Source: Bythopirellula sp.
GTDB lineage: Bacteria > Planctomycetota > Planctomycetia > Pirellulales > Lacipirellulaceae
Reading direction: 5' to 3'
Assembly: GCA_965216565.1 (NCBI GenBank)
Contig: OZ244170.1
Coordinates: 2,688,001-2,752,000 of the forward strand
DNA: 64,000 nucleotides
This document shows positions 1 to 64,000 of the stretch, in pieces. Each line of letters begins with the position of its first letter. Position 1 is the stretch's first letter. The translations under genes and the position numbers were made by a program. The notes under the pieces were generated by a model. That model did not search any database. It had not been told where the DNA came from and worked only from the letters and a program-made list of their open reading frames with translations.

Positions 1-8
1 TCCTGGCA

Positions 9-1601
9 TTGGCGAACGTCGGCTCTGCGCACGAGGTGAAATCGGAACCAGGGCCGATGGCCCGTGGTGTTGTTTTTGAAGATCTTGACGGTAACGGCAA
101 GCGCGACGCCGGCGAGCGTGGGCTGGAAGGAATCCGTGTTTCAAATGGGCTGGACATCGTTACTACCGATGCGGATGGGAAATACCAAATTTCTATCGAC
201 GACGACACGATCATCTTCGTCATCAAACCTCGCAATTGGCGGACGCCGGTCAATAGCAAGAATCTTCCCCGATTCCATTACATTCACAAACCCCATGGCT
301 CCCCAGACGAACACTTCATGCACCGGGGCGTCAATCCGACCGGTCCGCTTCCCGAGTCGGTCGACTTCCCGCTTACCAAGTCGGAAGAGCCGGACGAATT
401 CACCGTCATTTTGATGGGCGACCCCCAACCCTACAACCGCCGCGAGGTGCGCTTCTATGCCAATGATGTATTGGCGGAATTGGTCGATACCACGGCAGCG
501 TTTGGAATCTCTTTGGGCGATATCGTGGGTGACGACCTCTCGCTGTTCGAATCGGTCAATGCGGTGCAAGCGCTCATCGGCGTGCCTTGGTACAACATCA
601 TCGGGAATCACGATCTCAACTTCCGCTCGGTCAACGATAAGTATTCGGACGAAACCTACGAGCGCGTTTATGGCCCGCCAAATTTTGCATTTCAATACGG
701 TCCTGTTCACTTTGTGGTGCTCGACAATGTGGTTTGGTCGATTTCAGACACTGAAGATAACCGAGCGGGTCGGCGGCGGGGTGGTTATCGGGCGGCACTG
801 AACAAGGGGCAGTTGAAGTTTGTGAAAGACTACATAGCCGAGGTGCCCAAGGAAGAGCGGATTGTTGTTTGCACACATATCCCGCTTCCAGAATTCTCAA
901 TGAATCAAGAGTATCGCGAGCACCGCACCGATGGCTGCCGAGAATTGCTGGAGATTCTCGCCAGTCATCCGCATACGATGTCGTTCTCCGCGCACACGCA
1001 CTACAACCATCATCAGTTTGTCGGAGCCGAGCAGGGATACGACGAGCCCGACGGACACGAGCATCACCATCACAATGTGGTGACCGGTTCGGGGAGTTGG
1101 TACGGCGGACCGAAAGACGATCGCGGTTTTCCGATTACCACCATGGCCGACGGGGCGCCCAATGGTTACATCAAAGCCACCTTTTCTGGCAACGAATACA
1201 AGCTCCGCTACAAAGCAGCAGGGCTTCCCGCGGGACATCAGATGACAATCCACACGCCCGAGGTGATCGACTCTGCCAGCGAGAGCCCGTGCGAAGTGGT
1301 GGCAAACGTTTTCAATGGCAACAAGCATTCCAAAGTTCGCATGTGCGTGCGAGGCAAGTGCGATTGGATCACCATGCAGCAAACCATGCGTGAGGATCCC
1401 ACGTTTTCTGCATTCCATCAGCGCGATGCCGTGGACAACCACGGATCGCGGGGCGCGATTACCTCGCCGAAGATTACTGCGCACCTGTGGGCTGCCAACT
1501 TACCGCGAGACATTCCCGCCGGCTGTTATATTCTCGAGGTGGAATCGACCGACATGTTTGGCAACATCGATCGGGGTATCCGCATCATCGAAGTTGAGTG
1601 A
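9..1601 (+). CDS. Calcineurin-like metallophosphoesterase with N- and C-terminal accessory domains (start may lie upstream of the window)
   Basis: Motifs GDPQ, GDIVGD, GNHD, HIP and SAHTH; N-terminal GVVFEDLDGNG...VSNG domain. Confidence 0.85.
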   Translation: MANVGSAHEVKSEPGPMARGVVFEDLDGNGKRDAGERGLEGIRVSNGLDIVTTDADGKYQISIDDDTIIFVIKPRNWRTPVNSKNLPRFHYIHKPHGSPDEHFMHRGVNPTGPLPESVDFPLTKSEEPDEFTVILMGDPQPYNRREVRFYANDVLAELVDTTAAFGISLGDIVGDDLSLFESVNAVQALIGVPWYNIIGNHDLNFRSVNDKYSDETYERVYGPPNFAFQYGPVHFVVLDNVVWSISDTEDNRAGRRRGGYRAALNKGQLKFVKDYIAEVPKEERIVVCTHIPLPEFSMNQEYREHRTDGCRELLEILASHPHTMSFSAHTHYNHHQFVGAEQGYDEPDGHEHHHHNVVTGSGSWYGGPKDDRGFPITTMADGAPNGYIKATFSGNEYKLRYKAAGLPAGHQMTIHTPEVIDSASESPCEVVANVFNGNKHSKVRMCVRGKCDWITMQQTMREDPTFSAFHQRDAVDNHGSRGAITSPKITAHLWAANLPRDIPAGCYILEVESTDMFGNIDRGIRIIEVE

Positions 1602-1620
1602 CTAGCGCCCAGATTCTCCT

Positions 1621-2535
1621 ATGCCAGAACTGCCGGATGTTGCTGTCTATTGTGAATCGCTCGACCGGTTCTACACGGGGCAGACCCTCGAAAGGCTCGA
1701 CTTGAAGAGCCCGTTTCTCGTGCGAACATTCGAGCCCGATCTTGCGGAAGCCCAGGGACGGAAGGTGGAAGGCTTTTCCCGGCTTGGCAAGAGAATCGTG
1801 TGGCACTTGCAAGGAGATTTCTACCTGGTGGTTCATTTAATGATCGCCGGGCGATTTCATCAGCGACCAGCGGGTAAGAAACCGACGGGCAAAAACGACC
1901 TGCTGGCTTTTCAGTTTGTCGACGATTTTGTCGACGTTGCCGACCAGCGTACCACGCTGATGCTCACCGAAGCGAGCCCCAAGAAACGGGCAGCCCTGCA
2001 CGTGGTGGCGGGCGCAGAGAATCTGGCTGCGCACAACCCGGGAGGAGCAGAACCGCTGGAATGCGACCTGGAAACTTTCACCCGGCTACTCACTGCCGAG
2101 AATCACACGCTGAAGCGATCGCTCACCAATCCGCGACTGTTCAGTGGGATAGGCAACGCCTACAGTGACGAAATCCTCCACGCGGCGCAGCTTTCTCCCA
2201 TCATGCATACTAAGCGGATGGACGCCGAACAGATCGCCAAGCTTCACTCGGCGATGCAGCAGACGCTCTCGGAATGGACTGCCCGCTTACGGGCCGATGT
2301 TGGCGAGGGCTTTCCAGAGAAGGTGACCGCCTTCCGACCAGAAATGGCGGTCCACGGACGATACGGACTCCCCTGCCCTCTTTGCCAGACGGCGGTCCAG
2401 AGGATCCGGTACGCCGACAACGAAACCAACTATTGCCCCCGTTGTCAGACCGACGGCAAGGTGCTGGCCGATCGTTCGTTGTCGCGCCTTTTGAAAAACG
2501 ACTGGCCGCGTACCGTGGAAGAGTGGGAAGCTTAG
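1621..2535 (+). CDS. Fpg/Nei family DNA glycosylase/AP lyase
   Basis: N-terminal MPELPDV, HLMIAG, H2TH motif GIGNAYSDEIL, C-terminal zinc finger CPLC...CPRCQ. Confidence 0.92.
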   Translation: MPELPDVAVYCESLDRFYTGQTLERLDLKSPFLVRTFEPDLAEAQGRKVEGFSRLGKRIVWHLQGDFYLVVHLMIAGRFHQRPAGKKPTGKNDLLAFQFVDDFVDVADQRTTLMLTEASPKKRAALHVVAGAENLAAHNPGGAEPLECDLETFTRLLTAENHTLKRSLTNPRLFSGIGNAYSDEILHAAQLSPIMHTKRMDAEQIAKLHSAMQQTLSEWTARLRADVGEGFPEKVTAFRPEMAVHGRYGLPCPLCQTAVQRIRYADNETNYCPRCQTDGKVLADRSLSRLLKNDWPRTVEEWEA

Positions 2536-2625
2536 AGCGCGTTTCTGAACGTCCCAGCCGAACGAGGTAGTTGCTATTCTGCTGGATGAAGCGACGGGCG
2601 GCCTCAGAACGATGCTTGTAGAATA

Positions 2626-2650
2626 CCCGCGGCTAGCGCCGTCGGCTCAC
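2626..2650. repeat. Short REP-like element (CCCGCGGCTAGCGCCGTCGGCTCAC)
   Basis: GC-rich imperfect palindrome in an intergenic REP cluster; single copy in the window. Confidence 0.4.
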
Positions 2651-2767
2651 ATCTGATATTGAAGGGAACCTAGGTGGGGGATATCACATCGAACTGGTGT
2701 GGTTAGTTTCATCCCTGGGATCAAGGATACCCAATATGCGGCAACCTTGATGAGCTACCCTAGCACC

Positions 2768-2827
2768 TGTCATTCCGAAGTCTGTCGAGGGGACTAGCCA
2801 GATTCCTCGGCAGACCTCGGAATGACA
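2768..2827. repeat. REP-like palindrome family A, copy 1
   Basis: TGTCATTCCGAAGTCTGTCGAGG...CCTCGGCAGACCTCGGAATGACA; near-identical partial copy at 27446-27497. Confidence 0.8.
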
Positions 2828-2904
2828 AATACTGATGTAGTTGAAATGATTGCTGCGTTATAGGGCACCTTAGATCAACTAAGAGCTTATGCCACAACCG
2901 AAAA

Positions 2905-2944
2905 CCCCCTCCCCTAACCCCTCCCCCGCAGACGGGGGAGGGGG
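2905..2944. repeat. REP-like element, CCCCTAACCCCTCCCC...GGGGAGGGG family
   Basis: Hairpin CCCCTCCCCCG-CAGA-CGGGGGAGGGG preceded by CCCCTCCCCTAA; related inverted copy at about 50684-50717. Confidence 0.7.
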
Positions 2945-2980
2945 ATTTGGGATAGGCACTAAGCTCAACTCTCCAGAACA

Positions 2981-3832
2981 ATGACATCACCAACGAAAAA
3001 CTCCAGCCGACGTAAGTTCCTAAAGAGATCCTTCCAGGGAGTTGTCGGTACAGTTGGACTTGGGCTGACGTACTCCCTGCTGGAGTCGTGTTGGCTGGGT
3101 GTGCGGCGAGCGACGGTTTCTGTGCCGCGATTGCCGTCGAAGTTCGCGGGGACGACCATCGCATTTGTCGCAGATGTCCACCATAGCTCAATGAATGGTC
3201 TCGCGTATGTCGAGAAGGTGGTGAGCATTACCAATGCACTTTCGCCCGATTTAATTTTGTTGGGGGGTGATTATGTTCACAATCAGCGCCGCTACGTTAC
3301 CCCCTGCATGCAAGCACTGGGCCAGCTCAAGTCGCGGTGGGGGGTGTTTGGTGTACTGGGCAACCACGATCATTGGACCGGGCCCGACACGATACGCCAG
3401 GCCATGGCGGACCATGGGATTGTCGAACTGACGAACACAGGTGCCTGGATCGAGAAAGAGGGACAACGACTGCGCGTGGCAGGCGTCGACGACTGGTGGG
3501 AAGGCGAGCAACGCTTGGATCGTGCCTTACGGGAGGTTGGACCGACGGAATCCGCCCTGCTGCTTAGTCACAATCCCGACTATGTCGAGCAGATCGTCGA
3601 TCCACGCGTTGGCTTAGTCCTCAGCGGGCACACCCATGGAGGTCAAGTGGTGCTGCCGCTGGTGGGTGCACCACGAGTGCCATCGCAGTACGGGCAAAAG
3701 TATCTGCACGGCCTGGTGAAGACCAGACATACCCAGGTGTACGTCACGCGAGGCGTCGGCTCAATCGGTCCCCTGAACCTACCGGTACGATTCTGTTGTC
3801 CGCCGGAGATCTCGTTGCTGACAATCGTTTAA
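2981..3832 (+). CDS. YkuE-like metallophosphoesterase with Tat-like signal
   Basis: SRRKFL twin-arginine motif; DVHH, GGDY, GNHD, SHNPD, SGHTHGGQ. Confidence 0.9.
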   Translation: MTSPTKNSSRRKFLKRSFQGVVGTVGLGLTYSLLESCWLGVRRATVSVPRLPSKFAGTTIAFVADVHHSSMNGLAYVEKVVSITNALSPDLILLGGDYVHNQRRYVTPCMQALGQLKSRWGVFGVLGNHDHWTGPDTIRQAMADHGIVELTNTGAWIEKEGQRLRVAGVDDWWEGEQRLDRALREVGPTESALLLSHNPDYVEQIVDPRVGLVLSGHTHGGQVVLPLVGAPRVPSQYGQKYLHGLVKTRHTQVYVTRGVGSIGPLNLPVRFCCPPEISLLTIV

Positions 3833-3890
3833 TGGCCATCTCAAATCTTCACTCGCCTTAAGTCCTCCCAGTATTCACCACTAGCCTCTG

Positions 3891-4079
3891 TTTGGCCAAC
3901 GGCCACATTCACCGTAGCCTGGGGCAACGCCCCAGGTACATAACGACTTTGGCTTTGGCTGAAAGCCAAATTCATTCCCACTGTGTTTGATGATTATGGC
4001 TTTCAGCCAATCGGAAATACTTTGCCATTCAATCCTGGGGTGCTACCCCAGGCTACGGTGAATATGACCTTCGGTCAAA
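3891..4079. mobile_element. Non-autonomous palindromic element (REPIN/MITE-like)
   Basis: Long inverted arms ATTCACCGTAGCCTGGGGCAACGCCCCAGG and CCTGGGGTGCTACCCCAGGCTACGGTGAAT, plus inner and outer small hairpins; no ORF. Confidence 0.8.
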
Positions 4080-4170
4080 AGTGCTGCAACAACTGAAATC
4101 TTGCGTAATCATTGAGAGAATTGGTGGAGGCAGTACGTCACTTGCTACCCAGATGTGTTAACCTGTGTGC

Positions 4171-4947
4171 ATGGATCAGCCACAGCGTGATGAACACGAT
4201 TCTGACGAGGAAGCGATCGATCGTGCGCCGCTGACTTACGAGTCAGTACCGCGGCTGCGGATTATGCATCTGATGCTCTGGACGCTCTTTACTGCTGTGT
4301 TTATGACGGCGTCGCAAGCCATCCGGACACTGCAACGCGAGCCCGAGAACTTTTCAAACTTCATGGATGTCTCAGGCGTCTTCTACGGCATGATGGTGGG
4401 TGCTGTGATGACGGGTATGGCTGTTCTGATTTCCAACCGATTTAATAAAGGAGCACCGCTTTGCCTTCAGCCTGGACATTGGCTCGTGGTGATACAAGCG
4501 TTCGCCTATACACTCATCATTCCCGTGTGGGGGCTCTCCACCGCGTGGGCTGCGTACGGGGGCACATTTGTGTTTCTGCCGTATGGATTGATTAATCTGG
4601 GCGAAGCCTGTGGCTATGGACTGGCTGCGAAAAACTCTTCCATCAAACGGTGGAAAGTCTTCTTCACGCTTCTCACTTTACTCATGGTGGGACAAGGCCT
4701 GACCTACCTCGGTTTGCCCTTTGGATGGCTGAGTCACGGCCTCTGGTCTCTTTCTATATCTACTATGCTTTTGGTGGGAATCATTCTGTGCAGCGTTTTG
4801 CTCTTCGTCGTCTGGCGGGATAAGCGAGTCTGGCAGGACAAGCGAGAGCATCTCGGCCGCGACTGGGTCCACTGGACCGGTATTTACTGCTTTTGGGCAA
4901 GCTATTTGATAAACTTCGCTTGGACTTTGAGCGTCAGTTTCATGTAG
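4171..4947 (+). CDS. Hypothetical polytopic membrane protein
   Basis: About 7 hydrophobic segments; LRIMHLMLWT N-terminal motif and QPGHW motif. Confidence 0.7.
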   Translation: MDQPQRDEHDSDEEAIDRAPLTYESVPRLRIMHLMLWTLFTAVFMTASQAIRTLQREPENFSNFMDVSGVFYGMMVGAVMTGMAVLISNRFNKGAPLCLQPGHWLVVIQAFAYTLIIPVWGLSTAWAAYGGTFVFLPYGLINLGEACGYGLAAKNSSIKRWKVFFTLLTLLMVGQGLTYLGLPFGWLSHGLWSLSISTMLLVGIILCSVLLFVVWRDKRVWQDKREHLGRDWVHWTGIYCFWASYLINFAWTLSVSFM

Positions 4948-5029
4948 CTGCCCTCTTTGCCTCAGGGAAATATCGCGGTAACTTGGCTGGGACAGGACTT
5001 CACACAACTCAATTACCACGGAACATAAA

Positions 5030-6709
5030 ATGCCCATTCATTGGCGATCTCTCTGTTTGGCTCTGGCGATACCTTTGACGACAACCCTCGCTTTGGCCGA
5101 AAACACGGAACAGGCGGCACGAGATTTCATCCGTGAGTACGAACTTACCATTAAACCGCTCCAAACGGCCTCCGGCCGGGCGTGGTGGAATGCCAACACC
5201 ACCGGGCGCGACGAAGACTTTGCCGAGAAGGAATCACTCGAAAACCGGTTGAATGAAGCTCTCTCTTCCCAAGAACAGTTTGAGCGACTGGAAAAAATAC
5301 GCGAGGGAGAAATTTCCGACGCTCAGTTGGCGCGTCAAATCGAACTTCTCTACCTGACGTATAAAGAAAAGCAAGTCGATCTGGATTTGCTCAAGCGGAT
5401 TTCCAGCAAGGAAACGAGTATTGAGAAAACCTTCAACACCTTTCGTGCCACCATCGGCGACGATACCTACTCCGACAGCCAGGTCCGCGAAATCTTGAGG
5501 GAATCGGAAGACTCGGAAAAACGCAAACAGGTTTGGCAGGCATCCAAGGCAGTGGGTGAAAAGGTTGTCGCCGATCTTCGCGAACTTGTCGACTACCGCA
5601 ATCGGGCAGCCCGCCAGTTGGGCTTCGCCGATTTTCATGCGATGAAACTCGAACTCAATGAACAGAACCAAGCAGATGTACTGCAGCTTTTCGACGAGCT
5701 AGACGAACTGACCCGAGAGCCGTTTGCCCGTGTGAAGCAGGAGATTGATGAAGTATTGGCAAAGCGATACGGCATTGCTGTCGACGAGTTGCAACCTTGG
5801 CACTACCACGATCCGTTTTTCCAGGACGCTCCCGCTGTCTACGAGGCCGATCTAAATGCGCCGTTTGCCGAGGCCGACATTCTCGGTATTTGCCGGGAGT
5901 TCTACGCGGGCATCGGCTTGCCGATCGAGGATGTGCTCGAGCGGAGCGATTTGTACGAGAAGCCGAAGAAAAGCCCACACGCTTTTTGCATCGATATCGA
6001 TCGAGAAGGCGACGTCCGGGTGTTGGCCAATATCACGCCCACCGAGTATTGGATGAGTACCATGCTGCACGAGCTGGGGCATGCTGTTTATAGCAGTAAG
6101 AACATTCCCGCGGAGTTGCCGTATGTGCTGCGCAGCGACGCACACATCTTGGCGACCGAGGGGGTGGCGATGATGTTCGAACGGTTCGCAGCCAATGCCG
6201 ATTGGCTAGGCGAGTTTGGTGTGGAGGTCGAAAACCCTGATACCTGGACCGAAGTGGGCCGCAAAACACGGCGAAACAAGTTGCTGATCTTCTCGCGTTG
6301 GTGCCAGGTAATGCTGCGATTCGAAGTGGAAATGTACCGCAACCCCGACCAGGACCTGAGCCAGCTTTGGTGGAATCTGGTGGAGAAGTATCAGTTGGTG
6401 AAGAAACCTGAGGGCCGCAACGCTCCCGACTACGCCAGCAAGATTCACGTGGTGACGGCTCCTGCCTACTACCACAACTACATGATGGGCGAACTGTTTG
6501 CTTGCCAAGTGCACGCGGCTATTGTCCGCGACCTGGATCTGTCGTCCGATCCCACGACGGCAATCTACACGCGGAACCCGAAGGTTGGTGAATTCATGCA
6601 GGAGAAAATCTTCTCGCAAGGATTGATGCTTCCCTGGAACGAGCTAACGCGCTACGCCACGGGCGAAGATCTCAATGCCAAGGCATTCGCCGCAGAATTC
6701 CGGCAATAG
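5030..6709 (+). CDS. M2/M3-family zinc metallopeptidase (peptidyl-dipeptidase A-like), secreted
   Basis: Signal peptide; HELGH zinc motif, downstream EGVA, KIH and YYHNY. Confidence 0.88.
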   Translation: MPIHWRSLCLALAIPLTTTLALAENTEQAARDFIREYELTIKPLQTASGRAWWNANTTGRDEDFAEKESLENRLNEALSSQEQFERLEKIREGEISDAQLARQIELLYLTYKEKQVDLDLLKRISSKETSIEKTFNTFRATIGDDTYSDSQVREILRESEDSEKRKQVWQASKAVGEKVVADLRELVDYRNRAARQLGFADFHAMKLELNEQNQADVLQLFDELDELTREPFARVKQEIDEVLAKRYGIAVDELQPWHYHDPFFQDAPAVYEADLNAPFAEADILGICREFYAGIGLPIEDVLERSDLYEKPKKSPHAFCIDIDREGDVRVLANITPTEYWMSTMLHELGHAVYSSKNIPAELPYVLRSDAHILATEGVAMMFERFAANADWLGEFGVEVENPDTWTEVGRKTRRNKLLIFSRWCQVMLRFEVEMYRNPDQDLSQLWWNLVEKYQLVKKPEGRNAPDYASKIHVVTAPAYYHNYMMGELFACQVHAAIVRDLDLSSDPTTAIYTRNPKVGEFMQEKIFSQGLMLPWNELTRYATGEDLNAKAFAAEFRQ

Positions 6710-6750
6710 AGTTGCCGACACCTTGCAAGGATTAGCAAGGTAAAATCAAG

Positions 6751-6823
6751 TGGAGCCGAGGGGGCTCGAACCCCTAACCCCCGGCTTGCAAAGCCGGTGC
6801 TCTCCCAATTGAGCTACGGCCCC
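6751..6823 (-). tRNA. tRNA-Ala(UGC)
   Basis: Reverse complement GGGGCCGTAGCTCAATTGGGAGAGCACCGGCTTTGCAAGCCGGGGGTTAGGGGTTCGAGCCCCCTCGGCTCCA folds as a cloverleaf with anticodon TGC. Confidence 0.97.
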
Positions 6824-6908
6824 TGGGGAAATCCACCGGGGTGAATTTCTAACCACAGAGCGATTCACGGGCTCCCTAGGACTTCCCACGGGAGATCGTA
6901 AGCCCCAC

Positions 6909-6936
6909 ATTTTATCGGCTCTCGGTGGGAATGCAA
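6909..6936 (-). promoter_or_regulatory. Sigma70-type promoter for tRNA-Ala
   Basis: TTGCAT-N16-TAAAAT on the minus strand followed by a GC-rich discriminator. Confidence 0.6.
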
Positions 6937-7091
6937 TGCTCCCTAATACCCGACCCATCCGAGCGAAGCCCGCAGACGGTGAGATAGGGAAAAAATGGCA
7001 ATCTCGGCTCAGACTGTTTAGTATGAAAGCAACATAATACCAGCTTGTCGCCACTTGTTAGACAACGCTATCAACTGCCTTTGGAGCAAAC

Positions 7092-8105
7092 ATGCGCCGA
7101 ACCAATTATTTGCAAGTAATCGTCGTGTGCATGACCCTGATTGCCGGCCAAATTGTGCACGGCGAGACTTGGGCCGAGCGACTTGGGTTTCCATCAGAGA
7201 AGAGAGTGCTCATTCTCCATGCTCACCAGATGGGATTATGTCGTGCCACGAATGCCGCCGCAGAGCAATTAGCCGAATCTGATCTTGTTTTCTCAAGTAG
7301 CGTATTGGCACCCAGTCCTTGGTTCGCGAACTACGCAAATTCAAGACCGGGAGATGTGGGCCTTTCTCTCACCCTCAATAGCGAATGGCCAGATTACCGC
7401 TGGCAACCTGTCGCACCCGATAATCTGGTGCCTAGTTTACTAAACTCCGAAGGGTATTTATGGAAGTCTTCCGTGCAAACTATGGTCAGCGCTAGTGCTG
7501 CGGAAGTTGAGCAAGAACTCCGGCATCAGATCCTCAAAGCCCGAATGGCTGGGCTTAAACCGAGTCATTTCACAACACACTTAGGAACCCTCTACACGCG
7601 TCTTGATCTTACCGAAGTCTATTTTAAACTCGCCCGCGAGTACTGGATCCCAGCGGTAGTCGTTGAGTTAACGCCGGAGCACATCTCGCGATTCCAAGAA
7701 AAAGGGTTTCCTTTGCCTCCAGAATTGATGCAGCTAGTCGCTGAGTATCCGCTGCCCAAGATCGATGACTTGCGCTTTGTGAGTGTTGCAGATAACTATG
7801 ACCAGAAGAAAAACGAATTCGTAGAACTCATCGCGGGACTGAAGCCAGGCCTCACGCAAATATCGTTCGCACCGGCCGTCCAGTCGGAGGAGCTCCAACA
7901 CATTGCGAACGATTGGCAACAGAGGGTATGGGAAAGCAAACTTTTGCAGGATAGCGATGTACGAGACAAGCTTGCCAACGAAGAAATCGTTCTTACAACT
8001 TGGCAGGAAGTGATGAGGCGTTTTGCAGGTCAAATGCCGCATCTTGAACTCAACAGTGCTGAAGCTGACAGCCTAAGCAAGGAGTCGCATCGCCGTGACC
8101 AGTAA
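7092..8105 (+). CDS. YdjC/ChbG-family carbohydrate deacetylase-like protein, secreted
   Basis: LILHAHQMG, LTLNSEW..YRW, PSHFTTHLG, QQRVWE; canonical ADD and DxH residues are altered. Confidence 0.75.
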   Translation: MRRTNYLQVIVVCMTLIAGQIVHGETWAERLGFPSEKRVLILHAHQMGLCRATNAAAEQLAESDLVFSSSVLAPSPWFANYANSRPGDVGLSLTLNSEWPDYRWQPVAPDNLVPSLLNSEGYLWKSSVQTMVSASAAEVEQELRHQILKARMAGLKPSHFTTHLGTLYTRLDLTEVYFKLAREYWIPAVVVELTPEHISRFQEKGFPLPPELMQLVAEYPLPKIDDLRFVSVADNYDQKKNEFVELIAGLKPGLTQISFAPAVQSEELQHIANDWQQRVWESKLLQDSDVRDKLANEEIVLTTWQEVMRRFAGQMPHLELNSAEADSLSKESHRRDQ

Positions 8106-8562
8106 AGCAATACATCTTTACTGCTATGCAATTATGCTCGGCGTGCTTTTGTCGTTAAGCAGCGAATCTGCCTACGCGCAAGTCGGGAATTCTTATGGTT
8201 CATACTACCAAAAGAAATCTAAACATCCTGGCGGTGTGGGCCCTGGAAATAGTGTCAACAACTATCTGTACGACAAATATTTTTACGGCAAGGGGGCCGT
8301 TAATCCTTCGATGAGTTTGAACCGTCGTTCCAGTACAAGCAGCTATTATCAATATGTCAAACCCGAGCAGCAGCGTCGCGAGGCTGCCCAAAAAGCTGGC
8401 AGAGCCTATGTGCACCAGCGAAAATTACAGGGCAACGTGGGTGCAACCAACTATGGATTCGCTCGCAGTTTGCAGCAGGGAGTTCCCAGTGCTGGGCAAA
8501 TCCCACGAGCACCTTCCCCATCTCCGTATTACAATCAGTTCTACGGTAATCAGCGCCGATAA
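8095..8562 (+). CDS. Hypothetical secreted Tyr/Gln-rich protein
   Basis: Signal peptide ending AYA; overlaps the upstream stop region. Confidence 0.65.
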   Translation: MTSKAIHLYCYAIMLGVLLSLSSESAYAQVGNSYGSYYQKKSKHPGGVGPGNSVNNYLYDKYFYGKGAVNPSMSLNRRSSTSSYYQYVKPEQQRREAAQKAGRAYVHQRKLQGNVGATNYGFARSLQQGVPSAGQIPRAPSPSPYYNQFYGNQRR

Positions 8563-8682
8563 TTGATTTGTTCCTCGCAGGTCCCAAGGGCTGCAATTAC
8601 CTCGCGAACCCGGTTATTATTTAGCTGAAATAGGTTTGTTCACATTATTTCCCTAGCCCCATCTACAGGCATTAAAGACATC

Positions 8683-9849
8683 ATGCTCCGATCTGCGATA
8701 CTTTGCACTTGGGTTCTACTGACAATAACTGACACAGTAGTTGGTGCAGACAACATCGACTACGCCAAGCAGATCGAGCCGATTTTTGCCGAGCACTGCT
8801 ACAAGTGCCATGGTGAGAAGAAGGGATTGGGGAAACTCAGGCTCCATACCGCCGAAGCGATCGCAGAGAGTGTGGAAAAACATGCCAACCTGTTCGGCGG
8901 TGGCAATCCGGAAGAGAGCGAACTTTACGAGCGTCTGGTGCTGCCGGAGGATCACAAGAAGAGAATGCCCAAGGGCGGCGATCCATTGCCGAAAGATCAA
9001 ATCGACCTCATTAAACAATGGATTGCCCAGGGGGCAATATTCGCAGCTGTAGTTAGTACCGAGACGACGAGTTCCGAGAATATTAATTCTGAAGCGCAAG
9101 CAAGTGAGCAAAAGAAAGAATCGTTGCCGCTACCTGAAGTTTCGCCGGCTGACGAGGAAGCGATCAAGCGATTGAGCGCAGCAGGGGCCCAGGTCGGCGC
9201 ACTTTTCGCTAACAGCAACTTGCTCACGGTTTCTTTTGCCCTAAGCAGTAATCCAGTGGGGGACGAACAAATCGCTAGCCTGCCGAGCGCTGCCCAGCAA
9301 ATTTATTCTTTGAATCTTGCCGGTGCCAAGGCCTCTGAAAATAGCTGGTCGCCATTGGCTCAACTCAGCAATCTAAGTCAACTGCACCTGGAGAACTCAT
9401 CGATTTCAGACAGTGGTTTAGCATCGCTGAGTGGGCTTGAGAGATTGGAGTATTTGAATCTCTATGGAACCGGAATTACCGACAACGGTCTCAAGCATTT
9501 GGAAAAGCTCAAACATCTCCAGAACCTATACCTCTGGCAAACGAAAGTCTCGTTCGATGCCGCGAGAAAATTAGAAAAGACAATTCCCGGTCTTGAAGTG
9601 AATCTGGGCCACGACCATCCGGAAGTTATGCGGAGGCGGTTGGCGAAGGACATCGAAAACACCAAGCAGCAACTCGAGGCGACCAAGAGCGAATTTACCC
9701 AAGCGGAAGCCGAACTGAAAAGTGCGACCGCCGCGAAGGAGCAGGCGGAGAAACGGCTCGCTGAGCTAGAGGGGCAGCTTAAAACGCTGGATGGTGGGCC
9801 GGAGTCTGAGGAGGAAAAAGCGGCGGAGGCCGATAACGCACCCGAGTAG
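8683..9849 (+). CDS. Planctomycete cytochrome c domain plus leucine-rich repeats and C-terminal coiled coil
   Basis: IEPIFAEHCYKCHG (CxxCH), RMP...LIKQWI, LRR units such as LEYLNLYGTGITD. Confidence 0.88.
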   Translation: MLRSAILCTWVLLTITDTVVGADNIDYAKQIEPIFAEHCYKCHGEKKGLGKLRLHTAEAIAESVEKHANLFGGGNPEESELYERLVLPEDHKKRMPKGGDPLPKDQIDLIKQWIAQGAIFAAVVSTETTSSENINSEAQASEQKKESLPLPEVSPADEEAIKRLSAAGAQVGALFANSNLLTVSFALSSNPVGDEQIASLPSAAQQIYSLNLAGAKASENSWSPLAQLSNLSQLHLENSSISDSGLASLSGLERLEYLNLYGTGITDNGLKHLEKLKHLQNLYLWQTKVSFDAARKLEKTIPGLEVNLGHDHPEVMRRRLAKDIENTKQQLEATKSEFTQAEAELKSATAAKEQAEKRLAELEGQLKTLDGGPESEEEKAAEADNAPE

Positions 9850-9896
9850 TGCAAGGCTTGCATTCGTTGAACTGTAGATCACAGCTTTGCAAAAAA

Positions 9897-9970
9897 TAGC
9901 CGGACCGCCACTGTCTACCCGCCGTGGTGGGCGGTCCGAGGCGCGCCGGAGGCAAGTGTGCCTCCGGCTA
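9897..9970. repeat. REP-like family B, copy 1
   Basis: TAGCCGGACCGCCAC...GCGGTCCG...GGAGGCAAGTGTGCCTCCGGCTA between convergent genes; related copies at 15178 and 46000. Confidence 0.85.
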
Positions 9971-9996
9971 CAAGGTTCATTCTGAGTCGAGTCGAT

Positions 9997-11196
9997 CTAC
10001 GCCCCAAATTTGCCGAGTCGGCCAGCGTTTGCCAGTGCCAGGGGCATGAGGTACTTGGCTTCGAATTGGCCCAGGCCGCCTTTGAGGCATTCCGCTTCGC
10101 CAAACTTTTCGCAGGGATCGGTGCGACAATGCTCGGCCACTAGCAGTGTGGGGACGGGGTGCCAACTGTGGCTGGCAAGCATCGCCGGCGTGCTATGATC
10201 GCCGGTGCAGATGAATACATCTGGCTTAAGTGCCATAATTCGCGGAACGCAGGTATCCACCTCTTCGGTCTTCTTTACTTTTGCATCAAAATCACCATCT
10301 TCGCCGGTGCTATCGGTGTATTTAAAGTGGATGAAGAAGAAATCGTACTTGTCCCAATTTTCTTCTAGCACCTGCATCTGTTCTTCTAGCGTTTGGGCTT
10401 CGCCGACAATGTCCATTCCCACTAAACGTGCCAATCCCTTGTACATCGGATAGACGGCGATCGCTGCGGATCGCAGGCCGTACACCTCTTCGTAGCTGGG
10501 CGGGTTGGGTTTGGCCGAAACTCCGCGTAGCGTACAGCCATTAGCCTTGGGTTGATCGGCAAGTAGCTCACGTGATTGACGAACAAACTCTTTGGCAACT
10601 TCAACTGTCTTCTCACTATCGGGATCGGTTGCACGCGGCTCAAGCGGTGGGACACCGGTGGCTTGGGGATCGGTATCGGCGACATTTCCGCCGAGGCCTT
10701 CACCGCGCAGAACCACCACGAAGCGATGCTCCTTGACGGGCTCCACAAATACTTCCACTCCTGGAATAGAGACTTCACGTAATTTCTTGGCCAGCGGTGC
10801 GCTTTCTTCCGTGGGAATTCGCCCCGCACGACGATCGGAAATGTTGCCCGCCGCGTCGAGTGTGCAGAAGTTGCAGCGAATCGCTACGTCGCCTTCTTGC
10901 AGCTCGAAACCGATGCCAGTGGCTTCCAGGGCACCGCGTCCGATGAGGTATTCCAACGGATCATAACCGAACAATCCCAAATGCCCCGGGCCGCTGCCGG
11001 GAGCAATGCCGGGCTTCACGGGAATGCTGCCGCCACAGATGCCGATCTTTGCCAGGGCGTCGAGATTCGGTGTGCTGGCCGCTTCGAGCTCGGTAGGTCC
11101 CCCCGGTTCTTGGGGCAAGCCACCGAGACCATCGGCGACGAGCATCACGATTTTCGAGTTGTTCTTTACTTGCAGCTGGCGAGTGAGGTTGTGCAT
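9997..11196 (-). CDS. apgM: 2,3-bisphosphoglycerate-independent phosphoglycerate mutase (archaeal ApgM type)
   Basis: ADGLGG, TELEAASTPNLD, PGSGPGHLGLFGYDP, GRGALEA, TGDHSTP, HSWHPVP. Confidence 0.93.
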   Translation of the reverse strand: MHNLTRQLQVKNNSKIVMLVADGLGGLPQEPGGPTELEAASTPNLDALAKIGICGGSIPVKPGIAPGSGPGHLGLFGYDPLEYLIGRGALEATGIGFELQEGDVAIRCNFCTLDAAGNISDRRAGRIPTEESAPLAKKLREVSIPGVEVFVEPVKEHRFVVVLRGEGLGGNVADTDPQATGVPPLEPRATDPDSEKTVEVAKEFVRQSRELLADQPKANGCTLRGVSAKPNPPSYEEVYGLRSAAIAVYPMYKGLARLVGMDIVGEAQTLEEQMQVLEENWDKYDFFFIHFKYTDSTGEDGDFDAKVKKTEEVDTCVPRIMALKPDVFICTGDHSTPAMLASHSWHPVPTLLVAEHCRTDPCEKFGEAECLKGGLGQFEAKYLMPLALANAGRLGKFGA

Positions 11197-11347
11197 TGTC
11201 AGTGAGGAGAGGTCAGGGGGCAAAAAGACAGGGATCGGGGGTGCATACTCTGCACTAGCAATCGTCTATCGTCGCGATTGAGCCTTCGACTGGCAAGGGC
11301 TCGCCTGTTAAGTGACTTGTGCCAAGGGATTCGCACCGCCCCACCCG

Positions 11348-11375
11348 TTGCGACCTACCCGCCTGCGGGTAAAAT
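11348..11375 (+). promoter_or_regulatory. Candidate sigma70 promoter for pgi
   Basis: TTGCGA-N16-TAAAAT about 40 bp upstream of the start. Confidence 0.4.
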
Positions 11376-11417
11376 CGGTAGCTTCCCTCCCCAAATCTGG
11401 ATTTAGTGAGTAACCGA

Positions 11418-12836
11418 ATGTCTAGCGATATGATTTCCTACGATCCCTCAGGGGTCTACTTGCCCGAACATGGGCTTCAGTCTGACGATTTGGCAGGCAT
11501 TTCCGGCGAGCTCCAGACGGCTCGTGATGAAGTGCTCGCTGACCTGAAACTTTGGGCCGAGGACGGCGAGGTTCCTCCAAAAAAGCAACCCTTAGACGCG
11601 GGATTCCATCAGCTTCCCGAACGACTTCTGACCGAGTTTCATGACCTCGGCGCACGCAGCGAAGTTGGCCGCATCAAAGCCACCGCGGATCGATTGGCAG
11701 CGGAAGTCGATCGTGTGGTGATCCTGGGAATTGGGGGATCGTACATGGGTGCGCGGGCACTCCTCGAATCCCTATGTCATCCGTATTACAACGAAGTACC
11801 GCGCGCGATGCGTGGCGATCGTCCGCGGATTTCCTTTGAGGGAAATAACGTCGACAACGATGCGATGCAGGGCCTTATCGATTTACTGAAGTACGACCCC
11901 GCGGGGGATTCCGTCGAATCTCGCTGGGCCATCAATGTAATCAGCAAATCTGGCGGAACGCTTGAGACAGCCGCGGCATTTCGCATATTGCTAGATCAGT
12001 TGCGACGGGCCAGTGGCGGCGATGCCTCTAGGCTGGCGGAGTTGGTGGTTCCCGTCACCGGCACCTCGGGCAAGCTATTTGATTTGGCCACTGAATTGGG
12101 ATGCAAAGAAATCTTCCCGGTACCCGATGGCGTGGGTGGGCGTTTCTCGGTTCTCTCAGCAGTGGGTCTGTTGCCGGCAGCTATCATGGGGCTCGACATC
12201 GTCCAACTACTCGAAGGCGCCGTGGCGATGAACGAACATTTCCGCGATGCGGAAGTCGGTGAAAATGTGGTGCTCGACTACGTAGGTATCTGCCATTTGC
12301 TAGAGACCAAGCGCGGATGCGACATTCGTCTGCTTTCCACTTGGGGCAAACGTCTGGAGGCAGTCGGTTTATGGTACGATCAACTGCTCGCGGAAAGTTT
12401 AGGCAAAGAAGAGCGTGGGGCGATGCCGCTGACGGTCGTCAACACGCGTGACTTGCATTCGCGGGGCCAACAACACCAGGAAGGCAAACGCGACAAGATC
12501 ATCACGAATGTGATTGTCGATTCGCATGAGCGCGATGCCCTGGCCATCGGCAAGAGCGAGCTCAATCAAGACCAGCTCAACGAACTCGCTGACAAAACGC
12601 TACCCGATGTACTGGATGCTGCCACTCAGGGGACCAATCAGGCCTACCGCGAAGACAATCGGCCCACCGCCGATTTGCACCTCCCGGCGCTCAGCGAGCA
12701 TATATTGGGACAGTTATTTCAAATGTTCATGTTGGCTACCGTGGCGGAAGGCCGTTTGATCGACATCAACCCGTACGGCCAACCAGGCGTGGAAGCCTAT
12801 AAGAAGAATATGAACCGAATACTACGCGAAGAGTGA
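11418..12836 (+). CDS. pgi: Glucose-6-phosphate isomerase
   Basis: GIGGSYMG, SKSGGTLET, VGGRFSVLS, QLLAESLGK, DLHSRGQ, QPGVEAYK. Confidence 0.96.
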   Translation: MSSDMISYDPSGVYLPEHGLQSDDLAGISGELQTARDEVLADLKLWAEDGEVPPKKQPLDAGFHQLPERLLTEFHDLGARSEVGRIKATADRLAAEVDRVVILGIGGSYMGARALLESLCHPYYNEVPRAMRGDRPRISFEGNNVDNDAMQGLIDLLKYDPAGDSVESRWAINVISKSGGTLETAAAFRILLDQLRRASGGDASRLAELVVPVTGTSGKLFDLATELGCKEIFPVPDGVGGRFSVLSAVGLLPAAIMGLDIVQLLEGAVAMNEHFRDAEVGENVVLDYVGICHLLETKRGCDIRLLSTWGKRLEAVGLWYDQLLAESLGKEERGAMPLTVVNTRDLHSRGQQHQEGKRDKIITNVIVDSHERDALAIGKSELNQDQLNELADKTLPDVLDAATQGTNQAYREDNRPTADLHLPALSEHILGQLFQMFMLATVAEGRLIDINPYGQPGVEAYKKNMNRILREE

Positions 12837-12841
12837 TTCGC

Positions 12842-12895
12842 CCGCGAAACCGCAAGCGGAAGTTGGCTCTGTGAGCATCGCTTGCGGTTTCGCGG
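12842..12895. repeat. Perfect 17-bp inverted repeat (REP doublet) directly upstream of the RAYT gene
   Basis: CCGCGAAACCGCAAGCG (12842-12858) and CGCTTGCGGTTTCGCGG (12879-12895). Confidence 0.85.
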
Positions 12896-12898
12896 TCA

Positions 12899-13504
12899 TT
12901 GGAGCTCCCCTTGGTTGCAGCTTATCATCTCATCTGGACCAACTATGGATATTGGCTCCCGAACGATCCTCGGGGGAGCACGTCGCGGGAAATCCGCTCC
13001 GCCAAAATCAGTTCCTTAGGGGAGTTGCACTACGGTCGCAAGAGAATTCAACCTGCGAGAAATGTGATTCGCGAATTCCACCGAGAGGCCAAAGCTGTGC
13101 TGAAACATCCATTTCGATGCTTCAACTCGGAAGAGATCGAAACGATAGCTCACAGTTTTGCCGCAGCGGTCCAACGCCACACCTACACTTGTTACGCCTG
13201 TGCTATTATGCCCGATCATGTTCACGTCATCATCCGCAAGCATCGCGACAAAGCGGAGCAAATGATTAAGCATCTGCAGGACGCGAGCCGGAAGGCTTTG
13301 CACGAAATATTCTTTCAAGAAGATCATCCCGTTTGGGGTGGCCCCGGTTGGAAGGTCTTTCTGGAAACTCGGGAGGACATTCAGCGTACGGTCCACTATG
13401 TTGAACAGAACCCCGTCGAAATCGAGCGTCACGCACAGAGTTGGCCATTTGTGAAGGCGTATGACGGCTGGCTACCAGGACACTCCACAAAACTCCCTAT
13501 CTAA
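12899..13504 (+). CDS. REP-associated tyrosine transposase (RAYT-like, Y1 HUH family)
   Basis: YHLIWTNYGYWLP, HUH motif IMPDHVH, catalytic Tyr in YVEQNPV; adjacent palindrome. Confidence 0.85.
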   Translation: MELPLVAAYHLIWTNYGYWLPNDPRGSTSREIRSAKISSLGELHYGRKRIQPARNVIREFHREAKAVLKHPFRCFNSEEIETIAHSFAAAVQRHTYTCYACAIMPDHVHVIIRKHRDKAEQMIKHLQDASRKALHEIFFQEDHPVWGGPGWKVFLETREDIQRTVHYVEQNPVEIERHAQSWPFVKAYDGWLPGHSTKLPI

Positions 13505-13517
13505 AAAGAATGAACCC

Positions 13518-14210
13518 ATGTGCAATACCGAAATCACTTGGCTGGGACATTCCACATTCGCTCTTCGCACGGGCGAATTCGATGTTCTGGTGGATCCCTT
13601 TCTAGACGACTCGCCGGTGGCCCCCGTGAAGTCGGGCGACGTAGAGGCTGACTTTATCCTGATCACGCATGGCCATTTCGATCACATCGGCGATACGATT
13701 GCGATAGCACAACGCACAGGTGCAAAGGTCGTGGCTAACTATGAGATCGGCAATTGGCTCGTGAAGCAAGGTCTGGAGGAGGAGCGAGTCGCTGCGATGA
13801 ATTTTGGCGGCGCGGTGCAATTACCCATCGGTCAGGTAAAAATGACGCCAGCGCTACACAGCAGCAGTTTGCCCGACGGCACGTATGCGGGGAATCCTGC
13901 TGGCTATATTTTGAATTTGCCCGAGGGGCGCGTCTATTTTGCTGGCGATACCGCTCTGATGCTCGACATGAAGCTGATCGGCATAGGCGGGTTGGAACTG
14001 GCGGTGCTACCCATCGGCGATTTCTATACGATGGGTCCTGAGGATTCCGTGGAGGCCATCAAGCTGCTTAATCCGCGTCGCGTGCTGCCCTGCCACTACA
14101 ACACTATGCCGGGGATTAAGCAGGACGCTGCCGCCTGGGCTGATAACGTCCGCCGAAATACGGCCGCGGAACCGACTGTGCTGGAGCCCGGCGGCAAGTT
14201 TACCCTCTAG
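13518..14210 (+). CDS. UPF0173-type metal-dependent hydrolase (MBL fold)
   Basis: ITWLGHS, VDPF, THGHFDH, AGDT, LPIGDFYTMGP, PCHYNT. Confidence 0.92.
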   Translation: MCNTEITWLGHSTFALRTGEFDVLVDPFLDDSPVAPVKSGDVEADFILITHGHFDHIGDTIAIAQRTGAKVVANYEIGNWLVKQGLEEERVAAMNFGGAVQLPIGQVKMTPALHSSSLPDGTYAGNPAGYILNLPEGRVYFAGDTALMLDMKLIGIGGLELAVLPIGDFYTMGPEDSVEAIKLLNPRRVLPCHYNTMPGIKQDAAAWADNVRRNTAAEPTVLEPGGKFTL

Positions 14211-14219
14211 AGGACCAAC

Positions 14220-15158
14220 ATGATTGTTCAATCGTGGCGAGTGTTATTGCTGGTCGTGGCAATTTCGACTGCAGCGCAAGCCGAAGAGGTCGCCCTGCGT
14301 TGGAAGTTTACCCCAGGTGAAAGCACGAGATTCTCGCTCTCTCAGCAAACTCAGTTAGATCTGCAATTGCAAGCGGGTAGCGAAGTCGAAGCCAGCGTCG
14401 ATCGGGAATTCAAATTTCGCTGGTCCGTTGACAAGACTGAGGACGATGGGAGTGGCTGGGTTTCGATTAATATGGAGGCGATTCGCCTAACAGTCACCGG
14501 ACCAGGAGGACAAGAAACAGAATTTGACTCCGAGAGTAAAGAGGAGCCCCGTGGTTACGCTGCTACATTAGCCCCTTTGTTTCGAATCATGCTCAAGTCG
14601 GAGTTGAAAGCCCAACTGACGCCCGAGGGTGATATCCTTGATTTGCAGATTCCCGAAGACCTGGAACTTGTTCTCAGCACCAAACCGGTTGGCAAGGCGC
14701 TGGGAACTTTGGGCACGAAGGAAGATTTGATCGCCATCGTCACCCTGGCCATGCCCAAGTTTGGGGAGGAGTCCTTGAAAGTCGGCGAACACTGGACCGC
14801 TGAGCAGGCACGCGACGCAGAGCCTTTCGGTGCGGCTGTTTCCGAAACGCAATACAAGCTGGTTTCTGTCGACGATCAAAACGATCAGCAATTGATAACA
14901 ATTGTGCCGAGCTCAAAGATCGAACTGATCGAATCCGACGACGGCAAGCCAAAGACAGAGATCGTCGCCCAGCAATCAACTGGGCAGTTGGTGTTTAACA
15001 TCACACAGGGTCGTCCGACTTCCTACGATTTTGAGGAGGAGTTAGAGATTGAAACCAGCGGAGCCGATCAGCCTGCCACGGGCACCATCAAGCACTCACT
15101 TCGCTTAAGCCAGTTGGAAGAGGAAGAGGACAAACTCGCCGAACCAGAAGAAAACTAA
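14220..15158 (+). CDS. Secreted hypothetical protein (DUF6263-like)
   Basis: Signal peptide, LRWKF start of mature protein, FDSES, VGEHW. Confidence 0.65.
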   Translation: MIVQSWRVLLLVVAISTAAQAEEVALRWKFTPGESTRFSLSQQTQLDLQLQAGSEVEASVDREFKFRWSVDKTEDDGSGWVSINMEAIRLTVTGPGGQETEFDSESKEEPRGYAATLAPLFRIMLKSELKAQLTPEGDILDLQIPEDLELVLSTKPVGKALGTLGTKEDLIAIVTLAMPKFGEESLKVGEHWTAEQARDAEPFGAAVSETQYKLVSVDDQNDQQLITIVPSSKIELIESDDGKPKTEIVAQQSTGQLVFNITQGRPTSYDFEEELEIETSGADQPATGTIKHSLRLSQLEEEEDKLAEPEEN

Positions 15159-15177
15159 AGCCGTTCGGTAAGTTCAC

Positions 15178-15225
15178 TAGCCGGACCGCCACGCGGTCCG
15201 GCGGAGGCAGGTGTGCCTCCGGCTA
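15178..15225. repeat. REP-like family B, copy 2
   Basis: TAGCCGGACCGCCACGCGGTCCGGCGGAGGCAGGTGTGCCTCCGGCTA between convergent genes. Confidence 0.85.
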
Positions 15226-15277
15226 ATTCAGAATGAATAGTCTTTCAGAATGAATAGTCTACCTTCGTCATAGCAGA

Positions 15278-15610
15278 CTATTCTTGCGTCACCTCAGGTT
15301 TGGGTAGCTTCACCTGAATCTCGCCATCTAGGACGCGGACTTCGTAGGTTTCGATTTTGAGCGTGGGATTGTCGCACCACGTGCCCTCGCACACGTCAAA
15401 TCGCCAAGCGTGCCAGGGGCAGGTCACGACACCCTCTTCGTCCAGTTGACCAGCACCCAGCGAAGCCCCCATGTGCGGGCAGAGGTCGTTGATCGCAAAG
15501 TAATTTCCCTGCCGATTGAATACGGCCACCAGCCGATCTCCGATGGTAAAGCTCCCGCCCTGCCCTTCGGCAATCGCACCTTCCTTCGCAACGGTCACAA
15601 ATTCGCACAT
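15278..15610 (-). CDS. Rieske [2Fe-2S] ferredoxin (NirD/dioxygenase-ferredoxin-like)
   Basis: CPHMG and CPWHAWRF Rieske motifs. Confidence 0.92.
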   Translation of the reverse strand: MCEFVTVAKEGAIAEGQGGSFTIGDRLVAVFNRQGNYFAINDLCPHMGASLGAGQLDEEGVVTCPWHAWRFDVCEGTWCDNPTLKIETYEVRVLDGEIQVKLPKPEVTQE

Positions 15611-15748
15611 CGGCATTCCAGTCTGATCGGATCGACGGGGGTTCGATCGGGCCAAGTATCTAGTAGAATTAAGTTTAGACGGGAGGCATCGATTTGGCCA
15701 AGTGCCCCCAGCTTGCAACTTCAAATGATCCGGGTCCGCTGCAGATTG

Positions 15749-16084
15749 ATGAGCAAACCTGAAGTGAATACATCCGCAACTGACGTTTCCTTGCGAGACT
15801 TCCAGCGATTGATCCGGGAGATGTACCTGGAAAAAGACATTGCTCGAGGGATCGATGGCACCTTCATGTGGCTCATGGAGGAAGTGGGAGAACTGGCATC
15901 GGCACTGCGTGAAGGTACCGCGGAAGAAAAGGCGGCAGAATTTGCCGATGTTCTGGCCTGGCTAACCACGATTGCAAATGTGGCAGAAGTCGATCTCACT
16001 CGGGCCGTCTCAGATAAGTATGGTTCCGGGTGCCCTGGCTGCGGCCTATTTATTTGCACCTGTGCAGACTCGGAGAAACCGTGA
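15749..16084 (+). CDS. MazG-like nucleotide pyrophosphohydrolase with C-terminal Cys cluster
   Basis: WLMEEVGELA...EFADVLAW; C-terminal CPGCGLFICTC. Confidence 0.85.
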   Translation: MSKPEVNTSATDVSLRDFQRLIREMYLEKDIARGIDGTFMWLMEEVGELASALREGTAEEKAAEFADVLAWLTTIANVAEVDLTRAVSDKYGSGCPGCGLFICTCADSEKP

Positions 16085-18318
16085 AGCCGTTCATCTCCTC
16101 TGCATTTCTCTTCGGGTTGGTCATGAGTGCTCTGTGCTGGGTAGCCCCACAAGCAACTCATGCCCAAGACGTAACCAAGCCACAGATCAAGGACCTGAGG
16201 ATCGGATTCGATGGCGCCTACAAGCTAGGTAGCTGGACGCCTGTAGAAGTAGACCTCCAAGGTGGCAGCGAACAACTCACTGGCCAAGTGATCGTTACCG
16301 CGCCGGATAGTGACGGCGTACCGGTATCTGTGAGCACGCCCTCCGATCGCCCTGTGGGCGTAACTCCCCAATCGTCGACGACGGTGCGTCTCTTCATCCG
16401 AGTGGGTAAGTCGGAGAGTTCGATCAAAGTGGCCTTCGTCGTCGAGGGGAAGGTACGCGCCGAGAGAACCTTCCATGTTGGCATAGAAACCGACGGGCAA
16501 CTTTTGTTAGATGGTCTGCCGGCCACGAGCCGGTTGCATGTTCAGTTTGGCCCTGCTCTGGGGCTGGGGATGTTGGTGAAAGAGCCTGAAGACACCAGTC
16601 CTCTAGTCACCACCACGATCCGACAGTTATCTCGGGCCGATCAACTGCCCACGGAATGGTACGGCTACGAAGGCGTCGATACCGTCCTGTTGACTACCTC
16701 CGAGGTGGAGTTGTACCGTCCCTTATTACAGAGCACAAAACGAGTCGATGCCCTTTTTGATTGGGTCCAGCATGGCGGTCGACTGGCATTGTTTTGCGGC
16801 CAAGAGGCTGAAGAGTTGCTGGGCGAGGATGGAGTGCTTACCAGATTTGTCCCCGGGAAATTCGACGCGCTCGTCCCCCTGCGGCAGTCGCTACCCCTCG
16901 AGTCTTTTAGCGGCTCCGACGAACCCCTGTCTCGCAACCGGAGAATCAGTCTTCAAGTTCCCAAGCTCATCGACGTACACGGACAAATCCTGGCTTCCAG
17001 CGGTGGCAACGAGCGAGATTTGCCTCTAGTCATTCGCAGTCGATTAGGCTTGGGGGAAGTCGTGTTCGTCGGGCTCGATTTCGACCGCCCCCCATTGGCA
17101 GACTGGAAAGGCAGAAACGCCTTCTTGCGGAAGGCGCTCGATTGGCCCCGGAAAACTAACGCCCAGCAAAAATCGAACTCCGCCGTGTACGACCAACCTG
17201 CCGACATGTCGGCAAAGCTGCGTAACGCACTCGACAGCAAGTTTGCTGGCGTATCGACCATCCCTTTCTTTCTGGTTGGTGCCTTGGTCGTCGGCTACAT
17301 CCTACTCATCGGCCCCGGCGATTATTTCTTTGTGAGCCGCGTGCTGAAACGTGCCGAGCTCACGTGGATTACTTTTCCCGTGATCGTGGCCAGCGTTTCG
17401 GTCGGCGCCTACTTCCTAGCCGCGTGGCTGAAGGGCGACCAGATGCGCGTGAACCAGGTTGAAATCGTCGACGTCGTAACTTCCACCGGTCAGGTACGTG
17501 GCACGGTATGGACACACTTTTTCACGCCCCGCGTGGAGAAATTCGATCTGAGTCTGGAGCCAAAGTTCCTTGGCGAAAGCGAAATCCCCAGCTCAGAGGA
17601 ACTCGTTTCTTGGTTGGGACTGCCCGGCTACTCCCAAGGGGGCATGCAAGACATGAGTGGGCAGGCGACCATCTTCGATCGTGGCTATCGCTTCGACGAC
17701 TCGCTCTCCACGATGCTGGGAGTTCCTGTCCAGCTGTGGTCCACCAAAACTCTTGCTGCCGATTGGCAAGCGAAAATCGATTCGCCGTTGCAGTCTGAAC
17801 TGCGACCCGATGGGGAAGAATTGGTAGCCGGTCAAATCACCAATTCCTCGGGCACGATGCTCGAAGACGCTGTGTTGCTTTACGGCACCTGGGCTTACTA
17901 TCTGGGCAAAATCTCACCCGATGGAATTGTGAACGTCGATGACGACCTTCAGCCTCGGACTGTGAAAACGTCCCTCACCAGTGCCACGGCGGGCGATACG
18001 ACGGAGCAACGCACGGCCGACGATGGAACCGTGCCGTTCCGTTGGGCGGAGTCCGATGTCTCGCGGCTATTGAAGGCCACCATGTTTTTTGAAGCGATTA
18101 ACGGACAACAGTATACGGGAAGTTTGAACCGCTATCTGAATTCGATCGACCTTAGCCATTTGCTTAAGCAGAAGGATGTCGCCATCCTCTTGGCGAAAAC
18201 TAGTGCGGACAGTAGCCAATGGATGAACGGAGTCAAACCACTGGCGAGCGACGAAGACCGGCATTGGACGTACTATCGTTTTGTACTCCCCGTGAACGAA
18301 GAAACCCCTAATCTCTAG
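16081..18318 (+). CDS. Large membrane-anchored hypothetical protein associated with an ABC ATPase
   Basis: GTGA overlap with mazG; signal peptide, WVQHGGRL, two TM helices around LIGPGDYF. Confidence 0.75.
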   Translation: MKPFISSAFLFGLVMSALCWVAPQATHAQDVTKPQIKDLRIGFDGAYKLGSWTPVEVDLQGGSEQLTGQVIVTAPDSDGVPVSVSTPSDRPVGVTPQSSTTVRLFIRVGKSESSIKVAFVVEGKVRAERTFHVGIETDGQLLLDGLPATSRLHVQFGPALGLGMLVKEPEDTSPLVTTTIRQLSRADQLPTEWYGYEGVDTVLLTTSEVELYRPLLQSTKRVDALFDWVQHGGRLALFCGQEAEELLGEDGVLTRFVPGKFDALVPLRQSLPLESFSGSDEPLSRNRRISLQVPKLIDVHGQILASSGGNERDLPLVIRSRLGLGEVVFVGLDFDRPPLADWKGRNAFLRKALDWPRKTNAQQKSNSAVYDQPADMSAKLRNALDSKFAGVSTIPFFLVGALVVGYILLIGPGDYFFVSRVLKRAELTWITFPVIVASVSVGAYFLAAWLKGDQMRVNQVEIVDVVTSTGQVRGTVWTHFFTPRVEKFDLSLEPKFLGESEIPSSEELVSWLGLPGYSQGGMQDMSGQATIFDRGYRFDDSLSTMLGVPVQLWSTKTLAADWQAKIDSPLQSELRPDGEELVAGQITNSSGTMLEDAVLLYGTWAYYLGKISPDGIVNVDDDLQPRTVKTSLTSATAGDTTEQRTADDGTVPFRWAESDVSRLLKATMFFEAINGQQYTGSLNRYLNSIDLSHLLKQKDVAILLAKTSADSSQWMNGVKPLASDEDRHWTYYRFVLPVNEETPNL

Positions 18319-18347
18319 CCCCTAACACCTAGCCCCTATCGAACACC

Positions 18348-19274
18348 GTGATTGAAGTACGCGACCTCACCAAAAAATACGCAGATCTCTTTGCTATCCA
18401 TAAGATCGAGCTCAAGCTCGACAAAGGGGATGTGTTTGGATTTATCGGTCCCAACGGGGCTGGAAAAACCACCACCATGCGTATCCTGGCGACGCTGCTG
18501 AATCCCACCTGGGGCGAGGCTTACGTCGGCGGCTATTCGATCTATACGAAGCCCAAAGAAATTCGCCGCATCATTGGCTACATGCCCGACTTTTTTGGCG
18601 TGTACGACAATATGCAGGTGATTGAGTATCTGGAATTCTTCGCCGCAGCCTACCGTATCAAAGGGCCCGAGCGTCGCAAGATTTGCGATGAGGTACTGGA
18701 ATTGGTCGACTTGGGCTACAAACGCAACGAGTTAGTTACCAGTCTGTCTCGTGGCATGACGCAGCGATTGGGCCTGGCCCGTGTTCTGCTGCACGATCCG
18801 CAAGTGCTGCTGCTGGACGAACCGGCCAGTGGGCTCGATCCGCGGGCACGGATCGAGATTCGTGGTTTGCTCAAAGAGCTGCGCAACATGGGCAAAACGA
18901 TTATGGTCTCCAGCCATATCCTGCCCGAGCTAGCCGACATCTGCAATAAGATTGGCATCATCGAGCGGGGTGAACTTATCGTCAACGCGGATGTTTCGGA
19001 GGTCATGCGTCAAGTTCGGCAGCAAACTGTCTTGCAAATCGACGTGGCTGGCGACCGCGAGGCAGCCGCCAAATTGATCGAGTCTCACGAGACGGTCGAG
19101 AAGATCGAAATCGACGACGAAGCTATCCGTGTGACACTCACCCCCGGCGACCACGACTACAGCCAACTGGCTCGATTACTCGTCGAGAACGGCCACGCCT
19201 TGACTCGGCTAGGCGAGGAAGAGATCAACCTGGAAACCGCGTTCATGACGCTGACCAAGGGGATTACTTCTTAG
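18348..19274 (+). CDS. ABC transporter ATP-binding protein (ABC-2/DrrA-like)
   Basis: GPNGAGKTT, LSRGM, LLLDEPASGLDP, SSH. Confidence 0.95.
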   Translation: MIEVRDLTKKYADLFAIHKIELKLDKGDVFGFIGPNGAGKTTTMRILATLLNPTWGEAYVGGYSIYTKPKEIRRIIGYMPDFFGVYDNMQVIEYLEFFAAAYRIKGPERRKICDEVLELVDLGYKRNELVTSLSRGMTQRLGLARVLLHDPQVLLLDEPASGLDPRARIEIRGLLKELRNMGKTIMVSSHILPELADICNKIGIIERGELIVNADVSEVMRQVRQQTVLQIDVAGDREAAAKLIESHETVEKIEIDDEAIRVTLTPGDHDYSQLARLLVENGHALTRLGEEEINLETAFMTLTKGITS

Positions 19275-19367
19275 CCACACTTGCGACCAGCGTGCTCTCA
19301 TCAACATCCCTTCCAGATTGCCAATTGCCAATTGGCAATGGCCAAATTACAATCTGAAGTCCCACTT

Positions 19368-19440
19368 GCCCCGTTCGTCTAGTGGCCCAGGACACCGCCC
19401 TCTCACGGCGGAGACAGGGGTTCGACTCCCCTACGGGGTA
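19368..19440 (+). tRNA. tRNA-Glu(CUC)
   Basis: GCCCCGTTCGTCTAGTGGCCCAGGACACCGCCCTCTCACGGCGGAGACAGGGGTTCGACTCCCCTACGGGGTA; anticodon stem CCGCC/GGCGG, anticodon CTC. Confidence 0.96.
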
Positions 19441-20163
19441 TACTATAATCTTGTACAGCACTGCAAGTCGCGGCAGCTGGCGGTACTTGAGCCCTGTTTT
19501 CTTGGGGCTTTTTTACTTTCTTCACTTTTTTGCTTCCCTCTGCGCTCGAGTGCTGCGCCGTATTTTGCGGCCCTGTTATGACAGAAAGTGCGCCGCATTC
19601 TGCGCCGCTTTGATCGGGGTCGATTTCTAATGCTTTCGCAAAGTGATCATCCATCAATTGAAGGTAATGGCGGCTCGCGATGATTGCTGAGTTTCCGATC
19701 CAATCACAGACCACGTGCAAGGGATGCTTCTCTGTAAGTTCGGTCTCTCTGCTAGCCCGTAGGTTATGAAACAATTGTTCCCATGCCTTCACACCGGCTC
19801 GCCGGAGTATTATCTGAAACTGGGTGCGAAAACTCTGATTCTTGCACCGATATCGGTTGATCACAAACTCAGTTCCCGCCTTGGCCTGATCGAAAGCCGC
19901 CTCTAGGTAAGGACACATTTCAGGGAATAGGGGAAGAGTCCGATAACTGCCACCGGGAAGATGCTCAGTCTTGGGGCTCGGCACACTGATTCGGTTATTC
20001 TCCCAATCAACGTCTCCCCATCGTATTGCCAAGTGTTCGCTAGGGCACTCAGGCCACTGAAACGGCTCAGCACCACGATTAACTGCCATTCCACATCAGG
20101 ACAAGCGGCAAGCACTTTAGGTACGCTTCGATTCGATGGGCTACAATTATTTGGCGCTGACAT
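19403..20163 (-). pseudogene. Tyrosine recombinase/integrase remnant (frameshifted, N-terminally truncated)
   Basis: KVLAACPD.EWQLIVVLSRFSGL in one frame continues as CPSEHLAIRWGDVDW...KTEH...FHNLRASRETEL...WIGNS...HYLQ in another; abuts the tRNA-Glu 3' end. Confidence 0.85.
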
Positions 20164-20232
20164 GAAAGCATTTGCAAATAGATCAACCTCGGGGAGAGTA
20201 CCGGCAAGCAGCGGAACTAACCACTTGTAAAT

Positions 20233-20460
20233 GTGGCCCGATTCGTGAACCGAGTCCTAGGCTGTACATTTCTGACTACGCGGCCCAATGCGGAGATCAA
20301 GGCGGTCGGACACCACCGGATGCCGATCGTACTTAGGACCGAGGCGGAACAAACGCTCTGGCTCGCCTCCGAGATCAACGAGCGAGAAGCCCTAGAGAGC
20401 TTGCTAGTACCTGCTGAAGATGGAGCACTCGAGGTGGAGCCAATGGGGGAGCTAGCCGAG
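20233..20460 (+). pseudogene. SOS response-associated peptidase (SRAP) C-terminal fragment
   Basis: CTFLTTRPNAEIKAVGHHRMPIVL...WL matches the SRAP C-terminal motif; N-terminal MCGR is absent. Confidence 0.7.
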
Positions 20461-20880
20461 GACCCAAGGGAAAAAAGGCACACAATACAAAAAGCCGAGA
20501 GAGCTACGGCAGACCCCACGAACCAAGAAAAACCAAGACCTACAGAAAGACCATTCTCTGCCAGGAAATGTCCGCGATTCCAAGCACGGTTGACAATTTG
20601 GGAGTCCCTAGAAGATAGACCGCCCCCACCCCTACGATTTCGCAATGATCTTGCGCACTTGGGAGAAGCGGCTAGCGGCAGCCAGGCCTGAGACATTTTA
20701 CCCCCCCGCCCCAGTTGGCGAAGTACCGCCCCTCCACAGCACAGCGGGAAGAGCCGTTGTACAGCTGAGACGCATTTCTGCTTAAAAAGAAGTTGCAGAT
20801 GTGCACAGCCGACGCACATTCTGTAAGTTACTATTCCAACGTGTAATAGTTCACCTCTTGGTTGCTTGCGTACCACATCC

Positions 20881-21432
20881 ATGATTGACAGCATTTTTTC
20901 CCCCAGGCTTGAATTGCGGCCAATGGATCCGGCTTTTCTACAAGCCTCCCTGGATGGAGAGCTAGATTTCGCAGCGACACATCTAGGAGTTTCTTTGCCC
21001 GTCATTTGGCCAGAAAAGCCTGACCTGCTAAGACTACGGCTCCAGCAAATTAATTCTGATCCTTCAATCCAGCAATGGTCGCTGCGGGGCATGTGCCATC
21101 GGGAGACTAGCGAATTGGTTGGCCAAATCGGATTCCATTCGTATCCAGGAGCTGAATATCTGGACGACTGGCTACCTGGGGCAGTGGAATTTGGATTTAC
21201 CGTATTTTCCTCTTATCGCCGCCAAGGGTATGCGAAGGAGGCAGCTCGGGCGGTAATGGAGTGGGCCTACAAAATGCATGGCGTATCGAAATTCGTGTTA
21301 ACCATTTCACCGGACAATATTGCATCACAATCGCTGGCAGCTCAACTGGGCTTCACTCGCATCGGGTCACACGAAGATGAGATTGACGGCACCGAGGACG
21401 TTCTCGCATTGCATTACAAATCGACTACTTAG
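20881..21432 (+). CDS. GNAT N-acetyltransferase (RimJ/RimL-like)
   Basis: VEFGFTVFSSYRRQGYAKEA, NIASQSLAAQLGF. Confidence 0.9.
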   Translation: MIDSIFSPRLELRPMDPAFLQASLDGELDFAATHLGVSLPVIWPEKPDLLRLRLQQINSDPSIQQWSLRGMCHRETSELVGQIGFHSYPGAEYLDDWLPGAVEFGFTVFSSYRRQGYAKEAARAVMEWAYKMHGVSKFVLTISPDNIASQSLAAQLGFTRIGSHEDEIDGTEDVLALHYKSTT

Positions 21433-21615
21433 AAGGTTCTGCTAACCTGCAGCGGTGAGCACATCCGACGCCAGAAACGGACGTTCTCTAACCTGCACAA
21501 GCGTGAAACGCAGAGCACAGTTGGAAAAAGCAGTTTCCATGCTAGGCAAGTCCCTTCGATTCTCGCAAGAACTAAAGTTAACATAGCCGCGATCTGCAGC
21601 GGCATACACGTGCGA

Positions 21616-23514
21616 TCAACTTAGCGATAGCTTGGCGTAATCGTCCGCGGAGGCTCCATCTAAGCAGGCTTGAATGATTTCTCTTCCTTTCGGCTCGAGA
21701 TCGACGTCGAGGAATTTCTTAATCTGCTGATGGAAGAAATCGGTCAGGATCTCTGCTCCCTGGTCGTAGCCTTGTTCGCCAACCTCGGGTTGAGTGTCGA
21801 CCTGCAGGAACCAGTGCCCGATAACTTGACCTTCGACCTGAATCGTCCGCGGTGTGCGTCCTAGCAGCGGGCAGCGCGCATCCGTGACCTGACCGGGGGA
21901 GAATAACGCCGAACCGCGGCGAGCCAGATATTCGCGAGCGATCCACTGAGGTGCGAAGCCTGTTTCCCAACTTCCAATGTGTTGATTGGGGAGCAGGACG
22001 AACATCGTATCCGGGGTTTCCATCACCTGACGGAACAGGATGTTTGCCTGGTCGACTCTGCGGCCAGTTGCGAAGGGCCAGTAAGAGCCCACGCCTTCGG
22101 AACTCATGCCTTCGGTGGTCACAATGGAAGGGTTGCCATGTCCACGCGGCGCGACCAATCGCCACAACCAAGCCAATGCCGGCGAGAGAATGTGCATGAG
22201 CCCGATGATGCCGTAGGAGGGCTCCTCTTTCGTACAAGGCGGACATCTTACGCCAAAGCTACGAATATCAACGGTCACAGGCTTCTTGACGATCCCTGGA
22301 TACTTGTCACGAGGATAGATCAATCTTGGGTTCGGACAAGGAACGCCGGGCGAGTCCTCGATATGCTCCCAAATCAATGCCGTGGAGCCGGGCGTCGCGT
22401 CAATATTCAAAAACAGGAGTGGCTCTTCGGGGTGGATTGTCAGCGATTCCAGATTGGGATCGATTCCGTAATGGGTAATATGATTGACTCGCAAGAACCA
22501 AGCCTGCTCTGCGTCGGTAAGAGTAAGTTTTGTCTCTTGCGAACGGTCCGATTCCAGGTCGGGGTGACAGAGCGCCATGTCGTCGGTTACCGGACGAAGT
22601 TCGCAGCCACGCGGAATCGACACGTAGCGTCGTTCGCCGGTTACGATGTTCTTGCCGAGCTTAATTCTTCCGTCGCGCTGCCGATGCATCAGCTCGAGCA
22701 TTTCGCTCTTTCCACCACCGGAAGCTCCTTCGTGCATGAAGGTCACCGTGTTGTCGTACGGCGTGACGACCTGCACGGTCGAACAGTGTGCGGTGGTCCA
22801 ACCCTGCTGCTCGCCATAGTTGAGCAACATCCCATAGACGCCCTTTTTTGCAGAAGGACCAGGATAAAGGTTGTAGCTGAATAGCTCGTGCAGCTCTTCG
22901 CGACGATTGTGGACAACAACTTGTTTGCCATCGAACTTCGTGTGCCGAAAAGGGGGAGCGATGTAGATGATGGCCGAGTGGAAATAGTCTTCGCCGTGGG
23001 CTTGGATTTCCTCCAGAGGGACAATGCCCTGCAAGGTTGCCAGGCCAAAGGCGAAAAAGGCGGCATTCGCCGGGCAGATGGCAACCGCCGGGAGGCCCTT
23101 CCCTGGCAGCCCCGCATCGAAGAAAAAGCAGGCTAAATCTTGGCTCTTGAGCCAGTCGAAGGTTTCTTGACGCAGGGGCTCAAAATCCTCGCCGAAACGG
23201 TGCTCGAATGTTTTTTTGTCGGTGGCCTGGTTATCGGCAATCGCCATGCAATCGGGATCGCGGCGACGCATATAGGCTTCGATGTAATTCGCGCTGATGC
23301 CATTACGAACTCGACAGACTTTGGCCTCGGGAACGAACTTTCCATCGACATCGTACCCGACTGTGTAGTATCCCTTGGCATCGACTAATTCATCGGGCAC
23401 CGCGGCTTTCGCCAATTCCTCGACAGTGCTAAAGAAGCGAACCGACTTGGCTTCTTTCAACACCGACTCGGCAGATTGGGACAAGGACAGATTCGGCAAC
23501 TCGGCGGTTATCAT
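21616..23514 (-). CDS. DUF4914 family protein, PEP carboxykinase-like
   Basis: YMRRRDPD, YPGPSAKKG, AHCS, P-loop HEGASGGGKSE, PVTDDMA, CPNPR. Confidence 0.85.
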   Translation of the reverse strand: MITAELPNLSLSQSAESVLKEAKSVRFFSTVEELAKAAVPDELVDAKGYYTVGYDVDGKFVPEAKVCRVRNGISANYIEAYMRRRDPDCMAIADNQATDKKTFEHRFGEDFEPLRQETFDWLKSQDLACFFFDAGLPGKGLPAVAICPANAAFFAFGLATLQGIVPLEEIQAHGEDYFHSAIIYIAPPFRHTKFDGKQVVVHNRREELHELFSYNLYPGPSAKKGVYGMLLNYGEQQGWTTAHCSTVQVVTPYDNTVTFMHEGASGGGKSEMLELMHRQRDGRIKLGKNIVTGERRYVSIPRGCELRPVTDDMALCHPDLESDRSQETKLTLTDAEQAWFLRVNHITHYGIDPNLESLTIHPEEPLLFLNIDATPGSTALIWEHIEDSPGVPCPNPRLIYPRDKYPGIVKKPVTVDIRSFGVRCPPCTKEEPSYGIIGLMHILSPALAWLWRLVAPRGHGNPSIVTTEGMSSEGVGSYWPFATGRRVDQANILFRQVMETPDTMFVLLPNQHIGSWETGFAPQWIAREYLARRGSALFSPGQVTDARCPLLGRTPRTIQVEGQVIGHWFLQVDTQPEVGEQGYDQGAEILTDFFHQQIKKFLDVDLEPKGREIIQACLDGASADDYAKLSLS

Positions 23515-23732
23515 AACAATTCTCCGTAAACTTCTTCTGAATTCAATTCTGTTTTGCTAAGCACAGTTCGGTAGAGATGGCAAAGTTACTCTTCGCCAAT
23601 CCTAGCTGCGCTCCGATGCGGGCACTTGGCAGCCCTCGATACTGCAGGTGCATTGCCCACCGCCAATTGGCCAATTACCAGGCGTATTCTGGTGGACCAC
23701 CAAGAGCCTCTAATGATACACTAACAACGCGA

Positions 23733-24281
23733 TTAAATCTTGCCGTCCAAGCCCATTTGGTAGTACTTGTGGGTGATACTATCCTGGTTTTCCAGCAGCC
23801 AGTCGATGGAAGGTTCGTTATTCATCGCCTTGTGGATTGCTTGGGCCATTGCTTTGCGGTGAATTTCAAACAAGGCCTTGTGATCGAGATTGTCGTCGTC
23901 AACGACTCCGGGGTTGAGCCATACGCTGCAGATGATTCCCAGATCGTTGGCTTTTTCTTTTGGAATATCGCCTGCGCGGACCGCATCGAGCACACCATTG
24001 GCGATGGCCGCCTGGACTGTTCCCATCAAGATGTTGGTGTAACGCGTTTTCTTGACCGTGACTTTGCTGACGCAAAGCGTGACGGGGCGTACCTGAATAT
24101 CTGTATTAAGAATTGCAAAGACCTTCGAGTGGCCCATCGACTGATCGCCGGTGAGCGTCGCCAACGCCGTTCCGACGGGTCCGTCGAGTTCGCCGATAAC
24201 GACTTCAGGCTCGGCTGCGGTAAATGGAGGACCACCAGCTACTAAGGCCTCGCCGGAGCGAAATACGATGCGATCAGACAT
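23733..24281 (-). CDS. fae: Formaldehyde-activating enzyme (Fae) homolog, divergent paralog
   Basis: GEALV, IGELDGPVG, KVTV, GTVQAAIANGVLDAV, IPKEKANDL, EPSIDWLL. Confidence 0.85.
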   Translation of the reverse strand: MSDRIVFRSGEALVAGGPPFTAAEPEVVIGELDGPVGTALATLTGDQSMGHSKVFAILNTDIQVRPVTLCVSKVTVKKTRYTNILMGTVQAAIANGVLDAVRAGDIPKEKANDLGIICSVWLNPGVVDDDNLDHKALFEIHRKAMAQAIHKAMNNEPSIDWLLENQDSITHKYYQMGLDGKI

Positions 24282-24496
24282 GAATAAGACCATCCTTCAA
24301 GGTAAATTTGTGAACCAGTAACTGAGAACACAAATTTACACTCTGAAGGACGTGCTGAATACTGCCTACAAAACCCGGCAGGCCCGTGGTCTTGAATAAG
24401 TCGAATATCTGGCGAGTCTTTGAAGAAACTCGCCACACTAAGAATACACGGTGGCCAGCGCGTTGCGCGGGCCCGTTCATTCCGCCATGGCCGTCA

Positions 24497-25036
24497 CTAC
24501 TGTAGTTTCGCCACCGGAGGGAAATCAATTTCTGGGTCGGCAACGTGATTGAAGTAGTTCGTGAAGATATTTAACGCAACGTTGGCAACGATCTCTGCCA
24601 CCTCGCCGTCGGAGTAGCCTGCCGAACGCAGCTTAGCGACCGCTTCGTCTGTCGCATGGCCGCGCTCCTCAACTAACAGTTTTGCGAAATCCAAAGCCAC
24701 TGCGGCTTTTTCCTCACTAGCTGTGCCACGTCGGGCCGACTCCACCTCCTGGTCGTCCAAGCCGCTTTTCTTGCCAAGTGCCACATGGGCCGACAAGCAA
24801 TAGTCGCAACTGTTCGTCTCCGCGACAACGATTGAAATCTGCTCGCGTAGCTGGGCTGACAGTTTGCCTTTGGCCAGCGATTGGTTGAATCCAAAATACG
24901 CCTGAGCAACAGCGGGCGAATTCACCATGGCAGCAAAAATATTGGGAATGATTCCCATGTTCTTTTCAACCGTTTCCAGCACCTTCGCTTGTGATTCGTT
25001 GGCCGATTGTTTATCGATCAATGGCAGGCGAGACAT
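24497..25036 (-). CDS. AhpD/carboxymuconolactone decarboxylase family peroxidase-related protein
   Basis: IPNIF, REQISIVVAETNSCDYCLSAH (CxxC), NYFNH. Confidence 0.92.
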   Translation of the reverse strand: MSRLPLIDKQSANESQAKVLETVEKNMGIIPNIFAAMVNSPAVAQAYFGFNQSLAKGKLSAQLREQISIVVAETNSCDYCLSAHVALGKKSGLDDQEVESARRGTASEEKAAVALDFAKLLVEERGHATDEAVAKLRSAGYSDGEVAEIVANVALNIFTNYFNHVADPEIDFPPVAKLQ

Positions 25037-25083
25037 ATTGTTTTCTCCTATTCTACGGTGATCTGTATGTAACTAATAAGTTG

Positions 25084-25109
25084 GACGCGAAGACCCGCCA
25101 CAAACTTAC
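25084..25109 (-). promoter_or_regulatory. Candidate ECF-sigma promoter (copy 3) for the ahpD-like gene
   Basis: Minus strand GTAAGT-N16-CGTC, 47 bp upstream of the ATG. Confidence 0.7.
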
Positions 25110-25462
25110 GGCTCTTCTTCAAGCAGCCATTCTTGAAGGATTGCCGCGTGATTGTGCTGCATGTCTTTTGCTGCAAAAAGCAACGTTATCCGGGAATGTT
25201 CCGCGGCAGCAGCAAACGTCTCGTTTGCGTTCTGCTTCTGGCTATCCAACTCCGCCCGGTAACGTTCTGCGAACTCCTCAAACCTTTCTGGCTTATGAGA
25301 AAACCACTTTCGCAGCTCGGGGCTTGGTGCTAAATCCTTGGCCCACATTGCGAGGGCCGCCTGTTCGCGGCTGACACCACGCGGCCAGAGCCGATCGACG
25401 AGCACTCGGAACCCATCACCGGGGTCCGCGGACTCGTAGATGCGCTTCGTGACGATTTCCAT
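25106..25462 (-). CDS. DUF488/YeaO family protein
   Basis: KRIYE, DGFRVLVDRLWPRG, APSPELRKWFSH, ITLLFAAKD..HNHA. Confidence 0.92.
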   Translation of the reverse strand: MEIVTKRIYESADPGDGFRVLVDRLWPRGVSREQAALAMWAKDLAPSPELRKWFSHKPERFEEFAERYRAELDSQKQNANETFAAAAEHSRITLLFAAKDMQHNHAAILQEWLLEEEP

Positions 25463-25554
25463 CGAAAGCCCCCCTCCCCTTGTACGCCACGAAGGCCGCT
25501 TCAGCAGATTCAATCTGCCGAAGCGACCCCAATGGACTGGCTCTAGCAATTCTT

Positions 25555-26082
25555 TTAACCGCTCACCTTATTCCAATGGCGTTCGGCTTTTTTCAGATGC
25601 TCTTCTTGGTTTCCTTGGTTCCACAATTCGAGGGCGTCGACATTCTTGTTCTTCAAGAATAGCAACAGCTTGCCATCGACAATCTTAAAGCTACGCGGAT
25701 CGACGGGAAACTTATCTTCCACGGCCATGCCAAAAGCACACCAGCCGCCGTATGCCGGGATATACTTTCCCGGTTGCTTATCAAAAGCGGCTTTGGCGTC
25801 AGCGGAAACAAACTGGTACGTGACGCCCTGATGCGTCGACGTATATTCTGGTTTGCCCATGACAGGTTTGTTGACGGCGAAATACGCCACCGGACAGTAT
25901 CCTTCCAAGGCCAGCCCACTGCTCGGCAAGTTGTAGCTGTGCAGGTAGGCCTTTGATAGATCACGCTGCATTTTTGCTGCCTCAGTGCTTCCCGATTGGG
26001 CAACTGACTTTTCGTTGGCAATCCAAAGTGCCGATCCGGCCAGGGTGATAGCCGCTAAGGCGAGTGTCGTAAAACGTTTCAT
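25555..26082 (-). CDS. Secreted YHS-domain protein
   Basis: Signal peptide; GYCPVAYF, KYIPAYGGWCAFG, IVDGKLLLF. Confidence 0.88.
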   Translation of the reverse strand: MKRFTTLALAAITLAGSALWIANEKSVAQSGSTEAAKMQRDLSKAYLHSYNLPSSGLALEGYCPVAYFAVNKPVMGKPEYTSTHQGVTYQFVSADAKAAFDKQPGKYIPAYGGWCAFGMAVEDKFPVDPRSFKIVDGKLLLFLKNKNVDALELWNQGNQEEHLKKAERHWNKVSG

Positions 26083-26218
26083 TTTCATTCTCCAATTTGA
26101 TTGATCTGAGAAATTTCCAATGGCGCAAATCGCCGTCATTTCGCTGTGATAACTCTGCTTCTAGGGAGGGCCGCGATAGCGCTCTCGGCGGCACCTCATC
26201 AAGCCGGCATGGCTATTT

Positions 26219-26244
26219 GTCGCCCACACGACCGGAATCCTTAC
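26219..26244 (-). promoter_or_regulatory. Candidate ECF-sigma promoter (copy 2) for the YHS/DUF488 unit
   Basis: Minus strand GTAAGG-N16-CGAC. Confidence 0.7.
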
Positions 26245-26280
26245 CAAAAAAAACAATTCACTTTTCTTTGCAATTTTCAC

Positions 26281-26306
26281 GTAAGGTCGAGGCTTCCTTC
26301 GCCGTC
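26281..26306 (+). promoter_or_regulatory. Candidate autoregulatory ECF-sigma promoter (copy 1)
   Basis: Plus strand GTAAGG-N16-CGTC, 50 bp upstream of the sigma ATG. Confidence 0.7.
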
Positions 26307-26356
26307 CTATGAATTAGTCCAATTGCCCGCGCGTTATTCCATAGGTCAAATCTCGG

Positions 26357-26965
26357 ATGCTACCTTCCTACGAAGACTGGGTTCAGCGCCTTGAGCGCAA
26401 CAGTTCTCAGCGGGAACTTGCGCTAATGGAACTGCGAGAGCTTTTGTTGCTCCGATTGCACCACGCATTCCGGAACCAACCGGAGTTTAGTAGCAATCTC
26501 ATTGAAGATGTTGTTCAGGAATCTTTATTGAAGATTCTGAACAAACTTCACACCTTCGAGGGTCGCAGCCAGTTCCCCACCTGGGCGACCGCAATTGCCA
26601 TTCGGACGGCCTATTCCGAGCTACGCAAACGCGAGTGGAAAAACATATCGCTGGAGCAAACGCTCACTGAGTTCGACCAATCTCGTCTCGAGCCCGTCAG
26701 TGATTTGCCAGCTCCAGAGTTATCCAATGAGAAAGACGATCTGGTCGAAGCCCTCTACGAGTGCATCCACCTGGATTTGACCGTCAAACAAAAAGACGCC
26801 TTGTTGGCCGAGCTAAAAGGAATGCCTTTGGAGGAAATCGCCAGACGGCAGGGGAGCACTGTGAATGCCGTCTACAAACTCACGCACGATGCCAGAAAGC
26901 GTTTGAAGCTTAGTCTGGAAAACAACGGATACACGAGTGACGATTGGGCAGCAATGAGGACATGA
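26357..26965 (+). CDS. ECF RNA polymerase sigma-70 factor
   Basis: Region 2 EDVVQESLLK...FEGRSQFPTW; region 4 LEEIARRQGSTVNAVYKLTHDARKRL. Confidence 0.92.
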   Translation: MLPSYEDWVQRLERNSSQRELALMELRELLLLRLHHAFRNQPEFSSNLIEDVVQESLLKILNKLHTFEGRSQFPTWATAIAIRTAYSELRKREWKNISLEQTLTEFDQSRLEPVSDLPAPELSNEKDDLVEALYECIHLDLTVKQKDALLAELKGMPLEEIARRQGSTVNAVYKLTHDARKRLKLSLENNGYTSDDWAAMRT

Positions 26966-27201
26966 ATGAGATGAATCTAACTCGTCAACAGATCGATTCC
27001 TTACTGCTGATGCTTTCGCTGACAAGGTCGGAAGAACTCACTTGCGAGGAGTGCGCCCAGCTACTGGCCGAGTTTGCTGAGAGTAATCTCCAAGGACATT
27101 CTATTCCCGAGTATCTTCAGGCCGTGGAACACCACTTGGATCTCTGCAGCCAGTGCCGTGACGAGTTCGAAGCTCTGCTCGAGGCCCTGCATAGCAGCTA
27201 G
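26962..27201 (+). CDS. Small soluble zinc-binding anti-sigma factor (ZAS/zf-HC2-like)
   Basis: ATGA overlap with the sigma gene; CEEC plus HLDLCSQC (HxxxCxxC); no TM helix. Confidence 0.82.
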   Translation: MNEMNLTRQQIDSLLLMLSLTRSEELTCEECAQLLAEFAESNLQGHSIPEYLQAVEHHLDLCSQCRDEFEALLEALHSS

Positions 27202-27445
27202 GCACCCAAGCTGTCTTCTGCGGAACATGTCTTGTGAGTGTTGCAAAAAAGCAACACTTTTAGCCTCTCGGCAGGCTTTCTGGCAACTCCGCCCTTTGCG
27301 ACAGGCCTATTTCCAGGGTGAATCGCCGTTTGAGGGCTGGTACGACAATTGCTTCTAGCTAGGTGAGGCTGGGCGGGAGTTCGGGTCGAAATAGCGAACG
27401 CGAAGCGTTCTGTTACCTCGCCCCGGCGAGTCGCCTTCGGAGACG

Positions 27446-27497
27446 CGAGGTCCGCCGAGGGATCTAGCCAGATTCCTCGGCGGACCTCGGAATGACA
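27446..27497. repeat. REP-like palindrome family A, copy 2 (left end missing)
   Basis: CGAGGTCCGCCGAGG...CTAGCCAGATTCCTCGGCGGACCTCGGAATGACA matches 2768-2827. Confidence 0.8.
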
Positions 27498-27579
27498 GCT
27501 ACTTTCGTAGCTGAGGTTGCTTTTCGAATTCCCGTACAGTCTCAGCTAAGTGGCAGCAAACCCTGGGGCACCTGAATAG

Positions 27580-28656
27580 ATGACACTGAACAAGACAAAA
27601 ACTGCCAGCTCGGGCAGAATCCTGGAACTCGATGCCCTGCGTGGGCTCGCCGCCCTTGCTGTTGTGTTGTTCCACTTCACGACTCGTTACAACGAGCTAT
27701 TTGGGCATACTCAAACGTTGGATTTTGCCGTCCCCTGGGGTCACTACGGAGTCGACCTATTTTTCATGCTGAGCGGATTCGTCATTCTGCTCACACTTGA
27801 ACGGACGGCAAACACCGCTCAATTTGCATGGGGGCGATTCAGCCGACTCTACCCAACTTATTGGGCTGCCGCGCTCGTGACCTTTTTCGTAGTGAGCTTG
27901 TGCGGTCTCGCCGGACAGGAAGTCACGCTCACCGATGCGTTGCTCAACCTGACGATGCTGCAATCGCTGCTCGGTGCCGATCACATCGATGGGGCTTATT
28001 GGTCACTGCAGGCGGAGTTGATATTTTATGCCAACATGCTGCTGTTGTACCAATGCGGAGCATTCCGGCGTCCCTCTTTGGCAGTTGGTAGTTGGCTCGG
28101 CGTTGCTTTTGCAATTCAATTAATCCGACCAGAGGTTGCCGACGTGTGGCCAATGGTCGATGGACTATTAAGCAAATTGGCAACAATAGCCAGCTTGAAG
28201 TTCATTCCACTATTTGCAATTGGTATTGTCTTCTATTCAGCGAAGAAAATTGGCCAACTCTCCGTTGGGCATCGACTCCTGATTCTTGGAAGTCTTGCTA
28301 CGGTGGCTGTCTCCCACGGCCCACAGGCCTTGGTAGCCGATGCATTGCTCGCGCTGCTGCTGTGGATTGCTGTCGACGGCCACTGCCCCGCCCTGGCCTC
28401 TCGCCCATTGATATACCTCGGGGGACTGTCCTATTCGCTTTATCTCATCCACCAGAACATAGGCTATATCGTGATCCGAGAATTCCAGGTTCTTGGGTTC
28501 GCGCCGCTGTTCTCGATTTGCATGGCGTTGCTTTTGACTCTGGCCTGTAGTGTCTTGCTGCACCGCTTTGTGGAAAGGCCCTCGCTCAAGTGCTTGAGGA
28601 ATTGGAGCCTCCCCGAAAAATTGGCACAACTGCCACTCGCTCGAGCGCAGCCCTGA
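27580..28656 (+). CDS. Acyltransferase 3 family membrane O-acyltransferase
   Basis: LDALRGLAALAVVLFH, GVDLFFMLSGFVI, RFSRLYP, WSL, SYSLYLIH, VERP. Confidence 0.93.
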   Translation: MTLNKTKTASSGRILELDALRGLAALAVVLFHFTTRYNELFGHTQTLDFAVPWGHYGVDLFFMLSGFVILLTLERTANTAQFAWGRFSRLYPTYWAAALVTFFVVSLCGLAGQEVTLTDALLNLTMLQSLLGADHIDGAYWSLQAELIFYANMLLLYQCGAFRRPSLAVGSWLGVAFAIQLIRPEVADVWPMVDGLLSKLATIASLKFIPLFAIGIVFYSAKKIGQLSVGHRLLILGSLATVAVSHGPQALVADALLALLLWIAVDGHCPALASRPLIYLGGLSYSLYLIHQNIGYIVIREFQVLGFAPLFSICMALLLTLACSVLLHRFVERPSLKCLRNWSLPEKLAQLPLARAQP

Positions 28657-28899
28657 CCCCTAGAAATGCAAATCAAGCTTCAAAATTAGCGATTTCCGAA
28701 GAGTAATCCGGAACCTTTGTTCCTTGGAACCGTCTAAGTTTCGTTCAATCAATAGCTCAACAACAACGACCAATTTCTGGCCCATCGGAGGGGGTGCTGT
28801 TAAAATAGGACTCCAGAACAGGCGAAGTCTAGGAGCGAATACATGCAGTCGGCTCGAAAGAGGCAAAGCAGCCCCATCTGTTGGCTGCGTTGGGAGAGA

Positions 28900-30492
28900 A
28901 TGCGACCCTTCTCGACCTCTCTCATTGCGCTGGCTATTTTCTTGTTTGCTCACACCCAGTCGGCATCTGCCACCTACACCGAACTCATTGGCTTTCCCGA
29001 GCTACAAAATCAGCTCGGCACAGACCTTCCCACCGGTGAGGGAATCACCGTCCAGCACGTGGAAGGTACCGCCGGCGGAGCCCAAACAGGCAATTACTTC
29101 CCCGACCCCAGCGAGTCGGTCAACCTGGGTAAGACCCTCAACAACATAACGTTCAACGCGGGCGTCAGCCAAGGTTCAGCCGGCATCTCCAATCATGCCC
29201 GTGGTGTTGGCTTCTATTTCTACGGCAACAGCACGTCGGTTTCGCCGGGGATCGACACGATCGATGTATTCGAAGCGAACCACTGGATGGGCTTCGAAGT
29301 CAATGGGAGCAACGCAACCACGCATAGCTCTGGATTCCTGAACACCCTGGGAGCGTCTCCCAACACCACCTCGGCCCGCATTGCCAACCATAGCTGGGTC
29401 GGCGAGTTCGGCACCTCTTCTGTCAATTCTCAAGTCGTGCGACGGTTGGACTATGTGGTGGAGCGCGACGACTTGATCAATGTCGTAGGAATTCAGAACG
29501 GTTTTGCCAACTCCGATCGTAGTTTGCTGAAGTCCGCATTCAATGACATTTCGGTGGGTGTTTCCAACGGCGACCACTACGCTTATACCTTGGAAATCGA
29601 CAACGTCTACACCGACGGTCGAGTCGCACCCGATATAGTGGCTCCCGGTTTGAATTTCTCGAACTCTGTTGTTCGCACTAGTTCAGCGACCCCGATGGTA
29701 TCGTCAGTTGCAGCTTTGCTCTTAGATACTGCGGGGGACACGGAACTTTCGAATGGCACCATCACGAATCGCACTCGTACGATCAACCATGCTGAAACCT
29801 CGGAGGTCATCAAGGCAGTGCTCATGGCAGGTGCCGATCGAAACGTTGACAATTTGAACGGCCCCGACCTGCTCGACTACTCCGTCGGCACTAGCAACAA
29901 CCTCGATCTCAACTACGGAGCGGGTCAGGTCAACGTGCTTCACAGCTATAATATTCTTTCGGCAGGCGAACACGACAGCGATCAGGATCGTGGCGGCATG
30001 GTCGACATCAGCTCACGAGGCTGGGACTACGATTCCAATTTTGGCGGGGATAATTCTACTAATGATCGAGCCTCCTACCATTTCACTGCCACCACGACTG
30101 GCGAAGTCCTTCACGCCACCTTGGCCTGGAACATCGAAGTCCAAGGATTCACCAGTTCTCCCGCCAATACCACCTTGCGCGATCTGAATCTGGTATTATA
30201 TGATGTGACGAACAGTCAGGTCGTAAGCCAGACTGGTGCCAGCTCTCTGAGCACAACTGAAAACACAGAGAACATCTTTTTCGATGGCCTGGTCGCGGGA
30301 AATCGATACGAGATCCGTGTTGAAGCCGCCAATGGGCAGACAGACTTTGATTGGGACTATGCACTGGCATGGAGAATCGAACCTTGGAACCTATACCAAG
30401 TGCCCGAACCCAACGCTGTAGGTCTGACCTTGTTGGGGATACTTACCTTCCTAGGTTCTGGGCGGTTTGTCTCGCGGAAGTGCCACAGCTAG
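28900..30492 (+). CDS. Subtilase (S8)-like secreted protein with PEP-CTERM anchor
   Basis: Signal peptide; NHARGV, NHSW, PDIVAP, TSSATPMVS, IKAVLMAGA, YGAGQVN; VPEP plus TM plus basic tail. Confidence 0.78.
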   Translation: MRPFSTSLIALAIFLFAHTQSASATYTELIGFPELQNQLGTDLPTGEGITVQHVEGTAGGAQTGNYFPDPSESVNLGKTLNNITFNAGVSQGSAGISNHARGVGFYFYGNSTSVSPGIDTIDVFEANHWMGFEVNGSNATTHSSGFLNTLGASPNTTSARIANHSWVGEFGTSSVNSQVVRRLDYVVERDDLINVVGIQNGFANSDRSLLKSAFNDISVGVSNGDHYAYTLEIDNVYTDGRVAPDIVAPGLNFSNSVVRTSSATPMVSSVAALLLDTAGDTELSNGTITNRTRTINHAETSEVIKAVLMAGADRNVDNLNGPDLLDYSVGTSNNLDLNYGAGQVNVLHSYNILSAGEHDSDQDRGGMVDISSRGWDYDSNFGGDNSTNDRASYHFTATTTGEVLHATLAWNIEVQGFTSSPANTTLRDLNLVLYDVTNSQVVSQTGASSLSTTENTENIFFDGLVAGNRYEIRVEAANGQTDFDWDYALAWRIEPWNLYQVPEPNAVGLTLLGILTFLGSGRFVSRKCHS

Positions 30493-30538
30493 CGATACCT
30501 CACCACACAAGGCAGTGTGGTGCGGAGGGCTGGGCACC

Positions 30539-31594
30539 ATGACTCGCACCAAGAAAATTCTGCTGGGCTTGTTCATCACTCTGGGCATTCTATCCGTAGG
30601 CCTTTATTTCTTAGCCAACTCTCTCATCCAGCGTTATTCCCAGCAAACGCTCGATGCGATTGCTAAGCGTGGGAAGAACCAGGGAGTTGTCATTTCTGAG
30701 CCGCAGTTTCGCAGTGCCGGCATTTCTGGCATCCGTAGTGCGAAATGGCATGGTCTCTACGCAGAGTTGCAGTTTCCCGGTAGCGAAGCCTTTGACGAAG
30801 CCAAACGGTTCGAAGTGCGGGTCGGCCAAATCGATGGTTGGCTTGCCGGTGGAGGAAACATCTCGCTACTGGCCAACGATATCGAGATTGAAATCACCCA
30901 ACCCCCGCCGGCAGATACCGATCAGCCCCAATCGTCTCCCGCCAGCCAAGAACGTGTCACCGCTAAGCGTCTGCAGTGCACCTTTCCGATGGAACTCACC
31001 AAGCCCATGCCCGGCTTGCAAGATGCGCTGGTTCAGATTGTGAAGTTAATTCGAGAGGGAGCCACTGAGCTTCCGATTCTGGCAAACGGTATCCTTGAAT
31101 TCGAGCTCAAAGGTTCGCCCGTTCAAGTAGGGTTAATGGTTGATCGAGAGCCCACAGAGAATCAGCAAGGTCATATCCTCAAGCTCAGCGTTCCAGATCT
31201 CAAATCGATTTCGGACAAGTTCGAAGAGCCACTCACCGACGCTGAGGTCGAGCTATTGGCCAACAATCCGTTGCGAGCCGCACAGTTGTTGCGCATCAAG
31301 GACGATGCCGAGTCGAACGCAGCCAGTGCCAAGTCCAACGACGATAGCGTGCCGCAGGATGCCTATCGACATGTCCTCTGGAGCTTTCTGCTAGCAAACA
31401 AGTACGGTGCAGATTTCGCCAAGGAAGTTACCGATTCTCACGAGCAGGGAGACACCGGTAATACACCAGCCGAGCGTGATATGGACTACAACAATAACGA
31501 GGTAGGCAGGGGCTATGCCGCCAAAAAAATTCGCCGAAATGATATTCTTGAAAAGATTCGATCGGACCCCGCAGTGGTCTTAGTGGCCGAATAA
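30539..31594 (+). CDS. Membrane-anchored protein with C-terminal DUF6973-like domain
   Basis: N-terminal TM; DAYRHVLWS...DSHE...MDYNNNEVGR. Confidence 0.7.
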   Translation: MTRTKKILLGLFITLGILSVGLYFLANSLIQRYSQQTLDAIAKRGKNQGVVISEPQFRSAGISGIRSAKWHGLYAELQFPGSEAFDEAKRFEVRVGQIDGWLAGGGNISLLANDIEIEITQPPPADTDQPQSSPASQERVTAKRLQCTFPMELTKPMPGLQDALVQIVKLIREGATELPILANGILEFELKGSPVQVGLMVDREPTENQQGHILKLSVPDLKSISDKFEEPLTDAEVELLANNPLRAAQLLRIKDDAESNAASAKSNDDSVPQDAYRHVLWSFLLANKYGADFAKEVTDSHEQGDTGNTPAERDMDYNNNEVGRGYAAKKIRRNDILEKIRSDPAVVLVAE

Positions 31595-31885
31595 GCTAGG
31601 CAAAATAACTGCGATTACGGGACACTGGTAAGACAACTATTAGTGATTGCAGGCGATGAGATAGTGAATCTCTACTACCCCAGCAAATCACTTTCCTCCC
31701 ACCTTACCCAAGCTCACCGAACTGCTGGTGAATCCTCAGAATCTTCTGCGATTGCTTGACAAAAACTCATATTGTCTGCCCTTGCGTTTTGTGTCACAAC
31801 GCATCTTGGAAATGTCGAGGGACATTGTTGCGTATGGAGCGCAACACTGCTTCAGGGAAATCGACTGACAAAGAAAGGTTGTGTT

Positions 31886-32065
31886 ATGGATTACGCGACC
31901 CAACCTGACGTTGATTATGCGTCCACCGAGTTTGAGATGTACGGCACGAGGAAAAGACCTCAGCGTGCGAAGAAAAGACCGTTCCGCACTCGCAAGGGTC
32001 GAAAGCCAAGCAAGCCAGCTGGACACATTGGTCAACGGTCGAACAAACGTCTAAGGCATCTCTAG
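31886..32065 (+). CDS. Small Arg/Lys-rich hypothetical protein (59 aa)
   Basis: AAAGG SD-like site before the ATG; acidic N-terminus and very basic C-terminus. Confidence 0.55.
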   Translation: MDYATQPDVDYASTEFEMYGTRKRPQRAKKRPFRTRKGRKPSKPAGHIGQRSNKRLRHL

Positions 32066-32151
32066 AACTTTTCCTTAGACACGTTAGGTACGCAGACCAA
32101 GCCTGAGTGGCAAATGTCAGCGGAGTTTCGGAGAATCCGCCTGGCGACCGC

Positions 32152-32889
32152 TCACTTTCTGGGCGTTGGTATCGCTGGCTGGGCTTTGGCATCGCCGGAC
32201 TTCTGCTCATCCGACGTGCTGCGTTTGGGGGCCGCTTGCTTTGGAGCTGGCGTCTCTACTGACTTGCGATTAGCACGTCTGCCTTCCACGTCGACAATGA
32301 AATCGCCACGTAAGAAGTTCCGCCCCAGAAGCATCGGGTATTTCATGTGAGAGCGATCCTTGAGCGTCACCAAGACCTTCTTTTTCACTTCGTAAAGCTG
32401 CAAGGTCAGTAGCACTTTGTAGCGGTGCTCCGCGTCTACCGAGGTCTGGATTAGCGAGACTTCAGCAATACGGCTCTTGAGCCATTCCGATTCGCCATCT
32501 TGATTCTTCATTCGGAAACGAATCTTCTTGCCCACATTGTCTTCCATCCGCTCCGCTTCATCTTCGATGATGTATTCCTCGATATGCAGTGAGGAAGTCG
32601 TGGCCCCGGTGTCCACTCGGGCTTTGAACAGTAGATCTGAGCGGACTTCTTCCACGGTCGCCGTGGCTCCGATCACGTGCTTGTCGCCTATTTTTGGAAC
32701 TTCGGAAGCCGGCTTAGACTCCGACTTCGCAGCGGCGCCGCTGCAGAAAGCTACTGCAGAGATCAGGCTCGCAGTAATTGAATAGCTAACTATCGACCAT
32801 CCTGGTCGCAGACGCTGAGTCATCGTTACCATCCTTGGCAAGGTCTCAATCGATACCCGTAGATCGGGCGTCTCCCACGATTGGGACAT
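32152..32889 (-). CDS. Retropepsin-like aspartic protease (RimK-associated 'ATP-dependent Zn protease' family); start uncertain
   Basis: ARVDTGATTSSL, DRSHMKYPMLLGRNFL. Confidence 0.85.
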   Translation of the reverse strand: MSQSWETPDLRVSIETLPRMVTMTQRLRPGWSIVSYSITASLISAVAFCSGAAAKSESKPASEVPKIGDKHVIGATATVEEVRSDLLFKARVDTGATTSSLHIEEYIIEDEAERMEDNVGKKIRFRMKNQDGESEWLKSRIAEVSLIQTSVDAEHRYKVLLTLQLYEVKKKVLVTLKDRSHMKYPMLLGRNFLRGDFIVDVEGRRANRKSVETPAPKQAAPKRSTSDEQKSGDAKAQPAIPTPRK

Positions 32890-33021
32890 CTATTATTCAA
32901 ACTGTCATACAAAAAAATCTTAACGGCAAGGACCCCTCTTCCCTGCTCGTCAGCCCGGAATTGAAGCTGATCTCACTGCTTCAGACAAGATCAGATCATG
33001 CTGTTGCTAGCAGCATCAGTG

Positions 33022-33315
33022 CTAGTGCGTTGCGGCCAATGAGGCGCCCCGTGGCACTTCGAACCCCGCTTCAGAAACCATATCGGCAGTCAACGGGTTC
33101 GTAATCTTGATTGAATTAATAATCTCGAAATCAATCAACAAAAACCGACCACCCAAAGCATCTGGCACAGTTCGTTCCAACAGCACAGTGTTCCCTTTCG
33201 TCCAAATATTTCTGAAGGGCATGGCCTCGTTGAGACACGATATAATGACCCCCTGCCTGGGGATACTCTCTGGCCATTCCTCGAGAAACGACTTCCAGTT
33301 TGCTGCTGAGCTCAT
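33022..33315 (-). CDS. Hypothetical protein
   Basis: WPESIPRQG, LLERTVPDALGGR; GAGG SD-like site upstream. Confidence 0.7.
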   Translation of the reverse strand: MSSAANWKSFLEEWPESIPRQGVIISCLNEAMPFRNIWTKGNTVLLERTVPDALGGRFLLIDFEIINSIKITNPLTADMVSEAGFEVPRGASLAATH

Positions 33316-33483
33316 CTTATGCCTCTTTTCGTTCTACTCAAACGCTATCATTGTCCTAGCTATCATGACGGCTGCCCAATTTGGGTTTCTCAAGGGTAGC
33401 TCGAAAAGAAACATCGCAGGTTCAAATCCGCGTCAGGATACGAGCCTGAGTCCGATTGTAGGGCTTGTTTTACCGCGAAATCG

Positions 33484-34224
33484 CTAGGCGGAACGCCTGT
33501 AAGACTGCTGGAGTTGCGGGAGGCCCTCGAAGGCCTGTCTCACAATTGCTGCGCGGCTAGGATCTGCCAAAATGGCTCTTACCTGCGCGAGCGCGAATCG
33601 CTTGCACTGCAAGCGAACCAATGGCAAGCCAATTGCAGCCAAAGCCAGTGTGCAGCCGATTGTGGCCCCGCCCGCGGCATAAGCATGAAAGGCAATCAAC
33701 CCCATACCGGCTAGCACAAAAACGAGCGTTGCCTCCATACCGATCCAAAACCATGACCAAGAGTCTAGAGCCTGATGGATCAAGTGCGGGTCGATGCCTG
33801 GCGAACGACTACTCGCAAATCGGTAAAAGGCCTGTTGCATGATGCTGTGACGCCTCGCCAACCACTCGTCATCGCTAACAGCGGGAACATCGACGTTCGA
33901 TTGCTCTGCTAGCGCAGCAATAATCACATCGATATCAAACCGCTCTCGCACGCCCAGCCAGTGGGCCAAGTGCCCATGCAACCGAAACACACGGGCCGAA
34001 AGCCCAATGACCAGTGCCGGTAATAGCGTTCCACCAGGGATAGGCAGCAAATTGCCAGACGCCGTTTCCAGCTCGAGATCGATCGATTGGAGATGCCCGT
34101 TGATGATGGGCACGTTGTCGCGCAATAGCCAAATAGCACCCAACGCTGCCACCGATGTGAACCAAAACACACGGCTAAGCATCGACTGATAATCAGTAAC
34201 TGGAGCAAGCGGACTTACAGCCAT
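33484..34224 (-). CDS. Hypothetical membrane protein
   Basis: 246-aa ORF with about 4 TM segments. Confidence 0.7.
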   Translation of the reverse strand: MAVSPLAPVTDYQSMLSRVFWFTSVAALGAIWLLRDNVPIINGHLQSIDLELETASGNLLPIPGGTLLPALVIGLSARVFRLHGHLAHWLGVRERFDIDVIIAALAEQSNVDVPAVSDDEWLARRHSIMQQAFYRFASSRSPGIDPHLIHQALDSWSWFWIGMEATLVFVLAGMGLIAFHAYAAGGATIGCTLALAAIGLPLVRLQCKRFALAQVRAILADPSRAAIVRQAFEGLPQLQQSYRRSA

Positions 34225-34347
34225 GAGAGCCGCCGGAGATTAGAGGCTTGAAACTTCAGATTCGAGCCGCGAATCTTACTGAATGCGTGTACAGCGCTGA
34301 AGGGCAATTTCCGTGCTGGCAGTGTTTTGCCCGCCCCAAGTCTTGAG

Positions 34348-35163
34348 TCATCTCTGACTTACCGTCGCTACGCTTTCACCCAGGATGTTCACCTCGAAAG
34401 AACCCCCGCTACCGGCATTGCGTGGAATGAGAATGCCAATCTGCACATCTGCCGAGCCGATGGCGGTGTGCTGGACTCGATAGGTGGTGGGCATCGTCAC
34501 CCATGCTTTAGAATCGGCATCCAGCGTAAAGTGAAGCTGCGCCGCTGGCATGCCTAGAGAACCCGTGTTACCGAGCGACGGGGTGGCCTGCACACTCATT
34601 CCATTGTCGCTGACGAACTGCCCCGCTGTTGCTGTGCCTGCCGGAATCGACAAGAGCGATGGGTTCACAAACAGGTTTCCAAATGCGGGATCGTTGGGAT
34701 CGGTCGACGGGTCATCGACCACCAAAGGATTCGTCTCGGTGCGAGGTACGAGGACGATGGCGCCGATCTCTTCTCCGTCGGAAGTGATGCGAAAGTCCCG
34801 ACGTTGCAACCGAAGGTGGAGCATTTTGTCGAGTTCAATCTTGCTGGCTAAATATCCGGCCGAAATCGATCCAGAAACCATTATGTAGTCACCGTCGCTA
34901 GCCTGACGGGTGACCACCAGCTTGGAACTGCCACCGGCACGCACCGACTGGGGCTGAGGAATCGGCAGCCCATTTTTGGCCAATGGCGAAACTCCTCCGA
35001 TCACCTCGAGTGCTTCGACTGCTCTAGTCTTCTCCACCGAAAAGTCCGCCGGCTTAACGAACCGATAGGCGTTGTAGATCATCAATCCGGCCAGAAAAAC
35101 TATTGGCGGAATCGTGGCTATGAGCAATTGGTTTACTTTACCGCGTCGCGTGTCAGTCAACAT
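34348..35163 (-). CDS. Hypothetical membrane-anchored protein
   Basis: GGGGAG SD, one N-terminal TM helix, beta-rich remainder. Confidence 0.65.
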   Translation of the reverse strand: MLTDTRRGKVNQLLIATIPPIVFLAGLMIYNAYRFVKPADFSVEKTRAVEALEVIGGVSPLAKNGLPIPQPQSVRAGGSSKLVVTRQASDGDYIMVSGSISAGYLASKIELDKMLHLRLQRRDFRITSDGEEIGAIVLVPRTETNPLVVDDPSTDPNDPAFGNLFVNPSLLSIPAGTATAGQFVSDNGMSVQATPSLGNTGSLGMPAAQLHFTLDADSKAWVTMPTTYRVQHTAIGSADVQIGILIPRNAGSGGSFEVNILGESVATVSQR

Positions 35164-35521
35164 TAAGCTCCCCCATTCCTCATCGCCTTAGGCTAACGTT
35201 GGTGAAATTGTACTATACCTTCCTGAGTAGTGAATGAAACTGTCCACCACCCCTAAAACACGGAACATCAATCAGTCGTGCATTCTAACGTTTCCTTCTA
35301 TAGGCCTAGCCCAAACTGCCCAGGAGCATGAACAACAACAAGGAACAGCACCAAGCAGCACAAAACATCGTTAGTCTGGCACGTATTTGGGCGAACCAGA
35401 CGATGGGAAATCGAAGTTTCTTGACGCAGATGGTGCCCCGGCGTTACCATAAGCAACATGCGCCACGGGGCCAGTGCCCCTGTGCTCTTTTCACCAGTCT
35501 AAGCATGCTAGGGGTAGTCTA

Positions 35522-36334
35522 ATGGGTGGCATTCGAGCCTGTTCGTGTTGTGCATTTCTCGGTACAGCGGCTTTTGTATTCTTCTCTCTCAACTTCCATA
35601 CGGACACCGCGTTCGGTATCGTTTCGGTTTCGAATTCACTGAGCGCTAGAGCTGAAGTTGTGGCCGATGGTCTCGGAAATCCCCCTGTCATCGACACCCT
35701 AGGCGACCCCGTCTCTGCTTCCGATTCACTCACCAACGATGGTGTAACATCCACGGCCAGCGCCGAGGCAACCTATGGCATCCTCAAGGCAAGTGCCGAG
35801 ATTTCCAAAGGCTCCGCCATCGAGCCTTTTAACTTCGCTACTGGTACCGCCGAATTCGACGACACCCTGACCATCACCGGCGGGGCAGGTAGTGCGGACA
35901 TTAGCTTCGCATTTCAGCTCGATGGGGTGCTACAGGATATCAATGCCGCTGAGTCGCGAGCACGAGTCGAATTCAACGTCTTCTTGCCTCAGACTTTCCA
36001 AAGCTATAATCAAACTTTCATGGTCGAGTCGGGGAATTCTCGTACGCTGAATGAGCTGCTTGTCACACCCGATTTCACGTTTGATTACGGCGTACCCTTT
36101 ATCGTCCAAGTTGATCTCATTGCCAGCGTTAGCCTGGAAGAAACCGACGACGGCACGGCATCGTCCTTATTCGACAACACCGCGATCTTTACTGGTCTGA
36201 CTGTCTCCAGCGGAGGCGTGCCTGTCTCCGGTGCGACCGTATCGGCTAGTTCGGGGACTAATTACCCGGTGCCCGAACCCGCTAGTAGCCTGTTACTACT
36301 TATCGGCTTCGCAGCATTCTCCCGCCGCCGCTAG
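35522..36334 (+). CDS. PEP-CTERM sorting domain protein
   Basis: Signal-like N-terminus; Ser/Thr/Gly-rich; C-terminal VPEPASSLLLLIGFAAFSRRR. Confidence 0.85.
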   Translation: MGGIRACSCCAFLGTAAFVFFSLNFHTDTAFGIVSVSNSLSARAEVVADGLGNPPVIDTLGDPVSASDSLTNDGVTSTASAEATYGILKASAEISKGSAIEPFNFATGTAEFDDTLTITGGAGSADISFAFQLDGVLQDINAAESRARVEFNVFLPQTFQSYNQTFMVESGNSRTLNELLVTPDFTFDYGVPFIVQVDLIASVSLEETDDGTASSLFDNTAIFTGLTVSSGGVPVSGATVSASSGTNYPVPEPASSLLLLIGFAAFSRRR

Positions 36335-36376
36335 GGGCAACCTGCCACGCTGCAATTTATTCGGCTCATGACGAAA

Positions 36377-37249
36377 CTATTCTGCTTTGCCCTGCATGAG
36401 CAGCGGGTGGAATCGACCGCCCATTGGTTGACCAACTGCAATTGCATCGGTGCCTTCTAGCAGCGGTTCGGCTTCCGCAGCGACTGTGCCGTCGAGAAAC
36501 ACATTCAGCACTATGGCCCGGCGTGGACGTTCGCTACGATTTTCGTAGCTACCATGAAGCATCAGCGGATGGTGAAAACTCGCCTCGCCCGCCTTCATCT
36601 CGCACGGTACCGGCTGAAACTCCGCCAGTTGTTCGTCGTTAAGCACGTCGCGAATAGCCTCCATGTTATTAGCCAAATCGGTGCGTTCCAACAGTGGCCA
36701 ACGGTGCGATCCCGGCACATAGTTCACGCAACCATTCTCAGTCGTCGAATCGTCCAAGCCAATCCAACAGGTAAGATGCTGCATCGGCGTCGTTCGTGTC
36801 CAATAGCTATAGTCTTGGTGCCAGGCAACAACTCCGCCATGCTGCGCTGGTTTGCAAAACAATTGGTCGTGCCAAAACCGGACGCTGCCGCCGAGCAACT
36901 GGCTTGCTGGTACGGTAAAGGCCGGATGCCAAAGGATGTCGTGCATCGCGGGCCGCAGACGCCATGCGCCCAATGCGTGGAACAACACATTGTCTGCATC
37001 ATTCGATTCGTTGCAGTGGTACTCGTACCACAATTCCTTGCCCGAATGGTCGGCCTCAAAAAACTCTGCCAGCTCTTCGCGAAGGACTTCGATTTGCTCG
37101 GCATCTAGAATTGGAACACCGGCAAGAAAGCCTTGCTCGTGAAACCGAGCAACCAATTCGTCAGACAGTCGAAAATTGTCGCTACTGTCCCCGTCCTTAG
37201 GAAAGATCTCAGATACCGGATGATGCTCGTGCGAAAGATCGGTGGCCAT
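36377..37249 (-). CDS. Phytanoyl-CoA dioxygenase (PhyH) family Fe(II)/2-oxoglutarate oxygenase
   Basis: WHQDYSYW, ENGCVNYVPGSH, HGSYENRSERPRR. Confidence 0.92.
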   Translation of the reverse strand: MATDLSHEHHPVSEIFPKDGDSSDNFRLSDELVARFHEQGFLAGVPILDAEQIEVLREELAEFFEADHSGKELWYEYHCNESNDADNVLFHALGAWRLRPAMHDILWHPAFTVPASQLLGGSVRFWHDQLFCKPAQHGGVVAWHQDYSYWTRTTPMQHLTCWIGLDDSTTENGCVNYVPGSHRWPLLERTDLANNMEAIRDVLNDEQLAEFQPVPCEMKAGEASFHHPLMLHGSYENRSERPRRAIVLNVFLDGTVAAEAEPLLEGTDAIAVGQPMGGRFHPLLMQGKAE

Positions 37250-37406
37250 GGTTAGTCTTAGACCAAGTTCGAGGAGTTGAAGATGCAGCCGTACGCTGCG
37301 ATTATCTCAGGAGGCTAACTAGATTTCCAGCCTCTGGAATAGTCCTCATAATCCCCAACATCGAGATTTCACTCCTTCCTCGGATAAGGAAAGAGAACAG
37401 TCCGAA

Positions 37407-38549
37407 TCACGCACACATCTTACGCACCGGTCGGACTAGCATCCCCATAGCACCAAGACCAATGAGTAATGCGACGCTGGTTGGCTCAGGAACGGCGGCA
37501 GCGCTTGCGGATAACGGTGCCGAGTTTCCAGTGTGTTGCTGCTGCCAAAGTAAAAAGTCGAGGCCACTAGACTCGAGATCGCCGTCGGCATCGCCACCTG
37601 CGGTGGAATTGTACGCAGCATTCCACGCGCTTAGGTCCGCGGCATCGACGTCGTGGTCACCATCAAAATCGGCTGAGAATGGCGAGGTATTGATGAACTG
37701 CGTGGAGACAACGAAATCATCGTAATAGGCAAATTCGTCTTTCGTGGTCTCCCATTGCGAGCTGCTTCCACCAAAAAACGTGCTGAAGTAGAGCGTATCG
37801 ATCTTCAATGCAGAGGTGGTCCGAAAGCGGATATCCTGCCTGTCGAGCACCATCTCGCCATCTAGCCAGGCCTGAATGATACCGTCCGACGAACCGGGGG
37901 TGTTCATCACAATGCGATGTTGAAGCTGATACCACACATCGGAATCAAAACTCTTCCAATCGGTGGGGGTCGTGTCGTCCCACCTCATATCTTCTGCAAA
38001 CGTACCCGGCTGATCTGGATAGTACAGATATTGAACGATGTTTGCCTTATCGCCGTTGGTAGGCGAACCGCTCGAACCATTGGTGCGCCACATCATCCGC
38101 GCAGACCACCCGTCGGTCCCGTCGGGGGGATCGCCGCCCGAATTACATTCACCCCCGCACAACCCCGGCAACTTACCGCCACGGACGAAATCGAAGTTAT
38201 CGTCGAAGCGAATCTTATAACTGAAATAAAGTTCGTCGTACGATCCGCCCAGCGGTGCCTTCCACTGCGACTTACCCGTATTCGACAAGCCATCGGGATA
38301 CTTCACCACTAGCGACTTGTTGCCGACCGTGTTGGAGTCGTCCACAATCGAAACTCGACCTTCGTCGACGCCATCGTTGGAGGTGACCCCCCAGTCTGCC
38401 GAGAGATTGGAAACGGTGTAGGTCCCCACCGGATCATCCTCAAAATCGTTCTGGTAAATGATCTGCGCGCTGGCCGATGACAAACAAACCAAGGTCAGCC
38501 CCCAAGCAAAAACTAGAACTTCTCTACGAAGGAAGCGGGGATCGGTCAT
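37407..38549 (-). CDS. PL14-like polysaccharide lyase with dockerin-like repeat and PEP-CTERM
   Basis: FDFVRGGKLPGL, GWSARMMWR, FSTFFGGS; DFDGDHDVDAADL...GDADGD...DFLLWQ; VPEP tail. Confidence 0.85.
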   Translation of the reverse strand: MTDPRFLRREVLVFAWGLTLVCLSSASAQIIYQNDFEDDPVGTYTVSNLSADWGVTSNDGVDEGRVSIVDDSNTVGNKSLVVKYPDGLSNTGKSQWKAPLGGSYDELYFSYKIRFDDNFDFVRGGKLPGLCGGECNSGGDPPDGTDGWSARMMWRTNGSSGSPTNGDKANIVQYLYYPDQPGTFAEDMRWDDTTPTDWKSFDSDVWYQLQHRIVMNTPGSSDGIIQAWLDGEMVLDRQDIRFRTTSALKIDTLYFSTFFGGSSSQWETTKDEFAYYDDFVVSTQFINTSPFSADFDGDHDVDAADLSAWNAAYNSTAGGDADGDLESSGLDFLLWQQQHTGNSAPLSASAAAVPEPTSVALLIGLGAMGMLVRPVRKMCA

Positions 38550-38743
38550 AGATTCCTCAATAATTCTGATCCGCAGGACGCCGGCGAGTTGGCGTCGCTG
38601 AGTGACAAGCATACGAACTTGCCGAGCCCGACTGCATTCGGGCCCGACTTCGATACAACTATTCTAGCAGGGAATTGCAAATCAGGACCTCCAAGTATCC
38701 GGAAGAAAGTTCTGATTTTTGGCTCTCGGATCTCACCTCTCCA

Positions 38744-39214
38744 CTATCGAATCCACCACTTACGGTTGTCTCTCTGCCGTTCTTCGAGAATCCCTACGTA
38801 GGTCAGGATTATTACAATGATTGCCGTCCCCCCCAGTGACCAGAGGAAGAACTCCACCCCATAGAAATTCTGTTCACCCTGCAATCGATACGCGAAGATG
38901 GAGTCGTCATAGTATTCCACCTCGAACTTACTGTTCTTGGGATAGAGCTTTGATTCTAATTCATCCACGGTCAAGAAACCTTCTTGTGTGGTACCTGTGT
39001 TGACGTTGTGGAACTCGAAGGTGACGCGAAAGTCGTTTTGTTGATTGCCCCAAGGGCTAAGCTCGGGACGAACCGTGACGACGCGGGCTGTTCCCGTTTC
39101 TCCCCACAGATAGTAGAACAGCTCGTCCGACGACTTGTAACAGGACACAGCAAACATCAACCCCAACCACCAACAGAAACAAATGCCCTGCTTGGTCCAA
39201 ACAAAGTCTTCCAA
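38744..39214 (-). CDS. Hypothetical membrane protein (two TM helices flanking a beta domain); start uncertain
   Basis: TM, GTARVVTV...EVEY, TM architecture. Confidence 0.55.
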   Translation of the reverse strand: MEDFVWTKQGICFCWWLGLMFAVSCYKSSDELFYYLWGETGTARVVTVRPELSPWGNQQNDFRVTFEFHNVNTGTTQEGFLTVDELESKLYPKNSKFEVEYYDDSIFAYRLQGEQNFYGVEFFLWSLGGTAIIVIILTYVGILEERQRDNRKWWIR

Positions 39215-39802
39215 AATCTTTCCGCACTGTCTGGTACGATCCAGCGATCTGCCCTTTCTAGGGGTGTAAGAATAGCCAACCGAAACTGATGGTTATTCGC
39301 CCGGGCAGGACGAATCTTGCTGACAATCGGTTAGGATTGTCTCTCGCAGAGGCGCAAAGACGCAGAGTGCTATGGCGTTGCCTTATCGTAATGCGCTTAC
39401 CCTATAAGAATGCGCTTACTGGAGGGGTCACCTAGAGTGATGCACAACTCCCGAATATTGTATAGCACAGCAATTTTCGCCGACATACTAAGCGCTCTCA
39501 GGAGCGGTCTGTCGGCCACATTCTCTCGACACTGGTCTCTAGACTCTTGTCTTCATAGATGTCAAAGAGCGATCGGACAACACGGAGCTATAAACAATTA
39601 TCTACAAGCCGATCGAGGAGATCAGCGACGTTTCTGGGCCGCCGTCTTTGTTCAAGTTGTTGCTGTTCTCCTTATCCATGAACGACTCCAATTTGCTTGT
39701 GGTAAGACAGGAATCGATATCCCTACATTATCAATGCTCAGGCAGGATTAAAGGTGTCAACGCCGCGAAGGTCGAACTCACTACATCAACTATACATCGG
39801 TA

Positions 39803-39887
39803 GTCGAAAATGGGGACAGGCACGACGACGCCAAGAGTGTAGGTGTTCAAACTCTTGTGATGCGTCGAGCCGGTCCCCATTTTCGAC
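39803..39887. repeat. REP-like long hairpin (AAAATGGGGACAGG family)
   Basis: GTCGAAAATGGGGACAGGCACGACG...CAAGAGT...ACTCTTG...CGTCGAGCCGGTCCCCATTTTCGAC. Confidence 0.8.
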
Positions 39888-39994
39888 GGACCATTGGCAG
39901 AACCGCGGAGTTCGATATAGCGATTATAATGGCACCACAGAGGACACCGAGGACACGGAGAGCGGTTGAGAGCGTCGCTCAATACCTCTAGTAT

Positions 39995-40480
39995 CTACTC
40001 ATCATCCGACACAAAAGTCGCCTGTTGGACGCTGGGGGAGGTGGAGTCGCCGTAGAGCATGTCCTGGTTGGGCGTGAGTTGTTGGTCGATTTCGTTCGGT
40101 GTGAATCGCCACATCGCGCCGGTGGCCGAATCGGCTGCCAAGCCCACGACTCCCCCCAAGACCACGTTGCCAGCCATCCAAGGATTCAGCTTCGGTTGGA
40201 TCGGCACGCGGGCCGTCTCAAAGCCCGGCTTTTGAATGGTGGCCGTGTAGCGGGGAGCCTTCTTGAAGATGCCATTGCCCCGCTTAAGTGAAACCTTGCC
40301 GGGGGTCTTGGTCGTGGCCACCGTTTGACCCTTCTCATTTTGCACGGCAACATGCGCGTGCGAGGGACTGCTGCTAATAGCCACATCGGTTTCGCGACCA
40401 CTGATAATCGTGGCGCACCCGCTGGTGACGCTTACGCTGAGAACTAAACCCAGAGCTACCGCTCGCTGGAACGACTTCAT
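39995..40480 (-). CDS. PEGA-like domain lipoprotein
   Basis: Lipobox TSGCATI, SSSPSHA, TPGKVSLKR, GNVVLGGVVGLAADSATGA. Confidence 0.8.
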   Translation of the reverse strand: MKSFQRAVALGLVLSVSVTSGCATIISGRETDVAISSSPSHAHVAVQNEKGQTVATTKTPGKVSLKRGNGIFKKAPRYTATIQKPGFETARVPIQPKLNPWMAGNVVLGGVVGLAADSATGAMWRFTPNEIDQQLTPNQDMLYGDSTSPSVQQATFVSDDE

Positions 40481-40800
40481 TGCATTGACCCCACACGATG
40501 CATAGACGGAGAAGAGACCCATCAGCATGGTGAAAAACCACACTGAATGGCGGCGAATCTTAGGGAGGGGTGCTGTCTAGTTCTAGGGCAGTTGAAAGAG
40601 TTGCTAGCAGAAGCCGTGTGTTGCGTTGCAACACGGCTCGTTTAGCAGTAGAAAGGGTTACACGTCCTCGGCATAGGGTGGCATGCCCTCGGAGGTCCGC
40701 CGACGTGGGCATGGGGGTCGACGTTGTGATCTATCACAGGCGAACACGGAGAAGGGAGCGTGTGCCGCAGGTGCTAGCTCTGAGGCAGGTCAGGCAAGGA

Positions 40801-42096
40801 CTAAGCACGAGTGGTACGTAGGTGATCTATGATTTCGCCTTGGACAACTTCAATCTCTTCGAGCAATCGCGAACAGGTCACCATCCTGTCATCATCACAG
40901 TGAAGATTGTGCAGAGCCGCTTTTAGAAATGCAGCTCCTCGGAGTGCGCGTTTGAGCTGGACCGAAACCAGTCCGCGATCGTTTTCATCCATTTCGTACC
41001 TTGGAGGTAACGGCAACACTTGCGACAGGCCACCACAGAGTTGGCAAGCCGACTCAAGTATAGTACCGACTCCCGAACTGTGAGTTGTTTCGGTGAGCTT
41101 TGCCACTTCCAAGAATAGTTGGGTTGATCTTTCTAGCAGCGGATCGCGTTTTCCAAATAACGAGTTGGAATCTTGTTCGGAGTCGAAGCTACCTGCCCAA
41201 AGCTCGTCTGAGGGTACATCGTCATCGTCCCTGTCTAATGGACTATCCAGTTCTGACGGAATATCCCGCTGTGATTTGAGATAGTCTATATCGTCAGCCG
41301 GAGAAACCTCGATTCGTTCGTCAGCGATCTCTGCCAGCGCAGACTCTAAGGCTTCCTTGGGCGTGTGTCCGGCGAGCAGTTGCGATTCGATGTGTCGTTG
41401 CATGCGGATTGAGCGTACCATGCCATCGCGGTAAAGTTTATCCCACTGGGCTTCAATCTCAGTCCAGTCTGCCTGGAATTCGTCTGGGGCATCTGCACTT
41501 GTGGCAAGTTGTTTGTCGGATTGACGGAACACTTGATGAACCTTTTGTACAACCCGAGTTACGCGTTTTACAATAATCTCTGTGTCCTCACACGCTTCAT
41601 GGCTGAGCGGATGCTTCTCAAGTCCATCCGACACCGCTTTGATGATATTTGCACTTCGCTGCATCGAAGCGGCAAGGCGTGTTGGGTCGCGATGCGTCCA
41701 GTAATCAGATTCGTCGTTAACCTCGAGATTGGGAATGAACTGCCTCTTAATCTCTAACAGTGTTTCTACAAGAGCTGCATGCCCTTCCACCGAACCGAAT
41801 TGCGTTTTGACAAAGCACCAGGGCAATTTGCCTAGCGGACGCTCTTCAACCCCTTCAATATCAGTAGGCATGATGAGAATGCTCTCGGGGGAGAACAGCA
41901 GGCTGAATGTCTCTTGTCCTGGAGCCAAATTTACGAGCACACCGCGGACCGCTCGCTGTGGACTACGATCTGCGGCGGATCGCCATAATTGAACTTGCCC
42001 GCCGAAAGCTAACGCAAGGTCGATCACATAGTCTTCGAGCGATTCGATCGCTGCTATGTCGTCAACCTTCCCTCGATAGTGAACGGTGATGCCCAT
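40801..42096 (-). CDS. Hypothetical protein (MGITVHYRG N-terminus)
   Basis: 431-aa ORF with motifs FVKTQF and EVNDESDYW. Confidence 0.75.
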   Translation of the reverse strand: MGITVHYRGKVDDIAAIESLEDYVIDLALAFGGQVQLWRSAADRSPQRAVRGVLVNLAPGQETFSLLFSPESILIMPTDIEGVEERPLGKLPWCFVKTQFGSVEGHAALVETLLEIKRQFIPNLEVNDESDYWTHRDPTRLAASMQRSANIIKAVSDGLEKHPLSHEACEDTEIIVKRVTRVVQKVHQVFRQSDKQLATSADAPDEFQADWTEIEAQWDKLYRDGMVRSIRMQRHIESQLLAGHTPKEALESALAEIADERIEVSPADDIDYLKSQRDIPSELDSPLDRDDDDVPSDELWAGSFDSEQDSNSLFGKRDPLLERSTQLFLEVAKLTETTHSSGVGTILESACQLCGGLSQVLPLPPRYEMDENDRGLVSVQLKRALRGAAFLKAALHNLHCDDDRMVTCSRLLEEIEVVQGEIIDHLRTTRA

Positions 42097-42145
42097 AGAT
42101 TGGTTTTAGCACGAACTACTCACAGGGCGTAGGCGTTGCCAAAGC

Positions 42146-42180
42146 AAAAAAACCCCGTCTTGAATCTCTCCAAGACGGGG
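42146..42180 (-). terminator. Rho-independent terminator of the 23S-5S unit
   Basis: Minus strand CCCCGTCTTG-loop-CAAGACGGGG followed by a T7 tract. Confidence 0.88.
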
Positions 42181-42187
42181 CTATAAA

Positions 42188-42297
42188 ACCTGGCGATACC
42201 TACTTTCGCGAGTGCTCTCACTATCATCGGCCCGGAGTGCTTAACTACTGTGTTCGGAATGGGGACAGGTGTTTCCACTACGGTATGGTCGCCAGAA
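42188..42297 (-). rRNA. rrf: 5S ribosomal RNA
   Basis: Reverse complement has CTGGCGACCATACCG...CCCATTCCGAACAC...AGTAGGTATCGCCAGG. Confidence 0.95.
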
Positions 42298-42495
42298 GAA
42301 GTGCGGAGCGCCGGTAGACGCCACCGCACTTAACGATCTGGTGTATGCAAGAAGTTTGAAATTTCAAGTTTGAGTGATGAAGTGAAAATACTTCACAGAT
42401 CAAACTTCAAAGATCAGCGATTCTTTGTCCTTGGATTGGGATCCAAAAAGCGTGATCACTTATCGGTTGTCTCTCTGGAAAAGAGAGCCTTCGAT

Positions 42496-45433
<2,938 letters not shown>

Positions 45434-45716
45434 ATCCAAGGCTCTCAAAAACAACTGTCAGCGGTTAGCTTTCAGCGATCAGCTCACCAAGGCTCGTGAA
45501 AACCTCAGCTCGCAAAAGAGAACCATCAATAAATGGTGTTATGAATCCAGTACGGTAATGATAACCGCCTGGAAAGTAACGCTTGTTAGATCCTTGTAAT
45601 CTAAGGACAAAGAAAACTACTTACGCGACTACCACTAAGATTTGTGATTTGATGACCCTCTGCAAAAAAGGTCATCCAGTCGCGCAAGATTTTTTTGTCA
45701 CTTCTTGCTTGCTACA

Positions 45717-45733
45717 CCAAATTGTCAAAGATC
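45717..45733 (-). promoter_or_regulatory. boxA-like antitermination site in the 23S leader
   Basis: Minus strand GATCTTTGACAA resembles rrn boxA (TGCTCTTTAACA). Confidence 0.6.
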
Positions 45734-45816
45734 GGGCGATTCGTCCGCTGGGCAGATGCCCAAGTCAGAATCACGACCGCCAGGGGCCGCCCCCACCAGT
45801 TGGTGGGAAGCTCTAA

Positions 45817-45844
45817 ATCATACCGACATTCCGAAACCTGTCAA
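45817..45844 (-). promoter_or_regulatory. Sigma70 promoter of the stand-alone 23S-5S unit
   Basis: TTGACA-N16-TATGAT on the minus strand. Confidence 0.8.
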
Positions 45845-45999
45845 AGGGGGCTGGAACCTTTTCGGTAAGATTTTCGGCACGCGATGAGATCCGCCCGCGC
45901 AGGCCTTCTCTTGCTATCGCCTAGGCTGCAATCATCGGCGGACGGGTGCCGTGCACATCAGATTATTTCTAAGAGGGACAGGTTCTGACGGCAGACAAT

Positions 46000-46053
46000 T
46001 AGCCGACCTCCACGAGGTCCGCTGGACTCCGGAGGCAGGTGTGGCTCCGGCTA
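46000..46053. repeat. REP-like family B, copy 3 (degenerate)
   Basis: TAGCCGACCTCCACGAGGTCCG...CCGGAGGCAGGTGTGGCTCCGGCTA. Confidence 0.8.
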
Positions 46054-46114
46054 GGGTGTGAACCTCTAATTCCATCAATAGCCCTCTAATTCCATCAACA
46101 GCATAGAGCGGACG

Positions 46115-46513
46115 CTACGATTCCCGCTGGAAATAGCGGCGGGCGTGGACGCAGAACCAGCCGTTCGCCGCGGCGGTGAGGGCGATGAGGAGGAAATCGG
46201 TCCATAATATCCAGGGCTGCCGCAGGGGAACAATGATTCCCCAAAGCTGATGAACGCCGTTCATGAACTGCCCGCCAAGGCCTGTCCACATGCTGGCGGC
46301 AACGATTAGTGCTCCCAAGCAAAATGCTCGCTGGTCGCCCTGGGCAAACATTAAGCCCGCCGCCAAAAAGGCGAGCAAAGCGTAAGAAAGAAGTCCAACC
46401 AGCGCCAAACTCACAGCGGAGGGAACTAGCGAAACCGCCACGCACCAAACTGCGAACACAGTGGTCGCAATCAGCAGAGTACGCATGCTGAATCGGAACG
46501 GAACTAGCGGCAT
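46115..46513 (-). CDS. Small hypothetical membrane protein
   Basis: FRFSMRTLLIATT N-terminal motif, about 4 TM segments. Confidence 0.7.
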   Translation of the reverse strand: MPLVPFRFSMRTLLIATTVFAVWCVAVSLVPSAVSLALVGLLSYALLAFLAAGLMFAQGDQRAFCLGALIVAASMWTGLGGQFMNGVHQLWGIIVPLRQPWILWTDFLLIALTAAANGWFCVHARRYFQRES

Positions 46514-46610
46514 GCGGCTACCTAGACTTGAGCGAATTGCGATTGAAACTTATCTGCGGGTTCTAGCATAGCAGCCTCGCAGCTTCGACCCAATCGCTCC
46601 CTCGACAAGC

Positions 46611-48095
46611 CTAAACGCCGGCCAGTGCCTCGTCGGCTGCACATTGGGCTTTGGCCCGCTTCATCATGTCGTCGGCCTCGTCGGTGGGTTTCACTTCGCA
46701 AGTGCCGATGCTCACTTCGATTTGCAATTGCTTGCCACCCATGGGGATCACGCACTTGGAAATCGCGGTTTGAATCCGTGTGGCCACCATTTGAGCTTCG
46801 CGGTCGGTACTGCCGGGAAGCATGACGCCGAATTCGCCTGGCTCGAGCTTGGCCAGCAGATCCATGTCTCTGAGCGAAGTGCGAATGAACTGGGCTACCG
46901 AGTCCAGCAGCAGCTTGCCAACGGCACTGCCATACTCCTTTTCTAGGCCAGCATAGTTCCCCATACGAATGTACATCGACGAGAGCGAGACGCCAAAACG
47001 GTGGCTCTCGGCCACTCGGCGTTGCAACTCTTCAGTGAACGCTTCTTCGTCTGGCAAGGCACCGGCTGATTCGTCTTGAGCGGCCTCTTCTTCTGAGGGC
47101 TGTTTATTTTCGACAGGCTCGTCCGCAGGACTTGCATCAGAATCCATGGGCAGGAGGCTCTCACCGTCACTCCAGTGGCCACAGTTACGGCCTTCTTCTT
47201 TCGACTTATAAACCCCGTCGTCTGCGCGACGGATCAATTTAGCCGAGTCTTCGCCGGGAAACGCTTCCGCCAAACCCACGCTGATCGTGACCTGTAGGGT
47301 CTTGTCTTCGAATTCCACACTCATTGCCTCAATGGCCTTACGGACACGCTCAGACGCGATGCGGCCATTGTCTACGTTTGTGCTGGGCATAATCAGTGCG
47401 AACTCTTCGCCACCGTATCGGCAGGGAATATCGCTCACCTTCACGACTTGTGACAGCGTTTTCGCGACAGACCGCAGCACTTCGTCACCAGCCTGATGGC
47501 CGTGGGTATCGTTAAATTGCTTGAAATGATCGACATCGAAGATCAACAAGCTAAACGGACGTCCATCGCGTTTGACCAGCTCCAAATTCTGCAGCATGGT
47601 GTCGTCGAAAGCTCGACGATTGGCCAAGCCTGTCAGGGCATCGGTGCGGGCCTCGCTCTGCTGGGTTCTGATCTCCTCCGCTTGTACCTGGATCTTCTTC
47701 TCCGCGTCGGCAAGGCGGGTTTGCAGCTTTTCGTTGGCAGCCAGAATCTTGGCAACCGCTTCCGACACAGCCGCATTGGCTTCGGGCGATTGCAGGTCGA
47801 CGTCACCCAATTCGGCGGTGACATCGGTCATGACATTGCTGTGTGCCCCAACGTCGGTTGCGACATTGGCAGCCAAGTCTCGCAACTGCTGAGCCGCCAT
47901 GCTGGCTCGCTCCGCATCGTTGGCTGCTTCGCCAGTCGGGGTGTCCACAGGAATGTCCGCGCCTTCGCTGCTAGTGTTGGAGTCCGTCATCCGGACGTAC
48001 CAAACCGCTGAGAAGAAGCCCACAAACAGCGCGATCAGCGCCATTCCTGCATCGATCAACACGTTGTCCAGCGCTACGCCGAATAGAAGCGGCAT
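46611..48095 (-). CDS. Membrane-anchored diguanylate cyclase with a second degenerate GGDEF domain
   Basis: TM, coiled coil, DALTGLANRR, DVDHFK, RYGGEEF; second domain carries LEPGEF. Confidence 0.92.
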   Translation of the reverse strand: MPLLFGVALDNVLIDAGMALIALFVGFFSAVWYVRMTDSNTSSEGADIPVDTPTGEAANDAERASMAAQQLRDLAANVATDVGAHSNVMTDVTAELGDVDLQSPEANAAVSEAVAKILAANEKLQTRLADAEKKIQVQAEEIRTQQSEARTDALTGLANRRAFDDTMLQNLELVKRDGRPFSLLIFDVDHFKQFNDTHGHQAGDEVLRSVAKTLSQVVKVSDIPCRYGGEEFALIMPSTNVDNGRIASERVRKAIEAMSVEFEDKTLQVTISVGLAEAFPGEDSAKLIRRADDGVYKSKEEGRNCGHWSDGESLLPMDSDASPADEPVENKQPSEEEAAQDESAGALPDEEAFTEELQRRVAESHRFGVSLSSMYIRMGNYAGLEKEYGSAVGKLLLDSVAQFIRTSLRDMDLLAKLEPGEFGVMLPGSTDREAQMVATRIQTAISKCVIPMGGKQLQIEVSIGTCEVKPTDEADDMMKRAKAQCAADEALAGV

Positions 48096-48489
48096 TTGTC
48101 TTATCCCTTGAAAAAAGTTTTGCCAGCGCGAAAGTCTAGACCTTCGGTGGCTGAATGAATCCAGTGTTTTGTTGTGTTTCCTCTGCCAAACAATAGGTTT
48201 CCCCAAATCCAAGTCAAAAGAATTGGAGGGCCAATTGAATAATTCGTTGAGTAATAATCCGCATACTCGTTTAGAGGTTACCCACATGCCGACTGTGGGA
48301 AGTGGAACGAGCTGTTGTGACGGTTGGATCGAATCTGCAGACGTGCACTGAACTGGAAAATTCAAACAGCTAGTGCAGATACCCTAAGCCTGAGCCGAGT
48401 AATCGTCACAAGCGGAACGCAGAACCCGAACCTAGGGTTTTGCAAATCAGAACACCAAGCCACAGAAGAGGTCATTACCGCAGAAACCA

Positions 48490-49800
48490 CTATTCGTGGC
48501 GGAGGGCTTCGATGGGGTCGAGCTTAGCGGCGCGGAGGGCTGGGTAGACTCCAAACAGGACGCCCACGACCAAAGATATGCCGAATGCCAGCGGAATTGA
48601 CCAATTCACAAGCTGCGGCTCGATCGTGCGGATCAGTTCGGGGAGCGTGTCCATCTGCTCGGGAAACCATTCGACTAATTTCTCTCTCGCAAAGATCGAA
48701 AGCGGGCGGCAAAACAGGCCCCCCAGTACGCCGAGTGTACCCCCCGCGAGAGACAGCACAGTACTTTCCACGAGAAACTGAGTGGTAATGTCGCGCCGTT
48801 TGGCACCCAAAGCTCGGCGAATGCCGATCTCGTGTGTCCGCTCCGTCACGGTGGCCAGCATGATATTCATGATCCCAATGCCGCCCACCACCAGCGAAAT
48901 CGCAGCAATCATCCCAAGAAACAGGATAAACATCAGCCGCGTCGTCTCTGCTTGCTGCAACAGTTCTAAAGGGACCGTCACCGCAAAATCTTCCATCGCG
49001 TGTTCGTACTCAATCGTCTGATGCACGATGTCGGCGGTTTGTAAGACCTTGTCGCGGTTTTCGACCTCGATCGTAATCTGGCTCAGTTCAAAGAGATCAC
49101 GCTGAAATTGCCCCGGCTTGGTCACCACTTCCATATCGCCCAGGCGGCGCCAGAGGGTGGTGATGGGGATATAGACGTCTTTGGAAAAGTCCTCCGCGGC
49201 CAGCGAACCGCCGATACCGGCCGAGGGGGCACGAGATTTCATCACGCCTACCACCTCGTAGAAAGTATCGTCCACCATGATTTCTTGATCGACTGCATTG
49301 CCAGTTGGGAAAAGCCTATCAGCCGTTTCGGCGGCCAAGACGCAGTAATTGCCTTCGCGCTGCACATCGCCATCGGTGAGAAAGCGGCCTCGATCCAGCT
49401 TCAATCTGGTAACCGCGGCATACTCGGGCACTGTTCCTACGAGTCGCCCCTCAAAACTTCGCGTCCGGTAGCGAAACTCCTGGCCGTAGACGCGGATGGG
49501 AATTGCCTTGGAAATGGTCGGCACGGTGGCAAGCAAGCGCAGATAATCTTTCCGCGTGAGCCCGTAGCCGCCGTCGCCTGCCTCTTCGGCCGAAGGCTTG
49601 ATCGTGCGGACGATAATATTCTTATCGCCCAGACTGGAGATCTGCTCCTGAGCAGCGCGGCCAATGCCCTCGCCCATTGCCAGCAGCCAGATGACACTCG
49701 CCACGCCGATAAAGATTCCCAGCACCGTCAGGGCCGAGCGCAGCGGATGCAGGAGCAAGCTCTTGATGCTCAGACGGATGGTGCGGAGCCAGTTTGCCAC
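48490..49800 (-). CDS. MacB/FtsX-family ABC permease
   Basis: RSALTVLGIFIGVASV, GGIGIMNIMLATVTERTHEIGIRRALGA, DPIEALRHE. Confidence 0.95.
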   Translation of the reverse strand: MANWLRTIRLSIKSLLLHPLRSALTVLGIFIGVASVIWLLAMGEGIGRAAQEQISSLGDKNIIVRTIKPSAEEAGDGGYGLTRKDYLRLLATVPTISKAIPIRVYGQEFRYRTRSFEGRLVGTVPEYAAVTRLKLDRGRFLTDGDVQREGNYCVLAAETADRLFPTGNAVDQEIMVDDTFYEVVGVMKSRAPSAGIGGSLAAEDFSKDVYIPITTLWRRLGDMEVVTKPGQFQRDLFELSQITIEVENRDKVLQTADIVHQTIEYEHAMEDFAVTVPLELLQQAETTRLMFILFLGMIAAISLVVGGIGIMNIMLATVTERTHEIGIRRALGAKRRDITTQFLVESTVLSLAGGTLGVLGGLFCRPLSIFAREKLVEWFPEQMDTLPELIRTIEPQLVNWSIPLAFGISLVVGVLFGVYPALRAAKLDPIEALRHE

Positions 49801-50486
49801 TCGCGTATCCTCTCGTCAGAAAGCAATTGGCCATCGCGAAGCACAATGTTGCGTCGCGTATGCTCGGCCACCTCGGGTTCGTGGGTCACAATAATGATGG
49901 TTCGCCCCTCATCGTTGAGCTTGGCCAGCAATTCCAGGATCTCCTCGGTGGTGCTGGTATCGAGGTTTCCTGTCGGCTCGTCGGCAAGGATAAAGCGAGG
50001 GTCGTTCACCAAACTACGGGCAATGGCAACACGCTGTTGCTGACCGCCAGAAAGTTGGCTGGGGCGATGCTCCATCCGCGAGCCGAGTCCGACTAGCTCC
50101 GCAAGTTCTTGGCATCGCTCGCGCGACTGCTGCCCCAACCGACCGCTATAGTACAGTGGGACTTCGATATTCTCGACCACCGACAACGCTGGAAGCAGAT
50201 TATACGACTGAAAGACGAAGCCAATGCGCGTGGCGCGGGTTTCAGAGAGCTGATCGTCATTCATCGCCGCAACGTCATCGTCACCCAGCAAGAATGAGCC
50301 CGAAGTAGGGCGGTCTAGGCACCCGAGAAGATTTAGCAACGTACTCTTTCCCGAACCAGATGGCCCCATGATCGATATATAGTCACCCACCGGCACGTCA
50401 AACGTCACGCCCCGTAGGGCATGCACCGTCTCGCTGCTGAGCACATAGTCCTTGGTCAAGTCGCGGATGCTGGCAGCCAATAGCAT
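49770..50486 (-). CDS. MacB/LolD-type ABC ATP-binding protein
   Basis: GPSGSGKST, LSGGQQQR, ADEPTGNLD, VTHE. Confidence 0.95.
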   Translation of the reverse strand: MLLAASIRDLTKDYVLSSETVHALRGVTFDVPVGDYISIMGPSGSGKSTLLNLLGCLDRPTSGSFLLGDDDVAAMNDDQLSETRATRIGFVFQSYNLLPALSVVENIEVPLYYSGRLGQQSRERCQELAELVGLGSRMEHRPSQLSGGQQQRVAIARSLVNDPRFILADEPTGNLDTSTTEEILELLAKLNDEGRTIIIVTHEPEVAEHTRRNIVLRDGQLLSDERIREWQTGSAPSV

Positions 50487-50552
50487 GGTTTGGTGCAAGT
50501 TGTTAGGTCCTGAGTACTATGGGTACGTGCGATTTGCGGATTCAAATACAGG

Positions 50553-50585
50553 CCCGGAGGATCGATACAGTATCGGCCCTCCGGG
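50553..50585. repeat. Short REP-like hairpin
   Basis: CCCGGAGGATCGATAC-A-GTATCGGCCCTCCGGG. Confidence 0.55.
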
Positions 50586-50652
50586 ACTCATGCAAACTCG
50601 ATTCTAGATCCAAGATAATTGCTTGCACCTGCGAGAATAGGTAACGACGTAC

Positions 50653-50755
50653 GGAACTGAGGAGAAATAACTTCTCCTCTGGTCCCTCGCCCCTTCGGGG
50701 AGAGGTTAGGTGAGGGGAATTCTAAGAAGGACGGAAGTTATTTCTCCTCAGTTCC
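50653..50755. repeat. Perfect 22-bp inverted repeat enclosing a REP-like element
   Basis: GGAACTGAGGAGAAATAACTTC (50653-50674) and GAAGTTATTTCTCCTCAGTTCC (50734-50755). Confidence 0.85.
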
Positions 50756-50782
50756 TTTTTCTCCGGTCTTAGCTCGCCGGTC

Positions 50783-52330
50783 CTAGCTTTCCGCAGACTG
50801 CCCGGTGTCGTCCGCATCTTGCTGGGCTTGTTCCAAATCGGTCGAAGGCTGCGGCACAATTTGTTGCTCGTTCTCGGGGCGAAACTCTGGCAGATCAACC
50901 TGGTCGAGATAGCGCCGGGGATTGAGGGCGATTTGCTCGCCTCCCTCCAAGCCACTTTCGATGACGAAAAAGCGATCGTTGGTTGGCCCGCAAACAACTT
51001 GCTTGGCATTCCACTCGCCCCCGTCATAGGCAAGACAATAGAAATGCGGTCCATGGGCATGGACTGCCTGAACGGGAACTTGCACCGCGTCGGGAACTTC
51101 CGCACAGCGAATAATCACCGAAGCAGTGAGTCCAGCGCGAAGCACCGGGGGTGGGTCGGTGATGCTGACAAACGCCTTGTATTCTTTGACGTTGGCTTTC
51201 CGCCAACCGGAGGGCTCGGCAAACTGATTGACCATCTTCACCTTCCCCCGCAGCGTGAGATCCCCCAGTCCAACTGGCTCGATACGCGCGGCCAAACCCT
51301 TTTTGACGAATTGAATCAGCGATTCGTTGATCGTCAGTTCCACTTCCATCTGCGATGGATCGGGCAGCCGAATGATCGCCTGCCGATCGCGGATAACTGC
51401 CCCTTCTTCGACCACGAATTTATTGTCTCTCCAATTATCGTTGTCGTGAGCATACAACACGCTTCCCGCTCGGGGAGCGGTGATCATGCACAACTCAATT
51501 TGCTCTTCGAGATCTTCGAGTTTCTCAAGCTCCAACCCATAACTGTGCTTTTGGGCCTCCCACTTGGCTTTGGCGATGGCGATATCGCTTTCAAGCTGTT
51601 TTAGGGTTTTGGCCTTGGTAAAATCGTCGAGCACTTTCAACTTGGTTTGAGCGGCTTCCAATTCCTTGGCCGTCTTTTCGACAGCGAATTGGTCGGCCTC
51701 CAATTGCAACGCATTGACATAACCCTTTGCTGCCAACTTCTTGCTGTATTCCAAATACTCTTTAGCGCGGTTGAGATTTTCTTCGGCGACAAATACTTCG
51801 CTCTCGATTGTCTGCCGTTCTTGGACGTATGTCCCCTCGAGGTACTCGCGCTTTGCGATCTCAGCCGTCTCGAACAAGTTGCGAGCCTCGATGACCAAAG
51901 CCTCGACTTGCGAAACAATAATCTGCTGTGCAGTTCGCTCTTCCTTGAGGGCAGACGAATCGAGTTCTACGAGGAAGTCGCCCTTCTCGACGCGGGTCCC
52001 TTCCGGAACAATTCGCAAGATCGCCGTCCCGGCTGTGTTCTTGCTCTTGACCTTAGATCGCACTTCATTGAGCCCGCTCGACTTGATCTCGCCGCGTTCG
52101 ACCACGTCGAGCACAAAGTCATCGCGCTCAACCGTATGCAAGATGGCATCGGTGGAGCTATCGTCCTCTAACTGTGAATTCCACCACCAATAGAAACTTC
52201 CCGAGGTGGCTAGCAAGATCAAAGTCAGAACGAGAAGCGAACCTAAACTAGCCAGACCTCGATTCGGAGGACGGGGGCCTAGCTTTTGGTCTGTCGAGTC
52301 GAGCATGGTCAATTCAAACATAGTCGCCAC
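50783..52330 (-). CDS. Efflux periplasmic adaptor subunit (MacA/HlyD-like); start uncertain
   Basis: N-terminal TM, VPEGTRVEKGDFLVELD, long coiled coil, ITAPRAG, GLEGGEQI. Confidence 0.9.
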   Translation of the reverse strand: MATMFELTMLDSTDQKLGPRPPNRGLASLGSLLVLTLILLATSGSFYWWWNSQLEDDSSTDAILHTVERDDFVLDVVERGEIKSSGLNEVRSKVKSKNTAGTAILRIVPEGTRVEKGDFLVELDSSALKEERTAQQIIVSQVEALVIEARNLFETAEIAKREYLEGTYVQERQTIESEVFVAEENLNRAKEYLEYSKKLAAKGYVNALQLEADQFAVEKTAKELEAAQTKLKVLDDFTKAKTLKQLESDIAIAKAKWEAQKHSYGLELEKLEDLEEQIELCMITAPRAGSVLYAHDNDNWRDNKFVVEEGAVIRDRQAIIRLPDPSQMEVELTINESLIQFVKKGLAARIEPVGLGDLTLRGKVKMVNQFAEPSGWRKANVKEYKAFVSITDPPPVLRAGLTASVIIRCAEVPDAVQVPVQAVHAHGPHFYCLAYDGGEWNAKQVVCGPTNDRFFVIESGLEGGEQIALNPRRYLDQVDLPEFRPENEQQIVPQPSTDLEQAQQDADDTGQSAES

Positions 52331-52455
52331 GCCTTACTGCCGCAGGTGGGTGAGATGCATTGCTGTATTATACGGGAGTAACGCCCGGGTGTCATTTCGG
52401 ATTGATTCGCAGAATCTTCAAACGCATGAAACAGGCGACTCGGGTCCCGAACAGG

Positions 52456-55359
52456 TCAATTTACTTCTGGCAATGGCTTCGGAAGTTGCTGGACATCGTT
52501 GTTCCCTTGGCTTGCCGAGGCGCTTGGCTCTGGAGCGAGCAATTCCTGGTAGGCCGCCAATTGAACATGATTGTCGTGTTGCGGGGATTGCGCCGCACTG
52601 TTGTCTTCTGGGTCAGCCTCTGGTTCTGCCTCTGGGGCAGGGATTGGCTCGGCGGCTCGCTCACCGTCGGGAAGCAAAATCACCTCCAGCGGTCGCGACG
52701 CCTCGAACTCTTCGGCCGCCAATCCCAAGTCGGTGGAGTTATAGGGCAGGTTTTCCAAATACATTTCGAGAGGTATCCCGTTTTCGATTCTCAGCCCGTT
52801 GGGTGCCAACTCCATAATACCCAGATCGGCTTCCAGGTTGAGCCGTTGTAGTTCGTAGTTGACCCACACGCTTAGGAAATCGTTCTGCACGTTCAATAGG
52901 TCGGAAAGCGATTGGACCAAATCGCGGGCGGTGGTGTTGTCGAACTGTTCTGTCTCTCCAGGTTGGGGCGGTTCGGAGAGACGAAGCTGAGTGAGGTCGA
53001 CCTGCGATATAGCAACCTGAACAGCAGCTCGTCGCAATTCGAAGTTGACCTCGTTGAGCCGAATTTGCCGCAAGGTGTTGCGCAGCCCCTGATAGAGTTG
53101 ATCGCGGAATTGATAGTAGTTTCGTCTTGCCTGCTGATACTCGATGAGCGATTGACGATAGACGTTTCGCTCGGCGAGGCGTGTTAGCGGGGCATCGAAC
53201 TCCACACCCGCCCGTAGTCGGCCCCGCGAACCGCGTAGATCGAACGGATTGTCGCCGACGTTCCCGATATCGCCACTGAAAACCAGATCCAAATCGCTCA
53301 TCAAATCGTTGGCATTGAAGTAAATCAACCGCCAGCTATCTACCAGGTTTGCCCTGGCATTCATCCAGTCGCGGCGATAAGAGGCGGCAATGGCCAGTGC
53401 CTGCTCGTCGGTGATTTCTACCGGCGTGAACTTCAACGTTTCCAGCCGCACACTGGCCTGCACCAAAGACAGTTCAAGCAGTTGGCCAGAGAGGTCGCTC
53501 AATGCATCGATCAAGGTATTGAGTTCCGAGAGCCGAGTCGGCATCGGCTGAGACAGTTCGGTTACTTCACGAACCGTTTCGTCTAACCGTTGTTCAATCT
53601 TCTCGTATTCGCTCAAGCGGTTGGCCACGCGTGCGTCAAGCTGCTTGGTATCGAACAAACTGACATCGACATCGGCATATTGAATTTCTTCTCGATCGAT
53701 CAATTGCTTGAGATACTCGCGACGCCCAGGCAATGCTTTATCGAGCTCTTCAAAATCTTGCTGGACACTATCTAGTCGGTCTTGGGTGAGCTCGATTACC
53801 TCGCCCAGATCGGCGCTGCCCGAGTTGAGTATCTCCTGAATATCGGCGTCAAACACACTTTGATCAATCAAGGGAGCGTTGGGCAATAGGATTTGGATGT
53901 CCTGCTCATCGGGTGTTTCCTCGACCAATTCCGCCCGTAGACTCCGCAAAGCATCGAGTCCCCCCGCCACGCGACGACGCAAATCCTCCAGAACCGGATC
54001 AAGTAGATCTAATCGTTCAAAAGTATCGTCCTCGATCTTCACATTTAGTTCCGGTGGCAGGCCGAGCGATGTTTTGAAGTTGTCCAGTGTGGACTGGTAG
54101 AAAGTCTCGGAGGTGAGCAATTGGCTTTGGGCGTTGTAGAGTGCCTGGCGGGCAAGTTCGACTTGAAAGCGATCGATTCTGCCCGCTTCATAGGAAGCCT
54201 GCAATTGCTCAACGCTGTCGCGAAGAGCGATGACATTGTTGCGTTGGTTGCCGATCACCTGTGCAGTTTGTAAGAGTCCCAAGTAGCCTCCAGCCCCTTG
54301 GGCACCCGCTCCACCGGTGAAGCCGCCACCACCTCCGCCACCGCCCTGCCCTCCAAAGAAGCCATTGCCCTGGAAGTTGTTATTGAGCTGGCCAAATCCG
54401 CCGCCGCCGACGCCGCTAAATCCTTCCAAACCACTGCCGCCAAAGACGCCGCCTCGGCGCGACGGGCCCCGTCCAGGATCGCGACCATTGAGCACGCTCA
54501 CATAAAACGTGCGTCGAAATCGTTCCATCTGACGGACGTTTGCCAGTAGCGAGCGCTCGGTGATAGTGAGCCGTTCCAAAACACGCGCCCGCCCGGCGGT
54601 GCGGAGCAGAGGTTGGACAATGGAAAAGTCGAGCACCGTATTGCTTGTATAATCGTCCGGCCCTGCGAATTGCCAGACGAGCGAATTCGCCAGCCCAACG
54701 ACTAGCTCGCCACCGGTAGCCGTCAGCCGAGTTGCCCGTAAGCGATTGCCTGTGAGAGCTGGTGACGCCACCCGCGAAGGCTCGACCGCCAGCTGGGTAC
54801 TCGACTCACCGGTACCCGTCCGCTCGTTGCCATCAGCTGTGATAAATACACTCGACCCGCCGAAAAACTGGGTATCGAATCGGAACCGCTCGAACGTCAC
54901 ATCTAAAGCCGAGAGGTAAAGCGATTCGAGCTGACTCTGATAGAACGGGGAATGCAGCAGTGCTAATTCAATGGCGCCCTGCTCGTCGAGCACGACTTCG
55001 CCCTCGTCGTTATATGGCAAGTGTTCTAGCCAACCAGGATTTTCCACAAACGGTGTTCGCGGCAGACATTTCCAACACTCCGAACCCTTCTTGCAATCGA
55101 CGCAATGCATGAGCCTGTGCGAAGCGGGGTCGTCCGGCGGCATGGGCTCGCAGTCGGGATCGTGGGGATCGAACATCCGCGAACGTGGATCGACGTTGAT
55201 TCCGTAGTTCCCAGGTTCGGCATCTACACAAGCTGCCTTCTGATTTATAGCGGTGTAAGCTTCGACGTCTGCTTGCTGACGGTAGAATCCTCGATTGCAA
55301 CCGGTGCTGGCTATCAAAATGGCCATGCCCCACAGCAGTGAAATTCTCTGTGCGTTCAT
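52456..55359 (-). CDS. Large TolC-like outer membrane efflux lipoprotein
   Basis: Lipobox STGC, LYLSALDV..ERFRF, QPLLR, PLTRLAERNVYR; lies in an efflux operon. Confidence 0.8.
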   Translation of the reverse strand: MNAQRISLLWGMAILIASTGCNRGFYRQQADVEAYTAINQKAACVDAEPGNYGINVDPRSRMFDPHDPDCEPMPPDDPASHRLMHCVDCKKGSECWKCLPRTPFVENPGWLEHLPYNDEGEVVLDEQGAIELALLHSPFYQSQLESLYLSALDVTFERFRFDTQFFGGSSVFITADGNERTGTGESSTQLAVEPSRVASPALTGNRLRATRLTATGGELVVGLANSLVWQFAGPDDYTSNTVLDFSIVQPLLRTAGRARVLERLTITERSLLANVRQMERFRRTFYVSVLNGRDPGRGPSRRGGVFGGSGLEGFSGVGGGGFGQLNNNFQGNGFFGGQGGGGGGGGFTGGAGAQGAGGYLGLLQTAQVIGNQRNNVIALRDSVEQLQASYEAGRIDRFQVELARQALYNAQSQLLTSETFYQSTLDNFKTSLGLPPELNVKIEDDTFERLDLLDPVLEDLRRRVAGGLDALRSLRAELVEETPDEQDIQILLPNAPLIDQSVFDADIQEILNSGSADLGEVIELTQDRLDSVQQDFEELDKALPGRREYLKQLIDREEIQYADVDVSLFDTKQLDARVANRLSEYEKIEQRLDETVREVTELSQPMPTRLSELNTLIDALSDLSGQLLELSLVQASVRLETLKFTPVEITDEQALAIAASYRRDWMNARANLVDSWRLIYFNANDLMSDLDLVFSGDIGNVGDNPFDLRGSRGRLRAGVEFDAPLTRLAERNVYRQSLIEYQQARRNYYQFRDQLYQGLRNTLRQIRLNEVNFELRRAAVQVAISQVDLTQLRLSEPPQPGETEQFDNTTARDLVQSLSDLLNVQNDFLSVWVNYELQRLNLEADLGIMELAPNGLRIENGIPLEMYLENLPYNSTDLGLAAEEFEASRPLEVILLPDGERAAEPIPAPEAEPEADPEDNSAAQSPQHDNHVQLAAYQELLAPEPSASASQGNNDVQQLPKPLPEVN

Positions 55360-55757
55360 GCCGCTTTCCTCCGACTTAAAGAAACTATCGGAATGGCACG
55401 AAGCTGCACGCTCTCGGCGGATTTGATAATCCTGCTGAGTAGCTCGCCGCCTGATGAAGTAATCGACCAGAGAGTGCGCCGTCGGTCGCCCGGGGCAGGC
55501 TGGCTGCAAAGAAGTCCACGAATCCTCAGTTGTTCCACCAGCGCACTAATCTGTGCGGGAGAACAGGCCATCAATTCGGCAAGCCGCGATTGATCGAATT
55601 GGCTGCCCTCGTCACGCAGCAGCCAAAGAACGCGGAACTCGGGTTCTTTCAAATCGAACTCAGAAATCCAGGCAGACAATTGCCGAGACGCATTGCGACC
55701 TAAGGCAATGCAAAGGCATAGCTGATCGAATTGCTCGATTGGAGAACTGGCATCCAT
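55356..55757 (-). CDS. MarR-family winged-helix regulator
   Basis: EFRVLW, QSRLAELM, LVEQLRIRGL, DRR; ATGA overlap with the TolC-like gene. Confidence 0.82.
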   Translation of the reverse strand: MDASSPIEQFDQLCLCIALGRNASRQLSAWISEFDLKEPEFRVLWLLRDEGSQFDQSRLAELMACSPAQISALVEQLRIRGLLCSQPAPGDRRRTLWSITSSGGELLSRIIKSAESVQLRAIPIVSLSRRKAA

Positions 55758-56008
55758 GCCGGAATCTCTCTGCCTAAATAAATACTGTTCAGCGAATTGA
55801 CAGACGCCAGCGGCAATCAAACCGAGCGCCTGTGAATTGTTTCGGTCGTGAACAGTTCAGACTTGAATCATCGGACGATGACCGCAGTGCTAGCATTGCC
55901 AATTTCTGCTGAAATTCGCCCGAAACATCTAGCTTAGAAGCCCGATCCTTGGCTTCCAAGACAGTCGCTTAGTTGCGGTGACACGCCCAGCGACTTCCGG
56001 TTCGAGAG

Positions 56009-59188
<3,180 letters not shown>

Positions 59189-59269
59189 TCAGACTCTCCG
59201 TGAATGCAATTTGAAGTAATCCTGATAGGAGATCACTAGCATACCAATAGACACTCAGAATTTCTACGA

Positions 59270-59288
59270 ATTGCTAACGCTCAGCAAT
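59270..59288. promoter_or_regulatory. LacI-family-like operator upstream of the GH2 gene
   Basis: ATTGCT-AACGCTC-AGCAAT dyad with a central CG. Confidence 0.5.
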
Positions 59289-59324
59289 CTTAGATGACAA
59301 TGATGTTGTCAAGCAGAGAGAGCC

Positions 59325-60098
59325 TCAACCCACCGGGGTTTGAAACTCCAGCTGAACCACTTCCAGCGATTCGTCGAACATCGAGCCGGCACGTTTGGCG
59401 ACAACTTGCACTTCGTCGGTGAGCCCGATCGTGTCGCCATCGTCAATCTGCTTTTTCTCTGAGATTTGATAGTGGGCCACGTTGTAAGCGAATTCCAAGA
59501 TTTGCTGCGGCTCTCCCGGGAAGTGAGGCACTTCGATTTCGGTATAACCGAGTGCTTCCATTCCCGTGGTATACATCCGCGTGCCGCCGGTTTCCGTTCG
59601 CTCCACACGGAAGTCGATCCACAGAAACAGTGGCAAATCGGCATCGGTGGATTGCACCGCCTGCTCGATAAATGCTTGCGACGGGTGTACCAATCGGCCT
59701 GGCCCCCAAAATACCCCTGCCGCTGCAGGACTTGCCGCTAGCCCGGCCACCAACTGCGTAAGTGCCAGACTTTTCTCTGCAGGCTTTCCGCCTTCGTCAA
59801 TCAACGTCACGACGAGATGAGCTTGATGATCGCGCAGCGCTTCTTCTGCATCGGGCCAGTACCAAGCGGTCGCGCAAGGACCTTCCAACTGGCTCCACGG
59901 CACAGGATTGGGAACCAACGTCGCCGCGGCCGTATATTCGCCGATGGTGCAGGTGAACATATTCTCTGTACTGCCGGCCTGCTCGATCGTGGGAGGCTCT
60001 TCGAAACGCTCGGCAATGGACTGCGCCATTTCATCGAACGAGGGCATCTTATTCTCTTTGAGCATCACCAATGCTAGCCAACGTAACGGATTGTCCAT
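59325..60098 (-). CDS. DUF4261 domain protein
   Basis: HQAHLVV, PLFLWIDF, YTTGMEALGYTEIE, DGDTIG. Confidence 0.82.
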   Translation of the reverse strand: MDNPLRWLALVMLKENKMPSFDEMAQSIAERFEEPPTIEQAGSTENMFTCTIGEYTAAATLVPNPVPWSQLEGPCATAWYWPDAEEALRDHQAHLVVTLIDEGGKPAEKSLALTQLVAGLAASPAAAGVFWGPGRLVHPSQAFIEQAVQSTDADLPLFLWIDFRVERTETGGTRMYTTGMEALGYTEIEVPHFPGEPQQILEFAYNVAHYQISEKKQIDDGDTIGLTDEVQVVAKRAGSMFDESLEVVQLEFQTPVG

Positions 60099-60166
60099 GA
60101 TGTTTGATTCCAGTCGATTCGAGAATTTCGGTACCTACAGCCTCAAGCCTAATGCCTTCGGGCTCC

Positions 60167-62464
60167 CTACCCTTTCAACGGCACGCCCACCGCCATTCGC
60201 TCCAGTGCCTCGATGTCTTTATCAATGAAGCGTTCCAACAGCAGCATGCAAACAAAACCGATTCCACCGCCGATGCTCACCACCAACAGCGGTCCGCGGA
60301 TTCCTCCTTCACCGTGACTAATCGTAACCAAGATCGTCCCAAACACGGGCACCAATGCCGCGATGGCCACGTGCACGCGATTCCAAAACCGCAGACGCTC
60401 GAGATCGCTCCAACGCGGCCCTAAGACCAGATTATTCCGCACCATTGCTGGGAAAAACCACCGCACGGCAAGTGTCACCAGGAAGAAGTAAGGGTACGCC
60501 ATCGCAGCAAAGCCGCACAAGGCAAGCGTGGAAAAGAAATGCGTGTACAGCGTCTTCACGCCTTCGTCTGCGGGGTTGAGCCCGAGGGCGATAGGATACG
60601 CAATTCCCGCTGCTGTCCACAAAGTTAATGTCAAGACAGAGACAAATAAGCCGAAGAACAAGACACGCGCACCCGCTTCGTCGGAGCGCTCCTTACCTTT
60701 TGTATTAACAAACTGAAATACCCCAGCCGCTACGTACAATCCATAGCCCATTCCAATGGCAAAGGCGACTACGTTGACCCAGAGCAATACCTGATCGAAC
60801 TTAGCGATGAACTCCGGCATCTGCTCTTTTACCCAGAGCCGGTAGTAATAAAACTTGAACGCCAAAATAATCACATTGGGAACCACGCTAACAGCGAGCG
60901 CTGCCACTAAGGGCATGCGGAGCAGTGCTTTGCCGAGGCTGCTTTCCACTGGCTGCATCATGCTCCACGCACGCGGATGCATGCAGAGTCGCAGGTCGCG
61001 GGCCACTTCTTCTGCTGTGCTGTACCGTTCATCCTGCCGCGATTGCAATAGACGCAGCAATACTTGCTTGAGTGCCTCGGGGCAATCTCGAGGTAGCTGC
61101 TCGGCGAGTTCTCCAAAGTCGGCATATTGTCGGCGGTCGATCATCCGCTGGATTCGGGCCAAAGTCTTCTCTTCGTCGTCCTCATCGTCAAATGGCCGAC
61201 GCCCACACAGCATTTCCCACAGCAAAACACCTAACGAGTACAAATCACTGGGGGCACGTACCCTTTGCGGCGAGCCACCCAGCACTGGATGGCAAGCTTG
61301 TAGTTGCTCTGGAGACATATAGACCAATGATCCACCAAAGGTGTCGGCGGGATCTTCATCCATGCGTCCGCCGTTGTAGCTCACATTAAAATCAGCCAGC
61401 TTCGGCGTTCCCGATGAAGTGAGCAACACGTTGGCCGGTTTGATGTCGCGATGCAACACGCCCTTCTTGTGCGCGTAGGTCAGCCCCTCGGCAAGCTGCG
61501 CGCCGATTTGGCACACGGCCATCGGCCAGGTCGCCGCTTCGAGCCAACTGCGAGCGGGCGATCCTTCCGGCTTCGATGTGCCATGTGCGGCCAGCTTTTC
61601 GTCGACCGTAGCCAAAAGCAATTGGCCCGTCCTCGCGCCAGGCGAAGTGCGACGGATCAACTGCACTACCGAATGCAACGTGCCGCCGGGGACCACCTCC
61701 ATATACAGCAACCGTACTGCAGGGTCGCCGGCTTCACGTTGGTCGTAGACCCGCACCAGGTTGGAATGATCGAGCTGCGCGAGCGTCTGCGGTTCGCTTC
61801 CCTGCTGAGCGGAAATTTTCAATGCGACAAGACGTTCCATGGAAACTTGTCGAGCGAGAAACACCTGCGCAAATGCCCCTTCGCCGAGCATGGTGAGCAA
61901 CTGGAAGTCGTCGACCTGTTGTCCCGGGTTGTAGCGGACCGTATCGTTTCCCACGGGCACCACGTCGGTCTGCTGCTTGGTTCCCTTTTTCGTTTCCGAG
62001 TAAAAAGTCTGAGTCGGGGTACACGGCACTGCCATTCCACCGACCAGATCGCACAGCGCGGGCGCCTCGTGGGGAAACCGCTCGTGGATTTCGTTTTCCG
62101 AAACGCTATCGCCCGATTGCATGCGGACCTGCAATTCTTCGTGAATCAATTCGACAGGCAATCTGCCTTCCCCGTCTCTTAACGGGAACTCATCGGCATA
62201 CGCTTCGAGCTTTTTCGGATTACGCTTGTTCTGCCAACGGTATTCAAGATCGGTCTTCACAAGCTCGGGAAGTGCCAGGCTGAACAACTTGCTGCCTGCC
62301 TCGGGCAACGCGGCCTGAAGACTTGGCTCGTCTTTCTCACCAGACAAATATTCTTCCCAATGCCCGCTAAAACTATCGATTGTTTCGGCAACCTGCTCCC
62401 ACAGCGCGTCGTCGCCTTGGGCACTGTGGCAAGGTTGGCTAGAATGTGAGTCGACGTCGGCCAT
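60167..62464 (-). CDS. Hanks-type Ser/Thr protein kinase with C-terminal multi-TM domain
   Basis: LGEGAFAQV, VALK, HRDIKPANVL, DFN in place of DFG, YMSPEQ, SDLYSLG; about 6 TM helices. Confidence 0.93.
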   Translation of the reverse strand: MADVDSHSSQPCHSAQGDDALWEQVAETIDSFSGHWEEYLSGEKDEPSLQAALPEAGSKLFSLALPELVKTDLEYRWQNKRNPKKLEAYADEFPLRDGEGRLPVELIHEELQVRMQSGDSVSENEIHERFPHEAPALCDLVGGMAVPCTPTQTFYSETKKGTKQQTDVVPVGNDTVRYNPGQQVDDFQLLTMLGEGAFAQVFLARQVSMERLVALKISAQQGSEPQTLAQLDHSNLVRVYDQREAGDPAVRLLYMEVVPGGTLHSVVQLIRRTSPGARTGQLLLATVDEKLAAHGTSKPEGSPARSWLEAATWPMAVCQIGAQLAEGLTYAHKKGVLHRDIKPANVLLTSSGTPKLADFNVSYNGGRMDEDPADTFGGSLVYMSPEQLQACHPVLGGSPQRVRAPSDLYSLGVLLWEMLCGRRPFDDEDDEEKTLARIQRMIDRRQYADFGELAEQLPRDCPEALKQVLLRLLQSRQDERYSTAEEVARDLRLCMHPRAWSMMQPVESSLGKALLRMPLVAALAVSVVPNVIILAFKFYYYRLWVKEQMPEFIAKFDQVLLWVNVVAFAIGMGYGLYVAAGVFQFVNTKGKERSDEAGARVLFFGLFVSVLTLTLWTAAGIAYPIALGLNPADEGVKTLYTHFFSTLALCGFAAMAYPYFFLVTLAVRWFFPAMVRNNLVLGPRWSDLERLRFWNRVHVAIAALVPVFGTILVTISHGEGGIRGPLLVVSIGGGIGFVCMLLLERFIDKDIEALERMAVGVPLKG

Positions 62465-62490
62465 CAAAAATCCTCTCGGTGCTCCAATCC

Positions 62491-63084
62491 ATGTCCGATC
62501 ATGATACGACTATTCTCGCCGGGATTCGAGCGGGCGACCAGGACGCTTTGGTCAAGTTTCTGGAAACCAATCGCGAATCGCTGCTAGCCTTCATCCGCAG
62601 TCGCATCGGCACCAAGCTGCAAAAGAAGGTCGAGCCAGAAGACGTTCTACAAGAGGCCAGCATCGAGGCCCTGCGGTCTTTCGAGCAAACCGACCTCACC
62701 AATTGGGACCCCCTGAATTGGTTGTTTCAGATTTGCGAACGAAAGATCATCGATGCGCATCGCCGTTATTTCGCCAGCAAAAAAAGAGATGCTAGTCGCG
62801 AAGCGGCACTCCCCGCCGGGAGCGACCAGGCAGGAATCGCCGATCTCTTAGCCGCCAGCATGACAACACCCAGCGCCGCCTTCAGCCGCGACCAACGACA
62901 GCTGCGCATGCTCGCCGCCCTCGACACGCTGCCAGAAACCGAACGCGAAGCCCTCCGCCTGCGGTACCTCGTGGGATTGCCTTCCAAAGAAATCGCCCAA
63001 AAGTTCGGCAAATCAGACGGCGCCACACGGGTGATGATCTCGCGCGCATTGAGCAAATTACAGGAGATGCTGAGTGAAGAGTGA
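62491..63084 (+). CDS. ECF sigma-70 factor (planctomycete kinase-associated type)
   Basis: KVEPEDVLQE, KRDASRE, MTTPS, LRLRYLVGLPSKEIA. Confidence 0.9.
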   Translation: MSDHDTTILAGIRAGDQDALVKFLETNRESLLAFIRSRIGTKLQKKVEPEDVLQEASIEALRSFEQTDLTNWDPLNWLFQICERKIIDAHRRYFASKKRDASREAALPAGSDQAGIADLLAASMTTPSAAFSRDQRQLRMLAALDTLPETEREALRLRYLVGLPSKEIAQKFGKSDGATRVMISRALSKLQEMLSEE

Positions 63085-63175
63085 GACCGAGGGGCGAACA
63101 AAACGCCATCGTTTAAACTTGTGAGAATTCAGCATTTGATCAACAGCACTTCGTACAATACCCCAACCTATCCCA

Positions 63176-63841
63176 AGCCCCAAAGGGGCGTCAGTTAATA
63201 GCCAGGGGCGCAAGCCCCTGGAACATTGTGCCAGCAATGAAACAAGCCCCAACGGGGCGAAAGCATCCTAGAAATCTTGTCCCTCCTCGGAATCAATCGT
63301 GCCACAATCCTTCGGCTCACTTCACTGTCACATTGTTTTCAGCACATAGAGTCGCAAGCCCCTAATCAGCCCGTCATGGCAATCTCGACTTCACGAAGAC
63401 ATCGGAGGCATCCTAAGAGAGAACTCCCACAAACTACTTGCCGCGGGAGGGATGCCCGACCACATTCACCTCTTAACCTCGATGAGTCGCCTGCGATCAG
63501 TGTCTGATTTGGTGCGGGTTGTGAAAACCAATTCTTCTTCCTGGATTCACAAAACCCTCAACGTTCCAGAATTTCAGTGGCAAAACGGATATGGTGCATT
63601 CGCTGTTAGTCTTTCAAATCTCGAACAAGTAAAAAGATATCTGGCCAATCAGGACGAGCACCACCGGACCCGTTCCTTTCAAGAGGAGTTCTTGGGGTTG
63701 TTACAAAAACACGATCTCCAGTGGGACGATCGATACGTGTGGGATTGATCGGGTCTGTCGCCCTTTCAGGGCTTCTTTTTTTTAGCTTTTCGGGCCAGGG
63801 GCTTGCGCCCCTGGCTATTGACCCGTAGCCCCGTTGGGGCG
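63176..63841 (+). mobile_element. IS200/IS605-family (TnpA-only) element bounded by mirrored triple-hairpin ends
   Basis: Left end GCCCCAAAGGGGC..TAGCCAGGGGCGCAAGCCCCTGG..GCCCCAACGGGGC; right end GCCCTTTCAGGGC..CCAGGGGCTTGCGCCCCTGGCTA..GCCCCGTTGGGGC. Confidence 0.85.
63299..63748 (+). pseudogene. tnpA: IS200-like transposase TnpA with in-frame amber stop
   Basis: GTG start gives MPQSFGSLHCHIVFST*SRKPLI...GGMPDHIHLL...WQNGYGAFAVS...YLANQ; TAG at 63347-63349. Confidence 0.88.
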
Positions 63842-63870
63842 ATCAGGCTTCAAGACTATGTAACTGGCAT

Positions 63871-63950
63871 TAGTCATACCTAATTGTGCGTAGTCATACC
63901 TAAGTGTGCTTATGTCATACATAGGGGTGCATAGTTTTCCCTAGTTAGCA
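63871..63950. repeat. Degenerate tandem repeat, about 20-bp unit
   Basis: TAGTCATACCTAATTGTGCG / TAGTCATACCTAAGTGTGCT / TATGTCATACATAGGGGTGCA / TAGTTTTCCCTAG. Confidence 0.7.
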
Positions 63951-64000
63951 CAATTCATGGGTTGATCAGATTCACCGCGCCCCGCTCAAGAGCGGAGCTA

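Follow-up and report, generated by a model that had tools for sequence, protein, structure and literature searches.

An ECF sigma factor encoded together with a zinc anti-sigma and thiol repair genes follows textbook logic, so the architecture considered here will not surprise a specialist. To our knowledge, Planctomycetota carry many ECF sigma factors and few of their targets are known. SigR and SigH recognize promoters with a GGAA-type -35 box. In SigR-RsrA (Streptomyces coelicolor) and SigH-RshA (ECF12), as described in the accessible parts of PMC4960319 and PMC3177212, the sigma gene is followed by that of a small, soluble, single-domain CHCC anti-sigma; an autoregulatory promoter with a CGT-type -10 and thiol-repair targets complete the resemblance to our locus. 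ECF271 (mainly Chloroflexi plus Acidobacteria, with no Planctomycetes listed) has a soluble zinc-finger anti-sigma at +1, a predicted promoter GCTGCTG / GXTCA and no described conserved gene context (Casas-Pastor et al. 2021, where ECF270 is its neighbour group), and is listed under "unknown mechanism" (PMC8999054). ECF293 (Neisseria sigmaE, former ECF13/101/117), compared by description only and from a partial source, likewise encodes its soluble zinc-finger anti-sigma at +1; in one subgroup DUF417 belongs to the gene context, and regulation is by conformational change. ECF16 SigF (Caulobacter, Bradyrhizobium) shares a GTAA-type -35 and a CGT-type -10 with our locus (GTAACC-CGTA) and acts in oxidative or metal stress, and CMD/AhpD genes adjoin some subgroups of ECF41.

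The locus in the window (the whole stretch of DNA that was analysed, 64,000 nt) departs from each of these systems. Its sigma reaches 42 bits against the nearest SigR/H-like NCBIfam models, far under their cut-offs, and of its 25 best models none of SigR/SigH type approached the cut-off. It further differs from SigR-RsrA in a GTAAGA -35, a YKLxHD recognition helix, a Cys-His spacing of 29/26 in the anti-sigma, a small local regulon (YHS, AhpD-like, P460) and a patchy distribution. The soluble zinc-finger anti-sigma at +1 is shared with ECF271, and the ECF271 -10 is loosely similar to GCGTC-nAA here, whereas our locus has a conserved target set and a footprinted -35 of GTAAGA in place of GCTGCTG / GXTCA, the published motif being a prediction and our footprint excluding Chloroflexi loci. 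Unlike our locus, ECF293 is found mainly in Proteobacteria, Bacteroidetes and Actinobacteria (same partial source), ECF16 has a six-TM DUF1109 anti-sigma instead of a soluble ZAS-type partner, and ECF41 sigmas lack an anti-sigma and carry a fused SnoaL extension, which is absent from the 202-aa sigma studied here. ECF125, ECF127, ECF213, ECF16 and ECF41 were rejected on locus anatomy versus group descriptions (an anti-sigma of glyoxalase, Rieske or membrane type at +1, or else a fused SnoaL extension), and the "self-contained regulon" of S. coelicolor SCO3450 (10.1101/247056), an ECF01 in the part of that source consulted, is a different system. By description and taxonomic overlap, group HMMs aside, ECF271 is the best label for the clade. 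Anaerolineae/Chloroflexi proteins and Atlas clusters from Chloroflexota and Acidobacteriota are among the clade's relatives, and one Chloroflexi-type member has at least 7,205 protein clusters within E 1e-40. Judged by these protein matches, the clade is large and multi-phylum, and the system is found beyond planctomycetes.

Table 1. Genes and predicted promoters of the locus (positions in the window)
Feature	Position	Strand	Motifs, models or genes served
P1, predicted promoter	26281..26306	+	-35 GTAAGG, -10 CGTC; sigma/anti-sigma operon
P2, predicted promoter	26219..26244	-	-35 GTAAGG, -10 CGAC; YHS, then DUF488
P3, predicted promoter	25084..25109	-	-35 GTAAGT, -10 CGTC; AhpD-like gene
ECF sigma factor, 202 aa	26357..26965	+	PF04542 + PF08281; TIGR02937
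Soluble CHCC-type zinc anti-sigma candidate	26971..27201	+	CxxC + HxxxCxxC; 78 aa
YHS-domain (seleno)protein family member, Cys form	25555..26088	-	NF041384
DUF488 protein	25106..25462	-	best match DUF488-N3i
AhpD/CMD-family protein	24497..25036	-	PF02627; TIGR00778; N-x-C-x-Y-C-x-x-A-H

The original prediction named three copies of a bipartite motif, each correctly oriented before a gene, and a pattern scan of the window confirmed exactly three matches of GTAAGK-N16-CGWC (Table 1), each directed at the gene named and lying 50 nt (P1 to the sigma ATG at 26357), 130 nt (P2 to the YHS ATG at 26088) and 47 nt (P3 to the AhpD-like ATG at 25036) away. P1 and P2 form a back-to-back pair separated by 36 bp, and in P3 the TAA within GTAAGT is the stop codon of DUF488 (ORF end 25106). 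Shuffled windows held 0.40 matches on average and three or more in 0/100 shuffles, a post hoc statistic because the pattern was derived from the same three sites. With a scoring matrix built from orthologous loci only, P1–P3 reached 17.1–19.2 bits, below the family median of 23.1, and ranked 3rd, 5th and 9th in the genome and as the top three in the window.

The gene identities first proposed (ECF sigma, YHS, DUF488, CMD/AhpD) are upheld by Pfam/NCBIfam profile scores. The sigma has PF04542 and PF08281 above cut-off and no sigma3 match, as an ECF (group IV) factor should, and scores 69.7 with TIGR02937 (cut-off 42.9). The YHS protein scores 115 bits with NF041384 (cut-off 70), and the family motif GxU (PMC13188914) is matched by GxC, its cysteine being invariant in 20/20 sequences; the N-terminus is signal-peptide-like, and the product is predicted to be an exported thiol-redox protein. 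The DUF488 gene is probably co-transcribed from P2, and in most orthologous loci holding DUF488 it directly follows the anti-sigma. The AhpD-like protein, a predicted cytoplasmic thiol-dependent reductase, scores 51.8 with TIGR00778 (cut-off 27.8) and 81.3 bits with TIGR01926 (cut-off 81.8), and its core residues are conserved (C77 in 34/37, C80 in 32/37, H84 in 33/37).

The motif was tested independently on 103 non-redundant orthologous sigma loci, all outside the window. GTAAG-N17-CGWC occurred 86 times in 58 of them and the N16 spacing had 25 matches, against 1–10 at each of 14 other spacings; GTAAG was the top-ranked pentamer at N17 before CGWC, and the motif-bearing loci were distributed across the entire sigma tree. 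The family consensus is RGGTAAGA-N15-GCGTC-nAA, and flanks that had not been seeded were informative as well (G before CGTC in 77%, AA after CGTC in 64%/82%). The sixth base, first read as G or T, proved to be a local variant, since the family has A in 81% of 84 sites. Besides CGTC, the -10 box has the forms CATC, CGAC and CACC in the family, and no covariation of the -10 variants with sigma2 residues or with the tree was found (quick tree, labels unclustered). A strict site lay on the same strand ≤ 400 bp upstream of the sigma gene in 24/88 orthologous loci, and back-to-back pairs were present in 25/103, with a variable separation of 26 to 85 bp. The Methylocystis and Nocardioides relatives kept the GTAAGA -35, with CATC and CACC-like -10 boxes, and in the Streptomyces and Nonomuraea relatives no ZAS gene and no clean motif were found. 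Even with a widened -10, 22/103 loci had no site; many of these are short contigs, some are not.

We accept the motif as real because it passed this independent test in other genomes, and we regard it as a well-supported predicted promoter, as it recurs at fixed spacing beside related sigmas, mostly before redox-repair-type genes. Its fixed spacing of 16–17 bp and its enrichment upstream of orthologous sigma genes/operons and targets are those of an ECF autoregulatory promoter, and the non-GGAAC -35 suggested from the window alone held as GTAAGA in the family. The sigma4 recognition helix, which aligns with RSRIFR in RpoE-type sigmas of solved structure, carries the clade signature N-A-x-Y-K-L-x-H-D-A-R (Y173 in 101/104, K174 in 103/104, H177 in 100/104, D178 in 102/104), in which the RpoE positions R171, S172, F175 and R176 have become near-invariant Y, K, H and D. 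R171, S172 and F175 are the -35 specificity positions of RpoE in the accessible part of PMC7776599, and their replacement therefore fits a non-GGAAC box.

A real motif family could have left only decaying relics in this genome, some or all of them inactive and P3 helped by the DUF488 stop codon. This is suggested by the consensus A missing from all three sites, by their scores under the family median, by the stop codon inside P3 and by the closest relative (L152), which has no clean site even with a widened -10. We give this very little credence, as all five genes are intact with their catalytic and metal residues conserved, three exactly spaced sites lie within 1.2 kb with a further pair at a distance, and G is the second commonest base at position 6 (21/148).

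The targets follow the presence of the sigma. AhpD-type genes had an upstream motif in 24/32 sigma loci versus 1/22 homologues in sigma-lacking genomes (that single site overlapping a start codon), and DUF547 homologues had a site in 7/30 cases in sigma-bearing versus 0/21 in sigma-lacking genomes (chance rate 0.66% per 300 bp), both comparisons being tilted to sigma loci because the widened -10 set was picked after these had been inspected, and their Fisher values overstating the case because related genomes are not independent. A sigma54-like box, in turn, preceded 11/23 AhpD homologues in sigma-lacking genomes and 0/32 in sigma loci. YHS homologues carried the motif in 15/31 sigma loci, were present in 14/42 sigma-bearing versus 1/80 sigma-lacking genomes, and were preceded by it also when unlinked to the sigma (L223, L230); only 1/14 DUF488 homologues had their own upstream motif. 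The genes after strict sites were sigma (28), YHS (17), AhpD-like (17), cytochrome P460 family (10), thioredoxin (4/123 sites) and DUF547 (2), with single cases of a molybdopterin oxidoreductase, a rhodanese, AhpC/TSA, an FMN oxidoreductase, a ferredoxin-thioredoxin reductase subunit and a DUF417-YHS fusion. Cytochrome P460-family genes occurred in 19/103 loci, 12/26 with their own site. The YHS, AhpD-like, P460 and thioredoxin genes after strict sites support the redox-type targets proposed for both cytoplasm and periplasm; formaldehyde, named among the possible stresses, found no support, and fae was rejected as a member since the orthologous loci yielded no homologue. An RclA/MerA-like flavoprotein also occurs among the loci, as does the DUF417-YHS fusion.

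These distributions bear on who reads the motif. In G407 (L238), a genome in which no clade sigma was found, an unrelated ECF gene is preceded at 12 nt by a perfect site, one YHS gene in the sigma-lacking G536 has a site, and P1 and P2 together make an inverted CTTAC/GTAAG pair, all of which would suit another ECF sigma of the same specificity or a dimeric factor acting on the CTTAC...GTAAG arrangement. Such a reader is improbable, we think: the pair distance varies (26–85 bp in 25 loci), as an operator's would not, while the spacing between -35 and -10 is constant, the sites are mostly single and directional, AhpD and DUF547 lose their upstream motif where the sigma is missing, and the G407 sigma has a single, weak match in the window's genome, which lacks the motif.

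Genome-wide, the pattern as originally written gave 24 matches versus about 28 expected, a count at chance level that is no evidence by itself. The matrix found 14 sites above 16 bits in the window's genome versus 5–11 at wrong spacings; the top match (G000:C1:166548, minus strand) was rejected as antisense within a 1668-aa ORF. A second back-to-back pair of sites, at a distance of 0.7 Mb, precedes a DUF547 and a Crp/Fnr gene. With this DUF547 site recurring as it does among homologues, calling the regulon "self-contained" was probably too strong; the distant Crp/Fnr site (distal site in 2/17 vs 0/13 homologues) is a lead. Beside the distant DUF547 gene are a TIGR04283-like glycosyltransferase (below cut-off) and DUF3179. 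The strict consensus had 48 matches in 25/40 sigma-bearing and 12 in 11/40 sigma-lacking genomes, and the remaining strict matches sit near the reversed-pattern control, which argues against a large global regulon. The regulator looks local and patchily inherited, and its targets seem few. The viral contigs searched yielded no clade sigma, and their 120 pattern matches, none near homologues of the window's proteins, were taken as chance.

The fourth ZAS ligand is a Cys 23–26 residues N-terminal of the His. The anti-sigma candidate, for which an alternative start at 26962 overlaps the sigma stop and whose residues are numbered here from 26965, adjoins the sigma in 98/103 loci. HxxxCxxC, the motif of CHCC-type ZAS proteins, is present in 94/98 orthologues, and the alignment conserves C27 (99/99), C30 (83), H57 (98), C61 (97) and C64 (96). 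Cys stands at both 29 and 26 from the His in 76/99 rows, with the invariant Cys at 29, and only the less conserved C30 falls within the textbook range. The family profile matches the RsiW ZAS domain 5wuq (E 0.0024); the window protein itself scores below the Pfam zf-HC2 cut-off and at 13.7 with TIGR03988 (cut-off 62.5), outside the RsrA equivalogs. It was described as soluble with CxxC and HxxxCxxC, and indeed both motifs are there and no hydrophobic or TM-like segment was found (a hydrophobic window in 1/99 family rows). The N-terminal zinc Cys is needed for oxidative release according to the part of Rajasekar 2016 (PMC4960319) consulted, and C27 in 99/99 proteins, solubility and the lack of an extra sensor domain agree with this. 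The redox determinants of RsrA given in the accessible part of Jung 2011 (PMC3177212), acidic residues before CxxC and Leu plus a charged residue after it, do not appear as a full set and are only partly present in the family, whose motif is H-L-(S/A/E)-(I/V)-C-x-E-C-R-E (H-L-D-L-C-S-Q-C-R-D in the window).

We consider it probable that the locus is a SigR-RsrA-like switch, in which the sigma fires GTAAGA-type promoters once freed by its oxidised zinc anti-sigma; the trigger would presumably be thiol/oxidant stress. The partner would hold zinc via C27 (or C30), H57, C61 and C64 and bind the sigma, and disulfide formation linking the N-terminal Cys to CxxC would expel the zinc and free the sigma, as in RsrA. 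RNA polymerase with the clade sigma would then start transcription a few bases beyond the CGWC box, giving positive feedback and fresh anti-sigma from P1, exported YHS protein and DUF488 from P2, the cytoplasmic AhpD-like reductase from P3 and, probably, transcription from the distant DUF547 promoter. Oxidised thiols would be repaired and oxidants cleared on either side of the inner membrane.

The cytochrome P460 family handles hydroxylamine or NO. As a major target here, it points to a version with the same sigma, promoters and anti-sigma and a narrower signal (NO/hydroxylamine, reactive chlorine, a thiophilic metal or metalloid) or regulated proteolysis, which the DUF417-YHS fusion and RclA/MerA-like flavoprotein, the neighbours of the distant DUF547 gene, the partly met Jung 2011 determinants and the few thioredoxin genes after strict sites would also suit. 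We rate this as rather unlikely, as the invariant CHCC and the Cys-dependent targets (AhpD CxxC, YHS GxC, thioredoxin, AhpC/TSA; MsrAB and Grx-TrxR are close by) fit thiol chemistry with any oxidant and the window holds no P460 gene; because all the named agents act on zinc-thiolates, it refines the SigR-RsrA-like switch more than it excludes it.

An ECF clade that reviews list under unknown mechanisms gains a regulon and a predicted promoter backed by strong footprinting. Three points become directly testable in E. coli: whether YKLxHD and GTAAGA make up a new amino acid/base pair of the ECF specificity code, whether disulfide stress is still sensed by a ZAS that lacks the acidic determinants of RsrA, and a stress context for non-nitrifier cytochrome P460-family, YHS, DUF547 and DUF488 proteins. 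It is possible, though we hold it only tentatively, that this is the first promoter and regulon for a huge multi-phylum ECF clade (ECF271 or a sister), in which a Y,K,H,D helix reads GTAAGA and a minimal CHCC anti-sigma links cytoplasmic thiol sensing to a periplasmic YHS/DUF547/P460 kit; if true, it would mean a combined reactive nitrogen/chlorine response, first functions for YHS, DUF547 and orphan P460 proteins, and an orthogonal sigma-promoter pair.

Our analysis indicates a real, well-conserved predicted promoter and a small redox-type regulon for an uncharacterised clade of ECF sigma factors that resembles SigR-RsrA in its working mode; this mode is known, and the predicted promoter and regulon are what is added here. 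The original prediction rested on three copies of GTAAG(G/T)-N16-CG(A/T)C, the positions of which were reproduced, each oriented toward its gene at a distance of 50 nt (P1 to the sigma gene), 130 nt (P2 to YHS) or 47 nt (P3 to the AhpD-like gene), with the DUF488 stop codon falling inside the -35 of P3. As the pattern was derived from these same three sites and its 24 matches in the whole 5.2-Mb genome are at chance level (~28 expected), the window by itself provides little proof.

Features of the locus, its surroundings and the second site pair (window positions unless stated)
Feature	Position	Strand	Remark
P1	26281-26306	+	site before sigma gene
P2	26244-26219	-	site before YHS
P3	25109-25084	-	site before AhpD-like gene
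ECF sigma	26357-26965	+	
Small Cys/His protein	26971-27201	+	candidate anti-sigma
YHS	26088-25555	-	
Inverted repeat	25487-25513		YHS-DUF488 gap
DUF488	25462-25106	-	
AhpD/CMD protein	25036-24497	-	
fae	23733-24293	-	formaldehyde-activating enzyme
Phage-integrase-family ORF	19403-20089	-	PF00589, 228 aa, probably partial
Putative tRNA	near 19310-19400		by appearance
Second pair locus	G000:C1:3410383-3412310 (= L241:6384-8311)		window's own genome; between DUF547 exported protein and Crp/Fnr regulator

The inverted repeat is nearly perfect, has no T-run and could modulate read-through or mRNA stability. The fae gene follows the AhpD-like gene at a distance of 200 bp and a second fae is present elsewhere in the genome; no motif was found upstream of the window copy, and fae was not found in orthologous loci. 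The integrase ORF, ~4.5 kb from the module, adjoins the putative tRNA, and the GC content of the module is not anomalous.

The motif scan at orthologous sigma genes that had been proposed as a check recovered the motif at fixed spacing. Genomes of planctomycetes, together with metagenome contigs and two plasmids, yielded 142 loci with a relative of the sigma, of which 103 were kept at < 80% sigma identity, with the window excluded. Within 2.5 kb of the sigma gene, GTAAG-N17-CGWC occurred 86 times in 58 of the 103 loci and GTAAG-N16-CGWC 25 times in 19, and the 14 remaining spacings between 10 and 25 had 1–10 occurrences each; one locus (L002) is a frameshifted near-copy of another (L001) and contributes up to four duplicate sites. 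At a 70% identity cut (79 loci) the N17 count was 67, in 45 loci. GTAAG was also the top enriched pentamer at motif distance (111 observed vs. ~11 expected), the family consensus being RGGTAAGA-N15-GCGTC-nAA. With a -10 set widened after inspection of the loci to CGTC, CATC, CGAC and CACC (99, 28, 12 and 9 sites), 81/103 loci had at least one site. Loci with the motif were dispersed across a quick tree of 77 sigmas. Genes next to the Methylocystis and Nocardioides relatives were also preceded by GTAAGA, the -10 boxes there being CATC and CACC-like.

The link between motif and sigma was assessed against 80 genomes that yielded no copy of the sigma. AhpD homologues had the motif within 250 bp in 24/32 cases in sigma loci vs. 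1/22 in sigma-lacking genomes, where it overlapped the start codon. A sigma54-like box preceded 11/23 AhpD homologues of the latter (loci L195–L218). Several of these face a large, divergently oriented gene whose product looks like a GAF/sigma54 activator and is Cys-rich in its N-terminal region; judging from sequence, the AhpD-type target may, where the sigma is absent, answer to another regulator that possibly senses thiols. The YHS subfamily occurred in 14/42 sigma-bearing vs. 1/80 sigma-lacking genomes, and YHS genes unlinked to the sigma still carry the motif (L223, L230). Against the link, one sigma-lacking genome has a site upstream of YHS. A clean site was absent at L152, the locus of the sigma's closest relative, and a perfect GTAAGA...GCGTCTAA site (L238:1282-1309, genome G407) lies 12 nt upstream of the gene for an ECF sigma that is unrelated and has a partner of membrane type, a possible case of convergent specificity. 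Since related genomes are not independent, p-values for such comparisons are too strong. The recognition helix is in keeping with an unusual -35. In an alignment to solved RpoE-type sigmas, R171, S172, F175 and R176 of RpoE are replaced by Y173, K174, H177 and D178, none of which is missing from more than four of the 104 sequences; an excerpt of Todor et al. 2020 (PMC7776599) links R171, S172 and F175 to bases -31, -34 and -32. The three sites are, very probably, promoters of this sigma.

Behind 123 strict sites, the first ORF encoded the sigma (28), YHS (17), an AhpD-like protein (17), a cytochrome P460 family protein (10), thioredoxin (4) or DUF547 (2), and the rest were small clusters and singletons, part of them spurious frames. 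Pfam matched 10/15 singletons checked (among them a molybdopterin oxidoreductase, rhodanese, AhpC/TSA, FMN oxidoreductase, a ferredoxin-thioredoxin reductase subunit and a DUF417-YHS fusion, the last at L084:3815-4705 (-)). Gene content in 64 loci with 2 kb on either side was similarly counted: anti-sigma 61, AhpD 27, YHS 26, P460 16 and DUF488 8. P460-family genes, of P460 or cytochrome c'-beta type and often in tandem, were present in 19/103 sigma loci (L128:6483-7663, L081, L111, L074, L073 and others), and a uracil-DNA glycosylase family gene was near the sigma in 12/103 (e.g., L001:2768-3352). The selenoprotein families in an excerpted review table (PMC13188914) include YHS (GxU), TIGR01926 AhpD-like (CxxU) and DUF3179; the YHS GxC cysteine is invariant (20/20), as would be expected of a redox-active residue. 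A pattern scan of the window's genome found a second back-to-back pair (G000:C1:3411310 (-) and 3411463 (+)), whose sites precede a DUF547 gene and a Crp/Fnr gene. Also close by are DUF3179 and a pair of GT2 glycosyltransferases, of which one resembles TIGR04283 at a score below cut-off. The DUF547 site recurred in 7/30 homologues of sigma-bearing genomes (five unlinked to the sigma) vs. 0/21 of sigma-lacking ones, at a chance rate of 0.66% per 300 bp, and the Crp/Fnr site, in the best 30 loci, in 2/17 with the sigma vs. 0/13 without. Given this recurring distant site and a matrix scan of the window's genome that returned no large regulon, the regulon appears small and mostly local, but probably not self-contained.

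The partner gene adjoins the sigma gene in 98/103 loci and typically encodes a soluble protein of 70–90 aa, with C27 (99/99), C30 (83), H57 (98), C61 (97) and C64 (96) conserved (numbered from a start at 26965). A profile of 15 family sequences matched the zinc anti-sigma (ZAS) domain of RsiW (E 0.0024) and, less well, RsrA (0.63), and the match to Pfam zf-HC2 was below cut-off; on sequence grounds, we are highly confident in the partner as cognate anti-sigma. As for the signal, the main alternative leaves this wiring unchanged and has the switch respond to something other than RsrA-style thiol oxidation. The P460-family targets hint at reactive nitrogen, to which the function of that cytochrome family is tied. 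Redox sensing by the partner is favoured because oxidative release needs the N-terminal zinc Cys, according to an excerpt of Rajasekar 2016 (PMC4960319), and weakened because the family mostly lacks the flanking acidic residues named as determinants in an excerpt of Jung 2011 (PMC3177212). If promoters and anti-sigma are right, thiol oxidation in the RsrA manner would be the likely main trigger of the sigma-partner switch; promoters, anti-sigma and thiol trigger taken together are still probable, to a slightly lesser degree.

The helix signature N[AS]xYK was found in 113 of the best 150 representatives (50% identity), and the clade includes Methylocystis, Methylocella, Nocardioides and Anaerolineae/Chloroflexi proteins. 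At least 7,205 clusters lie near one clade member. Atlas neighbour clusters come from Planctomycetota, Verrucomicrobiota, Chloroflexota, Acidobacteriota and Actinomycetota. The sigma itself is patchily distributed (19/400 genomes of the phylum, 42/400 of the order and 6/14 in the genus). Planctomycete ECFs were reportedly classified by Wiegand 2020. Model scores argued against ECF12 membership of the sigma and its partner. The best fit among the group descriptions compared, as judged from those descriptions, was ECF271 in the excerpted Casas-Pastor 2021 (PMC7826278), for which the predicted -35 is GCTGCTG, in contrast to GTAAGA in this clade; an excerpt of PMC8999054 gives ECF270/271 an 'unknown mechanism'. 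GTAAG had no occurrence in the excerpted supplement text of Casas-Pastor 2021 (PMC7826278), in the Todor 2020 supplementary files (which may give motifs in matrix form), in the excerpt of PMC7671368 or in the literature found on ECF promoters with CGTC. We found no published study of this sigma system, and the predicted motif may already stand in other ECF surveys. Three sigma relatives from Streptomyces and Nonomuraea (L192, L193, L194) lack a ZAS gene and possibly form an ECF125-like sister branch; the Streptomyces ones have TetR genes, one with msrA and a CMD gene nearby.
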